Positions 1 through 64,000 of a DNA stretch of 64,000 nt are shown here, one piece after another; position 1 is the first letter of the stretch; each line of letters starts with the position of its first letter. Made by a program: the position numbers and the translations under genes. The DNA lies in assembly GCA_051294375.1 (NCBI GenBank), contig CM119265.1, positions 18,896,631 to 18,960,630 of the forward strand, in the 5' to 3' direction. The notes below the pieces were generated by a model. The model had not been told where the DNA came from, did no database searches, and saw only the letters and a list, made by a program, of their open reading frames with translations. The DNA is from Paraspadella gotoi (taxonomy: Eukaryota > Animalia > Chaetognatha).

Positions 1-532
1 GTCTTTATGCAATGATATATATATTTCGATGACGCCAGCTCCGGCCAGGGCAATAAAATTAGAATCGTCAAAAAGAATGAAAAAAAGAAAGAAAGAAAGA
101 AAGAAAGAAAAAAAGAAAAGAAAAGAAGAGAATGAAGGGGCGTGACGCTAAAGGGGAGAGGGGAAATAACCGTCACTTTTTATCTGCGCTGAAATTCATT
201 ATCATAATTCGATTTTTGTATTTTTTTTTCACTTTTTTATGTCTTTTTTAAAATTTCCATTCGACGCCATCGAAGCCGTCGGCCGATTTTGGTCCGCGTC
301 GTCGTCATCGTCGTCGTCGTTTTCGTCGTCTCCCGACTTCGTACCCTAACCCAAACAAAAGTCGAGGCAAAAACATTTTTCTTTGAGGCGCATAGAAAAT
401 GAAATGCGAATTATAACCCTTAAAAAAGCAAATAAAGAAGAGAGAGGCAGAGAGAGAGAGAGTCATAAAGTAGACATATAAATTGCCAAAGGTAAATCCT
501 TTCACAGAATAGGTGCTGGGGCCGAGAGGGAG

Positions 533-535
<3 letters not shown>

Positions 536-623
<88 letters not shown>
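536..623. repeat. (GA)n microsatellite, representative of many (GA)/(CT) tracts (also ~2250-2305, 9500-9580, 10625-10710, 11050-11117, 17000-17075, 22860-22950, 54677-54760, 62899-62965)
   Basis: Directly visible dinucleotide runs; they produce the spurious SLSL/RERE ORFs in the track. Confidence 0.97.
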
Positions 624-624
<1 letters not shown>

Positions 625-1141
625 AATCAGAGCCGATTGTTTTCCCGACGCCAAAATATGTCTGGTGAACTTTGAATTTATGGAAAACAAAAAAAGGGGA
701 GAGGAAGGAGAGTAGAAAAGTGAGGTGTAAAAATGGTAAGAAAGGTTAACACGAAAGCGAAAATTCAAAAAAATCTGTCCAATTTTTACATATTTTTAGT
801 AACTTTTTTGGAAAGCTTTCGTTTGACTTTCGAAAAAGAGATACACCTGCTTTTTGCTTTTGTAATAAAAAAAATATGGTGGCTATAAAATAAAGATTTT
901 TTGTTTGGTTGGGGCATAAGTTAGACAACGTTTTAAGAATTTTTAATACTTAACGAAAAAGATATTTCAATCCGCGTGTGTTCGATGTATTGAATAGTTA
1001 AAAGAATAAACCCCTCTTGACTTCCGTTAACTAAAAGGCTCCGACCCTTTGTTGTAATGCTAATTGCAACCGTTAGGATTTTTCGCGGGTTATGTCGAGC
1101 AATCCGAGCTTAATGATTTAAACGTTTTTAATTAATATTTA

Positions 1142-1215
1142 TATAGGGAAGAAACGGAATCGGGTTTGAAAAAAATAAGTAACGAAAAAAGTACCGTGAA
1201 AAAATCAGTTGTTAA
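1142..1215 (+). repeat. Dispersed repeat, copy 1 (copy 2 at 14366-14439); both next to N gaps
   Basis: TATAGGGAAGAAACGGAATCGGGTTT...AAAAAATCAGTTGTTAA is near-identical at both loci. Confidence 0.85.
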
Positions 1216-2249
1216 CGGGAGTCTGTTCATGGGATCTGAAAAAAAAAAATTNNNNNNNNNNNNNNNNNNNNNNNNNNNNNNNNNNNNNNNNNNNNNNNNN
1301 NNNNNNNNNNNNNNNNNNNNNNNNNNNNNNNNNNNNNNNNNNNNNNNNNNNATGTCCAGACTGGGGTTTAGATGTTTCATTGTAAACCTCAGAACGTTTA
1401 AAAAAGAATAAGAGTCAAAGTTACCGACATATTCGAAAAAGATATATAAAATTGCAAATTACTTGTTTCACTATATATTTGGACAGAGGTATTCGTAACT
1501 CATATTTAACATAATTTAACAAAGAATGAGCTAGATTACTAGATTTCATAGAATGTACTTTTTTACAGATTAAGAACGAAAATTTGTAAAAATGTAAACT
1601 TTGTCCCTCTCGTCATCCTCATGTTAATTTCCCAGAAAATAAGAGTAAATCCGCCCCAAAAATTGGTTTCTCTTTAATGATATTTTGTGTATTAGTTATG
1701 TGTTTTTCGTAGGTTCCTTTACTTGTAAAATTCACATATGTTTCTTTGTTTGTCTTGGCTATTATTTTTGACTAATTCCGTCATTATTTCTTTGTAACGA
1801 TGTTTATTTTTTTTTTTCTATCTCTTCATTCTTTATTTTTTATTTCTTTATTTTTTCATTCTTTTTTCTTTTCTAAACTTTCTTTCCTATACTGTAATTC
1901 TTACATTTTCCCTCATTTCTTTTCACCTTTCCAGATTGACCTCATTCCCCTCATTCTTCCGCTTTCGCCTAATGTAGTTTGGAGAGGTTTTATTGTGTGG
2001 ATCATCTTTGTTGCGTTATTATGTATTCGTCGTCGTCGTCGATCCGATCCGCGCCGGTGCGCACGATGTCGTACTCGTCGTTGTCGTTGTCGTCGGCGGC
2101 TCCCCTTTATCTCTTTTTTTTTGCGGTGGGTAAGGAAGACCCTCGCCCGCTCTTGGTAGGGTAACGCGGGCGAGTGAGGAAAAAAGAGGGCGGGACGGAA
2201 ACGCCGACCTCCCATCCAGTTCCACTGGTCATCTTGCTTGCCCAAGGCA

Positions 2250-2301
<52 letters not shown>

Positions 2302-5300
2302 CTCTTCAAGATATCTATGATAACTACGAAAGACAAACATAATGACGACGATGATGATTTTATCAGGAAAGACAAGGACGATACGGACCTAAAAGTGTCA
2401 CAATACTCCGATGCTGTCAGTACCATATCATATGACATGTGACTTTCATTTTTTTTTGGGGGGGGGCTGATTATAATTGGCAGCAATTCATCATTGCTTC
2501 CTTTAAACTCCTTCTTGTCACGAACAAAAAAAACTCGAATTTTATTTTTAATTTTTCTCTCTCTTTTTTCCGAAATGTTAATCTTAATGTTTCTCTCGCG
2601 AATTTAAGACGAGTCGTGACAATTTTGAAAGGAGTCCAGCCCACCCTGCCTAAAAAAATGGCAGCCGCCTACGGAAGGAACTTTCTCCCCCCCCCCGCCC
2701 CCAGACCCCTTTAAAAAAGGAGAAATAAATAAAGAAACAAAACGAAAAGAAATTCGATTCGGAAGAGAAAGAACAAAAAAGAAGAAATCGATGAACAAAA
2801 GGGAATCGTCGATGTCGTCGTCTTCGTCGTCGTCGTCCACTTTTAGAAATGCAGAGAAAAAATCGGAACCCACTCATTCGTGTCAGGGATGAAAGGAGCG
2901 AAGAGAGCGAGAGAGCGAGAGAGCGAATCTATGGTGAAATAGTCGAATGAAAGTATCCATGTCTCGAGTGAATGGGAGGCGGCCGTGAAACCCAGATTTT
3001 CTCGTTTCTTTCTTGGACGATTTTTTTAAAAAAAAGTGGAAAAGAGAAATGTGTTGGAATTTCATAAAAAAGGGAATACCAATTGTCGTAGCTCACGCCG
3101 AGGGTGTTTTGGGTGGAGAAAAAAAAATGGCGTATCGTTTATTTCTGAATGACTCATCTTACTTAACGATTACATCATTCGTAGGACAGAAAACTCGTTT
3201 TAAATTAACAAACCTTTTTTAAAAAAATTCACTTTTTTTTCATCTCTTGTATTCTCTATTACATCAGAGGAGAGTCTTGATTGAAAGCTTAAGAAACCTG
3301 CTATGTGTATTATCTTGTAAGTGTGATGGAGGCCTTAAACACCAAAGCCTGTCCAAAGTCAGGGACAGATAGCTTATTTATTAAATGAATGGATAATTTT
3401 TATATTGGTTGTACCAATTTCATAAATTAGATCCCGACTAAATTGGATTAATTTTGTTCTCGCATTAAAAAATCCGCCGATCGCGATCCCGATTCAAAAC
3501 TCATTCATAACAAATTTCAAGAGAGGATTCGTCCGCTACAAAAACTTCGCCTCCCGAAATCCCGAAAATCCGATTTCAGTGACTCCGAGGACAATTCACG
3601 CTCTTTATGTTTGTTATTGGTTTTGATTTTCGAAATAAAAACTTTTTAAAAAGATTTAAATTCCTGATTATATTATTTTATTATTACCAATATCGATATA
3701 TCTATGGAAATAGTAATTAATTAGTATCGATCAGATGGATTAATTACTCGTTTGAAACTCGTTCAAAATCCGTACCCTTGGTAACCGCTACATCAATATT
3801 TTATTCAAACCTGAGCTCGTGAAAAAGAATTCGTTCTACTTAGCCGTATAAATTTATGTCTCAAAAGTTAAACCCCCTTCAAAGCGACCTTTTAACTTTT
3901 AAGCGGATCTTTCGCGTCGTGGTACATCGTCGTTAAAGCTTATCGACGCCGAGTTATTAAAGCGTTTTTCTTCGCAAATCAATCAATTAATTTATGAATC
4001 AATCGGTCAATAATCAATTTTAAAATCTCCTGCTTGTTCCGCTTTGTCATCAACGCTCACGATACAGAAACGTCACTCTCACCTTGGTCACACCGAGAAG
4101 CCACTCGCCCAGGTAAACCTACTATCAGTAATCACTCACAAGCCCTGCCCTTATTATATCGCTCACTTAACGCCTCATTCTATAAATTAGCCTACTTTGC
4201 GACGATTCATCATTTCTACACTTCCTTTCACCTTCTGCCCCCCTCCCCCCTTCTCGCCTCCTTCTTCTTCCATGCTTCATCCTTTTCTTTTTTCCTTTCT
4301 TTATTCCCTTTCCTCTTCCTCTTTCCCTTTTCCTCCTTCTCCCAATCCGACTACCTTTACTTTAGTCTTTATCATTTCCTCCTCCCACCTTCCCCCTTTC
4401 CCCTTTCCCCCTTTCCCCCCTTCCTCCCCCCCAAACCCTCCTCCTTCCCTCCCAGCTTCGCCACTCATCAATTCTGTCGAGGATCGAAACAAAAAAAAAA
4501 AAAAATTCCTCGAATTTCCCGTAAAATCTTCACCTCAAAAGTCTCGTCAGCGAATCGGAACATAAAAAAAAACATAAAAAAGAAGAAAAAAAATCATTTA
4601 GTTTTCTCGTTTTGTTTCGCCTTTTAAAAATGAGTGGTTTTTGTTTTCGCTCTCGGGCGATTTTTTTTTTTAGTTTCGAACCATCAATCGATACATGGGA
4701 TTTTTGGGGAGATGACTCTTTTATCTGTTGGAGAAAAGTCGGAGCCGAGGCAAAATTGATTTGTAAAACCAAAAGAGTTCGGTTTTAAAAAAATGATTAT
4801 CTATTATCCTAACGATATATTCGCCCGATATGGTTTCGTGAGGAATATAATAACCAACTAAAGAAAGCAATTCCTGGTACTATCAAATATCTTGGTGTCA
4901 CGACTCGACGTGTTGGTCAGCAACATCAAGAGAGAACCTCATCATCGCATCCACTCCTGGAAGGTCGACCTCTTCGCCGACGCCTCTCAGCGAGATCTTT
5001 GAAGTCGAAAAAAAAAACGTGGAGGGGGGCACTTCAGGTTGAAGGTGGTTGTGGATGAGTTGGAGTGAGTAGAGTGTCGAAGGTGGTGGTTGGGCGGCAG
5101 AAGAAAAGGCAAATCGATTCTTATTGTCCGTCGATGGAGTTTATTTTTCTTAAAAGTAAGTTAAGGCTTCGGTTTTCGCTGTATGGAACACGTAATCTTT
5201 GCAAGTTGTTTTAGTAGATAGTATAATGTCAATCGCCGTAATGTACAAAAGTGAATTACTAAATGGGTTTAAAAACTGAGACTTAAGACAATCATTAAAA

Positions 5301-6934
5301 GTTACTTTAAAATCAAAACCCTGTTATTATAAACCGAAAAAGACAAAAAATTATTATCATCCCTCTTTTCACAACACTCAACATAGATGGGAGCGCAACA
5401 ACTTGTTTTATTTTGGTTTAAATCAATTATCAAAGTCAGTCGCGGCGTTTTAGTCTTTAGAGTTTCGATACAGATCGCTTTGGCGGCTCGAAACTCATCG
5501 AACGAGGGAGAAGATAATTTTCGAAAGGGGAGGTGATCAAAGTCCCTTCGTCGTTGGAGGTGATTTATAGCGAACGCGGGTGATATTTTATTCGGGCGGC
5601 GAAGGAGAAGATATTTTTAGTCAAGCGAGGAATCGGAGATGATGATGACATTTCCCCCCCCCCTTCCATATCCCCGCCCACACTCCCCTTCCCCCCCCCC
5701 GACGAAATGACATCTGGAAACGAAGAGATTGGAGGGGGTGAAACTGGTTGTGAAGGTGAAGGTTTTGGGGAGTGCGATGGTCCAGGTGAAGGACGCAGTG
5801 ACGGGTGATATTTTCGGATTCGAATTTTTTTTAATTTTTTTATTAGAGTGACGGTTGACCCTTCGAATCGGCCGACGGATTCGCTAGGGGCTTCAATCGA
5901 CAAACGAATTCGGTTGCGTTTGCGTTGCGGGCGACGACGTGGAGGACGACGACGAAGACGGTCAGCCGATAATATTCAACCGGATTTTGTCGCGGCGAAT
6001 CTCCTTGGCAACGAATCATTCGGCAGCGCCCAGTCCGGACCGCGAAAGGTTTCCAGGGGATAACGGAAGTTTGCCTCTTTCAAATGTGCTTTAACAGGCT
6101 TACAAGAATGTGGAATTCACTTTACTTAAAGAGAAAAAAATAAATTTTTCAATTGACCTTAACATCGAAATCTATATATAAAGTATTAGATCGGGGATAC
6201 TTTATAGTCTATAGTATATGTATTTATATTGTAATATATACAATATAGTCTATATGGTACTCCACAGTAGCATAAAAATACTAAACCGACTGTATATTGT
6301 ATTATATTTTATACACTATACGAAAAATCAGCCGCTTTACGCAACTCCCTGTTTAAAATGATCGTCACTCTTTGCAACAACGAGAGGGTCAAACTAAGAT
6401 CGAACGGCCGCGGCCCTCCATCGGGATCCATCGTATGCCGAGATCAAATTTCGCCGCCGACGAGAAATTACAAAAAAAAAAAAAAATTGAAAAGATAGGT
6501 TATTTTCTTCGGTATGAAAATACTGAAGTGTTAGCGAAAGTAAAACAGAAAAATTAGGAAATGTCTAGCTTTTTTTGATTTTTTTCATAGGAGGGACGGT
6601 TAAAAAATAATTAACCATTTGAATATAACATTGAATATGCCGTCACATATTTGAACTAATAATATGTAGGTTAAAGGATCAGTGTATCTCAACGCAGCCA
6701 AAAACCGCGCATTGATAATAATAATTTAACCTTGCTTCAATGACACAACTCGTAAAGCAGCGTTTACGATCAAAAATTCTCGGTTATCACGATTACGCTT
6801 TTTTACGACTCAAGTTTAGCCGTTTTCGATGTTCATTATTTACGCGACAAAATTACTCAAAGTAATGCGCCCTCAAGTGGCTCTCAGCGCCGAGATAAAA
6901 CACTACTTTGCATTTCCGTTGTTTATTACCGCGG

Positions 6935-6966
<32 letters not shown>

Positions 6967-9517
6967 AAGAAAGTCAAATCCTTCGTCCCGCAAGTCAAGT
7001 GTTTCGATGGCGAAGAAGTGGAGTGGTTGTCACACCTCGACGACCGTGTCGAGACTGACGACGACGAAATTTCGAGCGGATCGTGAAACTAGTGACCCGA
7101 AAGGTAAGAGAAAGAACCAGTGTCCAGTGTCCACTCGAGAAACGCCAGAGAAATGTCTCGAGAAATGTCACGGGCCGCTCTCACTCGGCGGCGATCGGGA
7201 TCGACTTCCGCGAATTTACGGCCGAATCTCATTACCATAAACGATCGGTGCGTGTGGCGAGAGCTTTTCGTAGCCGAGGGTCCCGGTCCCTTGGCCGGAG
7301 GTCCCAGGGTCCGGTTCGAGTTCCAGGCCTCTCATCCGACTCGTTTCTTTCCTCGTTGGTTTTTCATTTATGAGTCATGATTTCATTGTGCGGTCTCGCT
7401 TGTTGTCGTATAAATCAAGTATGGTTCAATGAGTTTATATTAATTATAATAAGCAAGGTTAGTAAATATTTTGTCCCCTTTTTTCGCTCTTAAGATCTAC
7501 TTTCTTTTCCTTACCCGTTTCCACACCCAATTGAAAAAGCCATAACGAGGAAACGAGAATAACGAGAATAACAATAACATAAAGTCAAAAACCACTGTGA
7601 GGCCACAAAAATCCACAGTGACCTTCTCATTATTCATCTCTATCTCGTCTCGTTTTTGTGTCAAAACAATTTTAACGTCGTCGACGTCGTAATTTCACGT
7701 AATCGTCGTCGTTATCGCGTCGTCGTCTGCATCACACGATGACAGTCCGGAGCCGTCGATGGCCCGCCGACCCGTTGGCGTGGGCTGTCAGCAACAGTCG
7801 GCAATCAAAAGTGAAGTTTGACAAAAACGCGGAGGCCGTTTCGACTTCCGAATTTCGCGTGGAATTCGAGACAAGTCCCGTTTTAGTTTATGAGAAAAAA
7901 TAAAGGCTATATTGGCTGCGTTAGTTACTAAAATCCCAGTGTAAAAAAGAATGAGAAAAAAAAGTAACAAAAACAATTGATAGTTTGAAGTATACTATTA
8001 TATATATATTATATATACTATTAAGTATTCAACGTGAAAACAGTTGAAATCAACTTGACTATCCTAGAACGGACATTAGTAGTGTGTACTTGGTGACATG
8101 ATTAAATACCTTCATCATGTCATAATATCACAGCATTATATCGAAACTATGCATGTGAGATTTTTACCGGTAATGTGATGAAAAAAAAGATCGTTATCAG
8201 AAGTTAACCGTAAAAAAGCAAAAGCGGTCTTGAAGTGACGGAATCATTCGCGTGGCCTTTGCGACTGGGTTTCGACGTGTGGAGGCGACCGCGTCGCCAA
8301 TTTGCGAGATCCACGTCAATCAAAGTCGTTCAACTCGACCCACTGACCTCGGAGAGAGCAGTTCGCTGCAGCTGCCGCCTCAGCCGCCGCCTCAGCGCCA
8401 CCACCCCGCGCGCGCCCGTGTCCACCACGGGTCAGTCGTACGCCACATTAAATGCATGGACGAATGAGACGATGAATAAAAAAAAAAAAATCAACAACGA
8501 CAACAACAATAATTATCGAGATCGAGCTTACGTCTCTCTCATTAATCCCGACATACCGTCCATCCGTCTGTCCGTCCGCCGTCCAACTTCCGCTCGAACT
8601 TTTAAACTCGAAATTTTCCCCATCGATTTTTGAGATTCGTCAAGATTTCACGAAAATTCCCAACCGTGACCGAGTTTTGAAATGGCTCATGGTAGAGCGA
8701 AGGGGACGACGAGACAACAACAACAACAACAACGATGATGGCCAACGCCATTGTGCTGCATCATCCGAAAATATTTAGAGTTGGTTTTTAACGGTTATGA
8801 TACCGAAAATTTTGTCACCGTAAGCAATGCTAATCGTAATCATTCATAGAAAAGGTTGTTATTTTATGTCTATATACATAAAAACCTTAAGAATATCTTA
8901 ATTACACAGGAAATTCAGCTTTGTAAAGGTCTGATTGCAAACGACTTCACAAAGATATCGTCGGCTTAAATTGGAGTTTGAATATAAAGCTGCGACGATT
9001 AACTTACATCGGATAAAAACGTTGCATCGATCGAATATAATCCAAAAATCGAAAACAGAGAGAATCGTTTGGCCTTTTGTTTCGATTATCTTCTTTGTTT
9101 TTATTTTGTAATTCGAGATTTGTTTATATCTGGAGACTGACGACCGTGGTGTGTGTGAGAGAGAGAGGAGAGATCCATGATTTTTAGGAGCATTTGCCAG
9201 TTTTTTATTCGTTGTATCGGGTTCCTATTGACTTCGGCTTCTCGTTTTGTTCTCTCTTTACTTACTTTTTCGTAAATCGACAGTTTCGAGTTGTACACCT
9301 CAATTCACCAGCAAACATGGCCGGAGATGCGCCGCGAATTAAGATCAATTTGGCGGCGAATTATCCACGATTTCTCGTCCATCATTCGCGAATTCTTCAC
9401 GTGATACACAATTGATTTTCCGGACTTTATCTCTCATCATCGAATTAAAAAAAAGCCTCCGCCCAAAATTTCAACTTAACTTTTGCTTTATTTTTCTTGT
9501 GTCTCTCTTCTCTCTCC

Positions 9518-9575
<58 letters not shown>

Positions 9576-10467
9576 CTCTTTTCACTCACACACACCCTCT
9601 CATCCAACTCTCGTGAGATAAATCACGTTCTCAACTGAATCTTAACGTGAATAGATTTTTTGGAAAAGTTTCGTCATAAATCAGACTGTCATTTGGCATC
9701 CGTTAAAAAAAAGTAAACCATTTAGTTATCGCAATTTATAAAAACGTTATCGATAATCGTTGATATTTCATCGTGTCTCCTAAGGCTATTCCATCAGGAG
9801 AAAGAATAAGTATTTTTCATCAGTATCAAATTTATCTTAAACAGAAAAAAATGTTCCCGAACGAAACAAATGTTAAAATTGAGATAGCTCATCATTCTAG
9901 TTCAAAGATTTTCCAACCCATTCTATGTCGCGAAACGCTATCTGTGTCCGGCCCGCGTCATCTCTGTCGCAAACCAACGCCACTCTGCTTCCGACTTGAG
10001 AGATGGAGCTTAGGCCTTCGATGTTAGGTCATCGTTCATACAATTTTTTTTCAAATCGGGTCCCGATGGCAAGGATAAAGGTTTCCTCGACTCGGAGACC
10101 ATTGCTACTAAATCCTCATTCCTCGTGATTCACTGAATTTTCATATTAGTTTTATTACATTAGATAGTATTAGATAGAATTAGATAGTACAAATTAATAT
10201 ATAAAGGATTCTTTTCCTTGTAAGAGTTTTAATTACCTTTCGCATTACTACTATTTCCCTCATTCTTCTCTTCTATTTTTTTTAATTCCCAGAAAATTTT
10301 AATTCTAATGGCAAATCTTAAAAACATTTATATATTCTTTTCTATTCCATTTCTACTTACTTTTTTTTTTTTTTTTATTCTCTTCCTGCAACGAACAACC
10401 GATAACCACGGAGCCGTTTTGCAACCTGCAACAGATCTGTCGAACAACCAAGTAAACCGGCGTCTCT

Positions 10468-10498
<31 letters not shown>

Positions 10499-10647
10499 TC
10501 CACGGCGGTGGGGAAGGGTGAGTCCGAGTCTCTCAGGCTAATGTGTTGCGCCAACGGCTAACATCAATGTACATCAATGTCGAAAACGATCGAGAGGAGC
10601 GAACTGGCCGCTTCCGACGAAGAGTGAGAGAGAGAGAGAGAGAGGAG

Positions 10648-10713
<66 letters not shown>

Positions 10714-11072
10714 TCAAATCACCGAGAGCGGTTAACCTAATGTCGATCTTAAATTTAACCAATCGTAAAGAATTGGATAGTTACGTTTTTATTAAATATT
10801 TGTGATGAAAGGGAGCCGATATCTAATGATTTAAACTTTTCCATAAAGATTTTTAAAAATTAAAACTTCAGTATGCCTGTCAATTATTTTCCATTCAAAA
10901 GATTTTATTACTTGATTCCAGATCGGTTTGCAATGCAATCAACTAATTCCGAAAATTTTTATCTAATTGTTTTAATACAGAACTAGTATACGTACATACT
11001 GATCTTTTTATATTTATTTCTAAAATGTTATTTACTCCAGTCGATCTATCTCTCTCTCTCTCTCTTTCTCTT

Positions 11073-11120
<48 letters not shown>

Positions 11121-11494
11121 TTTATTGATTTCCCTTCAAATTTTTTCTACTTTTTCAAAATTTCGCTAAATAAATTTCAACAAAGTCGACGTCACATTTT
11201 TATTTTTTTGGAATTTACGTGTAACCCAAGTTAAAAATTTCTGTGAGCCTAGTACGTATTTTACAATTGTTTTTTATCAAATGTGTCATAGTAGGTTAAA
11301 GATTAGACAAAAAGAAATAGTTTGATAACTATTTTTTCATTTTTAAAAAAAATTTATTTAATTATATTACTATTTTTATAGCTGGATTAAAAAAAAGATA
11401 AAAAGGTTCTAAAATTAGATAGAGGTTTTTATAAGATTTTAACTAATAGTTTTTCTTTTCTAAAAAATGTTAAGAATTTTTTATTCCTCCAAAG

Positions 11495-11914
11495 GAAGCT
11501 CTTCCTAAAATCTTACACCGTCACTGACACCGACGCTGCAGGGATGCAGGGCGACTCCATGTCCTTCACAAACCGATCTTTCGAGATGCTTGGAACCTCG
11601 ACCGCCAACTCGAGGTCGGGAGACTTTTCCTCAATCGACGAAACCATTGATGTCTGCAGAGAAGCAGCCCTGCGCAGCTCCGTAGATCCCGTCTCTCCCT
11701 ATGTGAGACTGGATAAATGAATTGGTTTGGGAGAGTTTGATACAACCTTTATATTGTGTTTGTTAGTAAGTATATTTCTCGTATTTCCCCAACTAGGGCC
11801 GCAACCGCAAGCGTATCTTCGCAGTAGGTGCGGTGGGCATAGTTGTCCTCGGCGTTGTCGCCGCCGCAGTCACTTGGTTCGTTCAGAAGCCGACACAATC
11901 TTTTACCGCAGAAA
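11495..11914 (+). CDS. Two putative exons (11495-11702, 11797-11914) encoding a cytosolic segment plus a transmembrane helix; possibly the 5' end of the LRR gene
   Basis: AG/GT boundaries join in phase 0: ...MQGDSMSFTNRSFEML...PVSPY|GRNRKRIFAVGAVGIVVLGVVAAAVTWFVQKP...; strong GTGAGT donor at 11915. Confidence 0.55.
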
Positions 11915-11934
11915 GTGAGTCAAATGTTGTCCAC

Positions 11935-12537
11935 TAAGGCGTAGTAAAATTTCTAAATTTAACTTTAATTAAAATTCTAAAAGTGAGGAACGAACAATAT
12001 TATACTAATGAATATTTATGTAATAAAAATTTTTTTAATAAATTTTTAATAATATTTATACTAGAACTAAACCGATAAATGTTAAAATTTCAAAACAGTT
12101 TTTTCTAAGATTTTTTTGCAGATTTTGGATTCGTCATAAAAAGTTGATAAAAGAAAATATATTTTAAATTAAAAATCCTTCATTAAGTTGGTCAAAAAAT
12201 TTAGAAAAAGCTATATTATAAGCTAGAAATTAACTTTTTTATATTATTAATATAGTTTTTTTAATTTTTACCCATTTATATGAAAGAATTTTTAAAATTA
12301 TTTATAATTTTCTTTATCAACTTTTGACGAAGAATTCAAATCTGCAATCAAATAAAGAAAAGCCTATTTTGAAATTTTTTCGATTTTATTAAGGATAGTA
12401 CTATATATATAAATATAGCCTACTGCGATTGAAATTAAAAACTCATAAAATTAATTTTTTTTACAATTAATGTTCATGATGGTATGTTGTTCATTATTAA
12501 CTCTTTAGAATTTTCGTATGTAACTTTCACTACGCTA
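11935..12537. mobile_element. Foldback MITE, probably hAT-like non-autonomous DNA transposon
   Basis: Long degenerate inverted repeats (TAAGGCGTAGT...ACTACGCTA, with internal matching blocks) flanked by the 8-bp direct repeat TTGTCCAC at 11927-11934 and 12538-12545. Confidence 0.75.
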
Positions 12538-14365
12538 TTGTCCACAATGGACATTGGTACAGCTATTCACCTTATGTGGAATTTGTTTTGCCTCTCTGAA
12601 GTGACTGTTATGATGATCAGCTCAGCCACTACTTCAAAGAATCGTGGAGGTGACTGAGTGTCGCGATTTTGTCGGGGTAGTGTACTGAGTGCATCACCGA
12701 AGTAGCGAGACAGGGTTAAACGAAAAGGACCGAGAGAAACTCCCCAGGGTTTGGTGAAGAAAAGAAGAAAAGAACTTGATAATTCAAATATGATATAAAA
12801 TTGTTTCCTTTCACTAACTCGAATCTATTCACATTTTTTTTCACAGACACAATACGCTTAACCGAACCGTTGTATATTTGATTCAAAGATTTAAACTCGT
12901 TGGAAAACAAACTAAAACATATTGAAGAAGACGATACGCAGATGAAGCTGGCGATACGAGAAATCGCGTAATTAAAGATTCATTTTTACCTTTTTAGTTA
13001 TTTTTTTAATGTTAGACTGTTCTTTGTTTCTCGCCACAGAATCGCGCTTCGATTCGCTTCAATCAAACTTCGCTCCTCCTCCGTCTCAGTCGCTGAGTCT
13101 TCAACGACGGCGCAGTTTGCGACTTCAACGCACGAGCAAGTGGAGTCGCGGGACGACTAGTTGGAGGCTTTTAGTCGTGCAGGCAGCGCCAACCGCCAAA
13201 CACAGCTGCGCGATGGCTGTGGGCGAATGAAATTTGCAGCGAACTGTGGCCGTCGACGAAGGGACGCGGACGCGCGCGGCGACGGACTGCGAGGAGGACG
13301 AAGCGCAACTGAATTCTGCTGGCGGAGAGTTGAGGGGGAAGTCGCCGAGTTGAAGATAAAATGGAACGAGAGGGAAAAAATCTATTTCGATCGACGATGG
13401 GTTAGAGGAAAAACAGTTTTAAATTTAAGAATTCAATATAGGAACAATCCCTAAAATTAAATTGAGAAGATAAAAATTGAAGTTTAAAGGACAAATACAC
13501 AGCGACGCAAAAAAATAGTATGCCACTAGTTAGTTTTAAAGATACCAAACACTATTTCCTTTTTAATTTTAAAAAAATATCATGAAAGTTTATAGTTCTC
13601 TTTTAATAGAGTATCGTTTTGGTGCAAAGAAGAAAATTTGAATTGGTTCAGGCAGTAGAATATACATAACAAGTCTTTAAAGTCGGAATCTCAAAACGGA
13701 ATTGGGAAAAAATTATTTCCAAAGGTTAGAATTGATGACACTTCTTTCTTTTATAATATAGAATTGAAAAAACCATAATGGAGTTAAACATATAAAAGGG
13801 TTGGCAATAAAATTGCTATACTTTTCTATAAAAATATTTTTTTAATTATAGCCAAATATAGCATTTTAATAATAAATACTAAAAAAAATAATTTTATGAA
13901 AAAAATAAAAAGATTTAGTTCTAATATAATTGTCAGAGTTTAACATGAGATGCTTTAACATTAGATGCCATAAAAAACTTAGATGTGAAAAAGCTTTGAA
14001 AATAACATTAAGTTATCATTCAACTATTTTTTTTTATTTTTAAAAAATTGTTTTTCAATATAGTTTCCCTATTTATTTTAATTTGATTTAGGTTAAAAAT
14101 TGTTAATACCTATCCCTACAGATATTTGATGCTGAATTTTTTCAGCCAATTTAATATTATTAATATTTTGTAAAAGGGAAAAGTTATAAACTTTTCTTGA
14201 CTAAATTTAATTCTTCTTGTACCATTCAACTTTGATGTCCTATAACTTTCGAACGCTTTGCTAGANNNNNNNNNNNNNNNNNNNNNNNNNNNNNNNNNNN
14301 NNNNNNNNNNNNNNNNNNNNNNNNNNNNNNNNNNNNNNNNNNNNNNNNNNNNNNNNNNNNNNNNN

Positions 14366-14439
14366 TATAGGGAAGAAACGGAATCGGGTTTAAAAAAATT
14401 AAGTAACGAAAAAAGTACCCTGAAAAAATCAGTTGTTAA
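14366..14439 (+). repeat. Dispersed repeat, copy 2 (copy 1 at 1142-1215)
   Basis: Near-identical to 1142-1215; begins immediately after an N gap. Confidence 0.85.
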
Positions 14440-15676
14440 GATAAAATGAAGAAATAAATTAAGAGGAAAATTAGCGGGGTCGGTTATGATAGGGAACAAA
14501 TTGACCAAGAAAACTTTTTTTGTTTACTTCTATCGTTAATCTGTGAAAATCTTCAAAGAGAAAAACGAGTTTGGTGGCGACGGCAAACAAGGAAAATAGA
14601 AGCGGAAAAAAAGAAGAAATGTAAAAATAAGAAAGGGAAAAGAGAAGAAAAAATAATGAACAAGAGNNNNNNNNNNNNNNNNNNNNAGGAAGGAAGGAAG
14701 GAAGGAAGGAAGGAAAAAGAAATTGGAATATACGCATTAAAATATAAATATAAAATGTATAATAAATAATAAGTCCTAATAATCAATCGACGCATAAATG
14801 CCCCGAGTTCACAAAACTCCGAGTTGGAATATCCTCTCGCATAAAAAAAAAACCGCTAAATATTCTTGAAACTCGTTCGATGGGTCGGTCGGTCTGTCCT
14901 CTTTCTCATCGACAAGCTTCGGAACTTAAAACTTCTGGCCGATAACCGTTTGAGCGTTTTACAAGAGGTTAAATATTTGAATGCGTAAGTGGTCTTTATG
15001 TCTGCGAAGACTGTGAAAGAGAGCAGTTTTCGCGATAACGCCCGACTCGACTTACTTTGGATTTGGTTTACAACGTCCATTAAAGTGATAAAAAAGCGCA
15101 GAGGTTTCAAAAGGAACGTTTTTCGTTTTCTGTTTTGTCAAAAACTTTCTTGTTGTCTTATCGTTTTTTCGCTTTTTCTATATATTATATATTTTATGAT
15201 CTGATCGCAATCTAGTGACTGTGATAATCGCAATCTTTTCACAATCTTCGTCTCATTTCCTCAACAGAAAAGTCGAACAGATCGCGGAAGTCTCTTTTTG
15301 TTCCTGGCTAAATTTGCTTAAAAATGGTTATGAATGGATCCATAATTATTGAAATAAGAGTTTCGGTCTGACATTTGAAAAATAACGAGGTTCACAAAGT
15401 TGGTATTAGAAAGTAGGGGCCCGGCGCGGTGGCTCCGGCAGCAGCCGCTGCGTCGTCGGACGAGATGGTTTGTGAAAAGAGAAGAATTGACTTTTAAAAG
15501 AAGTATTTAAAGAACTTGATAATTTAATAGATATAAATCAATGATTGATAGTTTACTCAAATTTAATGATGGTTATTCTACAAAATCCTAGGAAGAAACG
15601 ACAATTTACAAATTGACTTAAAACAATTTTTTTTTTTGACATTCAATTGTTCAATTGTTTCGACTTTTGCCAACAG

Positions 15677-23307
<7,631 letters not shown>

Positions 23308-23500
23308 AAAATAACATTATTCTGTATTAAGTTCTTATGGCAGAGTAGAATTTATATGATTTATGTAAAAGTTAGCTGTTTAATTTTAAATCACCAAGCG
23401 TCATGCAAGCAGCAAGTAAAATTTTACCCTGATTATATTTTGAACACAATTTAAAAGCTCAGCTAATTAAATTTAAAATTAATTCAGTTTTAATTGCGCT

Positions 23501-23736
23501 CGAAGAGACAGTAATTATTGCTATGTGTTAGTGACAGAACCGTTCAATATAAGGAGTCCCTGAGCTTCGGATCAGGCTGTAATACCGTGTTACAGGCGGG
23601 TTAAGCGCCCCGTCCCTCTTAACTGCTAGGCGACCACCGGGCTAGAACCCTGGACCTATGGGTTGAGAGGCAAATGCCTTGCCTCCGGCACCAATGGCCG
23701 CTGATGAACAGTTGGTGGATTTAGGTCTACAATACG
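23501..23736 (-). mobile_element. Solo LTR of the tRNA-containing TRIM at 27321-27980
   Basis: Reverse complement aligns over its whole length with the 27745-27980 repeat; termini read CG...CG rather than TG...CA. Confidence 0.8.
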
Positions 23737-24543
23737 GCATACGCTTAATCAATCCAATCAGGAAATTTCCTACAAGCATCCCACAGGCACTGCGTACTAA
23801 AATACTATATAACTATACTACTATAGTACTATAATATATATATATTGAATTTTAAATAAAGTAATACTGCTACTATTAAAACCCCTAACATATTTTGACA
23901 TGAAGCCCTAAACTGGCAAACCATTCAAACAATAGACTATAGTCTATAATAATTAACTATTCTAATTTCTATTCCTCAAATTGTCAATACGTGATTGATC
24001 GCAATTCGCGTGTTCCTTTTTTTGTTTTGGCGTCGCTAAGGATATTTTTAGTAGAGGAGAGGAAAAAGGCTCAGATCGAGCATTTCTGCCTCCGACGAAG
24101 ATCCTGGTTTAAAATTGACGGATTTTCGTCGGAAATCTGTTTGATTTTGCCTTCTGTGTACCAATTAAATTATTTTAAATTATTTTAATATCTCATCTTT
24201 TTCCTTCAGAAAAAAATTGATATCTATCAGAAAAATATTGTGATTATTTGACATTTCGTCTAATTATGATCCTTCTAGTTATCAATGTGAAAGAACCCCC
24301 TCGACCTTTTAATTTTTTTTGCAGTTTACTCTGAAATTTTTTTTTTTTTTTGAAAATAGTTCTTTACAACAGTACATGGTGAGTTCAATTTATCACCCGA
24401 CTCAAGGTGTTGTTTTAATATTTGTGTAATGTGTACTGTGTAGGCTTGGTTTTTAATCTTTACAACTTTTGAAAAATATTTAGAAATAATTTCATCATGA
24501 AAATGAGTCGCTGAAGGTCTCACCTCAAACTACTGGTAGAATA

Positions 24544-26067
24544 ATGCCTTCTCCTCAGTGCCCCGTCTGTTACGAACTTTTCGCCGGTTGGAAAGACGTC
24601 GCCGCCTGTCCCTGCGGACACACCTTTCATTATCACTGCATTCTCCGTTGGAGTGAGGATTGCAAGCGCGCCCGCAAAAAACCGGAGTGTCCAACTTGCA
24701 AAACGACGCTCGATGTCGACAAGCAACCCAAGTGCCTCGTCCCCAAACTGTTCTTTTCCTTCGACGGCGACGGCGCCGAAAAAGAGTGGATCAGTGGCGT
24801 CTCTTCCTCCGCCAACGACTCTGACGTCACCAAATTGCGCGACGATTTAGCTTCAAAGAACGCCTTGACCTATACATTACAGAACCGCGTGACGGCGTTG
24901 GAACGAACGTCGGAGGATTGGCAGAGAAAAATGGTGGAGGAGCAGTTAAAGAGGGAGAAGACGGAGCAGGATCTTCGCGACGAAAGAAGCAAGCGGGATG
25001 CCTTCAAGAGGCAGATGGAAGGGTTCAAGCTGCAGGCCGGCGACGTGAAGAAAGTTCATGCAGAAAACGAGGTTCTCAGAAAAAAGTTGGACGAATGCAG
25101 GACTATTGAAAAGGTGTTGAAAGAATCGACGAACCAGGTAGAAACGGAATTGCTGGATCACGGCCGAAGTGCGGAAGAGTTGGCGAAGTACTTGATTATC
25201 CTTAAGCGGGAGATGGAGCGACACATCGGCGAGAAGCGCAAGTTAAAGGAAGAGGCAAAACGAGCCTCCGAGGAAAACTTTAAGTACGAGAACGAGATCG
25301 ACCGACTAAAGAGAGAGAATGAACTCAGACAAGAAAAGATGACGGAGCTTCGAAAAGACAACGCGGCGTTAATGAGACGAGTCCGTCTGACGCCCTCTTC
25401 CGCCTCAAAACGTCGCCACCCACTCTCGGGCGGGTCGGAAAACGCCGTTAGTCCGCCGTTTGCCCTCGCAAACATTCGGGAAAAACTTGAAGAGGAGCCT
25501 TTGAAGAAGAGAAGAATTTCAGAGGATTTGGACGCGTCCATGGATCTGTTCGGTTCTCCCTCCTGTCCACGAGACCCAGGAATCGTCGTCACTCCTTCGA
25601 TACCCCGCGCCTCCTTCGGCGATTTGTCCCCCTCTTCTCTCGGCGAAGGCATCCTCTCTCAACCCAAACTCGATTCAAAATCGCCTTCCGTTTTCGTTGC
25701 GCGAGACGCTGGCGTTAAATATGTCAAAACGACGACAGACTTCGACTCCATCAGCCGAAAAGCCGCCGAATCGGTCGTGACACCGGAGAGCGTAAAGCCG
25801 ATTAGACGACCCTGCGTCGGGGGTGGCCTTCTGGGTCGCGGCGCTGGAGGCGTCGTTCGGTCAGGATTTAATGCCACTGGAGGCACGAGCAAATTTCTTG
25901 ACATTCGGTCACAGTCGATAGGATCGGGCGCTTCTTGTGGTGGTGGCATTCCTCGTGTTTCCTCCGTCGGTTCGTCATCATCCAAAATTCACAAAAGTAT
26001 TGTGGAGCAGCAGAAGAGAAATAAGTTTGCCAAACACCAGCCCCCGGTCAGCAATTTTTTCGGTTGA
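24544..26067 (+). CDS. TRAIP: E3 ubiquitin ligase TRAIP (RING, coiled coil, C-terminal PIP box); single coding exon
   Basis: 507-aa ORF: N-terminal RING (CPVC...CGHTFHYHCI...CPTC) followed by KLFF, long coiled coil, terminal QPPVSNFF PIP-box-like motif. Confidence 0.85.
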   Translation: MPSPQCPVCYELFAGWKDVAACPCGHTFHYHCILRWSEDCKRARKKPECPTCKTTLDVDKQPKCLVPKLFFSFDGDGAEKEWISGVSSSANDSDVTKLRDDLASKNALTYTLQNRVTALERTSEDWQRKMVEEQLKREKTEQDLRDERSKRDAFKRQMEGFKLQAGDVKKVHAENEVLRKKLDECRTIEKVLKESTNQVETELLDHGRSAEELAKYLIILKREMERHIGEKRKLKEEAKRASEENFKYENEIDRLKRENELRQEKMTELRKDNAALMRRVRLTPSSASKRRHPLSGGSENAVSPPFALANIREKLEEEPLKKRRISEDLDASMDLFGSPSCPRDPGIVVTPSIPRASFGDLSPSSLGEGILSQPKLDSKSPSVFVARDAGVKYVKTTTDFDSISRKAAESVVTPESVKPIRRPCVGGGLLGRGAGGVVRSGFNATGGTSKFLDIRSQSIGSGASCGGGIPRVSSVGSSSSKIHKSIVEQQKRNKFAKHQPPVSNFFG

Positions 26068-26524
26068 ATCAAATACGTATTTATCAATGTTGCGAGCTTT
26101 TATTCCCATTTTGCAAGTTGTTCTTTTTTCATATTATTTTTGTTTTCAGCTTTTATGCCTCTTTTATTTCATGTTTCGCAAATAAATTTTGTCTTGGATT
26201 AAAATTTAAAGGCAGTTAAAAGTTAATAAGCATTAACTTGCTCATTGTTTGCAAAATAATTTTTTGCATATGACTTTTACATTATAATGCAAAGGAGAAT
26301 TTTTCTTTACAGAAAACTTGCTCAAATTAAAATTGACTTCATTTCGTTTAATGCTCTTAATTTGAGAATTTAATAAATCTAAGACATTGCTTCGCACGTA
26401 ACTTCCATTTACTAGTAGGTGGATAGCGTAAACTAATTTTTCTTTGACCATTCTTTGACCTTGTTGTCTTTTTATTTAAAACGCAAATTTTAATTTCGTA
26501 GCTTTTACATTCTTTAACAAAATC

Positions 26525-28992
26525 ATGGAATTCGATTTTGACGTTTGTCGTGTTCTTCCCCATCCCATCACGCTTTTGCATCCTCAGGAATTGAATAGGT
26601 GAGTAACTGGGTCATTCATGTCGTTGATAAAGATGCTTTTACTCATTAAAATTTCTAAATCTTTCTTCAAGAATATCCCAGGATGGTCAATTATCTTTGC
26701 GTGAAATCATTGATACCATGGGACGGCTTTCAGCACGAGCACAGGGGCTTCCTTCTATCATCACTACCCAAGAGAAGTTCCTCTCCTCCACAGACCAAGT
26801 GATTCTTTTGCTGATATCATATATAATTTTAAAAATCATTTATCTGTTCGAGTTGAAATGAACTTGTCGCAATGCCCGACTACAAAACCCGTTTGAAATA
26901 CGGTTATTTCATGCCTATGTTTATTGCTTAGGCTTACCTTGTTCTTAACTTAGTTAGTTGAGGAAAATAATATTACTGTTTTAATATTTAATTGCCGATT
27001 GCTTCCTCCTTGTCAACAGAGATTGTACTTGATGAGAGACAACGACAATCCAGCCCGAGTCAGCGGGCTCCTAAAGATCGGAGAAAAAGATCTCTATCTT
27101 CATGACTGCGACGGAAATTGGACTGAGAAGCTTCGACCACTTTGCGTCCTGGACTTTTATGTTCATGAGAGTCAGCAACGACGGGGTCTTGGTCTCGAGC
27201 TCTTTCTATTTATGCTTAAAGGTAGACGTCCGTAATTTTCTTTTTGCTCTAAAGACAAATATTTGGTTCATCTCGTCTTGACTCTTTACCCTTTTCTTTC
27301 TTTCAAAGTATTTTTTTTCCTTTATGGTGGACTAAAATCCACCAACCGTTCATTCAGTGGCCATTGGTGCCGGAGGCAAGTCATTCGCCTCCCAACCCAA
27401 AGGTCCGGGGTTCTAGCCCGGTGGCCTCCTTGCAGTTAAGAGGGATGGGGCGCTTAACCCGCCTGTAACACGGTGTTACAGCCTGATCCGAAGCTCAGGG
27501 ACTGCTTATATTGAACGGTTCTGTCATTAACACTTATCAATAATTACTGTCTCTTCATTGGTGAGCCCGACTTCCGAACACAACAGCAACAACAACACTT
27601 TCAGGCGACATGCCTCAACCTGGCGATGCACTTTCCACCAACAACACATCAGGCGACATGCCTCAACTTGGTGATGCACTTTCCACCAACAACAACAATT
27701 CACTGAAGAGACAAAACAGACTTCTCCCTATGGGAGGGGGGGGATGTATGGTGGACTAAAATCCACCAACCGTTCATCAGTGGCCATTGGTGCCGGAGGC
27801 AAGTCATTCGCCTCCCAACCCAAAGGTCCAGGGTTCTAGCCCGGTGGCCGCCTAGCAGTTAAGAGGGATGGGGCGCTTAACCCGCCTGTAACATGGTGTT
27901 ACAGCCTGATCCAAAGCTCAGGGACTGCTTATATTGAACGGTTCTGTCATTAACACTTATCAATAATTACTGTCTCTTCAACTGTTTAAATTTTAAAGAC
28001 TATAATCAATTAATAATATTTAACCCTTTCCTTATAAAATTATCAGTGTAATAAAACCTTTTATGTGAAATCTATCATATAAATCTATCATAAATCTATC
28101 ATCTAAATCCTTCATAAAATATAAAAATAGAAAATAGTGAAACAAGTAATTTGCAAATTTTCATTAACCATAAAAATAGGGTTTTGTTATTGGGCTCAAA
28201 TTAAAGCTCTAAGCTTTTTTTTTTCTTAATTTCTACAAATTACATTTTGAAGAACAATTTTCAATGTTTAATTTAAAGGTTAGACATTGTGTCATTTCCC
28301 TCTTTTTGTTGTGTTTGCGATTAGATTAGATTGACGAATGACAATCTCTTAATTTTCTTCAAAATAATACAGATTTAAGATATTTCTAATATTGTATATA
28401 CCTAATCGGCAGCCATTTAAAAATTAAATTTATAAATGATTATTTTGATAAACACCATTTTTTTACAGACATGGCTCCGAATGAATCTCCATTCAACCCT
28501 GATCGCTTCGCCTACGATCGCCCCTCGCCAAAGTTGCTTCAGTTCCTCAAGAAACACTTCGCTCTTCATCCTCCCATCCCCCAGAACAACAACTTCGTCG
28601 TATTCTCGGAATTCTTTAACGCAAATCGGGATTTGGCGAAAGGGCCTCGTCGGTTTAATTACGGAACCGTTTCCGCTTCCAAACCTCTGCCGACGAAAGT
28701 TCGCGACTCACCCCCTCGGGATTTTTTTGTCCAGTCCGTGGAGAAGATGACGATCGCTCGTGACAATGGTTCGGCGACTCGGTGTAATTGGATGCCGGCC
28801 TACAGCAGACACGAATACACCAGTCAGGACAGGTCTTCTCGTAAAGCCGTTCCTCCACTATTTGAATGGAAGGTTCCTTCAACGACCAAATCATCGTTAA
28901 CCCTAAAACCACCCTACGCGTGTCACGATGACGTCGGCAGCGATTGGCGATCCGCCGTTAACAAACGCCATCAACGAACAGCGCTCTGGTAG
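26525..28992 (+). CDS. ATAT1: Alpha-tubulin N-acetyltransferase (MEC-17 family), 4 exons
   Basis: MEFDFDV start; IIDTMGRLSARAQGL; GLLKIGEKDLYLHD; PLCVLDFYVHESQQRRGLG; AYDRPSPKLLQFLKKHF; PQNNNFVVF. Confidence 0.95.
27321..27980 (+). mobile_element. TRIM (miniature non-autonomous LTR retrotransposon) with tRNA-like Pol III promoter in the LTRs, in ATAT1 intron 3
   Basis: Direct repeats 27321-27557 and 27745-27980 (the second is TG...CA); PBS TGGTGAGCCCGAC at 27559-27571; PPT GGGAGGGGGGGGA at 27732-27744; A-box-like TGGTGCCGGAGG and B-box GGTTCTAGCCC in each LTR; no ORF. Confidence 0.85.
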
Positions 28993-29375
28993 ATCGAGTA
29001 CAAAATTGTCTTTATCCTCTTGGGAATGATTTTTCGTTGGCATTAAATCGGGCTTGACTTCATCTCTAGTCGGAATTAGCTCCGCGTCGTTTGTAATTAT
29101 TGAAAGGAAATTCTCAGCCAGTCTGTATTTGCCTTTGCATTGCATTGCATTGCCATTGCCATTCTCGTCTTCCTGGTCGTTCGCGCAATAAAAGTCCTTT
29201 TTAACTTACAGTAATTTCAAATTAATTTACCAAATTTTTTTTATTTTACTCGCGACTGTGATCTCTTTAACTTTGTTTTCCTTATACTTGTGTTTATTGC
29301 ATCTTGCAAAATGAAAATGTCGTTTCAATTGCCTCTTTCATTTCTCATCAGGCACAGTTATTAAATCTCCGAATC

Positions 29376-30038
29376 ATGATTTTAACATCGCTTACCCTTG
29401 TGAGGAATTCTCGATTGCTGTTGGATGCTACTTTAGGACTCTCTCGGCGTGAATTCGGTTCCTTAGCAGGCGTTGCCTCAAGATGCTCCCTTCTAAACCC
29501 AAGGTCTAACTTGGGTCAGTCTGGTGAGATATTATTAAAAAGTAGGTCAAGTTTACGATAAAAATTGCTTTCTAACTTAATAACCTTGTCTTGTGTGATA
29601 TAGTAAAACAGCGCATATGATTGTTAAAAAAAATCACTATTAACTTATTAATTTAGTAATCAAAGCATATACGTAAAAAGTTTGGTCAATTCTTTCACGA
29701 TCTTACCAGATAGTGTCGTTCCTTCTCGCCCCTTCTCTGCGACGGCGTTCGTCAGAAGCGAGAAGAATGACAACACGTCTCGGCACAACACCGAAGCCGC
29801 CCAGCCCCGCGAAAATAAAAGCAAAAATCAAAGCGGAAACGATGCCATCAAGCAGATCACTGGGGTACTCAATACGAAAGTCGGTGATGTAACATTGCCA
29901 GTATTGAACGCTCCTCTTCAAGCTCGACACGTGGTCGTCGGTTTAGCATGCTTCTTCGTTCTCTTTTTTAACTGGGCTTTCGGTTTCTTCGGCCGTCTGT
30001 TTCTCGTCATTCTCATCCTGACCGCTACCTTTTTTTAG
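29376..30038 (+). CDS. Small uncharacterised protein, 2 exons, mitochondrial-presequence-like N-terminus and hydrophobic C-terminus
   Basis: Exons 29376-29514 and 29710-30038 join in phase; Arg/Ser/Leu-rich N-terminus; ends VVVGLACFFVLFFNWAFGFFGRLFLVILILTATFF. Confidence 0.6.
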
Positions 30039-30927
30039 TATTTTTCTCTTAAGGTTTCACTATGAGATTTTCATTCTCATGGTTTTCTTAGCAAAGTCAA
30101 AAAGACTATTCTCTTTCCACCTGATAAATCTTGGGCAAAGATTGTGTTTTAGTTTTTCTTTCTTTTCTTAAGCGATGGGCGATAATAATAAATGTTTCCT
30201 TTTGAACGGCTCTATCCTCACATTGATAGTACATAAATAACTATTTTTAATAACTTGGCCATTTAGAAACTATTCAGTGACTTTGTTGATCATTAATTAC
30301 GTTTTTTCTTTAGATCATTATTTCTCTATTTGATCTCATCCACTAAAACATGTGACACCAAATGTGAAAATGATAGTTTGTTATAAATACGTTGAATCGG
30401 GACGAACTCAACTCTTGTAAAGGTAAGATTTGAAAACTAATTTTGTAAATAATTTGTTTTGACCTTATATAATTTGATTATCGTCATAATTTGAGAATGA
30501 GCTTTTCCAAATTTTTTTTTGGGGATTTAATTTAATCGAAAACTTTTCTTGGACCGATTCTATGGCCCCGGGCCCTCACAGTTTGGTCGTAATTCGAGTT
30601 GAACAATTTTCAACCGTGTCATATTACAAGAATTCGATATTTTTTTTTTGTTAAAAGAGGGAAAGAGACACTCCGGAAAATTTCGTTTCATTTAAGCATT
30701 TTATTTGGTAAATTGATTGTTTCAAGATATCTGACGAAAAACTGTTTTCATCTTTTTTACTTGAAACATTTCAGAAGATTTCAAATGTTTTAAATCTACG
30801 TAGTCTAATAGGTTATAGAGATTTTCGATGGGTCAAACATCCCGTCACGCTCTTGTTAAAGGAACAATCGCATGCCTAATCCCTTCAACATTTTTTATAG
30901 TCTATATCGCCAAAATACGTCAACACT

Positions 30928-33782
30928 ATGCCGGACGCCTGCGAACCTACCAGCAATGCCAGGGCTGGTGTCGCATTAAAAAAGGAGTTGGGCGTTTTGG
31001 AGGCCGTCGCTTTAATTGTCGGCATCATTGTCGGCTCTGGAATATTCGTTTCTCCTGGTCGGTACTCCTTTTTAAAACGCAGAACTTTTTTTTTCTGTTG
31101 CTAATACTTTTGCTTAACCTCGTTATCCCCAGGGGGCATAACTGAAGAAGTTGGTTCCATCGGTGTCTCCCTCCTAATTTGGGCCTCGTGCGGAATCCTT
31201 TCCTTGGCATTTGCCCTCTGCTACGCCGAGATCGGCACGACGATTCCGGCATCCGGCGCCGACTACTCCTACATCAAAGAGATCTTCTCCCCCTTTCTCG
31301 GTTTTCTTGCTCTTTGGATGAACATTGTTTTCGTCGGTACGTTGCTGTACATAATTACGTGTATAAATATAATAGACAATCCTTGTAAATTCGTCTTCTT
31401 TGGCATCCTTTAGCTCCATGCGCAACTGCGGCCATGAGCCTCTCATTTGCCGAATACGTACTTTTGCCAATGGCGCCCTCTTTTTGCCACGATTCCTTTC
31501 CGTCCACGTTGCTCGCCCGACTAATCGCGGCCATCGTCGTCACCATCGTTACCTACATTAACGCCACCTCTGTCACCTTTGCCGTTAAAACTCAGGTTTG
31601 TTAAAAGAGGGAGGGGGCGAATTTGAAATTTAAAAAAAAAGTTTTGGCAATGTTCGATATGAGAAATTTATTTGGTCTTTTCCTGCCATTAGTATATTTT
31701 TGATAAATAAACAAAGCTATTAATTTTATCTTAAATACTTCTTTTTTGCACCTTTGATGAAGGCAGAAGTTCTTTATATATTGTACTCTACGTAAATAGA
31801 AGTAAAATTAATAAGTTTGATTCTTCATTAAATAATAATAATAGCTAGAAAATACGAAATAAACTTTTCATTTTGATTGGTATTTGCTTTTACATAGTTA
31901 ATTGATCTTATTTCTTCCCTTCAAGGTTTTTTTCACGGCAACCAAAGTGGTGGCCCTACTAGTTATCGTCGGCTTCGGGTTGTACCGAGCTTTTCAGTCC
32001 TCGGGTCTCGACAATTTCGCCGCTCCTTTCGAAGGTTATATTATATGACATTAGTATTTGAGCGATAGAATAAGTGTGGGTTTTAATTTAATCGAAAGTT
32101 AATCGAGAGTTAACTACATTTACCAATGTTTTCGTTTTTCTCGAAGGCGAATTCAATATACTATGAGCGGCTGACTCGAAAAGGTTGTACTTAGTATTTC
32201 AAACTGAAATTCAATAGCTTTTACGCCTTTTTTGACTTTTGTTCCCGAAAAGTGACTTTTTAGTCTCTAACTTGTTTCCCTATCAAACGAGCGATCATTC
32301 AATCACTTGAAGAATACTCAACTCTTGCTAAATTAGTCTTTCACAATCCAACTTTTGTTTTTAATTCTCCCAACACATTCCCCAATCCCCATCGACTTAA
32401 AATAGATTCCAATGTGAGCCTATTCTCGCTGGCAAACGCCATCTGTATCGGCATCTTCACATACGGCGGCTGGGACAGTCTCAACAACATGTACGAAGAG
32501 TTAAAGAACCCAACGCGGACGATGCCGCTCGCCATCATCATTTCCCTCACGCTCGTCACGGGGATCTACTTACTCGTCAACTTCGCTTATTTCACGGTTG
32601 GAAGGAATCGGCTCTTGTTGCTGTAATCGAACTTTTAAAGAAGTAATTTGGGTTTTCTTTTGATTTAGGTACTTACGACGTCTGAGATTTCCGGTTCAGC
32701 TGCGGTGGCCTCGTCCTTCGCGGCTTTCTTCGTCCCTTCCACGGTTTCATGGATCATGAACCTCTTCGTCATTTGCTCCGTTTTTGGTTCTCTTAACGGC
32801 GGAATGCTCTCAATGTCCCGACTTTTCTTCGTCGGTAAGAAGTTAATCATGCCATTTTAAAATTATTCATTTTTTAGTTACCTAAAGACCAGTTAACCAG
32901 TTCGAAAACCGAAACAGAAGCACCAATTTAATTTTAAAATGCTTGATTAATTTTCTACATATTTAAGTGGAGAACAAGAGCAACTGGAAATCATACCAAT
33001 TGATCAAATATTAAACAAATATTAAACAAATTTTCAAAACTCATTTTAATTAGGAATTTATTTACAAAAAAATGGCGTAAATGTTATAATTATCTTATTA
33101 AATTTTTTGCCAGGAGAGATATCTTTTTATGAACGTTTTCCTCTCAGGCGCTCGCGACGGCTCAATTCCACCGATTATCTGCTTCATCAACGCTCGCAAT
33201 TTGACGCCATCTCCGGCACTAATAGTATACTGTCTGCTCGTCCTTGCCCTGCAGCAGTACGGGGACGTCTTCTTTCTGATGAAGTACTGTTCCTTCATTA
33301 TCTACCTCACAAAGGTGAGTTCCTTAATACTTGAACTGCTATAAAATTGTACGAAGTTTTTGAATCTCATCTCATCAATGACGTCATTTTTACCCAGTGT
33401 GCGACCTTGGCCGGTCTCATATATCTGCGCCTGCGTGATCCGCACCGAGAGCGTCCTTTGCGCATGCCCCTAGCCCTGCCTATCCTTGTCTTCCTCTTTT
33501 GCTTACTCATCCTCGTCGTAATCATTTACAACGACATTAACTCGGCACTGTTTCTTTTGGCGGGCATCGTTACGGGCACCGTGGTTTATGCAATCATGAC
33601 GAAGGCGTCGAGGTAAAGCATCGAGCGGGCTGCGGGTTGGCTCTGTTTTTATTGGAACAGTTATATTAATTTGTTTTAATGATTTATCTTATAGTTCTCG
33701 GGCGGGTTGGATGATGTCGGCCCGGAAATTGAGCCTGACGCTCCAGAAGTTGCTTTATGTTGTTCCTCCTTCAACCGATTGA
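30928..33782 (+). CDS. SLC7 L-type amino acid transporter light chain (LAT/b0,+AT-like), multi-exon
   Basis: LKKELGVLEAVALIVGIIVGSGIFVSP; ALCYAEIGTTIPASGADYSYI; FTYGGWDSLNNMYEELKNPTRTMPLAIIISL; GLIYLRLRDPHRERP. Confidence 0.92.
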
Positions 33783-34225
33783 AAGCTTTCGGCCGTAACT
33801 ACGGAATCTGTCTTTTTAAAGCTTTGCTAAATGTACCAAAATGTCTCTGAAGTGATTGAAAGAAATTACGCCTGGCAATGACGAAATTTATTTGAATAAC
33901 TTAGCTTTTCTTAAGTTAATTATTTCTAAAATTAAAATTTAATTTTAAAATTAAAATTTTAAAGACGTTGAGATTCATATACTCTTGTTATATATTTACG
34001 CGGTAAGACCGCGTGCGTGTGTTCTTGTATATTTTTTCCATTTTACTCAATTTTTTGTATGGATTTAGAATAGTCACTATAGTGTTTTGTTAAACTTTTG
34101 AAGTTTTTTTTGCGATATTTATTTTCAGCTCGTCTGTGATTTTTCATTAAAAAAGAAATAGTTTTTACACACTTAACTTTTACGAAACGTTATATTTAGT
34201 ACAAATTGATATGGAATTGTAAACC

Positions 34226-37200
34226 ATGGGGACGACAGTTTGTGACCCAAAACCAATACTCTCTTCGAAATCTGAGAATGAATGGACTGCGGAAGACCTT
34301 TCCCCGGACATTTGCACGCTTACGATTTCTCGCGACACACCACAATTATCAGGTAACGATGTTTACGATTACAAGATGCTACCCTAAAAGTGCTGACCAG
34401 TGCTTAACCATAGTTAACTAAAGTATATTTTTCATATTGTTTTTAACAATTCCCAGATTCTGGCATATCCAAAAAAGCATTGGAAAACTTTCATTTACCT
34501 TCCAATGACGCTGACGCGACGACAGCTTTGATAACTTCAGCGGAATGGCTGAAGCGCTATGGTCTCGACGCCAACCACCTATCCGTGGCTCAAATCCTAC
34601 CTCAGATTGGCTTCAGATTTTCTCAGGTAATTTTAACCCGTTGAAAGTTGACATCCGTATGGTTTTTAACGTTTCGTATTAACAAGGATTACGATCGAAG
34701 CCTGAAGAAACCCGTGGCATCGCGATACGGCGAAGGCCTCTTTCACCGTGTTTTCCGCGGACGCGATGGAAAAACCTACAACGTTTCCTGCCAGGCAACC
34801 AAGCTGATCCACCTTGACGACCGCCTCCAGCGCCTTGTCGCGCATTTGGAGGCGCGACTCGATTGGATCTCTTCCGGGAGTCGGAATCAGTTCGGGGTCA
34901 TTCTCGACCGACGACCTGCTTTTTTCGTTCACTCCGCCGACTTGGAGGACACAGATTCTGCGAGACTTCGACGCGCCCTCCACGCCTTGATCGACGAGCA
35001 ACTCGGCGAAGTTGACTGCATTCATCTTTCGTCGACATCGACCGAGTCGGCCGTTGATTCGTCTCTCTCAGAAGCGGGCGTGATCGACGTCAAGCCGCTT
35101 CACGAATGGATTCAATCTTTAACTCACGGCGTCTTTCGATCTTTAGAATCTGCATTAAAAGACGTCGCAGCTTACACTTCCGTTAACGTCGTCACCAGAG
35201 ACGCGACTGATGCCGATTTTAAGGCTTTTGAGGCTTTTCATGACTCGCGAAAAGGTTTGACTAAGATTGTGACTATTACTAATCATTAGTTTAACCTTAT
35301 CTCTTAAATGATACTTTAATCTCACCTATAGGCCTTCTACGCCTAATCGTCTTTAACGCCTCTACGCTGAATATCAAAAAATTGAAAAGCCTCTCTGAAC
35401 GCCTCGGAATTTCCTGTCACGTTTACACGGACGCCACGCGCCTCTTGCCTGTTTCAGAAACCTCGCAGATCACCGATACGGGCGTTAACGAGGAGGCGTT
35501 TACCATTTGGGATGAGCTACAGGTGAATTTCAGCGGTTCCAAGTATTCTTGCTTCTATACCTAATACCTAATTACCTATAATTAATAAATAATAATATAA
35601 TATATAATAATATAATATATAATAATAATAAATAAATACCTAATTACCTATATCTCACCCCTCTTTTTTTTTCCCCAGGAAGCGCGAAGTATCGCCTCGG
35701 AGATCAGGCGCTTAACTTCGAGTCTCGACTCGCCTCGAGTTGGCGACGCTGAATTCTGTTTCGACGTTTCCCCTCGCCGGTTGTCGCCGCCGCCACGTCT
35801 TTCTGAGCAACGCCTCGCCGACGACGTTGATTCCGGCGTTGACAGTCTGGACAGGGACGATCGAGAGGGCGTCCGCTCGGCTCGTCACCGCCCGTTGTCC
35901 TCGCGAGAGTGGCTTCGACGTGTCGGTGGTCTCAAAGTCAAGGGACTAACTTATGATCAGCTGGTGAAGCGTCTAGCCTTTCCGCACAAGGAGGGCTTTT
36001 TCAAAGACTGCGTCAAGAAGGAGGCATGTGTGACGAATTAACGCATCGGCTTTTAAATTTCTTTTAATATCCTCTTTTTAATTCTTCGCAGGACAAAGTG
36101 ATCAACGCAACCTACTGCACGTCAGGGCGATTCGCTCACGTCCCTTGGCGAGACGGGACCCTCGCCCACGTTAATCTCACCGTCGAAGACTTTCGCAAGT
36201 ACGAGACGAGTTTGACTGCGGCATTGTGCCGCATAGAGCGCCGCTTGGACTGGCTTCGCCAAGGCACACGCGCCGTTTTCGGCCTTGTTTTAGAGAAAAG
36301 CGTCTACGTTTTGATCGATACTTCAAGTTCCATGACTAATCATATTGACTTCGTCAAGGAGCGACTAGAGCAGCTTGTTGAAGAGCGGAAGGACATGGGA
36401 CAACATGTCCGCATAAACTTCGTTTCCTTTGGTTCAATCGCGACTTCGTGGCGTTCGCGATTAAAGGATGCTAGCCTTAGTCGCGTCGGAGTAACTAACG
36501 ATTTGTTGACATGGATTCGTGGCCTCCGTTGTCAGGGGACGACCAACACCTTGGCCGCGCTGCAACTCGCGCTGGACGATGAAAATGCCGAGGCAGTTTA
36601 TTTGCTGACAGACGGAAGACCCGACCAGTCGCCAGAAGCGGTGAGATCCGAACGCCTTTGATTTTGATTTTTTTTCGAGTTGAGCGAGTACGAAGTACGA
36701 AGCGAGACGAAGAGGAACAAAGAAAGAGAAGTTGGCTATGGATTCGATTCGAAGATAAAATGTCATATTCTTTACTGCTATTGGTTAATGTTGGCTGAAG
36801 TATTTATTTATTTATTTTTACCTCGCTTTTCCTTAGATCTTGTCTTACATCTCGTCTTACATCTCGAATCGTCCAGCTCCTCCGCCAGTGCACGCGATTT
36901 CCTTTAATTGCAGCGACCTCGACGCCAACAATTTTCTCCGCGACCTTGCTAACGCAACGGGCGGTCGCTTCCACGTATATTCGCCACCGGGCGAAGGCGG
37001 TGACGAGGTTTTCGACGGATTAGAGGTTAGTGATAAGTGATAGTGTGTGGATCATTTAATCTCCAAACTAACCTGTGTACTGATCTAACTTTTATTTCCG
37101 ACATATTTCCAGAGTGAAGATATTGCAGTATTGAAAACAGAGTTACAACTCGGTCAGAAATATTTGAACCGCGCCATCGAGTTGCGAGACGAGTGTCTTC

Positions 37201-40200
37201 GAATTCTCGAAGACCGACGGAGGCAGAAGGCTGAAGAAGCGGCTGAGGCGGCGAAGGCGGCAAAGCGGGCGGAGAAGAAGAAAAAACGCAGTCGACCAAA
37301 GAGCGCCTCCACGAGCATCGTCCCAGTTGTTTCCGTAGATTCTGAAGACAAGAAGTTGGGTCGAGACGATCCTATAGCGGAAAGTGGAAAAGTACAGGAT
37401 GAGGAATTGACCTCGAAGCAATGGCTGAGGCGCCACGGCCTCACTGCACGCCGGTTGACGTTGACAGAAGTATTGGCGCCCACAATGGTTCCTCAAGTTC
37501 CCAAATGGGTTCCCATTCTTGACAAAGCCGTTGGCTCAAAAGTCTTCGACGATTTCGGCACTTTACGGGTCGCCAGAAACGGCAAGACAATCGAGGAGGA
37601 CGAGGCCGATGAGAGTGGCCCTAATCTTTCAGCTCATGGTCGCCTCTGCAATCCACGCGCTCTCAGCTTAGGTGCGTACGAACGGAAGCTTAAAAGTTTG
37701 ATGGCCAAGATCGAGAGCCGCGTAGTGGCAGTGGCGAAAAAAGGGCTGCCCGATGAGGTCCTTGAAGAGGGCGACCTTAAATCAAAGGAGCAACTCTTAA
37801 GCGCAGTGGAAGAGAGCGGCGATGGGGAACTGAGAAGAGAGCTTGCGCTCCTCGAGAATGAATTGGCGAGGACGCGAAAGTTTTTGCGCCGATCGGAGGA
37901 GATTCGCGAATTGTCCGACGGAATGCTTGGAGCCAAGACCAAGCCGGCGGGGATGGAAATCGATGCGACAAAAAAGAAAAATACTAAAACTCGCAAAAAG
38001 CCTAAGATTTTTGACGATTCGCTGTTTAAAGAACAAAGACCCTTTCTCGGTTCTTCTAAGAGTCAAAGCTTTAAAGCCGTTGATCGGACAAAAAGCGTCA
38101 CCTTTAAGCAACCCCCTGTCGAATCAGTCGCCTCCGCCGTTGAACGATCTCAACCATCCAAGGCGCCAGCGAGTCAAACGACCTCCATTGGAAGGCCCTC
38201 GACTAGTGCTTCGGTCCGAACGACTTCGACAGTCCGCGTCTCTACGGCGGCGACTCGGCGCGCATTTGGCACTGAATCAGTACCGGGCCAACCTCGTCTT
38301 GACCCCAACTCTCTTAAGGGTCAAAGAGTCATCGCTCGCGACGCCGGTTCCGGCTTTTACTATCCCGGCGTCGTCCTATCATGCCCGCGTCCTGGTCAGG
38401 CTCACGTCCAGTTCGACTCTCTCGCTCTGGTCGAAGACAATCAGCTGGTCGCAGTTAAGCATCTCGTTCCCGTTTCCGGCGCCGTCGTTTGTCCAACGCT
38501 TAAGTCGGGGGACGCCGTTCTGGCTCGCGCCTTGTTGGGTGAGACAAAGGATGAGATATGGATCCCCGCAAAGGTCTTGGCCACACCTTCTCACTCAGTA
38601 GAGCCCACGGCGCAGTTCCATACGGTGCGCGCATTTTCAGGCAAGACGCTTACGACGCCTCGACGCCATCTACGAAAAATCGCTGCCAAATCCCACGCCG
38701 AGGCGGTGGAATACATTCGGCAAGTGCAGCGACGAGCAACTTGGGCGCGTTTTGTCGAGGAACAGAAGAGGTTGGCGGAGATGAGAGAGAGATTAAAAGA
38801 TGGCAATAGAGGCGAATTGCGCCGTGGAGATGAGGAAGAACCTGAAGGAAAAGAAGTTCGGGAGCAGGAATATGAAAAAGAGGAGTTTGAGGATGAGAGC
38901 GGGGGAGAAGACGAGAGCGAGCAGGATAATGGAACAGACGTGGAGACGAAAACTGGTCTCGAAGAAGATGATTACGTTGATGATTACGAAGAGGAAAACA
39001 ATTCTGAAGAGAAACGACCTAAAAACTATAAAGATTCTCGGCCTACAACCGCGAAGCCTTCATCTTCGTCCATGAAGACTCCATCCCCAACCGAGGAGTC
39101 TAAGGAACGGGTCGTCGATGCCCTTTTGAATGAACTGCCCCTCGACCGACAAAAGATTCTGTTGGAGGAGCATCAGCGACGCCTTCGAGAACTCAACGAT
39201 CGACTGAAGCGGCAGACGGCGGAAATGGAGGCGGAGAAGATGAAGAATCGAAGGAAGAGAAAGAAGATGTTGAGGAAGATCGAAAAGGAATTGGAGGCCA
39301 AAGGGGAAGAAGTGAAGGAGGTGATGAGGAAGGAGAGAGAGGAAGAGGAAGTAAAGAGGATGGAACACTCGGAGCAGCGAAGGGCGGAAGATATTTTGGA
39401 TCTGCGGTAAGTTAATCTTCGATTTTTGAAATAAGGTGAATTTTCTTACCGATCTCTTTATTCAGAAATTTGTACAAAAACGCAATGACAAAAGCATGGT
39501 GTGATGACCAGCTAAATTCGTCGTCCGATAGCGACTCGTCTCGGTCAGACAGCGAAGCTCTGAGGCAACAGAGGAACGATAAATTGAAGGTTCATTTATT
39601 CAATTAAATATTTATTTATTCACTTATTTTCTATTTTTATTTTTTTTAAATTACAAGGCCCTACGTGAATCGCTTCCTCAGCTCATGCCTGCAACGGAAG
39701 TCGTCGCGAGATGGGACGACGACGGTTGGTATTACCGCGGAAAAATAATCGCCGACAAAGGGGACAAAAGTTATGTCGTTGCAGACGCCATTGAGGTGAG
39801 AACGCAACTCCACGTTCAGCTTAAAAATTGATTCTGCGCTATATGCTACGTAGTTAATACTAAATTAATTCTTAATTCATATTATTCAGGGTCTCTCTCT
39901 GATTTGGCGCGAAAACATTCTGACCGAATCTGATGATGCCGACAGACAATTGTCGGCCGAGTCCTCAGTCGTGGCGGCGCACCCTAATTTTACCGCGAGC
40001 TTCGCTCCCGGGGTCGTTCTCGCCGTTCATCCCGATCTCTCACTTCTCGTTCGGTTTTTCGACGGATTTCAGGTACTTGCATCGACGGAAGTTGTTTTCA
40101 TTTCTTTTGACCTTCATTCAAACTTGGTCAACACTCATTTTTACATCAATAATATTTTGTATTTACGACCACGATTTTCTGTCAGGCGTCGTTGTCTCGA

Positions 40201-40776
40201 CGTGAAGTCTTCTTGTCGACGCCGGAAAAGTTTCAAGCGGACGTCGATCATATTCTGGACTGCGAGATGCGACTCCTCGAACAGGCGGTGGTGACTCGCG
40301 ATGACTCAACCGGCTTCTTTGTTCTCGCTGTAGTCACGGAAAGACTCGGTCCGCCTTCCCATCATTTCGCCGTCAAGCGGTCCGACGGGTCCCAGGCCGT
40401 TCAGCCGAGGCGAGTTGGAGAATCGAGAAAGTCGTGATGGTATGGGGAATCTTGAAATTAACTTTCTCAATTCTCACTTTCCCGACACAGATTTCTTATC
40501 TTCGGCGCCCACTCGCCACGACGAGAACTCAAGTCGGGCGATCGTGTTCTCGCGCCCGGCGCCCCTTCTTCCCGTTCGCCTCGCGACTGCGACCTTAACT
40601 TTTTGCCCGGCTGGGTCGTCGGTGTCGACGCGGTCAATGAAGAAGGCGCCGAAAGTCTCACCGTGCAACGATGCGACGGAAGCATCGTCGAAGATCTTGA
40701 TTCACTCGAGTGTTACTGGATTTCTCAAGGGTTTTATGAGGAGGCCGTTAGATATATCCAAAGCAAATCGGGTTGA
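34226..40776 (+). CDS. VWA3B: von Willebrand factor A domain-containing protein 3B-like, multi-exon
   Basis: EWLKRYGL...ILPQIGF...DYDRSLKKPVASRYGEGLF as in the VWA3B N-terminus; VWA domain VYVLIDTSSSM...GTTNTLAAL...YLLTDGRPDQ; C-terminal VIARD..GFYYPG / VVARWDDDGWYYRG repeats. Confidence 0.88.
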
Positions 40777-41151
40777 AATTTTTTTTAAACTTTTACTTAT
40801 GTAAAAGGAAAAAAAATATTTTGCATGACAGGAAAAAAGAGAATATTGCAAAAAACTACTCGTAAAAAATTTTTCACTGCTTCGTACAAAGTTTATACAT
40901 ATGATTCCCAAGTGCTTAATATACACCAAATTTTATACACCGGTGCCAATTTGTTTCGTTTTTACTTTGTATCTATTCCGTCCATTTTCTTAATTCATTT
41001 TGAATTGTTTAAAGTCGCTACTAGTTTTACTGAATTATAACACAATTTCTTTTGCCTAAATAAAATTATTTGACTTAATTTATTATGTTTTCTATCCTAT
41101 TAACGCTTTACATTAATTTACAAGAGACGTCAGAGGAAAACTTCATCCGCG

Positions 41152-43132
41152 ATGCCTTTCCAAACCTTTGTGGCCATTTGTTTCTTGGGCCTTTTGGCGC
41201 CGACCCTCTCTTCTAAACCTCCTGTTGTAACTTGGACCTCGGCCAACTTGGACTTGCCTGCGATGGCTGCCGTCAATAATTTTATGCCGAAACAGGAATT
41301 TAAGGAAGACATCCTCGACAAGATCGTCCATGCAACGCCTGGTAGGGTCTTACTTTATTTGATTATCGGCATTATTTTGCATTCGCCGCCTTGGTTTAGA
41401 CTTTAGAGAGGGTATTGAGGTTAGGGGTTGTTTAGGGTATAGTAGTTCGGTAATTATTTGATTTTTTTTATACGTATACATTATTTCAAAGAGGCGGAAA
41501 TCGCATTAAGCGAAAGTCAAATTTTCCTTGATCATTAGATACGGTCTCATTGTAAAACATTCTTGTTTTTTGCCTTAAACTCTCTCGCCAGGCACCAATG
41601 TGGCTCTCTTTATTGAGTCCGGCCTCTCTTCTGACGATTTTCTCGTACACGGCGACGCCTACGGTTCCGAGGGCGTCTTCCCCGTCCTTCAGACCTTCTT
41701 GGCCATGTCGACTCGGTCGCTGGTGCTCGACGCCGTCGACGGTCCCGTGGAAGCCTTTGACGAATCCGGCCTCGCTGTCACCGACGTCCTCGATCCGAGC
41801 AAGATTTCCGAGGCGCTAAAAACTGTTAACGATGCCCGCGTCAACGTTTTCAAAATTTATCTCGAGGTTCGTTTTTATTTTTAGCTCTAAATTTTAATTT
41901 CTTTGCAACGTTGGGGATTGAAGATCTCCGGCTTTTCCGCCTTCCTTTGTCCAGGTGGAGTCGGGAGCGAACCGTGGCGAGAAGTTGGCGGAGAACGACG
42001 CCACAATGAGAGACGTCATGCGCGAATTTCAACGAGTCAATCGTCCCTTCGTTGGGGTTTTGACTGGCGACGCAAAGGATGCGGAGGAAGAGAAAAAGGA
42101 GGAAGATAACGCGGTCGAAGAGGATGAATTCGTCGTTCATGTCGTTAAAAAGAGGGACACCCCTGACAAATTGCAAGCAAAACAAGCAGGTATTTTCAGT
42201 AAGCTTTATTATGTATTATTCTGACTTTTTGACTAAATATTATATGGTTTTTTATAATTTTTTTAATTTTTCTTCTTTTTTAATTTTCTTTAAAAGTTTT
42301 ATTAAAAAATAATTTCAGGGACTCCGATAACTATAAATTCAAACTGCATAAAAGTATACTGGAAAACCATGAAAGTCGTTCTTCACACAAGAGGGACTGC
42401 AAATAGAGATATCATAATAACTAAGGGACCGACAGATGTTACGGCCAAGTGCGATAAAACTAATGAAACGATCTCGGCTAAAGTCAGTGGAGATGTAAGT
42501 AACTGACAAATTAGAAACAATGGCTTAAGCACTCGGAAAGTCTAAGAGAAAATTTTTTTGATCACAGAGTAATAATAATGATGACTCGGTCATCATAAAG
42601 TTTGACGTGAACCTCAGCGACGGAGGATGGCAGCTGTCCCGCGTCAACGTCGTATTTGGCGCCCTCAAGAATGATGTAGAAATCCCGCTCAAAGTGTGGG
42701 CGCCAAAAAAGTTTTCCTTTCATTGCTCCAGCCCGAAACCGTTTACGTCAAAAAGCAACAACACCGAGGGATATGTTGCGCTCGAAATAGCGGTGAGACA
42801 AGATGATTGCTGTTTTCCGTGAGATATGACGCTTTTCCAAGCAACGAATGATAACTGTTTTTCTCCCTTAATTATTCCCCTCCCCTCAAAAAAAGGACTT
42901 TCAAATCGAAGGTTTCATGAATAACGACAACAAAACGGGGAAAGGGTCCTATCCATTTGGCGAAGCCTTCGATTGCGTGGGATTTTTTTCTGTCCCTATT
43001 TTCATGGGCCTCCTTTTCACGCTCCTTCTCGTCATTTCCGTCACCTTCGGCGTCGCCGCTATGGCCAGCATCAACACACCCGATCGTTTTGACGACCCGA
43101 AAGGACCCGCCATCTCCGTTCCTCAGGAATAG
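41152..43132 (+). CDS. ATP6AP1: V-type proton ATPase accessory subunit S1 (Ac45)
   Basis: Signal peptide at start; KFSFHCS; C-terminal FGEAFDCVGFFSVPIFMGL + TM + INTPDRFDDPKGPAISV. Confidence 0.92.
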
Positions 43133-43599
43133 GCGCCCGACGAGAAGTCCCTTATCTTTTTTCTCAAATCTCTCGAATTTCAGTAAATCATACATACTCC
43201 TTCATTCTGTTTCAAAGGCAGTTAATTCGAGTTTGTCGAATCATCGAACCTATGAATCGATCATTGGTATCTCTCGTCGCAGAGTTGCTCAACTAATTTT
43301 TCTAGTCTTTTTTCTTTGGGAACAATTTAATCAAAATAATCTTATTAACTTCGCTGGACGAAGGCTCGTCTCCCGTTGATGAGCGATATACCGTAACGGT
43401 GAACTTGTCATATTCGATTGTGATGTTTTTCATCTTGCCTTCTGTACTCTATTGTTGCCTTTCACTTTTTCAGACGTTATCTGAAGGCCAAAGGATTTTA
43501 ATGATCATAAATGACCCTAGACCCGGGTTATTGACTTGAGATTAGTCCCCCAGGCCCTTTGCTTTTATTCCATTTTTAGTTCCGTACCTTTTGGCCCGG

Positions 43600-44448
43600 A
43601 TGGCGGACGATTTGGACGACCTGCTCGACCAGATCGAGTCCAAATTGACGACGAAGAAGCGATTGACTCGGAAGAACAGTTTCTCAAGCGACGAAGACGC
43701 CAAAGTAGAAGAAAGGCCAAAGTCGGTCAGTGAATATTCTTTATGCCGTCTCTTATTATGTAGGCTTTAGCTAATAGCCATTTTTCCCCCCCCCCTTTCT
43801 CCTTTCTAGACTTTTCCCAAACCGCCTCCCCGCGACCTGGCTGATGCACTCGAAGACATTTTTAACGATGGTCCCACCAGGGAGAGGTTAAAAGCTGGAA
43901 GTCGAAGCTCAAATGAACCAAAAAGGGCTTCAACGCAAAAGAGCAGGTGTTTAAATTTTGCTGACCTTTGCTTCGGTTATTCTATCCCCGGTTTTTTCAT
44001 TTAAGCGCTACAACCTGGTGTTACTTTTTTCCAGCGAGGGCTCCAGCTCAGGTCCCGCAAAATGCTTTCCCCTCCTCATCGGCGGATCCGCTGAATCCAT
44101 GGGTCTTTCAACTTCAGCGTCGTCGCGATGTTGCTCCGATCTCCGCTGCCACAACTGCGACTTTAAGATTGAGGTAAGACTCGAATCGCACCCACGTAAA
44201 CGTCCCATTTTGTTTCATCCCTCATCCTTCGATGTCCAAAGGCTTTCGACGATTTTCGCTGGGCCTCCGAGACCGACTACCTCTTTTTGCGTAACAATAT
44301 GCCGGACTTCTCTAAACTTCAAAGTCGTCTAATCGCCAAAAAGCAATCCCGTGCATACGCATGTCAGTGTCAGTGGACCAGCGTGGTGGAAGCCTGTGAA
44401 CTGACGGCCGACTTGAAGCGCCTTTGGCACTGCGGAGGAAGACACTAG
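43600..44448 (+). CDS. CFAP418: Cilia- and flagella-associated protein 418 (C8orf37)
   Basis: MADDLDDLLDQIE start; KCFPLLIGG; CSDLRCHNCDF; DYLFLRNNMPD; AYACQCQW; ends WHCGGRH. Confidence 0.92.
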
Positions 44449-44879
44449 GACAGGGATTTTTATGCAAATCAATTGACTTTTTCCGTCCACATTTACAATC
44501 AGTTGCCTTACTTTACACTTTATTTTACTCTTTGTAGTCATCTTGTCAATTCTAGTCTAAAATATTTAGCCTATCAAAATTAATAAAAAATAAATATAAA
44601 TTTCTTAGTATTTTATTGCACTTTACAGAAACGCAAGGTTAAGGGGTACAGAAAAATCATGCTATTTTTCCCCGCCATGGACCCATCCCACAAAAAATAT
44701 ATGGTGGTTGCGGATTAAGTGGTCCGATGATCCCTTGGGAGGGAGGGAGGATCCACGAAAAGCGTCTCTAAAGGGGGCAAAAAGGGAGAATCCGTTCAGG
44801 GGTTGTAAATCGTCGACCCTCCGTAACGGAGTCTGGATTGTGATAGTCTCTCCTGTTGTCTTCCGAGTCGCGTGAAATC

Positions 44880-47800
44880 ATGTCCGGATCCCCAATGCAT
44901 CTTCGATCCTCGCAAACAGAGGCGCCTCATAATCATGGGTTCAAAGGACGAAACCGGGAAAGAGAGAGTCTCTAAGTTCAATACGATGACAGGTACGACG
45001 CCGTCTTTTTATAATTATTTGTTCCAATAGAGAATCTGACCCCCCGACGAACTCCATTATCCAAGGCCGATCATCCAAACCGACTCCTTTGGAGGCGTCG
45101 TTTTTGGCCGACGTGCCCGACGCCAAATATTCGCGCGTCTCGGAATTCTTCCGACGCGTCACTTCCGGAGATAACCAGTGCAAGTTTTTTTGCGGAGGAA
45201 AAAGGTGTAAGTACGAGAATGGCGAAACTCACTGGTCTAAAGAAGACATGGCCATCAACGGACTTTACTCTACGTGGATCACTGGTAATTAAATCGGCAG
45301 AAATTGTTTTTTTTTTTTTTTGGCTCTAAACGGAGTTTTTTTAATCTGCCTTATTTTTCAGATCGTATCTTGGCGATGGCCCGGCCCAACACCCACAATA
45401 TTCTCAAATACGACATGATCGGTCAGTTCAAGCGGTGCGGCATCAAGACGGTGATCAACTTGCAGATGCCCGGGGAACACGCGCACTGCGGCCAGGGATT
45501 GGTCGAGGGCGTGGGTGAGTCCTGCAGATGCAGACGAAAATAATGACGAGATTGTTAATTAAACTATCGGTGATGGTATTAAAGGTTTTTCCTACGACCC
45601 GCAACTCTTCATGGATAACGGAATCTTTCACTACAACTTCGGTTGGGACGACTTCGGTGTCGCCTCCGTAGCAACCCTTCTCGACATGGTGCGGGTTTTC
45701 AAGTTCGCCGCGGGAGAGGGGAAAGTCGCCGTTCATTGCCACGCCGGTGAGTAAAGATTAAGGAATTCGTGTCAGTTTCAACCCGATTCATTTTTCTTCT
45801 TTCTTTATTCGTTTTCAGGATTGGGTCGCACCGGGGTCCTTATCACCTGCTTTCTCGTTTACACCTGGCGCGTCTCCGGCAACCGCGCCATCCAGCAGAT
45901 GCGACTAAATCGCCCTCAGGCGGTCCAAACTCGACAACAGATGTCGTGCGTGAGATCCTTCGCAGCTTTTTTAAGACCGCTTCAGGTTGTACATAGTAAT
46001 ATTATATTGGATTTAAGAATTTTACACTTTCGCCCTACATTCTCACTTATTGTTTGATTTAGGTGATTTTCCCGCATCAGCACTTCTTCTCTTACGAGTT
46101 CACGTTGACGCAATTCTTGCGTCGCCAGCGCCACCTGCTGCACGGTTTGGAGGCACGCTACTTACACTACGTCCCTAAACCTTTGTTCATTTTTGGCGAG
46201 CGCCTCCTCGGGCTAGCTGGATGTCGCCGGAGGTCTCTGCTAACGGAGCGACCCTCTCCGCTGCAGATACAATATCTTATTCCGCGGGCGTTTCAGGTTT
46301 GATGCGGTTTGGCTCCAATTATCGGCCGAGTTAATTATTATTTCATTCTTTTTTTTATCGCCCGAGAGATATGAGGTTAGAAAATCAATTCTTTTTGTCT
46401 GTCAATCTAACTGATTTGATTTTTCACGTGGGCAATGCGAGATAGTGCGACTGAACAATGGGCAATCTTGGCAATCTTGGTGCTATTACAAAATCAACGA
46501 TTTCTCCCAGAAATAATAATTCTAGATTTCTCGATCGATTTGTCAACTCACTAATAGTTAGTTATTTCATAATTTGTTTATGACAGGAAAGTCGCAACAG
46601 TCATCGCGTTCCCAAGCTTCGAGAAGAAGACGACGAAGACGACGAGATAGAAGACGATGTTGAGACCTCGATGAATCGCGACTTGTTGACGAGTCGGGGA
46701 TTCGACGGAGTCGTTGCCCTCAACAACGTGGTGAGGCCGTCAGCATTGTAAAATGAAAAAAAATGGGGGGAGAAGATTTAAAAAAACTTAAAAATGTATT
46801 TCTTTTCCGCAGAGACGCGACACCTTGAATTCTAACGAATCGAGCGATGAACCACGACGTGGTAAGTTGAGCATTAAAACAAGAAATTAAACGTCCCGTT
46901 TCGTGTTTTAGTAGTATTTTTACATTTTTCTAGCTCCGTCTGCCATTTTCGAAGCCAATAACGAATTTCGCCACTTGGGTTCCGGTGAGATCAATTAATT
47001 TTCCTTAGCTTTCTTTATAGATTACAATCTTTACGAGTCAATTTGATTGTTTAACCTTCATTTCCTTAGCTCAAAATATTGCTTCGCCTTCGCCCGAACC
47101 TGCGCTTCAAACCCTTCTTCCCATCGTTACCGAAGTCACTGCCCTCGAAGGTATGGACGCATTTGAAAATGTTTTACACCTTGAACCTTGGTGCTTATTT
47201 TACCCCATATGGGATATCGTTTATATTCCGTCAGTCAACTCTCAATCTTCCGATGCCAAATCTTTCCGAGATTCCTGTGGCGACCGACGCCTTCCATCCC
47301 GCCCTTCTCCCGAACCCCTTCTTGAAGGCCCTTCGCTTCGCCCCGCGAATGCGTCGACCAACGCCTCTCCTTCGGAGTCGTCTTCTTCGACTTCTTGGCA
47401 GGAAGTCTCGGACGCCCTAGTCGAGGTGAACCATCAAGCTGATTTTTTAAAATATAGCCATCTTTTAAAGGTTGCCCAAAGGTTTGTGCTTTTAACTTTT
47501 ACTTGCAGATGGGTTGCGAAGTTAGAAAGCTCGAGCGCCGAGGAAGCTGGCGCCGCGACTTAGAAGCGAATGTCACTTCTAGGATGAGCAAAGTCAGGGA
47601 TTGGGCGAGAAAAATTAACGACAGGCAAGTGATTAAATAATGTTATTATATTGCAACAAACGAGTCTGACGTTTTAATATTATTAAAGCGACGAGGCGTG
47701 GGCGGAATTGGAAAACGAAAACGACATCAACGTCCTGAGCGGTTTGCTGTGGAGTTGGATCGACCAGCTCAAGGAGCCCGTCCTCACTAGGTCAGATTCA

Positions 47801-48561
47801 CTCGAATTTACATAATAAATCGAACTATATGATTGACGCATACTATTTCAGGCAGGACATACACAGAGTGGTTACCTCTTCCTCGCAACCCGTGGAGAGA
47901 ATTATGAAAAAACTCACTCGAGGAACGAGAGAAACTCTGAAGCATCTTGTCAAAATTTGCGCCTTTCTTGAAACGTAACAAAATTTTTTAGTCAATCATT
48001 CGTGGTCATCATTATGGAAATTACGTCCCTCTTCTTTCCACTTAGCGGCCGATCGAACCCCGGCGCGGAGGATCGTCGCCCATCCGAGATTCCTTTGGAA
48101 CGACTACGACTCTTGTTCCACCTCACCGAGCAGCTCTGTCAACAAGACCTTGTTTTACCAATCAAAGATTTTATCAAGGTAATGATGATTATGATGTTGA
48201 TGAGTGAATGTATTAATAATAATAATAATGATAATAATAATAAGAAACGTTTTAAGAATTTGGTTTTTTTTGTTAGGAAGCCAAGTTTATGTCATCTGTT
48301 GGTGGAACCGGTGCCAGTGGAACCTTTAGTTTCTCTTCTTCTTCTTATTGGCATTCTCCCGGCGCTGACAAAAGGCGTCGCGGCGACACCAGTCTCGACT
48401 CGAGCGGCGCCGTCGTCGTAGTAGTCTTCGTGTATCGCGTTTTCGTCGACGTCTCCAGGAATCAAGATCTCATCACCGACTTCGACGACGACGATTTGGA
48501 CGCCTTCGAGCGAGTCGTTGAAAGGCTCCTCACCCTGGTGGCGACGATGGAACCAGATTGA
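44880..48561 (+). CDS. PTPDC1: Protein tyrosine phosphatase domain-containing protein 1, multi-exon (start and end approximate)
   Basis: CKFFCGGKRCKYE; AINGLYSTWIT; INLQMPGEHAHCG; catalytic VAVHCHAG|LGRTG; RQRHLLHGLEARYL; WSWIDQLKEPVL. Confidence 0.92.
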
Positions 48562-49900
48562 AAGACAAAAATCGCCATCTTTTTGTTTTCTTCGGTTTCT
48601 TATTTATTTTTATTATCACTGAATTTCTTCGCCAAAGGCGGCCCTACTTCAAGAATTAGGTAGTTATCAAAACTGAACACTAAGTGCATCTAGTCTGGCT
48701 TTATTCCGTCCATTTTTATAATTTTCACATACATCGCCAATCGCCAACCCTGATATCTGTGATATCGTTTATAAAAACAGAATTGTTCTTTGGAACTTGT
48801 TGATCATGTGTTGGTGCCACTTTAGTCGCACTATATTTAATAATACAACATCCACACAATAATTAAGTTTTTTTTTATAATTAGGATAACTTTAGTCGGT
48901 TTAAAATTTTAATCTTGGATGTATTTTCAAGATTAAATTTACAGTAGTCATGAGTTATGAGCTCTAAACTGTATCATTATTGATATGAAATAAAATTCTC
49001 ATATATTAATTTTTTATGTTACAAAGAAACTATGTAGTCGTAATATAAAGGTTTTCCTGTTGAGTTACAAACAAATAGTCAAATATATATAATTAAACTA
49101 TAGTTAACTAGACGGATGAAAAAATAAAATGCCAGGCAAAATTTAAAAATATATTATCCAATAAATTTTTTTTTAGTTTTGGCCGAAAGTTTAAAATACG
49201 TATTTAATTTACTGTATCGTGCAAAGCACATTTGGGTGCGAGAGGAAAAACAAAAGGTTATGAAAACTTCTAGAAAAGAAATCACGGACTGGGTTAGTTC
49301 AGGTAAGTTCCAATCCCTGAATCTAAGATAAAGTCAAGTGCAGTATGGAAATTGGAATGTTTTCTGAATTACTAACAAATGAACATCGATATTAAAATTA
49401 AGCACATGAGACACATTGTTGTTGCCACACACACAAAAAATCGTCAAAAATGGTTTTCGCCAGAGACTTTTAGACTTAGCTTAGACTTTTATATCTTTCA
49501 AACGAGTATAACATAAATTTTTATAAAGATTTTATCAACGCCACGGAAGCGTTACTTTTTCTTCCGAACAAAAGGTGAGGACCTCGTCCGTTGAAATGTC
49601 GTGCTCTGTGGGGACGCGGCTTTCGTGTTCTCCACCCGGGGCAAAAAAGTATGTTGGTCAACTCAGAACACGAACCTGACCAGATCGAATGTCGTCGGCA
49701 GCCATGGAATTATTCCATTCGGCGCCGGAGGTAAACAAAAATAGCTGACTCGGCTAAAAAGGACGAAGTTGTTCTTTGCAATTGCAGCATTGACATTTCC
49801 ATCCGGAATCCGGATGTCTGCTTCTTGATTAATGAACTCGCCTAAATCGTCCGAAGCCTCGGGTTTTCTGTAAAAATATATGTTGGTTTTTCGAAAAAAA

Positions 49901-50777
49901 ATGACGGAAAATTATAACGAAGATAAAAAATCGGATATGAAATCGAGAACTCCGAGTTTACCTCCTATTGTCACACCGTCGGTGCCACCGGACTCAGCAA
50001 CGCTGACGCTAGCGCCACCGCCTCCTCGGATGAACGTACTTAGACCGGAAACCCCGAACAAGAGAACCGTCGCCATGGAAACAGAGGAGGCTCACTGGCG
50101 CAATCAAGAAAGAACGCGATCTATGCAAACTCGACAGCAGCAGAGTGAGACACCTCGGCCTTAGAGACCCCACGTGGTTCGCGGTCGGATTAAGAACTAC
50201 GTACCTTAAATTTTTTACCCTCTAATCAGATTTTCACGAACAATGGGCCCGTCCAGTGTACGGCTCGCCAGTTTCGCAGGAGAGTTACAGGAAACACATC
50301 CGGGATACTTTAAAGTTTCAAATGGACGAAAGGTGGAGGCTCATTCTTATCATTTTTCATTCAATTATCTCAGGAAATAAAAACCATTAGTCGCTCAGTG
50401 GTTGGTTGATTGTGGCAAATGTTGAGCAATTAAATATACATTATTTTTAAATTTGCAATCGTAGGAATATAATAGCGTTTTTCCTTTTTTTTAATATTTA
50501 AATGATTTTAACCGCCAGAGAAAAGCAGTGGCGTCAAACGAGTCGATACAAGATCCATGAAACCGAGCTGGCGCTTCACAACGATAATCAAAGTCGCGTC
50601 ATCGATTCCGCCGCCAAGCGACAGAAACTAGAATACTTGAAGCAATTTCGCGACGAGAACAAAAGGCTAATGGAAGTGCGGGAGCAGCAGAAAAAAATAC
50701 AAGTCGTCATTGATCACGGAAGAGAGAGGGAGATATTGAGATACAATCCGATCAACTGGAGCTGCTCGCTCAAGTGA
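49901..50777 (+). CDS. Uncharacterised charged coiled-coil protein, 3 exons
   Basis: Exons ~49901-50144, ~50230-50332, ~50519-50777 with GT-AG boundaries give a continuous frame ending ...YLKQFRDENKRLME...REILRYNPINWSCSLK. Confidence 0.7.
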
Positions 50778-51298
50778 TTGCCCAATCATCAAGTTAAACG
50801 TTGCGCAAGACCTTTCTTAAAAATTTTCTAAATTTTGTACCATACTCTGTTCGATAAATATTATCATTATGGTTAATAACCATTGGTTATGATGTTATAC
50901 AAATGCTCCTTACCTTCTGGCTGTTTTCTTGCGTTACGTACTAGATGCTTTCAAATAAATCAGAAATTATTAAAGTTCCGTTTATTTTAATACCTAAGGT
51001 ATATGTTCGATTAAATTAATAAGTACGGGTTGATGAAGCCTCTCAAATGGTGAAACAACAAAAAACATGTAATACTAATAGATCATAATGTCGATGATGC
51101 TTTGTAGTGCGCCTTTAAAAGAGATTTACAATTTTCCGGGAATTCAATATACAACAGTCAAATTGGTCCAGATCAAATAAAAGGAGGAATTTAAGCGTTG
51201 TCAACAACAGAAAAATTCTTTTGCAAATGCGTTTTTAAAAAAGTATCTTCTTGTTTATTATTCTCCTCGCTAAAATAGATGGTTGCGCTCCCGCGGTT

Positions 51299-54188
51299 TT
51301 ACTTCCGGGCCGGGTAAGTATATTCGCAGATGGCACCGAGTGGATTGGTGCAGATCAGATCGTTCCAGTTGAACCCGAACGAAGCGCGAAGCTCCAAACA
51401 GTTCTCGACGCGAGCGCCGTTTGGTTCGGCTGAGAATGAATAAGGCCAATATCAAAAAGGGAAGTTAATCCCTCTAAATTAGCTTTAACTTACCGGGACT
51501 CCACTTTGTATAACCGGTGATTGGTTGATCGGTTGATTGCCAAATCCAATGGGCTTCTTCTTGCTGATCCGTTCCAGAGGTCCAGTAAGAGCGCGTCCTC
51601 AGCCCTGGACGATCTTTGATGTACTCGGACAAGAATCTGCGGGAAAATATCGTAAATCGATAAAAATTACAAACAAAAACTTTCTTGAAACACAAGTGTA
51701 CTTGTGTTCGTCCGGCGATTCGATGGCAACGAGATCGGCTCCGTTGTCCTTGCAAGCCGCCCGGGCGTCGGCTTGGGTGTTAGGCATCAACAAAAACTTG
51801 TAGCAAGAGAACATTCCTGGTGGTGCCGGAATGAATCCTTCCGGGCAGTCCTTTCGGACGGCACTTTTTAGACCTTGGATGGCTCTGCGGAAAAAAATTT
51901 TAAAATGCGCTTAAATCTTCAGCTTCAATTCGATTTGAACGGCAACCGAAAAAGTGAAAATCTCTCGAAAGGCTCACGAGTTCATATGCCCCATCCTTCG
52001 GTTGAGGTCATCGAGGGAAACGTTGACATGACCCTTGACCCCGCTGTGGAGGTCGCTGAGAAATTTAAAGTCATCGTCGCGCGTCTTCTTGATGTTATCG
52101 ATGTGACCCGCGTGAGTTTTCAAGGCCCCGCCGTGATTCTCTACCGTCTCGCCCAAGTCAAGTAATTTCCCTTCGAGGCCAACCTAGTATTTTGAATTTC
52201 ATTTTATATCTCTTTTTTCATTAATTTATTTATTTCTGTTTCTTACCTGGTCGGACTTGAAGCCGTCGAGCCTCTGCTTCTGCAATTCCAACAATCCGGT
52301 CAGTATGTCCGTTTTGTTCTGACTCTCGGCCAAATACTGAGCCAATTTGTTGTCGTCTTCTTTAAGCTTATCGCCTTCCTCTTTCAGCTCCTTGATCTGC
52401 CTGGACTGTTCCCGGATTAGCGCCAGCAGCTCGTCCGCGTTGTTCGAGCCTTGCGACACGGAGTTCATCAGTTGGGAGTCGGCAGCTTTCAAGGCCTGCG
52501 TCGCCGAGGCAAGATCCGCGGTCTTCGACTCCAGACCGTTTAAGCCTGGATAAAGATAGGTGAGTTCGAACGGTTTTAAAGATTTTTAAATTTGAAAAGG
52601 TATATAAATGCGCAAAGAATGACAAAACGATCGGAAAATATTTCATTTTAGAATATTTTTTATCGTCTACCTTTCGCCATATCGGCGGCGCCCTTCTCGG
52701 CGGCTCCCATCCTCTGTTTCAGATCCTTCGTAGAGTCAAAGAGCTGCTTCAACCGGTTCTCCTGCTCCTGGCGCAGTTTCCGGTCGAGTTTGTCCAGCTC
52801 CTCCAGATCTCCGATGCGGTTGGCGTGGTCCTCGACCGTCTTCGTCAAGAGGTTGATTTCCTCTCGTTGCGTCAAGAGGTCGTTTCCGTGAATCTCCGCC
52901 ATGAGCACCAAACCGGAGATGTTGAAGCGGAGCAGAGTGATCTCGTCCTGAGGAAGAAATCATCGATATGACGTTTTGTTATTTTACTCATTAATAATAC
53001 CCTCATTTGTTTTGCTTGTTTTTAGAAAAAGGTACAGTTTAAGATTGCAAATACTGTTAAATTATATCACATCATTTATTCAGTTTTAAAACTGTGGATA
53101 AACAGTCCTTATTTTTATAACTTCCCGAAACTTTTCACGCTCGGTCAAAATTTGTCGAGATCACCTTGAGTTTCTGGTCGGCCGCCCTGAGCGACCCGTC
53201 GGCGGCGCGGAGGTCGTCCACGCTCTCGTGGACGTGGGAGTCGGTGCTCCTCAGCTCCTTGATGGCTTCTTCTTGCTCCTGGGCGATCATGCGGATGTTG
53301 CTCGTCATGTCTGTCAAGTTGTAGATCATCTGCTCCAGCGTCTGGTCGCGGTCCATGGCCGCCATGGAGATGGAGCGAAGCTGGGCGCCAAGATCCACGA
53401 TGCGGTCGGCCTTGATTGATTAACAGTAAATTAGAAACCTTGTTAATGACAAAAAGATGTTAAATTTAATTTAAAATCAACTGCTACATTGGCAAATGAT
53501 TATCATTTAATTATGTTTTATGAGGTCGATGCCAGTTACAGTGGAACGGACAGAAATGGTCTTCTTATTGAAGAGAATAATTAGTTAATCTCTCTGGGAC
53601 CTGCTGATCGGCGAGGGCCTGCATTTGCTGGGCGAACTTGGAGAATTCCCCGTCAGTATTGCCCAGCGAATCCGTGGTAGCCATCAGTTCAGTTGCCAGC
53701 TTTTCCATGGCCTTTTTCAGCCTCTTGATGCTGTGCGAGTGCTGGTTGAGCTCGCCACCGATTAGCGAGAGTGCAGAACCCACGTTCATCGAAGTGTCAG
53801 ACTTTTCTTCTTCCGGAAACAAGTTCAGCGCCCGAGAGGCGTCGTTGCTCGGCGCGGCGGCGTCGTCCATCGGCTTCTTAGCCGCGGAGTCGGCGTCACG
53901 CCGGAAACGTGAGCGCCGCGTGTGACGCTTGGAGCGACGAAGAGGCGATGGAGAAACAGCCTCGGCCGTTTCTTTTGGAGCGCAATAGCGCTTGTAGAAG
54001 CGGACAAAAGCTGGGTCGTCCTCGTCGGGTATGGCGGATCGAAGGGCGTTGACGAGCGACTGGAGGGAAGCCACGGAAGTCTGTAGTCGCCGCTGTCGGA
54101 TGCGAACGTCTCCGCCAAAGGGATCGGAACCGGAGACGACGATGGATGCCGCGGAAAGAGCGGCGATAGTCAAAACGGCCGACAACAT
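51299..54188 (-). CDS. Secreted coiled-coil C-type lectin (EPN/WND type), multi-exon
   Basis: Signal peptide MLSAVLTIAALSAASIVVSG; heptad-rich middle exons; CTLD CPEGF...SCYKF...ARAAC...LVAIES...YWTSG...W; last exon EPNGARVENCLEL...NWNDLIC...ICE. Confidence 0.9.
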
Positions 54189-54690
54189 TGTCGATCGAGA
54201 AGAAAGGTGGAGGAGATAAACTTCTTTTTTTTTTTGTATCGACGAAGAACTTTAATTCTCTCTCCGAATCTTTCATTAGCCGCGAATGAACTGAGGGGCC
54301 GAACGTTGGCGGCTTTGAAGGAGGCGCCTTCGACGTCGACGACGATGATGACGTCGACGACGTTCGTCCTCTTCGCCGGTTTCGTTCGTCGTCGATCTCT
54401 GGGGTTTCCGATGACGTTCGTTGATCGGGAGTTTGACGGGTTCTGATTGGAGGACGCGTTCAGCGACGCTCTTTTCGATTGGGCGACGGAGGTGAAACGT
54501 TCACCGAAAAGATTCACTCATCGACGATCGCTGATTGGTTTGAATTCAATTATTCGCTATTGACTATTGGCTGAGAACTTCGCTCATGGGTCGTAAATCC
54601 GATGGGAGACAAGTAACCCCGGGGTTTTTTTTTCGGAAGAGAAAACAAAGAACTACCGGGTGTCCAAGGAATATTATCTCTCTCTCTCTC

Positions 54691-54726
<36 letters not shown>

Positions 54727-55417
54727 TTCTTCTCTCTCGTCATCTCTCTCTCTCTCTCTCACACTCACATTTTGGACGTTCCCGTGTTCCTGACTTCCTA
54801 TTATCGCAAACACTAGGGGATGCTGAAAAGCGATTAATGTCCCCGGCGGGGTGCGTGAGGGGGGAATGCACGAAAAAAAAGTAAGGGGGAACCAATGCAC
54901 AGAGTGATAAAGATCTAGGTTAATACCCAGCCAGTGGATCACAATAAAAAAATATTTTATTATTTTTATTATGAATTTTCCTAAATTTACTCGGATCGAA
55001 AACGAAAATGAGAAGGAAAAAGGCCTGTCACGTGCTTCTAAAGTTTTCCAGATTGTATCTACATCATACCTGTAACTTACCCGAAGGTCCTAAAACCATG
55101 AAAGGACTCGTACAAAAATTTAAAATTAAAAAGTCAACTTTATATCTTTGTGATGAAAGTCGTTTAATATCGTATTTCTGGCGAATTTCACTTAAAAATA
55201 AATCAAAGTTGACCTCATAATTAACGCTATCCAACCAACTGCCTCTCAACTGCAATATTTCATCTTTTGTAACCGAAGAATTACCCATCACCCAATGATT
55301 CCAGAGGCATCGTTTTCAATTCGTCATAATTGATTCAAAATTTGTTTGTAAATCATAAAGCTTACTTATACTAACCAATTTTTATTGCGTTTTTCCAAAT
55401 GGAACCGGGATTCTTCT

Positions 55418-55582
55418 GGCTCCTTCTCACCACTGTAGTTTGCTCTTTTGTTCCAGATGTCGTGTTGTCCACAGAAAGGGACAAAAGAAAAAACGGAAAA
55501 GCAGGACTCCTCCTGCTCTTCCTCCTCCTCCTCTTCCTCCTCTCAGATACTAGCTCAGGGAAAGCGAACGCCACGAAATCAC
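55418..55582. repeat. DIRS inverted terminal repeat (left)
   Basis: Reverse complement of 60420-60581 with small indels (e.g. CTCAGATACTAGCTCAG / CTGAGCTAGTATCTGAG). Confidence 0.9.
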
Positions 55583-58500
55583 TCAGTCCACAAGACCATC
55601 TGAGAGAGACTCCACGCCGACTCCCGACAGTAGAAACGGAAGAAGGTCTGTCTCCAGACCAATCCCTGCAGTAAATATACGTCCAGAATCCACGCCCTTG
55701 GCAAAAAGCTTCCGATACAGCCATGCAGACCGTGTCGAGCAGGTGGGCGCGTCGTCGATGTCCGCATCTCCAAGATCGACTTGAGAATCGATGAAAAAGT
55801 TGGAGAGATAATGGACCATAAGGAGGCGTTGGAGAAGTAAAGAGGAAATCGTGGTTGAGGTCGCAAATCCTGACGAACACGAAGCCAAAAAACCAAAGCA
55901 GAGACTGGCAACGACTTGAGCCATGCAGTCTATCAAACGAAAAGCAGGACCAAGACGACGAAACTATCAGTCTTGGACAGTTGAGAAGGCACAAAACGAA
56001 CGTTGGTCAGCAGCCAAATCCATGGTGACAGGTCCACAACGAAGCGAAAGCCAAACTCTGAAGGCCTTCTTGCAGAGGCCATGCAAGGAGGAAAATGTTA
56101 CTCCTCAAACAATGAGCCGGAGAAAAGGTAGAGGCGAAGTATCAAAAACTCGCAGAACTGCGGCGACACTCAAGCCGGGGAACATCCTGCGCGAAGGAGG
56201 GCGTTTTGGAAGACACCCTTCAGCAAACGGCAGACCAAAGATGTTGACCCACTGGAGAACCATCCACATAGGCAAAGTAGCGGAGATAGCCGATCTGTGC
56301 AAAATTCACTGTGCTGTTAAGACAGACCGTCGCGCTGAGATGGGGGAGATACTCGAGAACGTCCTTCAAAGCGGCCTGATGTCCTCGAAGGCCCCTACGC
56401 TGAAGGAAGGAGTCAAAAACATCGCCAGACCCTGTCGTAACGGCATCCTGTAGATCCCTCCAGCTGTCGGAGATTAGGAAAAAGCTGAGTTGTTGAGGTC
56501 TTGGAGACCGTGCGCCCTCCTATAATCCTCAGACGACCAACTTGAGGCGATCCGAGAGCTTGGGAGGAGCGTCCGTGGCTTTGTCCAACACCAATCGACG
56601 AGACCACGGGAGACGAAGAACTCCAACACCCGAAGAGTCAACAACAACGGGAACCATTTTCTGGCTGGCCAAAAGGGCGTCACCAGAAGAAAATTCCCCT
56701 TGGCCTCCTCAACTTGAGGATCACCTTCGGATCAAGGGAGAGGGGGAAACACGTAAGCCTGTCGAAAATCCAAACTTGACTGAGGGCATCCAGTCCGAGA
56801 ATCCTCTCCATCTTCCAAGAGAAGTAGCGAGGAACTTGACGGAGGAGACGCCGTCGCAAACAGATCTATCTGGGGCAAACCCAGACGCGTCGAAATCCGT
56901 CGAAAAACTTGGGGAGAGAGATGCCAATCCTGAAACGCTCTTCGCGTGATGCTGCATCCGCGATCAAATTCTCCTCCGATGAAATGTGCGTCCCCACAAT
57001 TGTGATCTGCAGAGACTGAGCCAGAAGGAGAGAAATCCTGACAACTTCGTGAAGATCCTGTGAGCGGCTGCAGGAGCGGCGGAGACAAACCAGAGACACT
57101 AAGCTGTCGGTCTTCCACAAAAGATTGCGCCTGGATCTGCTGACCGAAGGAACGCAGACTGAGCAGGACCATGAACTCCTTCACAGTTATATGGAGATGG
57201 GCATCCACAACTTCCCAAATCCCCGGTGAAGAGCCCCGCGAAACAGGAAGCCCCAACCCTCCTGGGAGCATCCGTCGTCACTTCCGCCGTGCAAGAATCC
57301 GGGAGAACATCGGCGATCGGACAAAGCCATCCTGGATCTCGAGCTTTGACATCCAACGTAGCTCCACTCTCGCCGGCCTCCGAAAGAAGACTGTCTTCCC
57401 CAGGATCCTTCTCCGTGGAGTAGACACGATTGACGTCGCGTTGAATCCTTGCCCTCTGCAAACGAATGAGCGGGACTGCCAAAGAGGCTGCGGTCGCAAG
57501 ACCCAGCAGGCGAAAACCTGAAAGGGCTGATGGAGTGGGCCTCTAGCAGGAGAGAGGTCGGCCATCTCCGCGAAAAGTGACAAAATCTTCGTCCAAGGGA
57601 GCGCAACTCGATGAAGCGCCCCCCGTCCCATTGGAGACCCAAGAACTGAAAGACTTGCGTCGGAACCAAGACTGACTTCTTGGGATGATGAGAAACCCGC
57701 ATCCTTCAAGAGTCGAAGAGCTGTGAGAGTGTTCACCAGACACTCCTCTGCGAGGTCCCAGTATCAGAATATCGTCTATGTAGAAAAGGCACTGATGCCC
57801 TCTTGCGGAGCCAGGCGACTAACGGGCGTGTCGTCTTGGTGAAACAGCCAAGGACCGGTTCAGCCAAACCGAAAGGAAGGACTTTGTACTGATTAAACGC
57901 GCCCTCTCCAAATGAAACCGACAAACTTGCGATGATCCACATGAAGAGGCAAGTGGAGATAGGCGTCGCGAAGATCGATAGACGACGCCCAGTCCCCCGG
58001 AAAGAACCATTCTTCCGATACATTCTTGACAACCTTCCATCCGGAAGTAAGGAGGGACAATGAAGGACTTGTTGAGCTTCTTCAAATTTAGAATTGGCCT
58101 CCATCCCCCATCTTTTTTGGGAACCAGAAAAATCTTGGAATAAATAACCCCGGAGAAAGCTCCACCTCCTCCACGGCGCCCTTTCCAAAGCTGCCGCTAT
58201 CTCGTTCGTCGATGAGAGAGTCCCTGTCCCCAAAAGAAGGGGTCTCGTCCGAAGGGAGAGGCATCCTGGTAGGGATCCTGTTTGCTCCTGCAATGAGGAA
58301 CCCTTCCACGTTTTGTAGAATAGGAGAATCCTGTCCGACCAAATCCGCCCAAACGGGGACGAAGTGTTGCAAACGCCCTCCCACCGGGAAGGTGGAAGAC
58401 GGGCCGGAGAAGACAAAATCGAGTCCTGGACAGATCCATGGTCTTGATGTCCAAAGTGGCCGGGCGACGGCCGAGGCGGCGAAAGGAGTCATTTGGGAGT

Positions 58501-59595
58501 CCTTCGACGCGCCCATCCCCCCTTCCCGAACGCCTAAAAGGGACGCGGACTTGCGATAAGGCTTGTAGGAACCCCTGGACTTAGCAAAAACTTCTTCCGC
58601 GGAGCTGCATTATTTTCTGGGGCGAAAACGCTTGAGCCTTGAAAAGAGAGGAATGGATAGCCGCAGAAACCTCCGTTCGACGATTCCAAAATAAAAATCC
58701 ACAGAAGGAGGGGAATCCGTCAGTTTAGCTTTAAGCTCCTTCGGAGAAGACTGCACTACCAGACGTCGAGATTCAGCCAAAGCTGAATTAAAAAGAAACG
58801 CCGACATTGAAGCTGCATTCCTTGAAGTGGAGCACCAAAGTCTCCAAATCCAAAATAAGTTCGGGATCTGCGCCGAAGCTTTGAGAGACGCAATTGATAA
58901 TACTTGAGGCCTTCTGCAGTGTGAAGGACAGAATGAGCACGGCCCCTGCATCTCTCATAGAGCGAGTGAGCTGCTTGAAAAAGAGCAGCCGATTTTGCGA
59001 TCCTTGGAAACGGCATCAAATTGTGCAGAGACACAAGTATCCTTCATGGGAGGTCCAAAGACAGCAGGGGAAGATCCATCAACCCATCGAGCATAAATAG
59101 ATCTGCCTGTGACCGGGCTCCCCAACCCTTGGCGAGCGTCCGGAGAACAACAGAACGCAGCTCCTTCCATGCTGACACATCCCACTCCGAAGGAACTGAT
59201 GCAGTCTTGCGTTTGGAATAAAGTCTCAAATCCCACTGGAGCATCAGAAGTGGAAGAGAGTTCGCCTTCCTCCGAACCAGATGAATCATCGTCCGGTGCA
59301 ATGGCATTTGCAGAAGTAGATTGAGACGAACTAACTCATATCCGACTTAGGAAGAGCCGGGTTAGCATGACAAGTCCTTTGGCGCAGAAGCGCGGACTTG
59401 ATCACTGGAAACGAATCAGCAGCAGCAGTAGAAGGTTGATGCGGAGACAAAAGTGAAATTCCAGGAGCCATGAACATCGTACATGAAAAGGAAAAAGAAA
59501 AAATTGATTAGAATAAGCGCAAACCAAAAAGACAAAAACCCGAAGCCGCCCTTCCACCACCGGTGGTTTGCCAGGGGTGGACGGCGGGAGACCAC

Positions 59596-59678
59596 GTGGG
59601 GAGAGGAGCCATGAAGAATCCGGTTCCATTTGGAACCATAAAATTCTATTCATGTCGCTCCTCTCCACCACGTAGTTG
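59596..59678. other. DIRS internal complementary region (ICR)
   Basis: 59596-59635 is complementary to the left terminus (55393-55433) and 59640-59678 to the right terminus (60560-60596), i.e. the reverse complement of the circle junction. Confidence 0.88.
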
Positions 59679-60419
59679 CTCCAATAACAAGAGCGGCCGA
59701 GGATAAAAACAAAGAAACAAGACAAAGTCGAATTGGTGAGACGAAAATAATCGAAAAAATTTCACTAATGTATGCCAAAAAGGCAAAAATCACAAATAAA
59801 AGAACATCAACTCACCGTTGCCACGAAGCCATATCCGATCGCAAGGAACGTTGAAACTCCTCCCACTGCTGCTGAAAGAAGGCGGAAGCCCTCCTGTATT
59901 ATGCCAAGTGATTCGTTTCACGCTAAGAGCCGAGTCCTTAGTAGGCGAATGCCACCACGTCTCTCCCTACCACCATACGCCGATAGAATAAGTCGGTGCA
60001 CCCCGGCCTCGAGCCCACCAGGGAAAGAACCCAGCGGGCGGGGGTCGCGGACCTCGGCGGCGCCCTAGCGGCATGTCCACCGCGGGAGAAACAGAGGCCG
60101 TTACGGGAGGTGGAGGAGGCGGAGACAGGCCCCTAAAACGTCGCGGCGGCTCCGGAGTCAGACCCATTCCGGCCCGCTCGCCTCGCTTTTGACCGCTTTT
60201 TACGCGGGCTCGATTTCGTTTGCGAGACTCGGACATCTTAGCACATAAACCGAAAACGACTTCGAGATTCACCCCAAAACTGAATCGAAACAACTCTCGG
60301 AAGGGAAAAAAGAATTTCCGTATATCAAATTATTTTCCAAAAAAATAATGCGAAAAAAATTTTCAAAAATTTCAAAAATATTCAAAAATCTGTGAACGAC
60401 AAGTCGTGAACAAAAAAAA

Positions 60420-60581
60420 GTGATTTCGTGGCGTTCGCTTTTCACTGAGCTAGTATCTGAGAGGGAAGGAGGAGGAGGCAGGAGAGGCAGGAGGATCCTG
60501 CTTTTCCGTTTTTCTTTTGTCCTTTCTTGTGGACAACACGACATCTGGAACAAAAGAACAAACTACGTGGTGTGAGAGGGC
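60420..60581. repeat. DIRS inverted terminal repeat (right)
   Basis: Reverse complement of 55418-55582. Confidence 0.9.
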
Positions 60582-60917
60582 GACATGATAGAATTTGTGC
60601 CTGTTTGAGAAAGCGAAAGTGACCCATCCCCTTGATTGAATCGACCAATGTTAACTTTATGACAATGGATCAAAAGAGATGTGGCCGCCTAATCGTGCGC
60701 CGCTTTCCGGAAAACGCTGCCGAGCGAAAAGATTCTCCTCAATGTGATATTGTGAACTTTCCCTTCCGTCCTCGTTCTTCGCCGTGGCTCGGCAGCGCCG
60801 AAGCGGGGAGGCGATCGAGTGACATCTGGATCGGACACCAGCGGCGCCAAAAGCCGTTAGGGTGTCACCAAATTTGTAGTTTCGATCGCAGGCGGGGACC
60901 TGGCTCGAAAAATCCGA

Positions 60918-60963
60918 CTCTCTCTCTTCTCTCTCTCTTCTCTCTCTCTTCTCTCTTCTCTCT

Positions 60964-61005
<42 letters not shown>

Positions 61006-61054
61006 ATTTTAGATGTAATTTTAAATTCGGAAAAAGTCGAAAAAAGCCTGCAAT

Positions 61055-61118
<64 letters not shown>

Positions 61119-61186
61119 TTCCTGTATTTAGAATAGATGTAATTTTAAATTCGGAAAAAGTAAAAAAAAAAGCCTGCAATTGCTCT

Positions 61187-61220
<34 letters not shown>

Positions 61221-61225
61221 TTTCT

Positions 61226-61261
<36 letters not shown>

Positions 61262-61319
61262 GTATTTTAGAATAGATGTAATTTTAAATTCGGAAAAAGT
61301 CGAAAAAAAGCCTGCAATT

Positions 61320-61406
<87 letters not shown>

Positions 61407-61475
61407 TCCTGTATTTTATTATAGATGTAATTTTAAATTCGAGGAAAAAGCGGCAAAAGCCCTGCTATTGCTCTC
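60918..61475. repeat. Compound minisatellite: four units of (CT)n plus a ~60-bp core
   Basis: Core CCTGTATTTTAGAATAGATGTAATTTTAAATTCGGAAAAAGTCGAAAAAAAGCCTGCAATTG recurs (with variants) between (CT)n tracts. Confidence 0.9.
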
Positions 61476-62898
61476 CGTCGGATGATTTTGGTGAATCATC
61501 GTTTGTGTCAACGAATGCTACGCGGCGCTCCGTAAGTCAATTCAGTCCCACGAAATTTGACGTTTATCGCGTTTTTTGTCAATGGCTTAATTTTGACGAA
61601 ACGTTGGGTCTCGATGTCTCTTGCTGAGCTTCGTTCCCGAAACGCGCTCGTTGCCATTTCTGTTTTTTGACTATCAAAAATGTCGGAAGGCCTAATTGCT
61701 GTGTAGAATAAGGATTGATGGAAAATAATCAAATTCGATTTTTTAAACAAAATTAACATGTGATACAGTTTTAAATAATCAGTCACAAACTAGAAATTAG
61801 ATGCTTCTAATAATCGAGTTTTACTTTAATTATTAATTATAATTTATCAAATTCATTTAACAATAAAGATAATAAAGTATCTCATCTCCTGAATTGGCTA
61901 TGGTGGGTAGAGCAAGACCCTAAAAGTCGAGTTTGTTTGTACTGCTTTCTTATCAATGAATTGTTATAACATTTTTTAACTGTTTCAAATGGATTTAATA
62001 TAGGGACCACTCCCTTATATTTAACATCTCGCCCTGACAATTTTTAGGAATTTCCTGTTGTTTTGTTCAAAAAATTTATCCATCAAACGAAACTAATGAT
62101 AAAACCAATTGACGACACATGAGGTCCTTTTATTGTCTACGACTAAAAAGTTTTTTATCCCCATTAAAAGTTGAATTAACAGTCATTAAAGTTGTTTTTA
62201 CTTCTCCATTCGCCTTTAACTTTAAGTATATACTATATAGCAGCATTGTACCTCAGTACTAGTTGGTGTTAATCATTGATGTTACGTTCCCTTTTGGTAA
62301 ATAAGATTGTGAGATTCTAATTTAATTTATAAAAGATGGTATATTAACTTCTAGATGTCATACTAGCTTTTTAATGTTCCTTCCGAACGACTAAAAAATT
62401 CTTGGTTAATTGGCCAAACGAATTTTTTTTTTAAAGAAAAAAATAAATTCATTAACAGATTAAGTAACAAGGTTGGTTTATTAACTATCTGATTATCTAA
62501 TGACGGTTAGAAAAAGTCTGTAAATAAAATGAAATAAATGTTTTTCGCCGATGTCGCGGCCGATGTCGGATTCTCCATATTCTCCCTCATTTACCATAAC
62601 TCGATTCTGGCCTTTGTGCCCATTTTCATCGATCCAATTTCGTCAAGACACTGGGTGGGCTCGTATCTGATTTCAGATTGATTAGATAAATAAACAATAA
62701 AAAAAACTTTTCTTTTGTGTAGAAAAGGAGAAAAAAAAAACGGTCCGCCGTTTGGAATACTATTACAATTTGATATCTATTTCTATAAAATAAGTAAAAT
62801 AAAATCAATAAACTTAAATAAATAACTTTTCCAAGGGCTCGTGACAGTTGTGGCTTCTTTCCTTATTTTGAATATTCATACACTATTACCACTCAAAT

Positions 62899-62964
<66 letters not shown>

Positions 62965-63117
62965 GCTCTATCTCGGGATGGAAAATCCTGTCAAACCTCA
63001 ATATGAATTCTCTTAAAACGAGTTTTCGTAATCCTATTCTGTTCATCATTCCTTAGAACGAATATCAATTTTTTTTCCTCGCGTTTTCACTTTACGTCCG
63101 TAGAGCATCGACGAACC

Positions 63118-64000
63118 ATGAAAACGAGGACTTCCCAACCCAGAGTAGTCATCGTTGGCGCCGGTATGGCAGGATGCGCTGCCGCATGGACCCTCAAAGA
63201 CGCCGATGTGGAGGTGCTTCTCCTGGAGGGTCAGGATCGCGTCGGCGGTCGCATCCACACGATCGCCGCAGGTGCTTCCTCCGCCAAGGTGGAGCTCGGA
63301 GCAAACTGGATTCACGGCCTCGTCAACAACCCCGTCTACGAATTTTGCCTTCGCCAGGGGATTTTCAAGAAGAAGGAGCCTTTCGGCACGGGCGTCACCT
63401 TCGTCTCGGAGGGAGGAAAGATGATTTCGCCGGTTCTCGGGAAGAAGGCGGAGAAAGTCTGGAAAAAGCTGGTAGTCGAGTGCAGCACCTTTTACCAAGA
63501 GGGCATCGAAACGCCGGCCGAATTCGAGGACAGCCTCGAGAAATTCATGGACAGTCGACTGAAGCGCTCCTTGTTGGACGGAGCGGTGGACGAGGCCGAG
63601 CGGCGAGATTTGGAAGGCCTTTCCCGACAAATTAAAGGACTGGAGAGAGAAGCGTGGGGTTCGGATCAATTGAGCGAAATCTCGTTGTCTAGATTTGGAA
63701 TGTATCAAGAGCTCGAAGGCGGGGAAACGTTGATTAGAGACGGATGGTCAAGCTTGGTGGACTATCTCGTCGAAGGCTCCGGAGCGAAAGTGACTTTGGG
63801 CGCCGTAGTCGAGTCTATTGTCCTTGGCGCTTCCGATCCTCCCGTAAGGGTCCTCTTGTCGGACGGCACAGAGGTATCGGCGGACACTGTCATCGTCACC
63901 GTGTCCATTGGATGCCTGAAGGCCGGATCAATCCGCTTCATACCCGATCTCCCAGAGGCCAAGAGGGAGGCCATTTACCGAATCCCATTCGGCGTTGTGG
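63118..64000 (+). CDS. Flavin-dependent amine oxidase, spermine/polyamine oxidase-like (3' truncated by window)
   Basis: MKTRTSQPRVVIVGAGMAGCAAA...LLEGQDRVGGRIHT...VELGANWIHG...NPVY...ADTVIVTVSIGCLK; open to window end, so absent from the ORF track. Confidence 0.92.
   Translation, partial: MKTRTSQPRVVIVGAGMAGCAAAWTLKDADVEVLLLEGQDRVGGRIHTIAAGASSAKVELGANWIHGLVNNPVYEFCLRQGIFKKKEPFGTGVTFVSEGGKMISPVLGKKAEKVWKKLVVECSTFYQEGIETPAEFEDSLEKFMDSRLKRSLLDGAVDEAERRDLEGLSRQIKGLEREAWGSDQLSEISLSRFGMYQELEGGETLIRDGWSSLVDYLVEGSGAKVTLGAVVESIVLGASDPPVRVLLSDGTEVSADTVIVTVSIGCLKAGSIRFIPDLPEAKREAIYRIPFGVV

What the first reader, a model, noticed from the sequence alone, without database searches (positions are those of the whole stretch)
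27321..27980. Miniature LTR retroelement with tRNA-derived Pol III boxes in its LTRs and a tRNA-Trp primer site
Seen: two ~236-bp direct repeats around a 187-bp non-coding core; TGG-starting PBS 1 nt after the first repeat; 13-nt purine tract abutting the TG of the second; each repeat holds a tRNA-like segment (GGCCA...TGGCC closing stem, A-box-like and B-box GGTTCTAGCCC). Known: TGGTGACCCCGAC is complementary to the 3' end of animal tRNA-Trp (12/13 match here); Cassandra TRIMs carry 5S-derived LTR promoters and, from memory, Helenus TRIMs carry tRNA-like ones. Inference: a Pol III-driven TRIM family parasitising an autonomous LTR element, likely unannotated in this lineage and easily mis-called as a SINE dimer. 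No TSD is visible and the 5' LTR starts TT.
Basis: partly seen in the sequence, partly recalled or inferred. Interest (0 to 1): 0.8.

Follow-up and report, generated by a model that had tools for sequence, protein, structure and literature searches.

The report
Helenus-type mini LTR retrotransposon, TA-ended
This is a real, gene-less, multi-copy jumping element with a decayed tRNA look-alike in each terminal repeat, likely a new family of the 'Helenus' kind described in 2024; its one oddity is that inserted copies begin two letters inside the usual TG end.

Summary
Contigs of six public runs show a multi-copy family with sharp ends at both LTR borders and recurring LTR-PBS and PPT-LTR joints, so it is an LTR element and not a SINE dimer. 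Inserted copies start at TA (27323/27747), not TG: 141 of 192 listed left junctions in run X2 stop at TA, 13 reach TG, no more than flank chance. Flank majorities mirror each other (ATAT/CTAG-like), and one contig reads LTR-CTAG-LTR, pointing to a 4-bp duplication; but neither window locus (full element; solo LTR at 23501-23734) has a TSD. The PBS fits tRNA-Trp (12/13 bee, 13/13 natural variants). The tRNA-like segment is real but decayed: top three hits of a tRNA model in 64 kb, 12-16 bits, A box poor, no ARAGORN or Rfam call. Pol III use and the helper are untested. It fits Helenus (Kojima 2024), where 8 of 234 LTR records also start TA. The host is an animal I could not place. The scan has noted this kind before in at least 13 other genomes. 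New member of a known kind.

The parts
27323..27557 (+). 5' LTR (235 bp), TA...CA
   Evidence: left border from loose ends; right border 27557 from 172/107/124/41 loose ends in X2/X5/X6/X9
27357..27428 (+). tRNA-like segment of LTR1: acceptor-like stem, T-arm-like hairpin with B-box-like motif at 27409-27419, decayed D and anticodon arms
   Evidence: tRNA model hit 11.6 bits, E 0.93; fold z -2.13; motif scan
27559..27571 (+). primer-binding site for tRNA-Trp, 1 base after the LTR
   Evidence: 12/13 to bee tRNA-Trp in Fig. S2 of PMC10886601; 13/13 to tRNA-Trp(CCA) genes in 4 of 4 metagenome loci
27558..27746 (+). non-coding core (189 bp)
   Evidence: deep cover in every run laid
27590..27694 (+). 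48-bp unit, 2.2 copies, inside the core
27732..27744 (+). polypurine tract (13 nt)
   Evidence: sequence; joint PPT-ATG-LTR in 4 contigs of X2 and 3 of X5
27745..27746 (+). TG between PPT and LTR; present at the inner joint, absent from genomic left junctions; inferred to be the trimmed 2-nt end of the cDNA
27747..27980 (+). 3' LTR (234 bp), TA...CA
27780..27851 (+). tRNA-like segment of LTR2, B-box-like motif at 27832-27842
   Evidence: best tRNA-model hit in the window, 15.8 bits, E 0.081; fold z -3.15
23501..23734 (-). solo LTR of the same family, starts TA, last base changed, no TSD
   Evidence: tRNA-model hit 13.6 bits
27020..27221 (+). host exon upstream (Mec-17/ATAT1-type acetyltransferase, profile positions 59-128)
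   Evidence: PF05301 E 7.8e-23
28471..28617 (+). next host exon, start approximate (profile positions 129-173): the element sits in the intron between the two
   Evidence: PF05301 E 1.5e-14

Best explanation
This is a 658-bp, non-coding, multi-copy LTR retrotransposon (TRIM) with a decayed tRNA-like segment in each LTR and TA...CA ends, likely transcribed by RNA polymerase III from that segment and likely copied and inserted by the enzymes of an autonomous Gypsy-type element not seen here. Shown: the anatomy, the many loci, the recurring inner joints, the TA start. Inferred steps: (1) the B box, with a weak A box about 45 bases upstream, starts a transcript near 27357; there is no T4 run on this strand, so it would run through the core and LTR2 and stop in the flank or at a weak signal; (2) a helper particle packages it and host tRNA-Trp primes at the PBS; (3) RNase H cuts at the end of the 13-nt purine tract, so the linear DNA begins TG-TA; (4) integrase trims two bases at each end (recalled for retroviruses and Ty3) and joins TA...CA ends into an ATAT/CTAG-like site with a 4-bp stagger; (5) LTR-LTR recombination leaves solo LTRs, and later recombination or deletion at the edges has removed the TSD of the two window copies.
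For: Many loci with sharp ends: in X2, 192 listed left-junction contigs and 152 right-junction contigs with long unrelated flanks (172 right), the same borders in X5, X6, X7, X8, X9. LTR-to-PBS joint in 13/5/4 contigs of X2/X7/X8; PPT-ATG-LTR joint in 4 and 3 contigs of X2 and X5. TA start: 141/38/13 ends at 27747/27746/27745 in X2, 79/26/7 in X8, 54/14/not listed in X7; TG share 13 of 192 and 7 of 112, no excess over flank chance (Fisher p 0.20). Majority letters left of TA end ATAT, ATTT, ATAT; right of CA they start CTAT/CTAG/CTAT or ATAT; one X2 record joins LTR end to LTR start across exactly CTAG. ATAT-rich 4-bp TSDs are reported for the Gypsy element Spoink and the ant PbTRIM, 4-bp TSDs and Gypsy-like PBSs for animal Helenus. 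PBS fits tRNA-Trp. The three LTR copies are the top three of 13 hits of a tRNA covariance model over 64 kb, on the sense strand; the B-box-like motif occurs 3 times in the window, all in these copies; 33 of 36 cells of the acceptor and T stems pair.
Against: 0 of 2 window loci have a TSD (full: CCTT/ACTG; solo: GCCG/AGCG), and no tool printed both flanks of any other locus, so the duplication is inferred from majorities (about 0.4 agreement over 30 letters) and one contig. tRNA likeness is weak: 11.6-15.8 bits, rough E 0.08-0.93, the three copies are one family and so one observation; ARAGORN 0 genes; no Rfam tRNA hit at E up to 10; best alignment to 38 real tRNAs is reached by 2, 14 and 21 of 300 shuffles; D arm not aligned; A box matches TRGCY at 3 of 5 places; no pair changes on both sides in three copies. 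No transcript start, no helper, no host tRNA seen. The absence of T4 is not informative (437 of 2000 shuffles also lack it). No listed contig covers 28013-28082, so the right junction of this copy is not independently confirmed.
Confidence: 0.8

Rival explanations
1. Ordinary Pol II TRIM: the element is as described, but the tRNA-like segment is a dead relic of a SINE insertion, or a structural R-region hairpin, and does not drive transcription.
For: Weak A box, B box with one change from the usual consensus, T loop shifted by one base, no tRNA call; a TATA-like run at about 27506 in the LTR (sequence). Pol III use is unproven for all Helenus.
Against: Segment kept at full tRNA length with both stems paired in most copies; no variant at 3% or more listed inside the B-box-like motif; no AATAAA, ATTAAA or TATAWA on the sense strand.
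Confidence: 0.3
2. The family inserts without a target duplication (integrase-independent capture or a tyrosine-recombinase helper), at AT-rich sites.
For: 0 of 2 window loci have a TSD; a decayed element recalled as DIRS-like lies at about 55.4-60.6 kb (motif resemblance only; Pfam gave no hit).
Against: Sharp ends at both borders with mirrored 4-letter flank majorities, LTR-CTAG-LTR contig; PBS and PPT are kept.
Confidence: 0.07
3. A tRNA-derived SINE that here forms a dimer.
For: tRNA-like head; single units exist (solo copy); no TSD of LTR type in the window.
Against: The unit starts 34 bases before the tRNA-like segment, ends sharply at CA with no tail, and its joints to PBS and PPT recur in all DNA runs where listed.
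Confidence: 0.02
4. The TA end arises differently: RNase H cuts after the TG, and the U3 end is joined untrimmed (a usual TG follows two bases further in, at 27749).
For: Several bivalve Helenus have PPT-TA-TG at this joint, the same letters as 27747-27750.
Against: The purine tract ends at 27744; the right end shows no extra T in flanks, so the two ends would be treated unequally.
Confidence: 0.2

Closest known systems
Helenus (TRIMp3), Kojima 2024, PMC10886601 (read: main text parts 1-5 of 6; supplement parts 1, 6, 10, 11 of 11, and four term searches of the whole supplement)
   Same: Non-coding, 311-1263 bp range (here 658), two LTRs each with a tRNA-like segment, GGTTC in box B, PBS for the 3' end of a tRNA, PPT, solo LTRs, likely 4-bp TSD as in animals. 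Helenus-2_SyJa also uses tRNA-Trp with a 13-nt match one base after the LTR. 8 of 234 LTR records start TA, 5 of them in wasps.
   Different: No sequence tie found (four family motifs absent from the file; no alignment was run). A box more decayed than the TRGCY..YGG of most Helenus. In the 8 TA-start records no TG stands before the TA in the 7 whose core end is shown, so TA replaces TG; here TG is kept between PPT and TA. Host not placed in any of the six animal phyla listed.
PbTRIM of harvester ants, PMC3532108 (passages read)
   Same: Animal TRIM of 480-781 bp, 4-bp TSD with ATAT most common, often in or near genes, many solo LTRs.
   Different: tRNA-Leu primer; no small-RNA segment mentioned in the passages read.
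TARE1 (tomato Copia, TA...CA), PMC3701649, and Spoink (Drosophila Gypsy/mdg3, TG...TA, ATAT 4-bp sites), PMC10965091 (passages read)
   Same: One end offers TA in place of CA to integrase and the family still amplifies; Spoink also has the ATAT 4-bp target.
   Different: Both are autonomous. TARE1 arose by a G-to-A change of TG; Spoink's odd end is on the PBS side. Here the TG survives and the inserted end lies two bases inside it.
Cassandra TRIMs (as described in PMC10886601; primary paper not read)
   Same: Small-RNA-derived internal promoter in each LTR; the only validated Pol III TRIM.
   Different: 5S-derived, plants, terminator inside the LTR; no T4 run here.

Membership tests
TRIM | Under 1 kb, no coding capacity | tested here: met
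   658 bp; longest ATG-started frame 49 aa, longest stop-free frame 66 aa
TRIM | Two LTRs around a core with PBS and PPT | tested here: met
   joints recur
TRIM | Dispersed copies with fixed ends, solo LTRs | tested here: met
   192 left and 152-172 right junction contigs in X2; same borders in five more runs; solo LTR at 23501-23734
TRIM / animal Helenus | Target-site duplication (4 bp in animal Helenus) | tested here: inconclusive
   Absent at 2 of 2 window loci; mirrored flank majorities and one LTR-CTAG-LTR contig favour 4 bp; both flanks of other loci could not be read
TRIM / Helenus | TG...CA ends (usual, not required: 226 of 234 records start TG, 8 TA) | tested here: not met
   Inserted ends are TA...CA; within the range of the family
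Helenus | tRNA-like sequence inside the LTR | tested here: met
   Top three hits of a 29-tRNA model in 64 kb, full length, sense strand, but only 11.6-15.8 bits; stems pair in 33 of 36 cells; ARAGORN and Rfam tRNA negative
Helenus | Box B with GGTTC | tested here: met
   Present in all three copies and nowhere else in the window as GGTTCNANYCC
Helenus | Box A with TRGCY and YGG | tested here: inconclusive
   3 of 5 of the first motif, YGG present, at tRNA-like distance from box B (sequence); D arm not aligned
Helenus | PBS for the 3' end of a host tRNA, unrelated to the LTR's own tRNA-like part | tested here: met
   tRNA-Trp, 12/13 and 13/13; host's own tRNA-Trp not seen
TRIMp3 | Transcription by RNA polymerase III | not testable with these tools
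   Only contigs available; they show no starts or strand
animal Helenus | Autonomous Gypsy partner with a like PBS | not testable with these tools
   No genome held; none found in the window
tRNA-derived SINE | 5' end at the tRNA head, variable tail, no PBS/PPT core | tested here: not met

The most novel reading that the evidence does not exclude
A Helenus-type Pol III TRIM in an animal phylum where none is known, whose inserted U3 end has slipped two bases inside a still-present TG: the parasite's purine tract and its helper's integrase are out of register, yet it has reached hundreds of loci. It would be a natural test of how loosely a Gypsy integrase reads its attachment site and of how small-RNA TRIMs switch helpers.
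Probability: 0.35. Interest if true: 0.55.

Novelty: new member of a known kind. Interest (0 to 1): 0.36.

Why it matters
It extends a class described only in 2024 to a further, poorly sampled animal lineage and gives a high-copy family in which the open question for the whole class, whether the tRNA-like LTR segment really drives Pol III transcription, could be tested. The TA start means TG..CA-based LTR finders and hand annotation set the border wrong and miss the target site. It is not a new kind of element.

Tried and rejected
No own genome held, so no genome-wide copy or TSD count. ARAGORN: 0 tRNAs in the window. Rfam: no tRNA hit on 901 or 96 bases at E up to 10; only a 13-bit, E 2.2 match to the tRNA-like mascRNA family. 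A 23-nt LTR motif: 0 matches in metagenome and viral contigs. LTR segment against phage records: chance matches only. Expression: no RNA holder listed; X9 is only guessed to be RNA, its single-copy cover is exon-only and it holds 976 family contigs, but contigs show no start, strand or level, so nothing is concluded. Summed depth is no copy number and was not used as one. Host placement: the RING protein has only two unnamed relatives (60% and 54%); the VWA exon is 36-49% identical to sponge, placozoan, rotifer, flatworm and chordate proteins alike; a 19-row tree (18 of the 27 hits) left it on a long, unsupported branch. Inversion between the solo LTR and LTR1 as the cause of the missing TSDs: swapping flanks gives no match. 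Mis-join of the assembly or a translocation: unlikely, the flanking exons are consecutive in one profile. Chimaeric LTR pair: 3 of 6 LTR differences are at sites polymorphic in the family, but all three are CpG-type, so undecided. No empty-site allele seen: X2, X5, X6 all carry the left junction. One search used a misplaced structure and is void; one search replaces it. Element sequence against the scan's earlier notes: nothing. Literature searches for later reports of such TRIMs in other animals listed none beyond the 2024 paper; subscription journals and Repbase/Dfam were not searchable.

Full report
OBSERVATION. The window holds two direct repeats around a short core at the stated place. 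They differ at 6 of 235 columns. A 13-nt primer-like site starts one base after the first repeat's CA; it occurs once in the window, and 3 of 100 shuffles give a match. A 13-nt purine tract (27732-27744) is followed by TG and then the second repeat. The core holds a 48-bp unit 2.2 times and the element codes for nothing (longest ATG-started frame 49 aa). The element sits in an intron between two consecutive exons of a Mec-17/ATAT1-type gene (profile positions 59-128 and 129-173).

IT IS A MULTI-COPY LTR FAMILY. No genome is held, so I laid the contigs of 6 of the 9 holding runs on two stretches with one LTR each. 12468, 2539, 2933 and 976 contigs of X2, X5, X6, X9 lay on flank+LTR1+core, and 13669, 2282, 2891 of X2, X7, X8 on core+LTR2+flank. 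Contigs leave the LTR at sharp places into long, unrelated, AT-rich flanks: 172, 107, 124 and 41 at the CA end 27557. The LTR-to-PBS joint is seen in 13, 5 and 4 contigs, the PPT-ATG-LTR joint in 4 contigs of X2 and 3 of X5. About 150-190 distinct junction contigs per end in one sample put the family at well over a hundred loci (alleles may count twice; short contigs are missed; the tables are cut). A SINE would show neither fixed 3' ends nor the recurring core, so that rival falls.

THE INSERTED END IS TA, NOT TG. With a reference that has ATG before TA, left-end junctions fall at 27747/27746/27745 in 141/38/13 contigs of X2, 79/26/7 of X8 and 54/14/not listed of X7 (633 weaker rows not shown). 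So 13 of 192 and 7 of 112 reach the TG, which is what flank letters give by chance (T two bases out in 13 of 51 after G, 35 of 97 after T; Fisher p 0.20). Both window copies that lack TG start at this TA. The borders are thus LTR1 27323-27557, core 27558-27746, LTR2 27747-27980. The simplest reading (inferred): RNase H cuts at the end of the purine tract, as in Ty3 (passages of PMC5371799), the cDNA begins TG-TA, and integrase removes two bases (recalled); at the other end one T lies between CA and the PBS. A rival is an untrimmed TA before a TG at 27749. TA...CA ends are known: tomato TARE1, the mirror case Spoink, and 8 of 234 LTR records in the Helenus/Ajax file, 5 from wasps. In the 7 of those 8 whose core end is shown, no TG precedes the TA; here it does.

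TARGET SITE. Majority letters left of TA end in ATAT, ATTT, ATAT (X2, X7, X8); right of CA they begin CTAT, CTAG, CTAT in the class not starting with A and ATAT in the class that does; one X2 record (depth 104.5) joins an LTR end to an LTR start across exactly CTAG; LTR-LTR joints also show in 2 and 1 contigs, letters not given. This fits a 4-bp duplication with an ATAT/CTAG-like preference, as for animal Helenus, PbTRIM and the Gypsy element Spoink. Against: 0 of 2 window loci have a TSD (CCTT/ACTG; GCCG/AGCG; none of 3-6 bp at offsets 0-3); flank majorities agree at only about 0.4; no listed contig covers 28013-28082, so this copy's right junction is unconfirmed (a hole proves nothing). The left junction is carried by X2, X5 and X6 with no differences.

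PRIMER. The site matches the 3' end of bee tRNA-Trp at 12 of 13 (Fig. S2 of PMC10886601); Helenus-2_SyJa has the same layout. A metagenome scan for genes ending in the exact complement gave 4 loci, 4 of 4 called tRNA-Trp(CCA); the pattern held a Trp-type T arm, so this shows that such a variant exists, not that other isotypes are excluded, and the host's own tRNA was not seen.

tRNA-LIKE SEGMENT. ARAGORN finds nothing; Rfam gives no tRNA hit. A covariance model from 29 of 38 fetched tRNAs (23 E. coli, 6 eukaryote-type; left out: 6 with long variable arms, 1 with an intron, 2 near-duplicates) ranks the three LTR copies first, second and third of 13 hits in 64 kb, full length and on the element's sense strand, at 15.8, 13.6 and 11.6 bits (rough E 0.081, 0.29, 0.93; next hit 11.2 bits, a fragment). 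The copies are one family, so this is one observation. A 7-bp acceptor-like stem and a 5-bp T stem pair in 33 of 36 cells, with no change on both sides; at the window's breaks most copies in the runs carry the pairing letter. Fold z-scores are -3.15 and -2.13 for the segment and -0.54 for the rest of the LTR, but the lowest-energy fold is a three-way junction, not a cloverleaf. The B-box-like motif occurs 3 times in the window, all in these copies. The A box is poor, the D arm is not aligned, and plain alignment to real tRNAs is marginal (2, 14, 21 of 300 shuffles as good). A likeness to tRNA-Gly/Asp-type and SINE heads is recalled, not tested. Verdict: tRNA-derived, decayed, not a working tRNA; promoter use untested. 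No T4 run lies on the sense strand, but 437 of 2000 shuffles lack one too.

HOST. An animal by its genes, with no close named relative; a one-exon tree does not place it. Whether it lies outside the six phyla listed for Helenus is open; identities of at most 49% to vertebrate proteins make a vertebrate unlikely.

COMPARISON AND VERDICT. By the definition in PMC10886601 (TRIM under about 1 kb with a tRNA-derived LTR sequence, PBS and PPT) this is a Helenus-type element; the TSD test is inconclusive, Pol III and helper tests could not be run. No sequence tie to a listed family was found by short motif searches; I saw 4 of 11 supplement parts directly. A 2026 meeting report still cites only that paper (passages); searches listed no later animal report. 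The scan's earlier notes list 31 such findings in at least 13 genomes (unchecked, not used as support). New member of a known kind, with a small mechanistic twist at the U3 end. Interest 0.36.

Noticed in passing
window 28103-28164: A second, short high-copy repeat fragment just downstream of the element, with a sharp end at 28164 (40 loose ends in X2) and deep cover in all three runs; not identified.
   Followed up: no
window about 55400-60600, minus strand: Decayed element with broken reverse-transcriptase-like frames (motifs recalled as DIRS-like) and 160-bp inverted repeats at 55425-55583 / 60419-60575; Pfam gave no hit on ten frames tried there.
   Followed up: partly
window 21481-21669: 189-bp near-perfect palindrome (96% to its own reverse complement); a MITE-like foldback is possible.
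   Followed up: no
window 11971-12514: About 540-bp imperfect palindrome (69%).
   Followed up: no
window 60919-61475: Tandem array with a period near 125-130 bp.
   Followed up: no
window 24544-26067: Intronless 507-aa RING and coiled-coil gene, recalled as TRAIP-like, whose only relatives found are two unnamed proteins at 60% and 54%.
   Followed up: partly
window 27325-27344 and 27749-27768; 27464-27480; 27721-27739: Further hairpins in the element: a 7-bp stem at the very start of each LTR, a 7-bp stem in the LTR middle, and a stem that folds over the purine tract.
   Followed up: partly
L003 and L004: Two metagenome contigs share a cluster of eukaryote-type tRNA-Leu, -Asn, -Trp, -Asp genes in the same order.
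   Followed up: no
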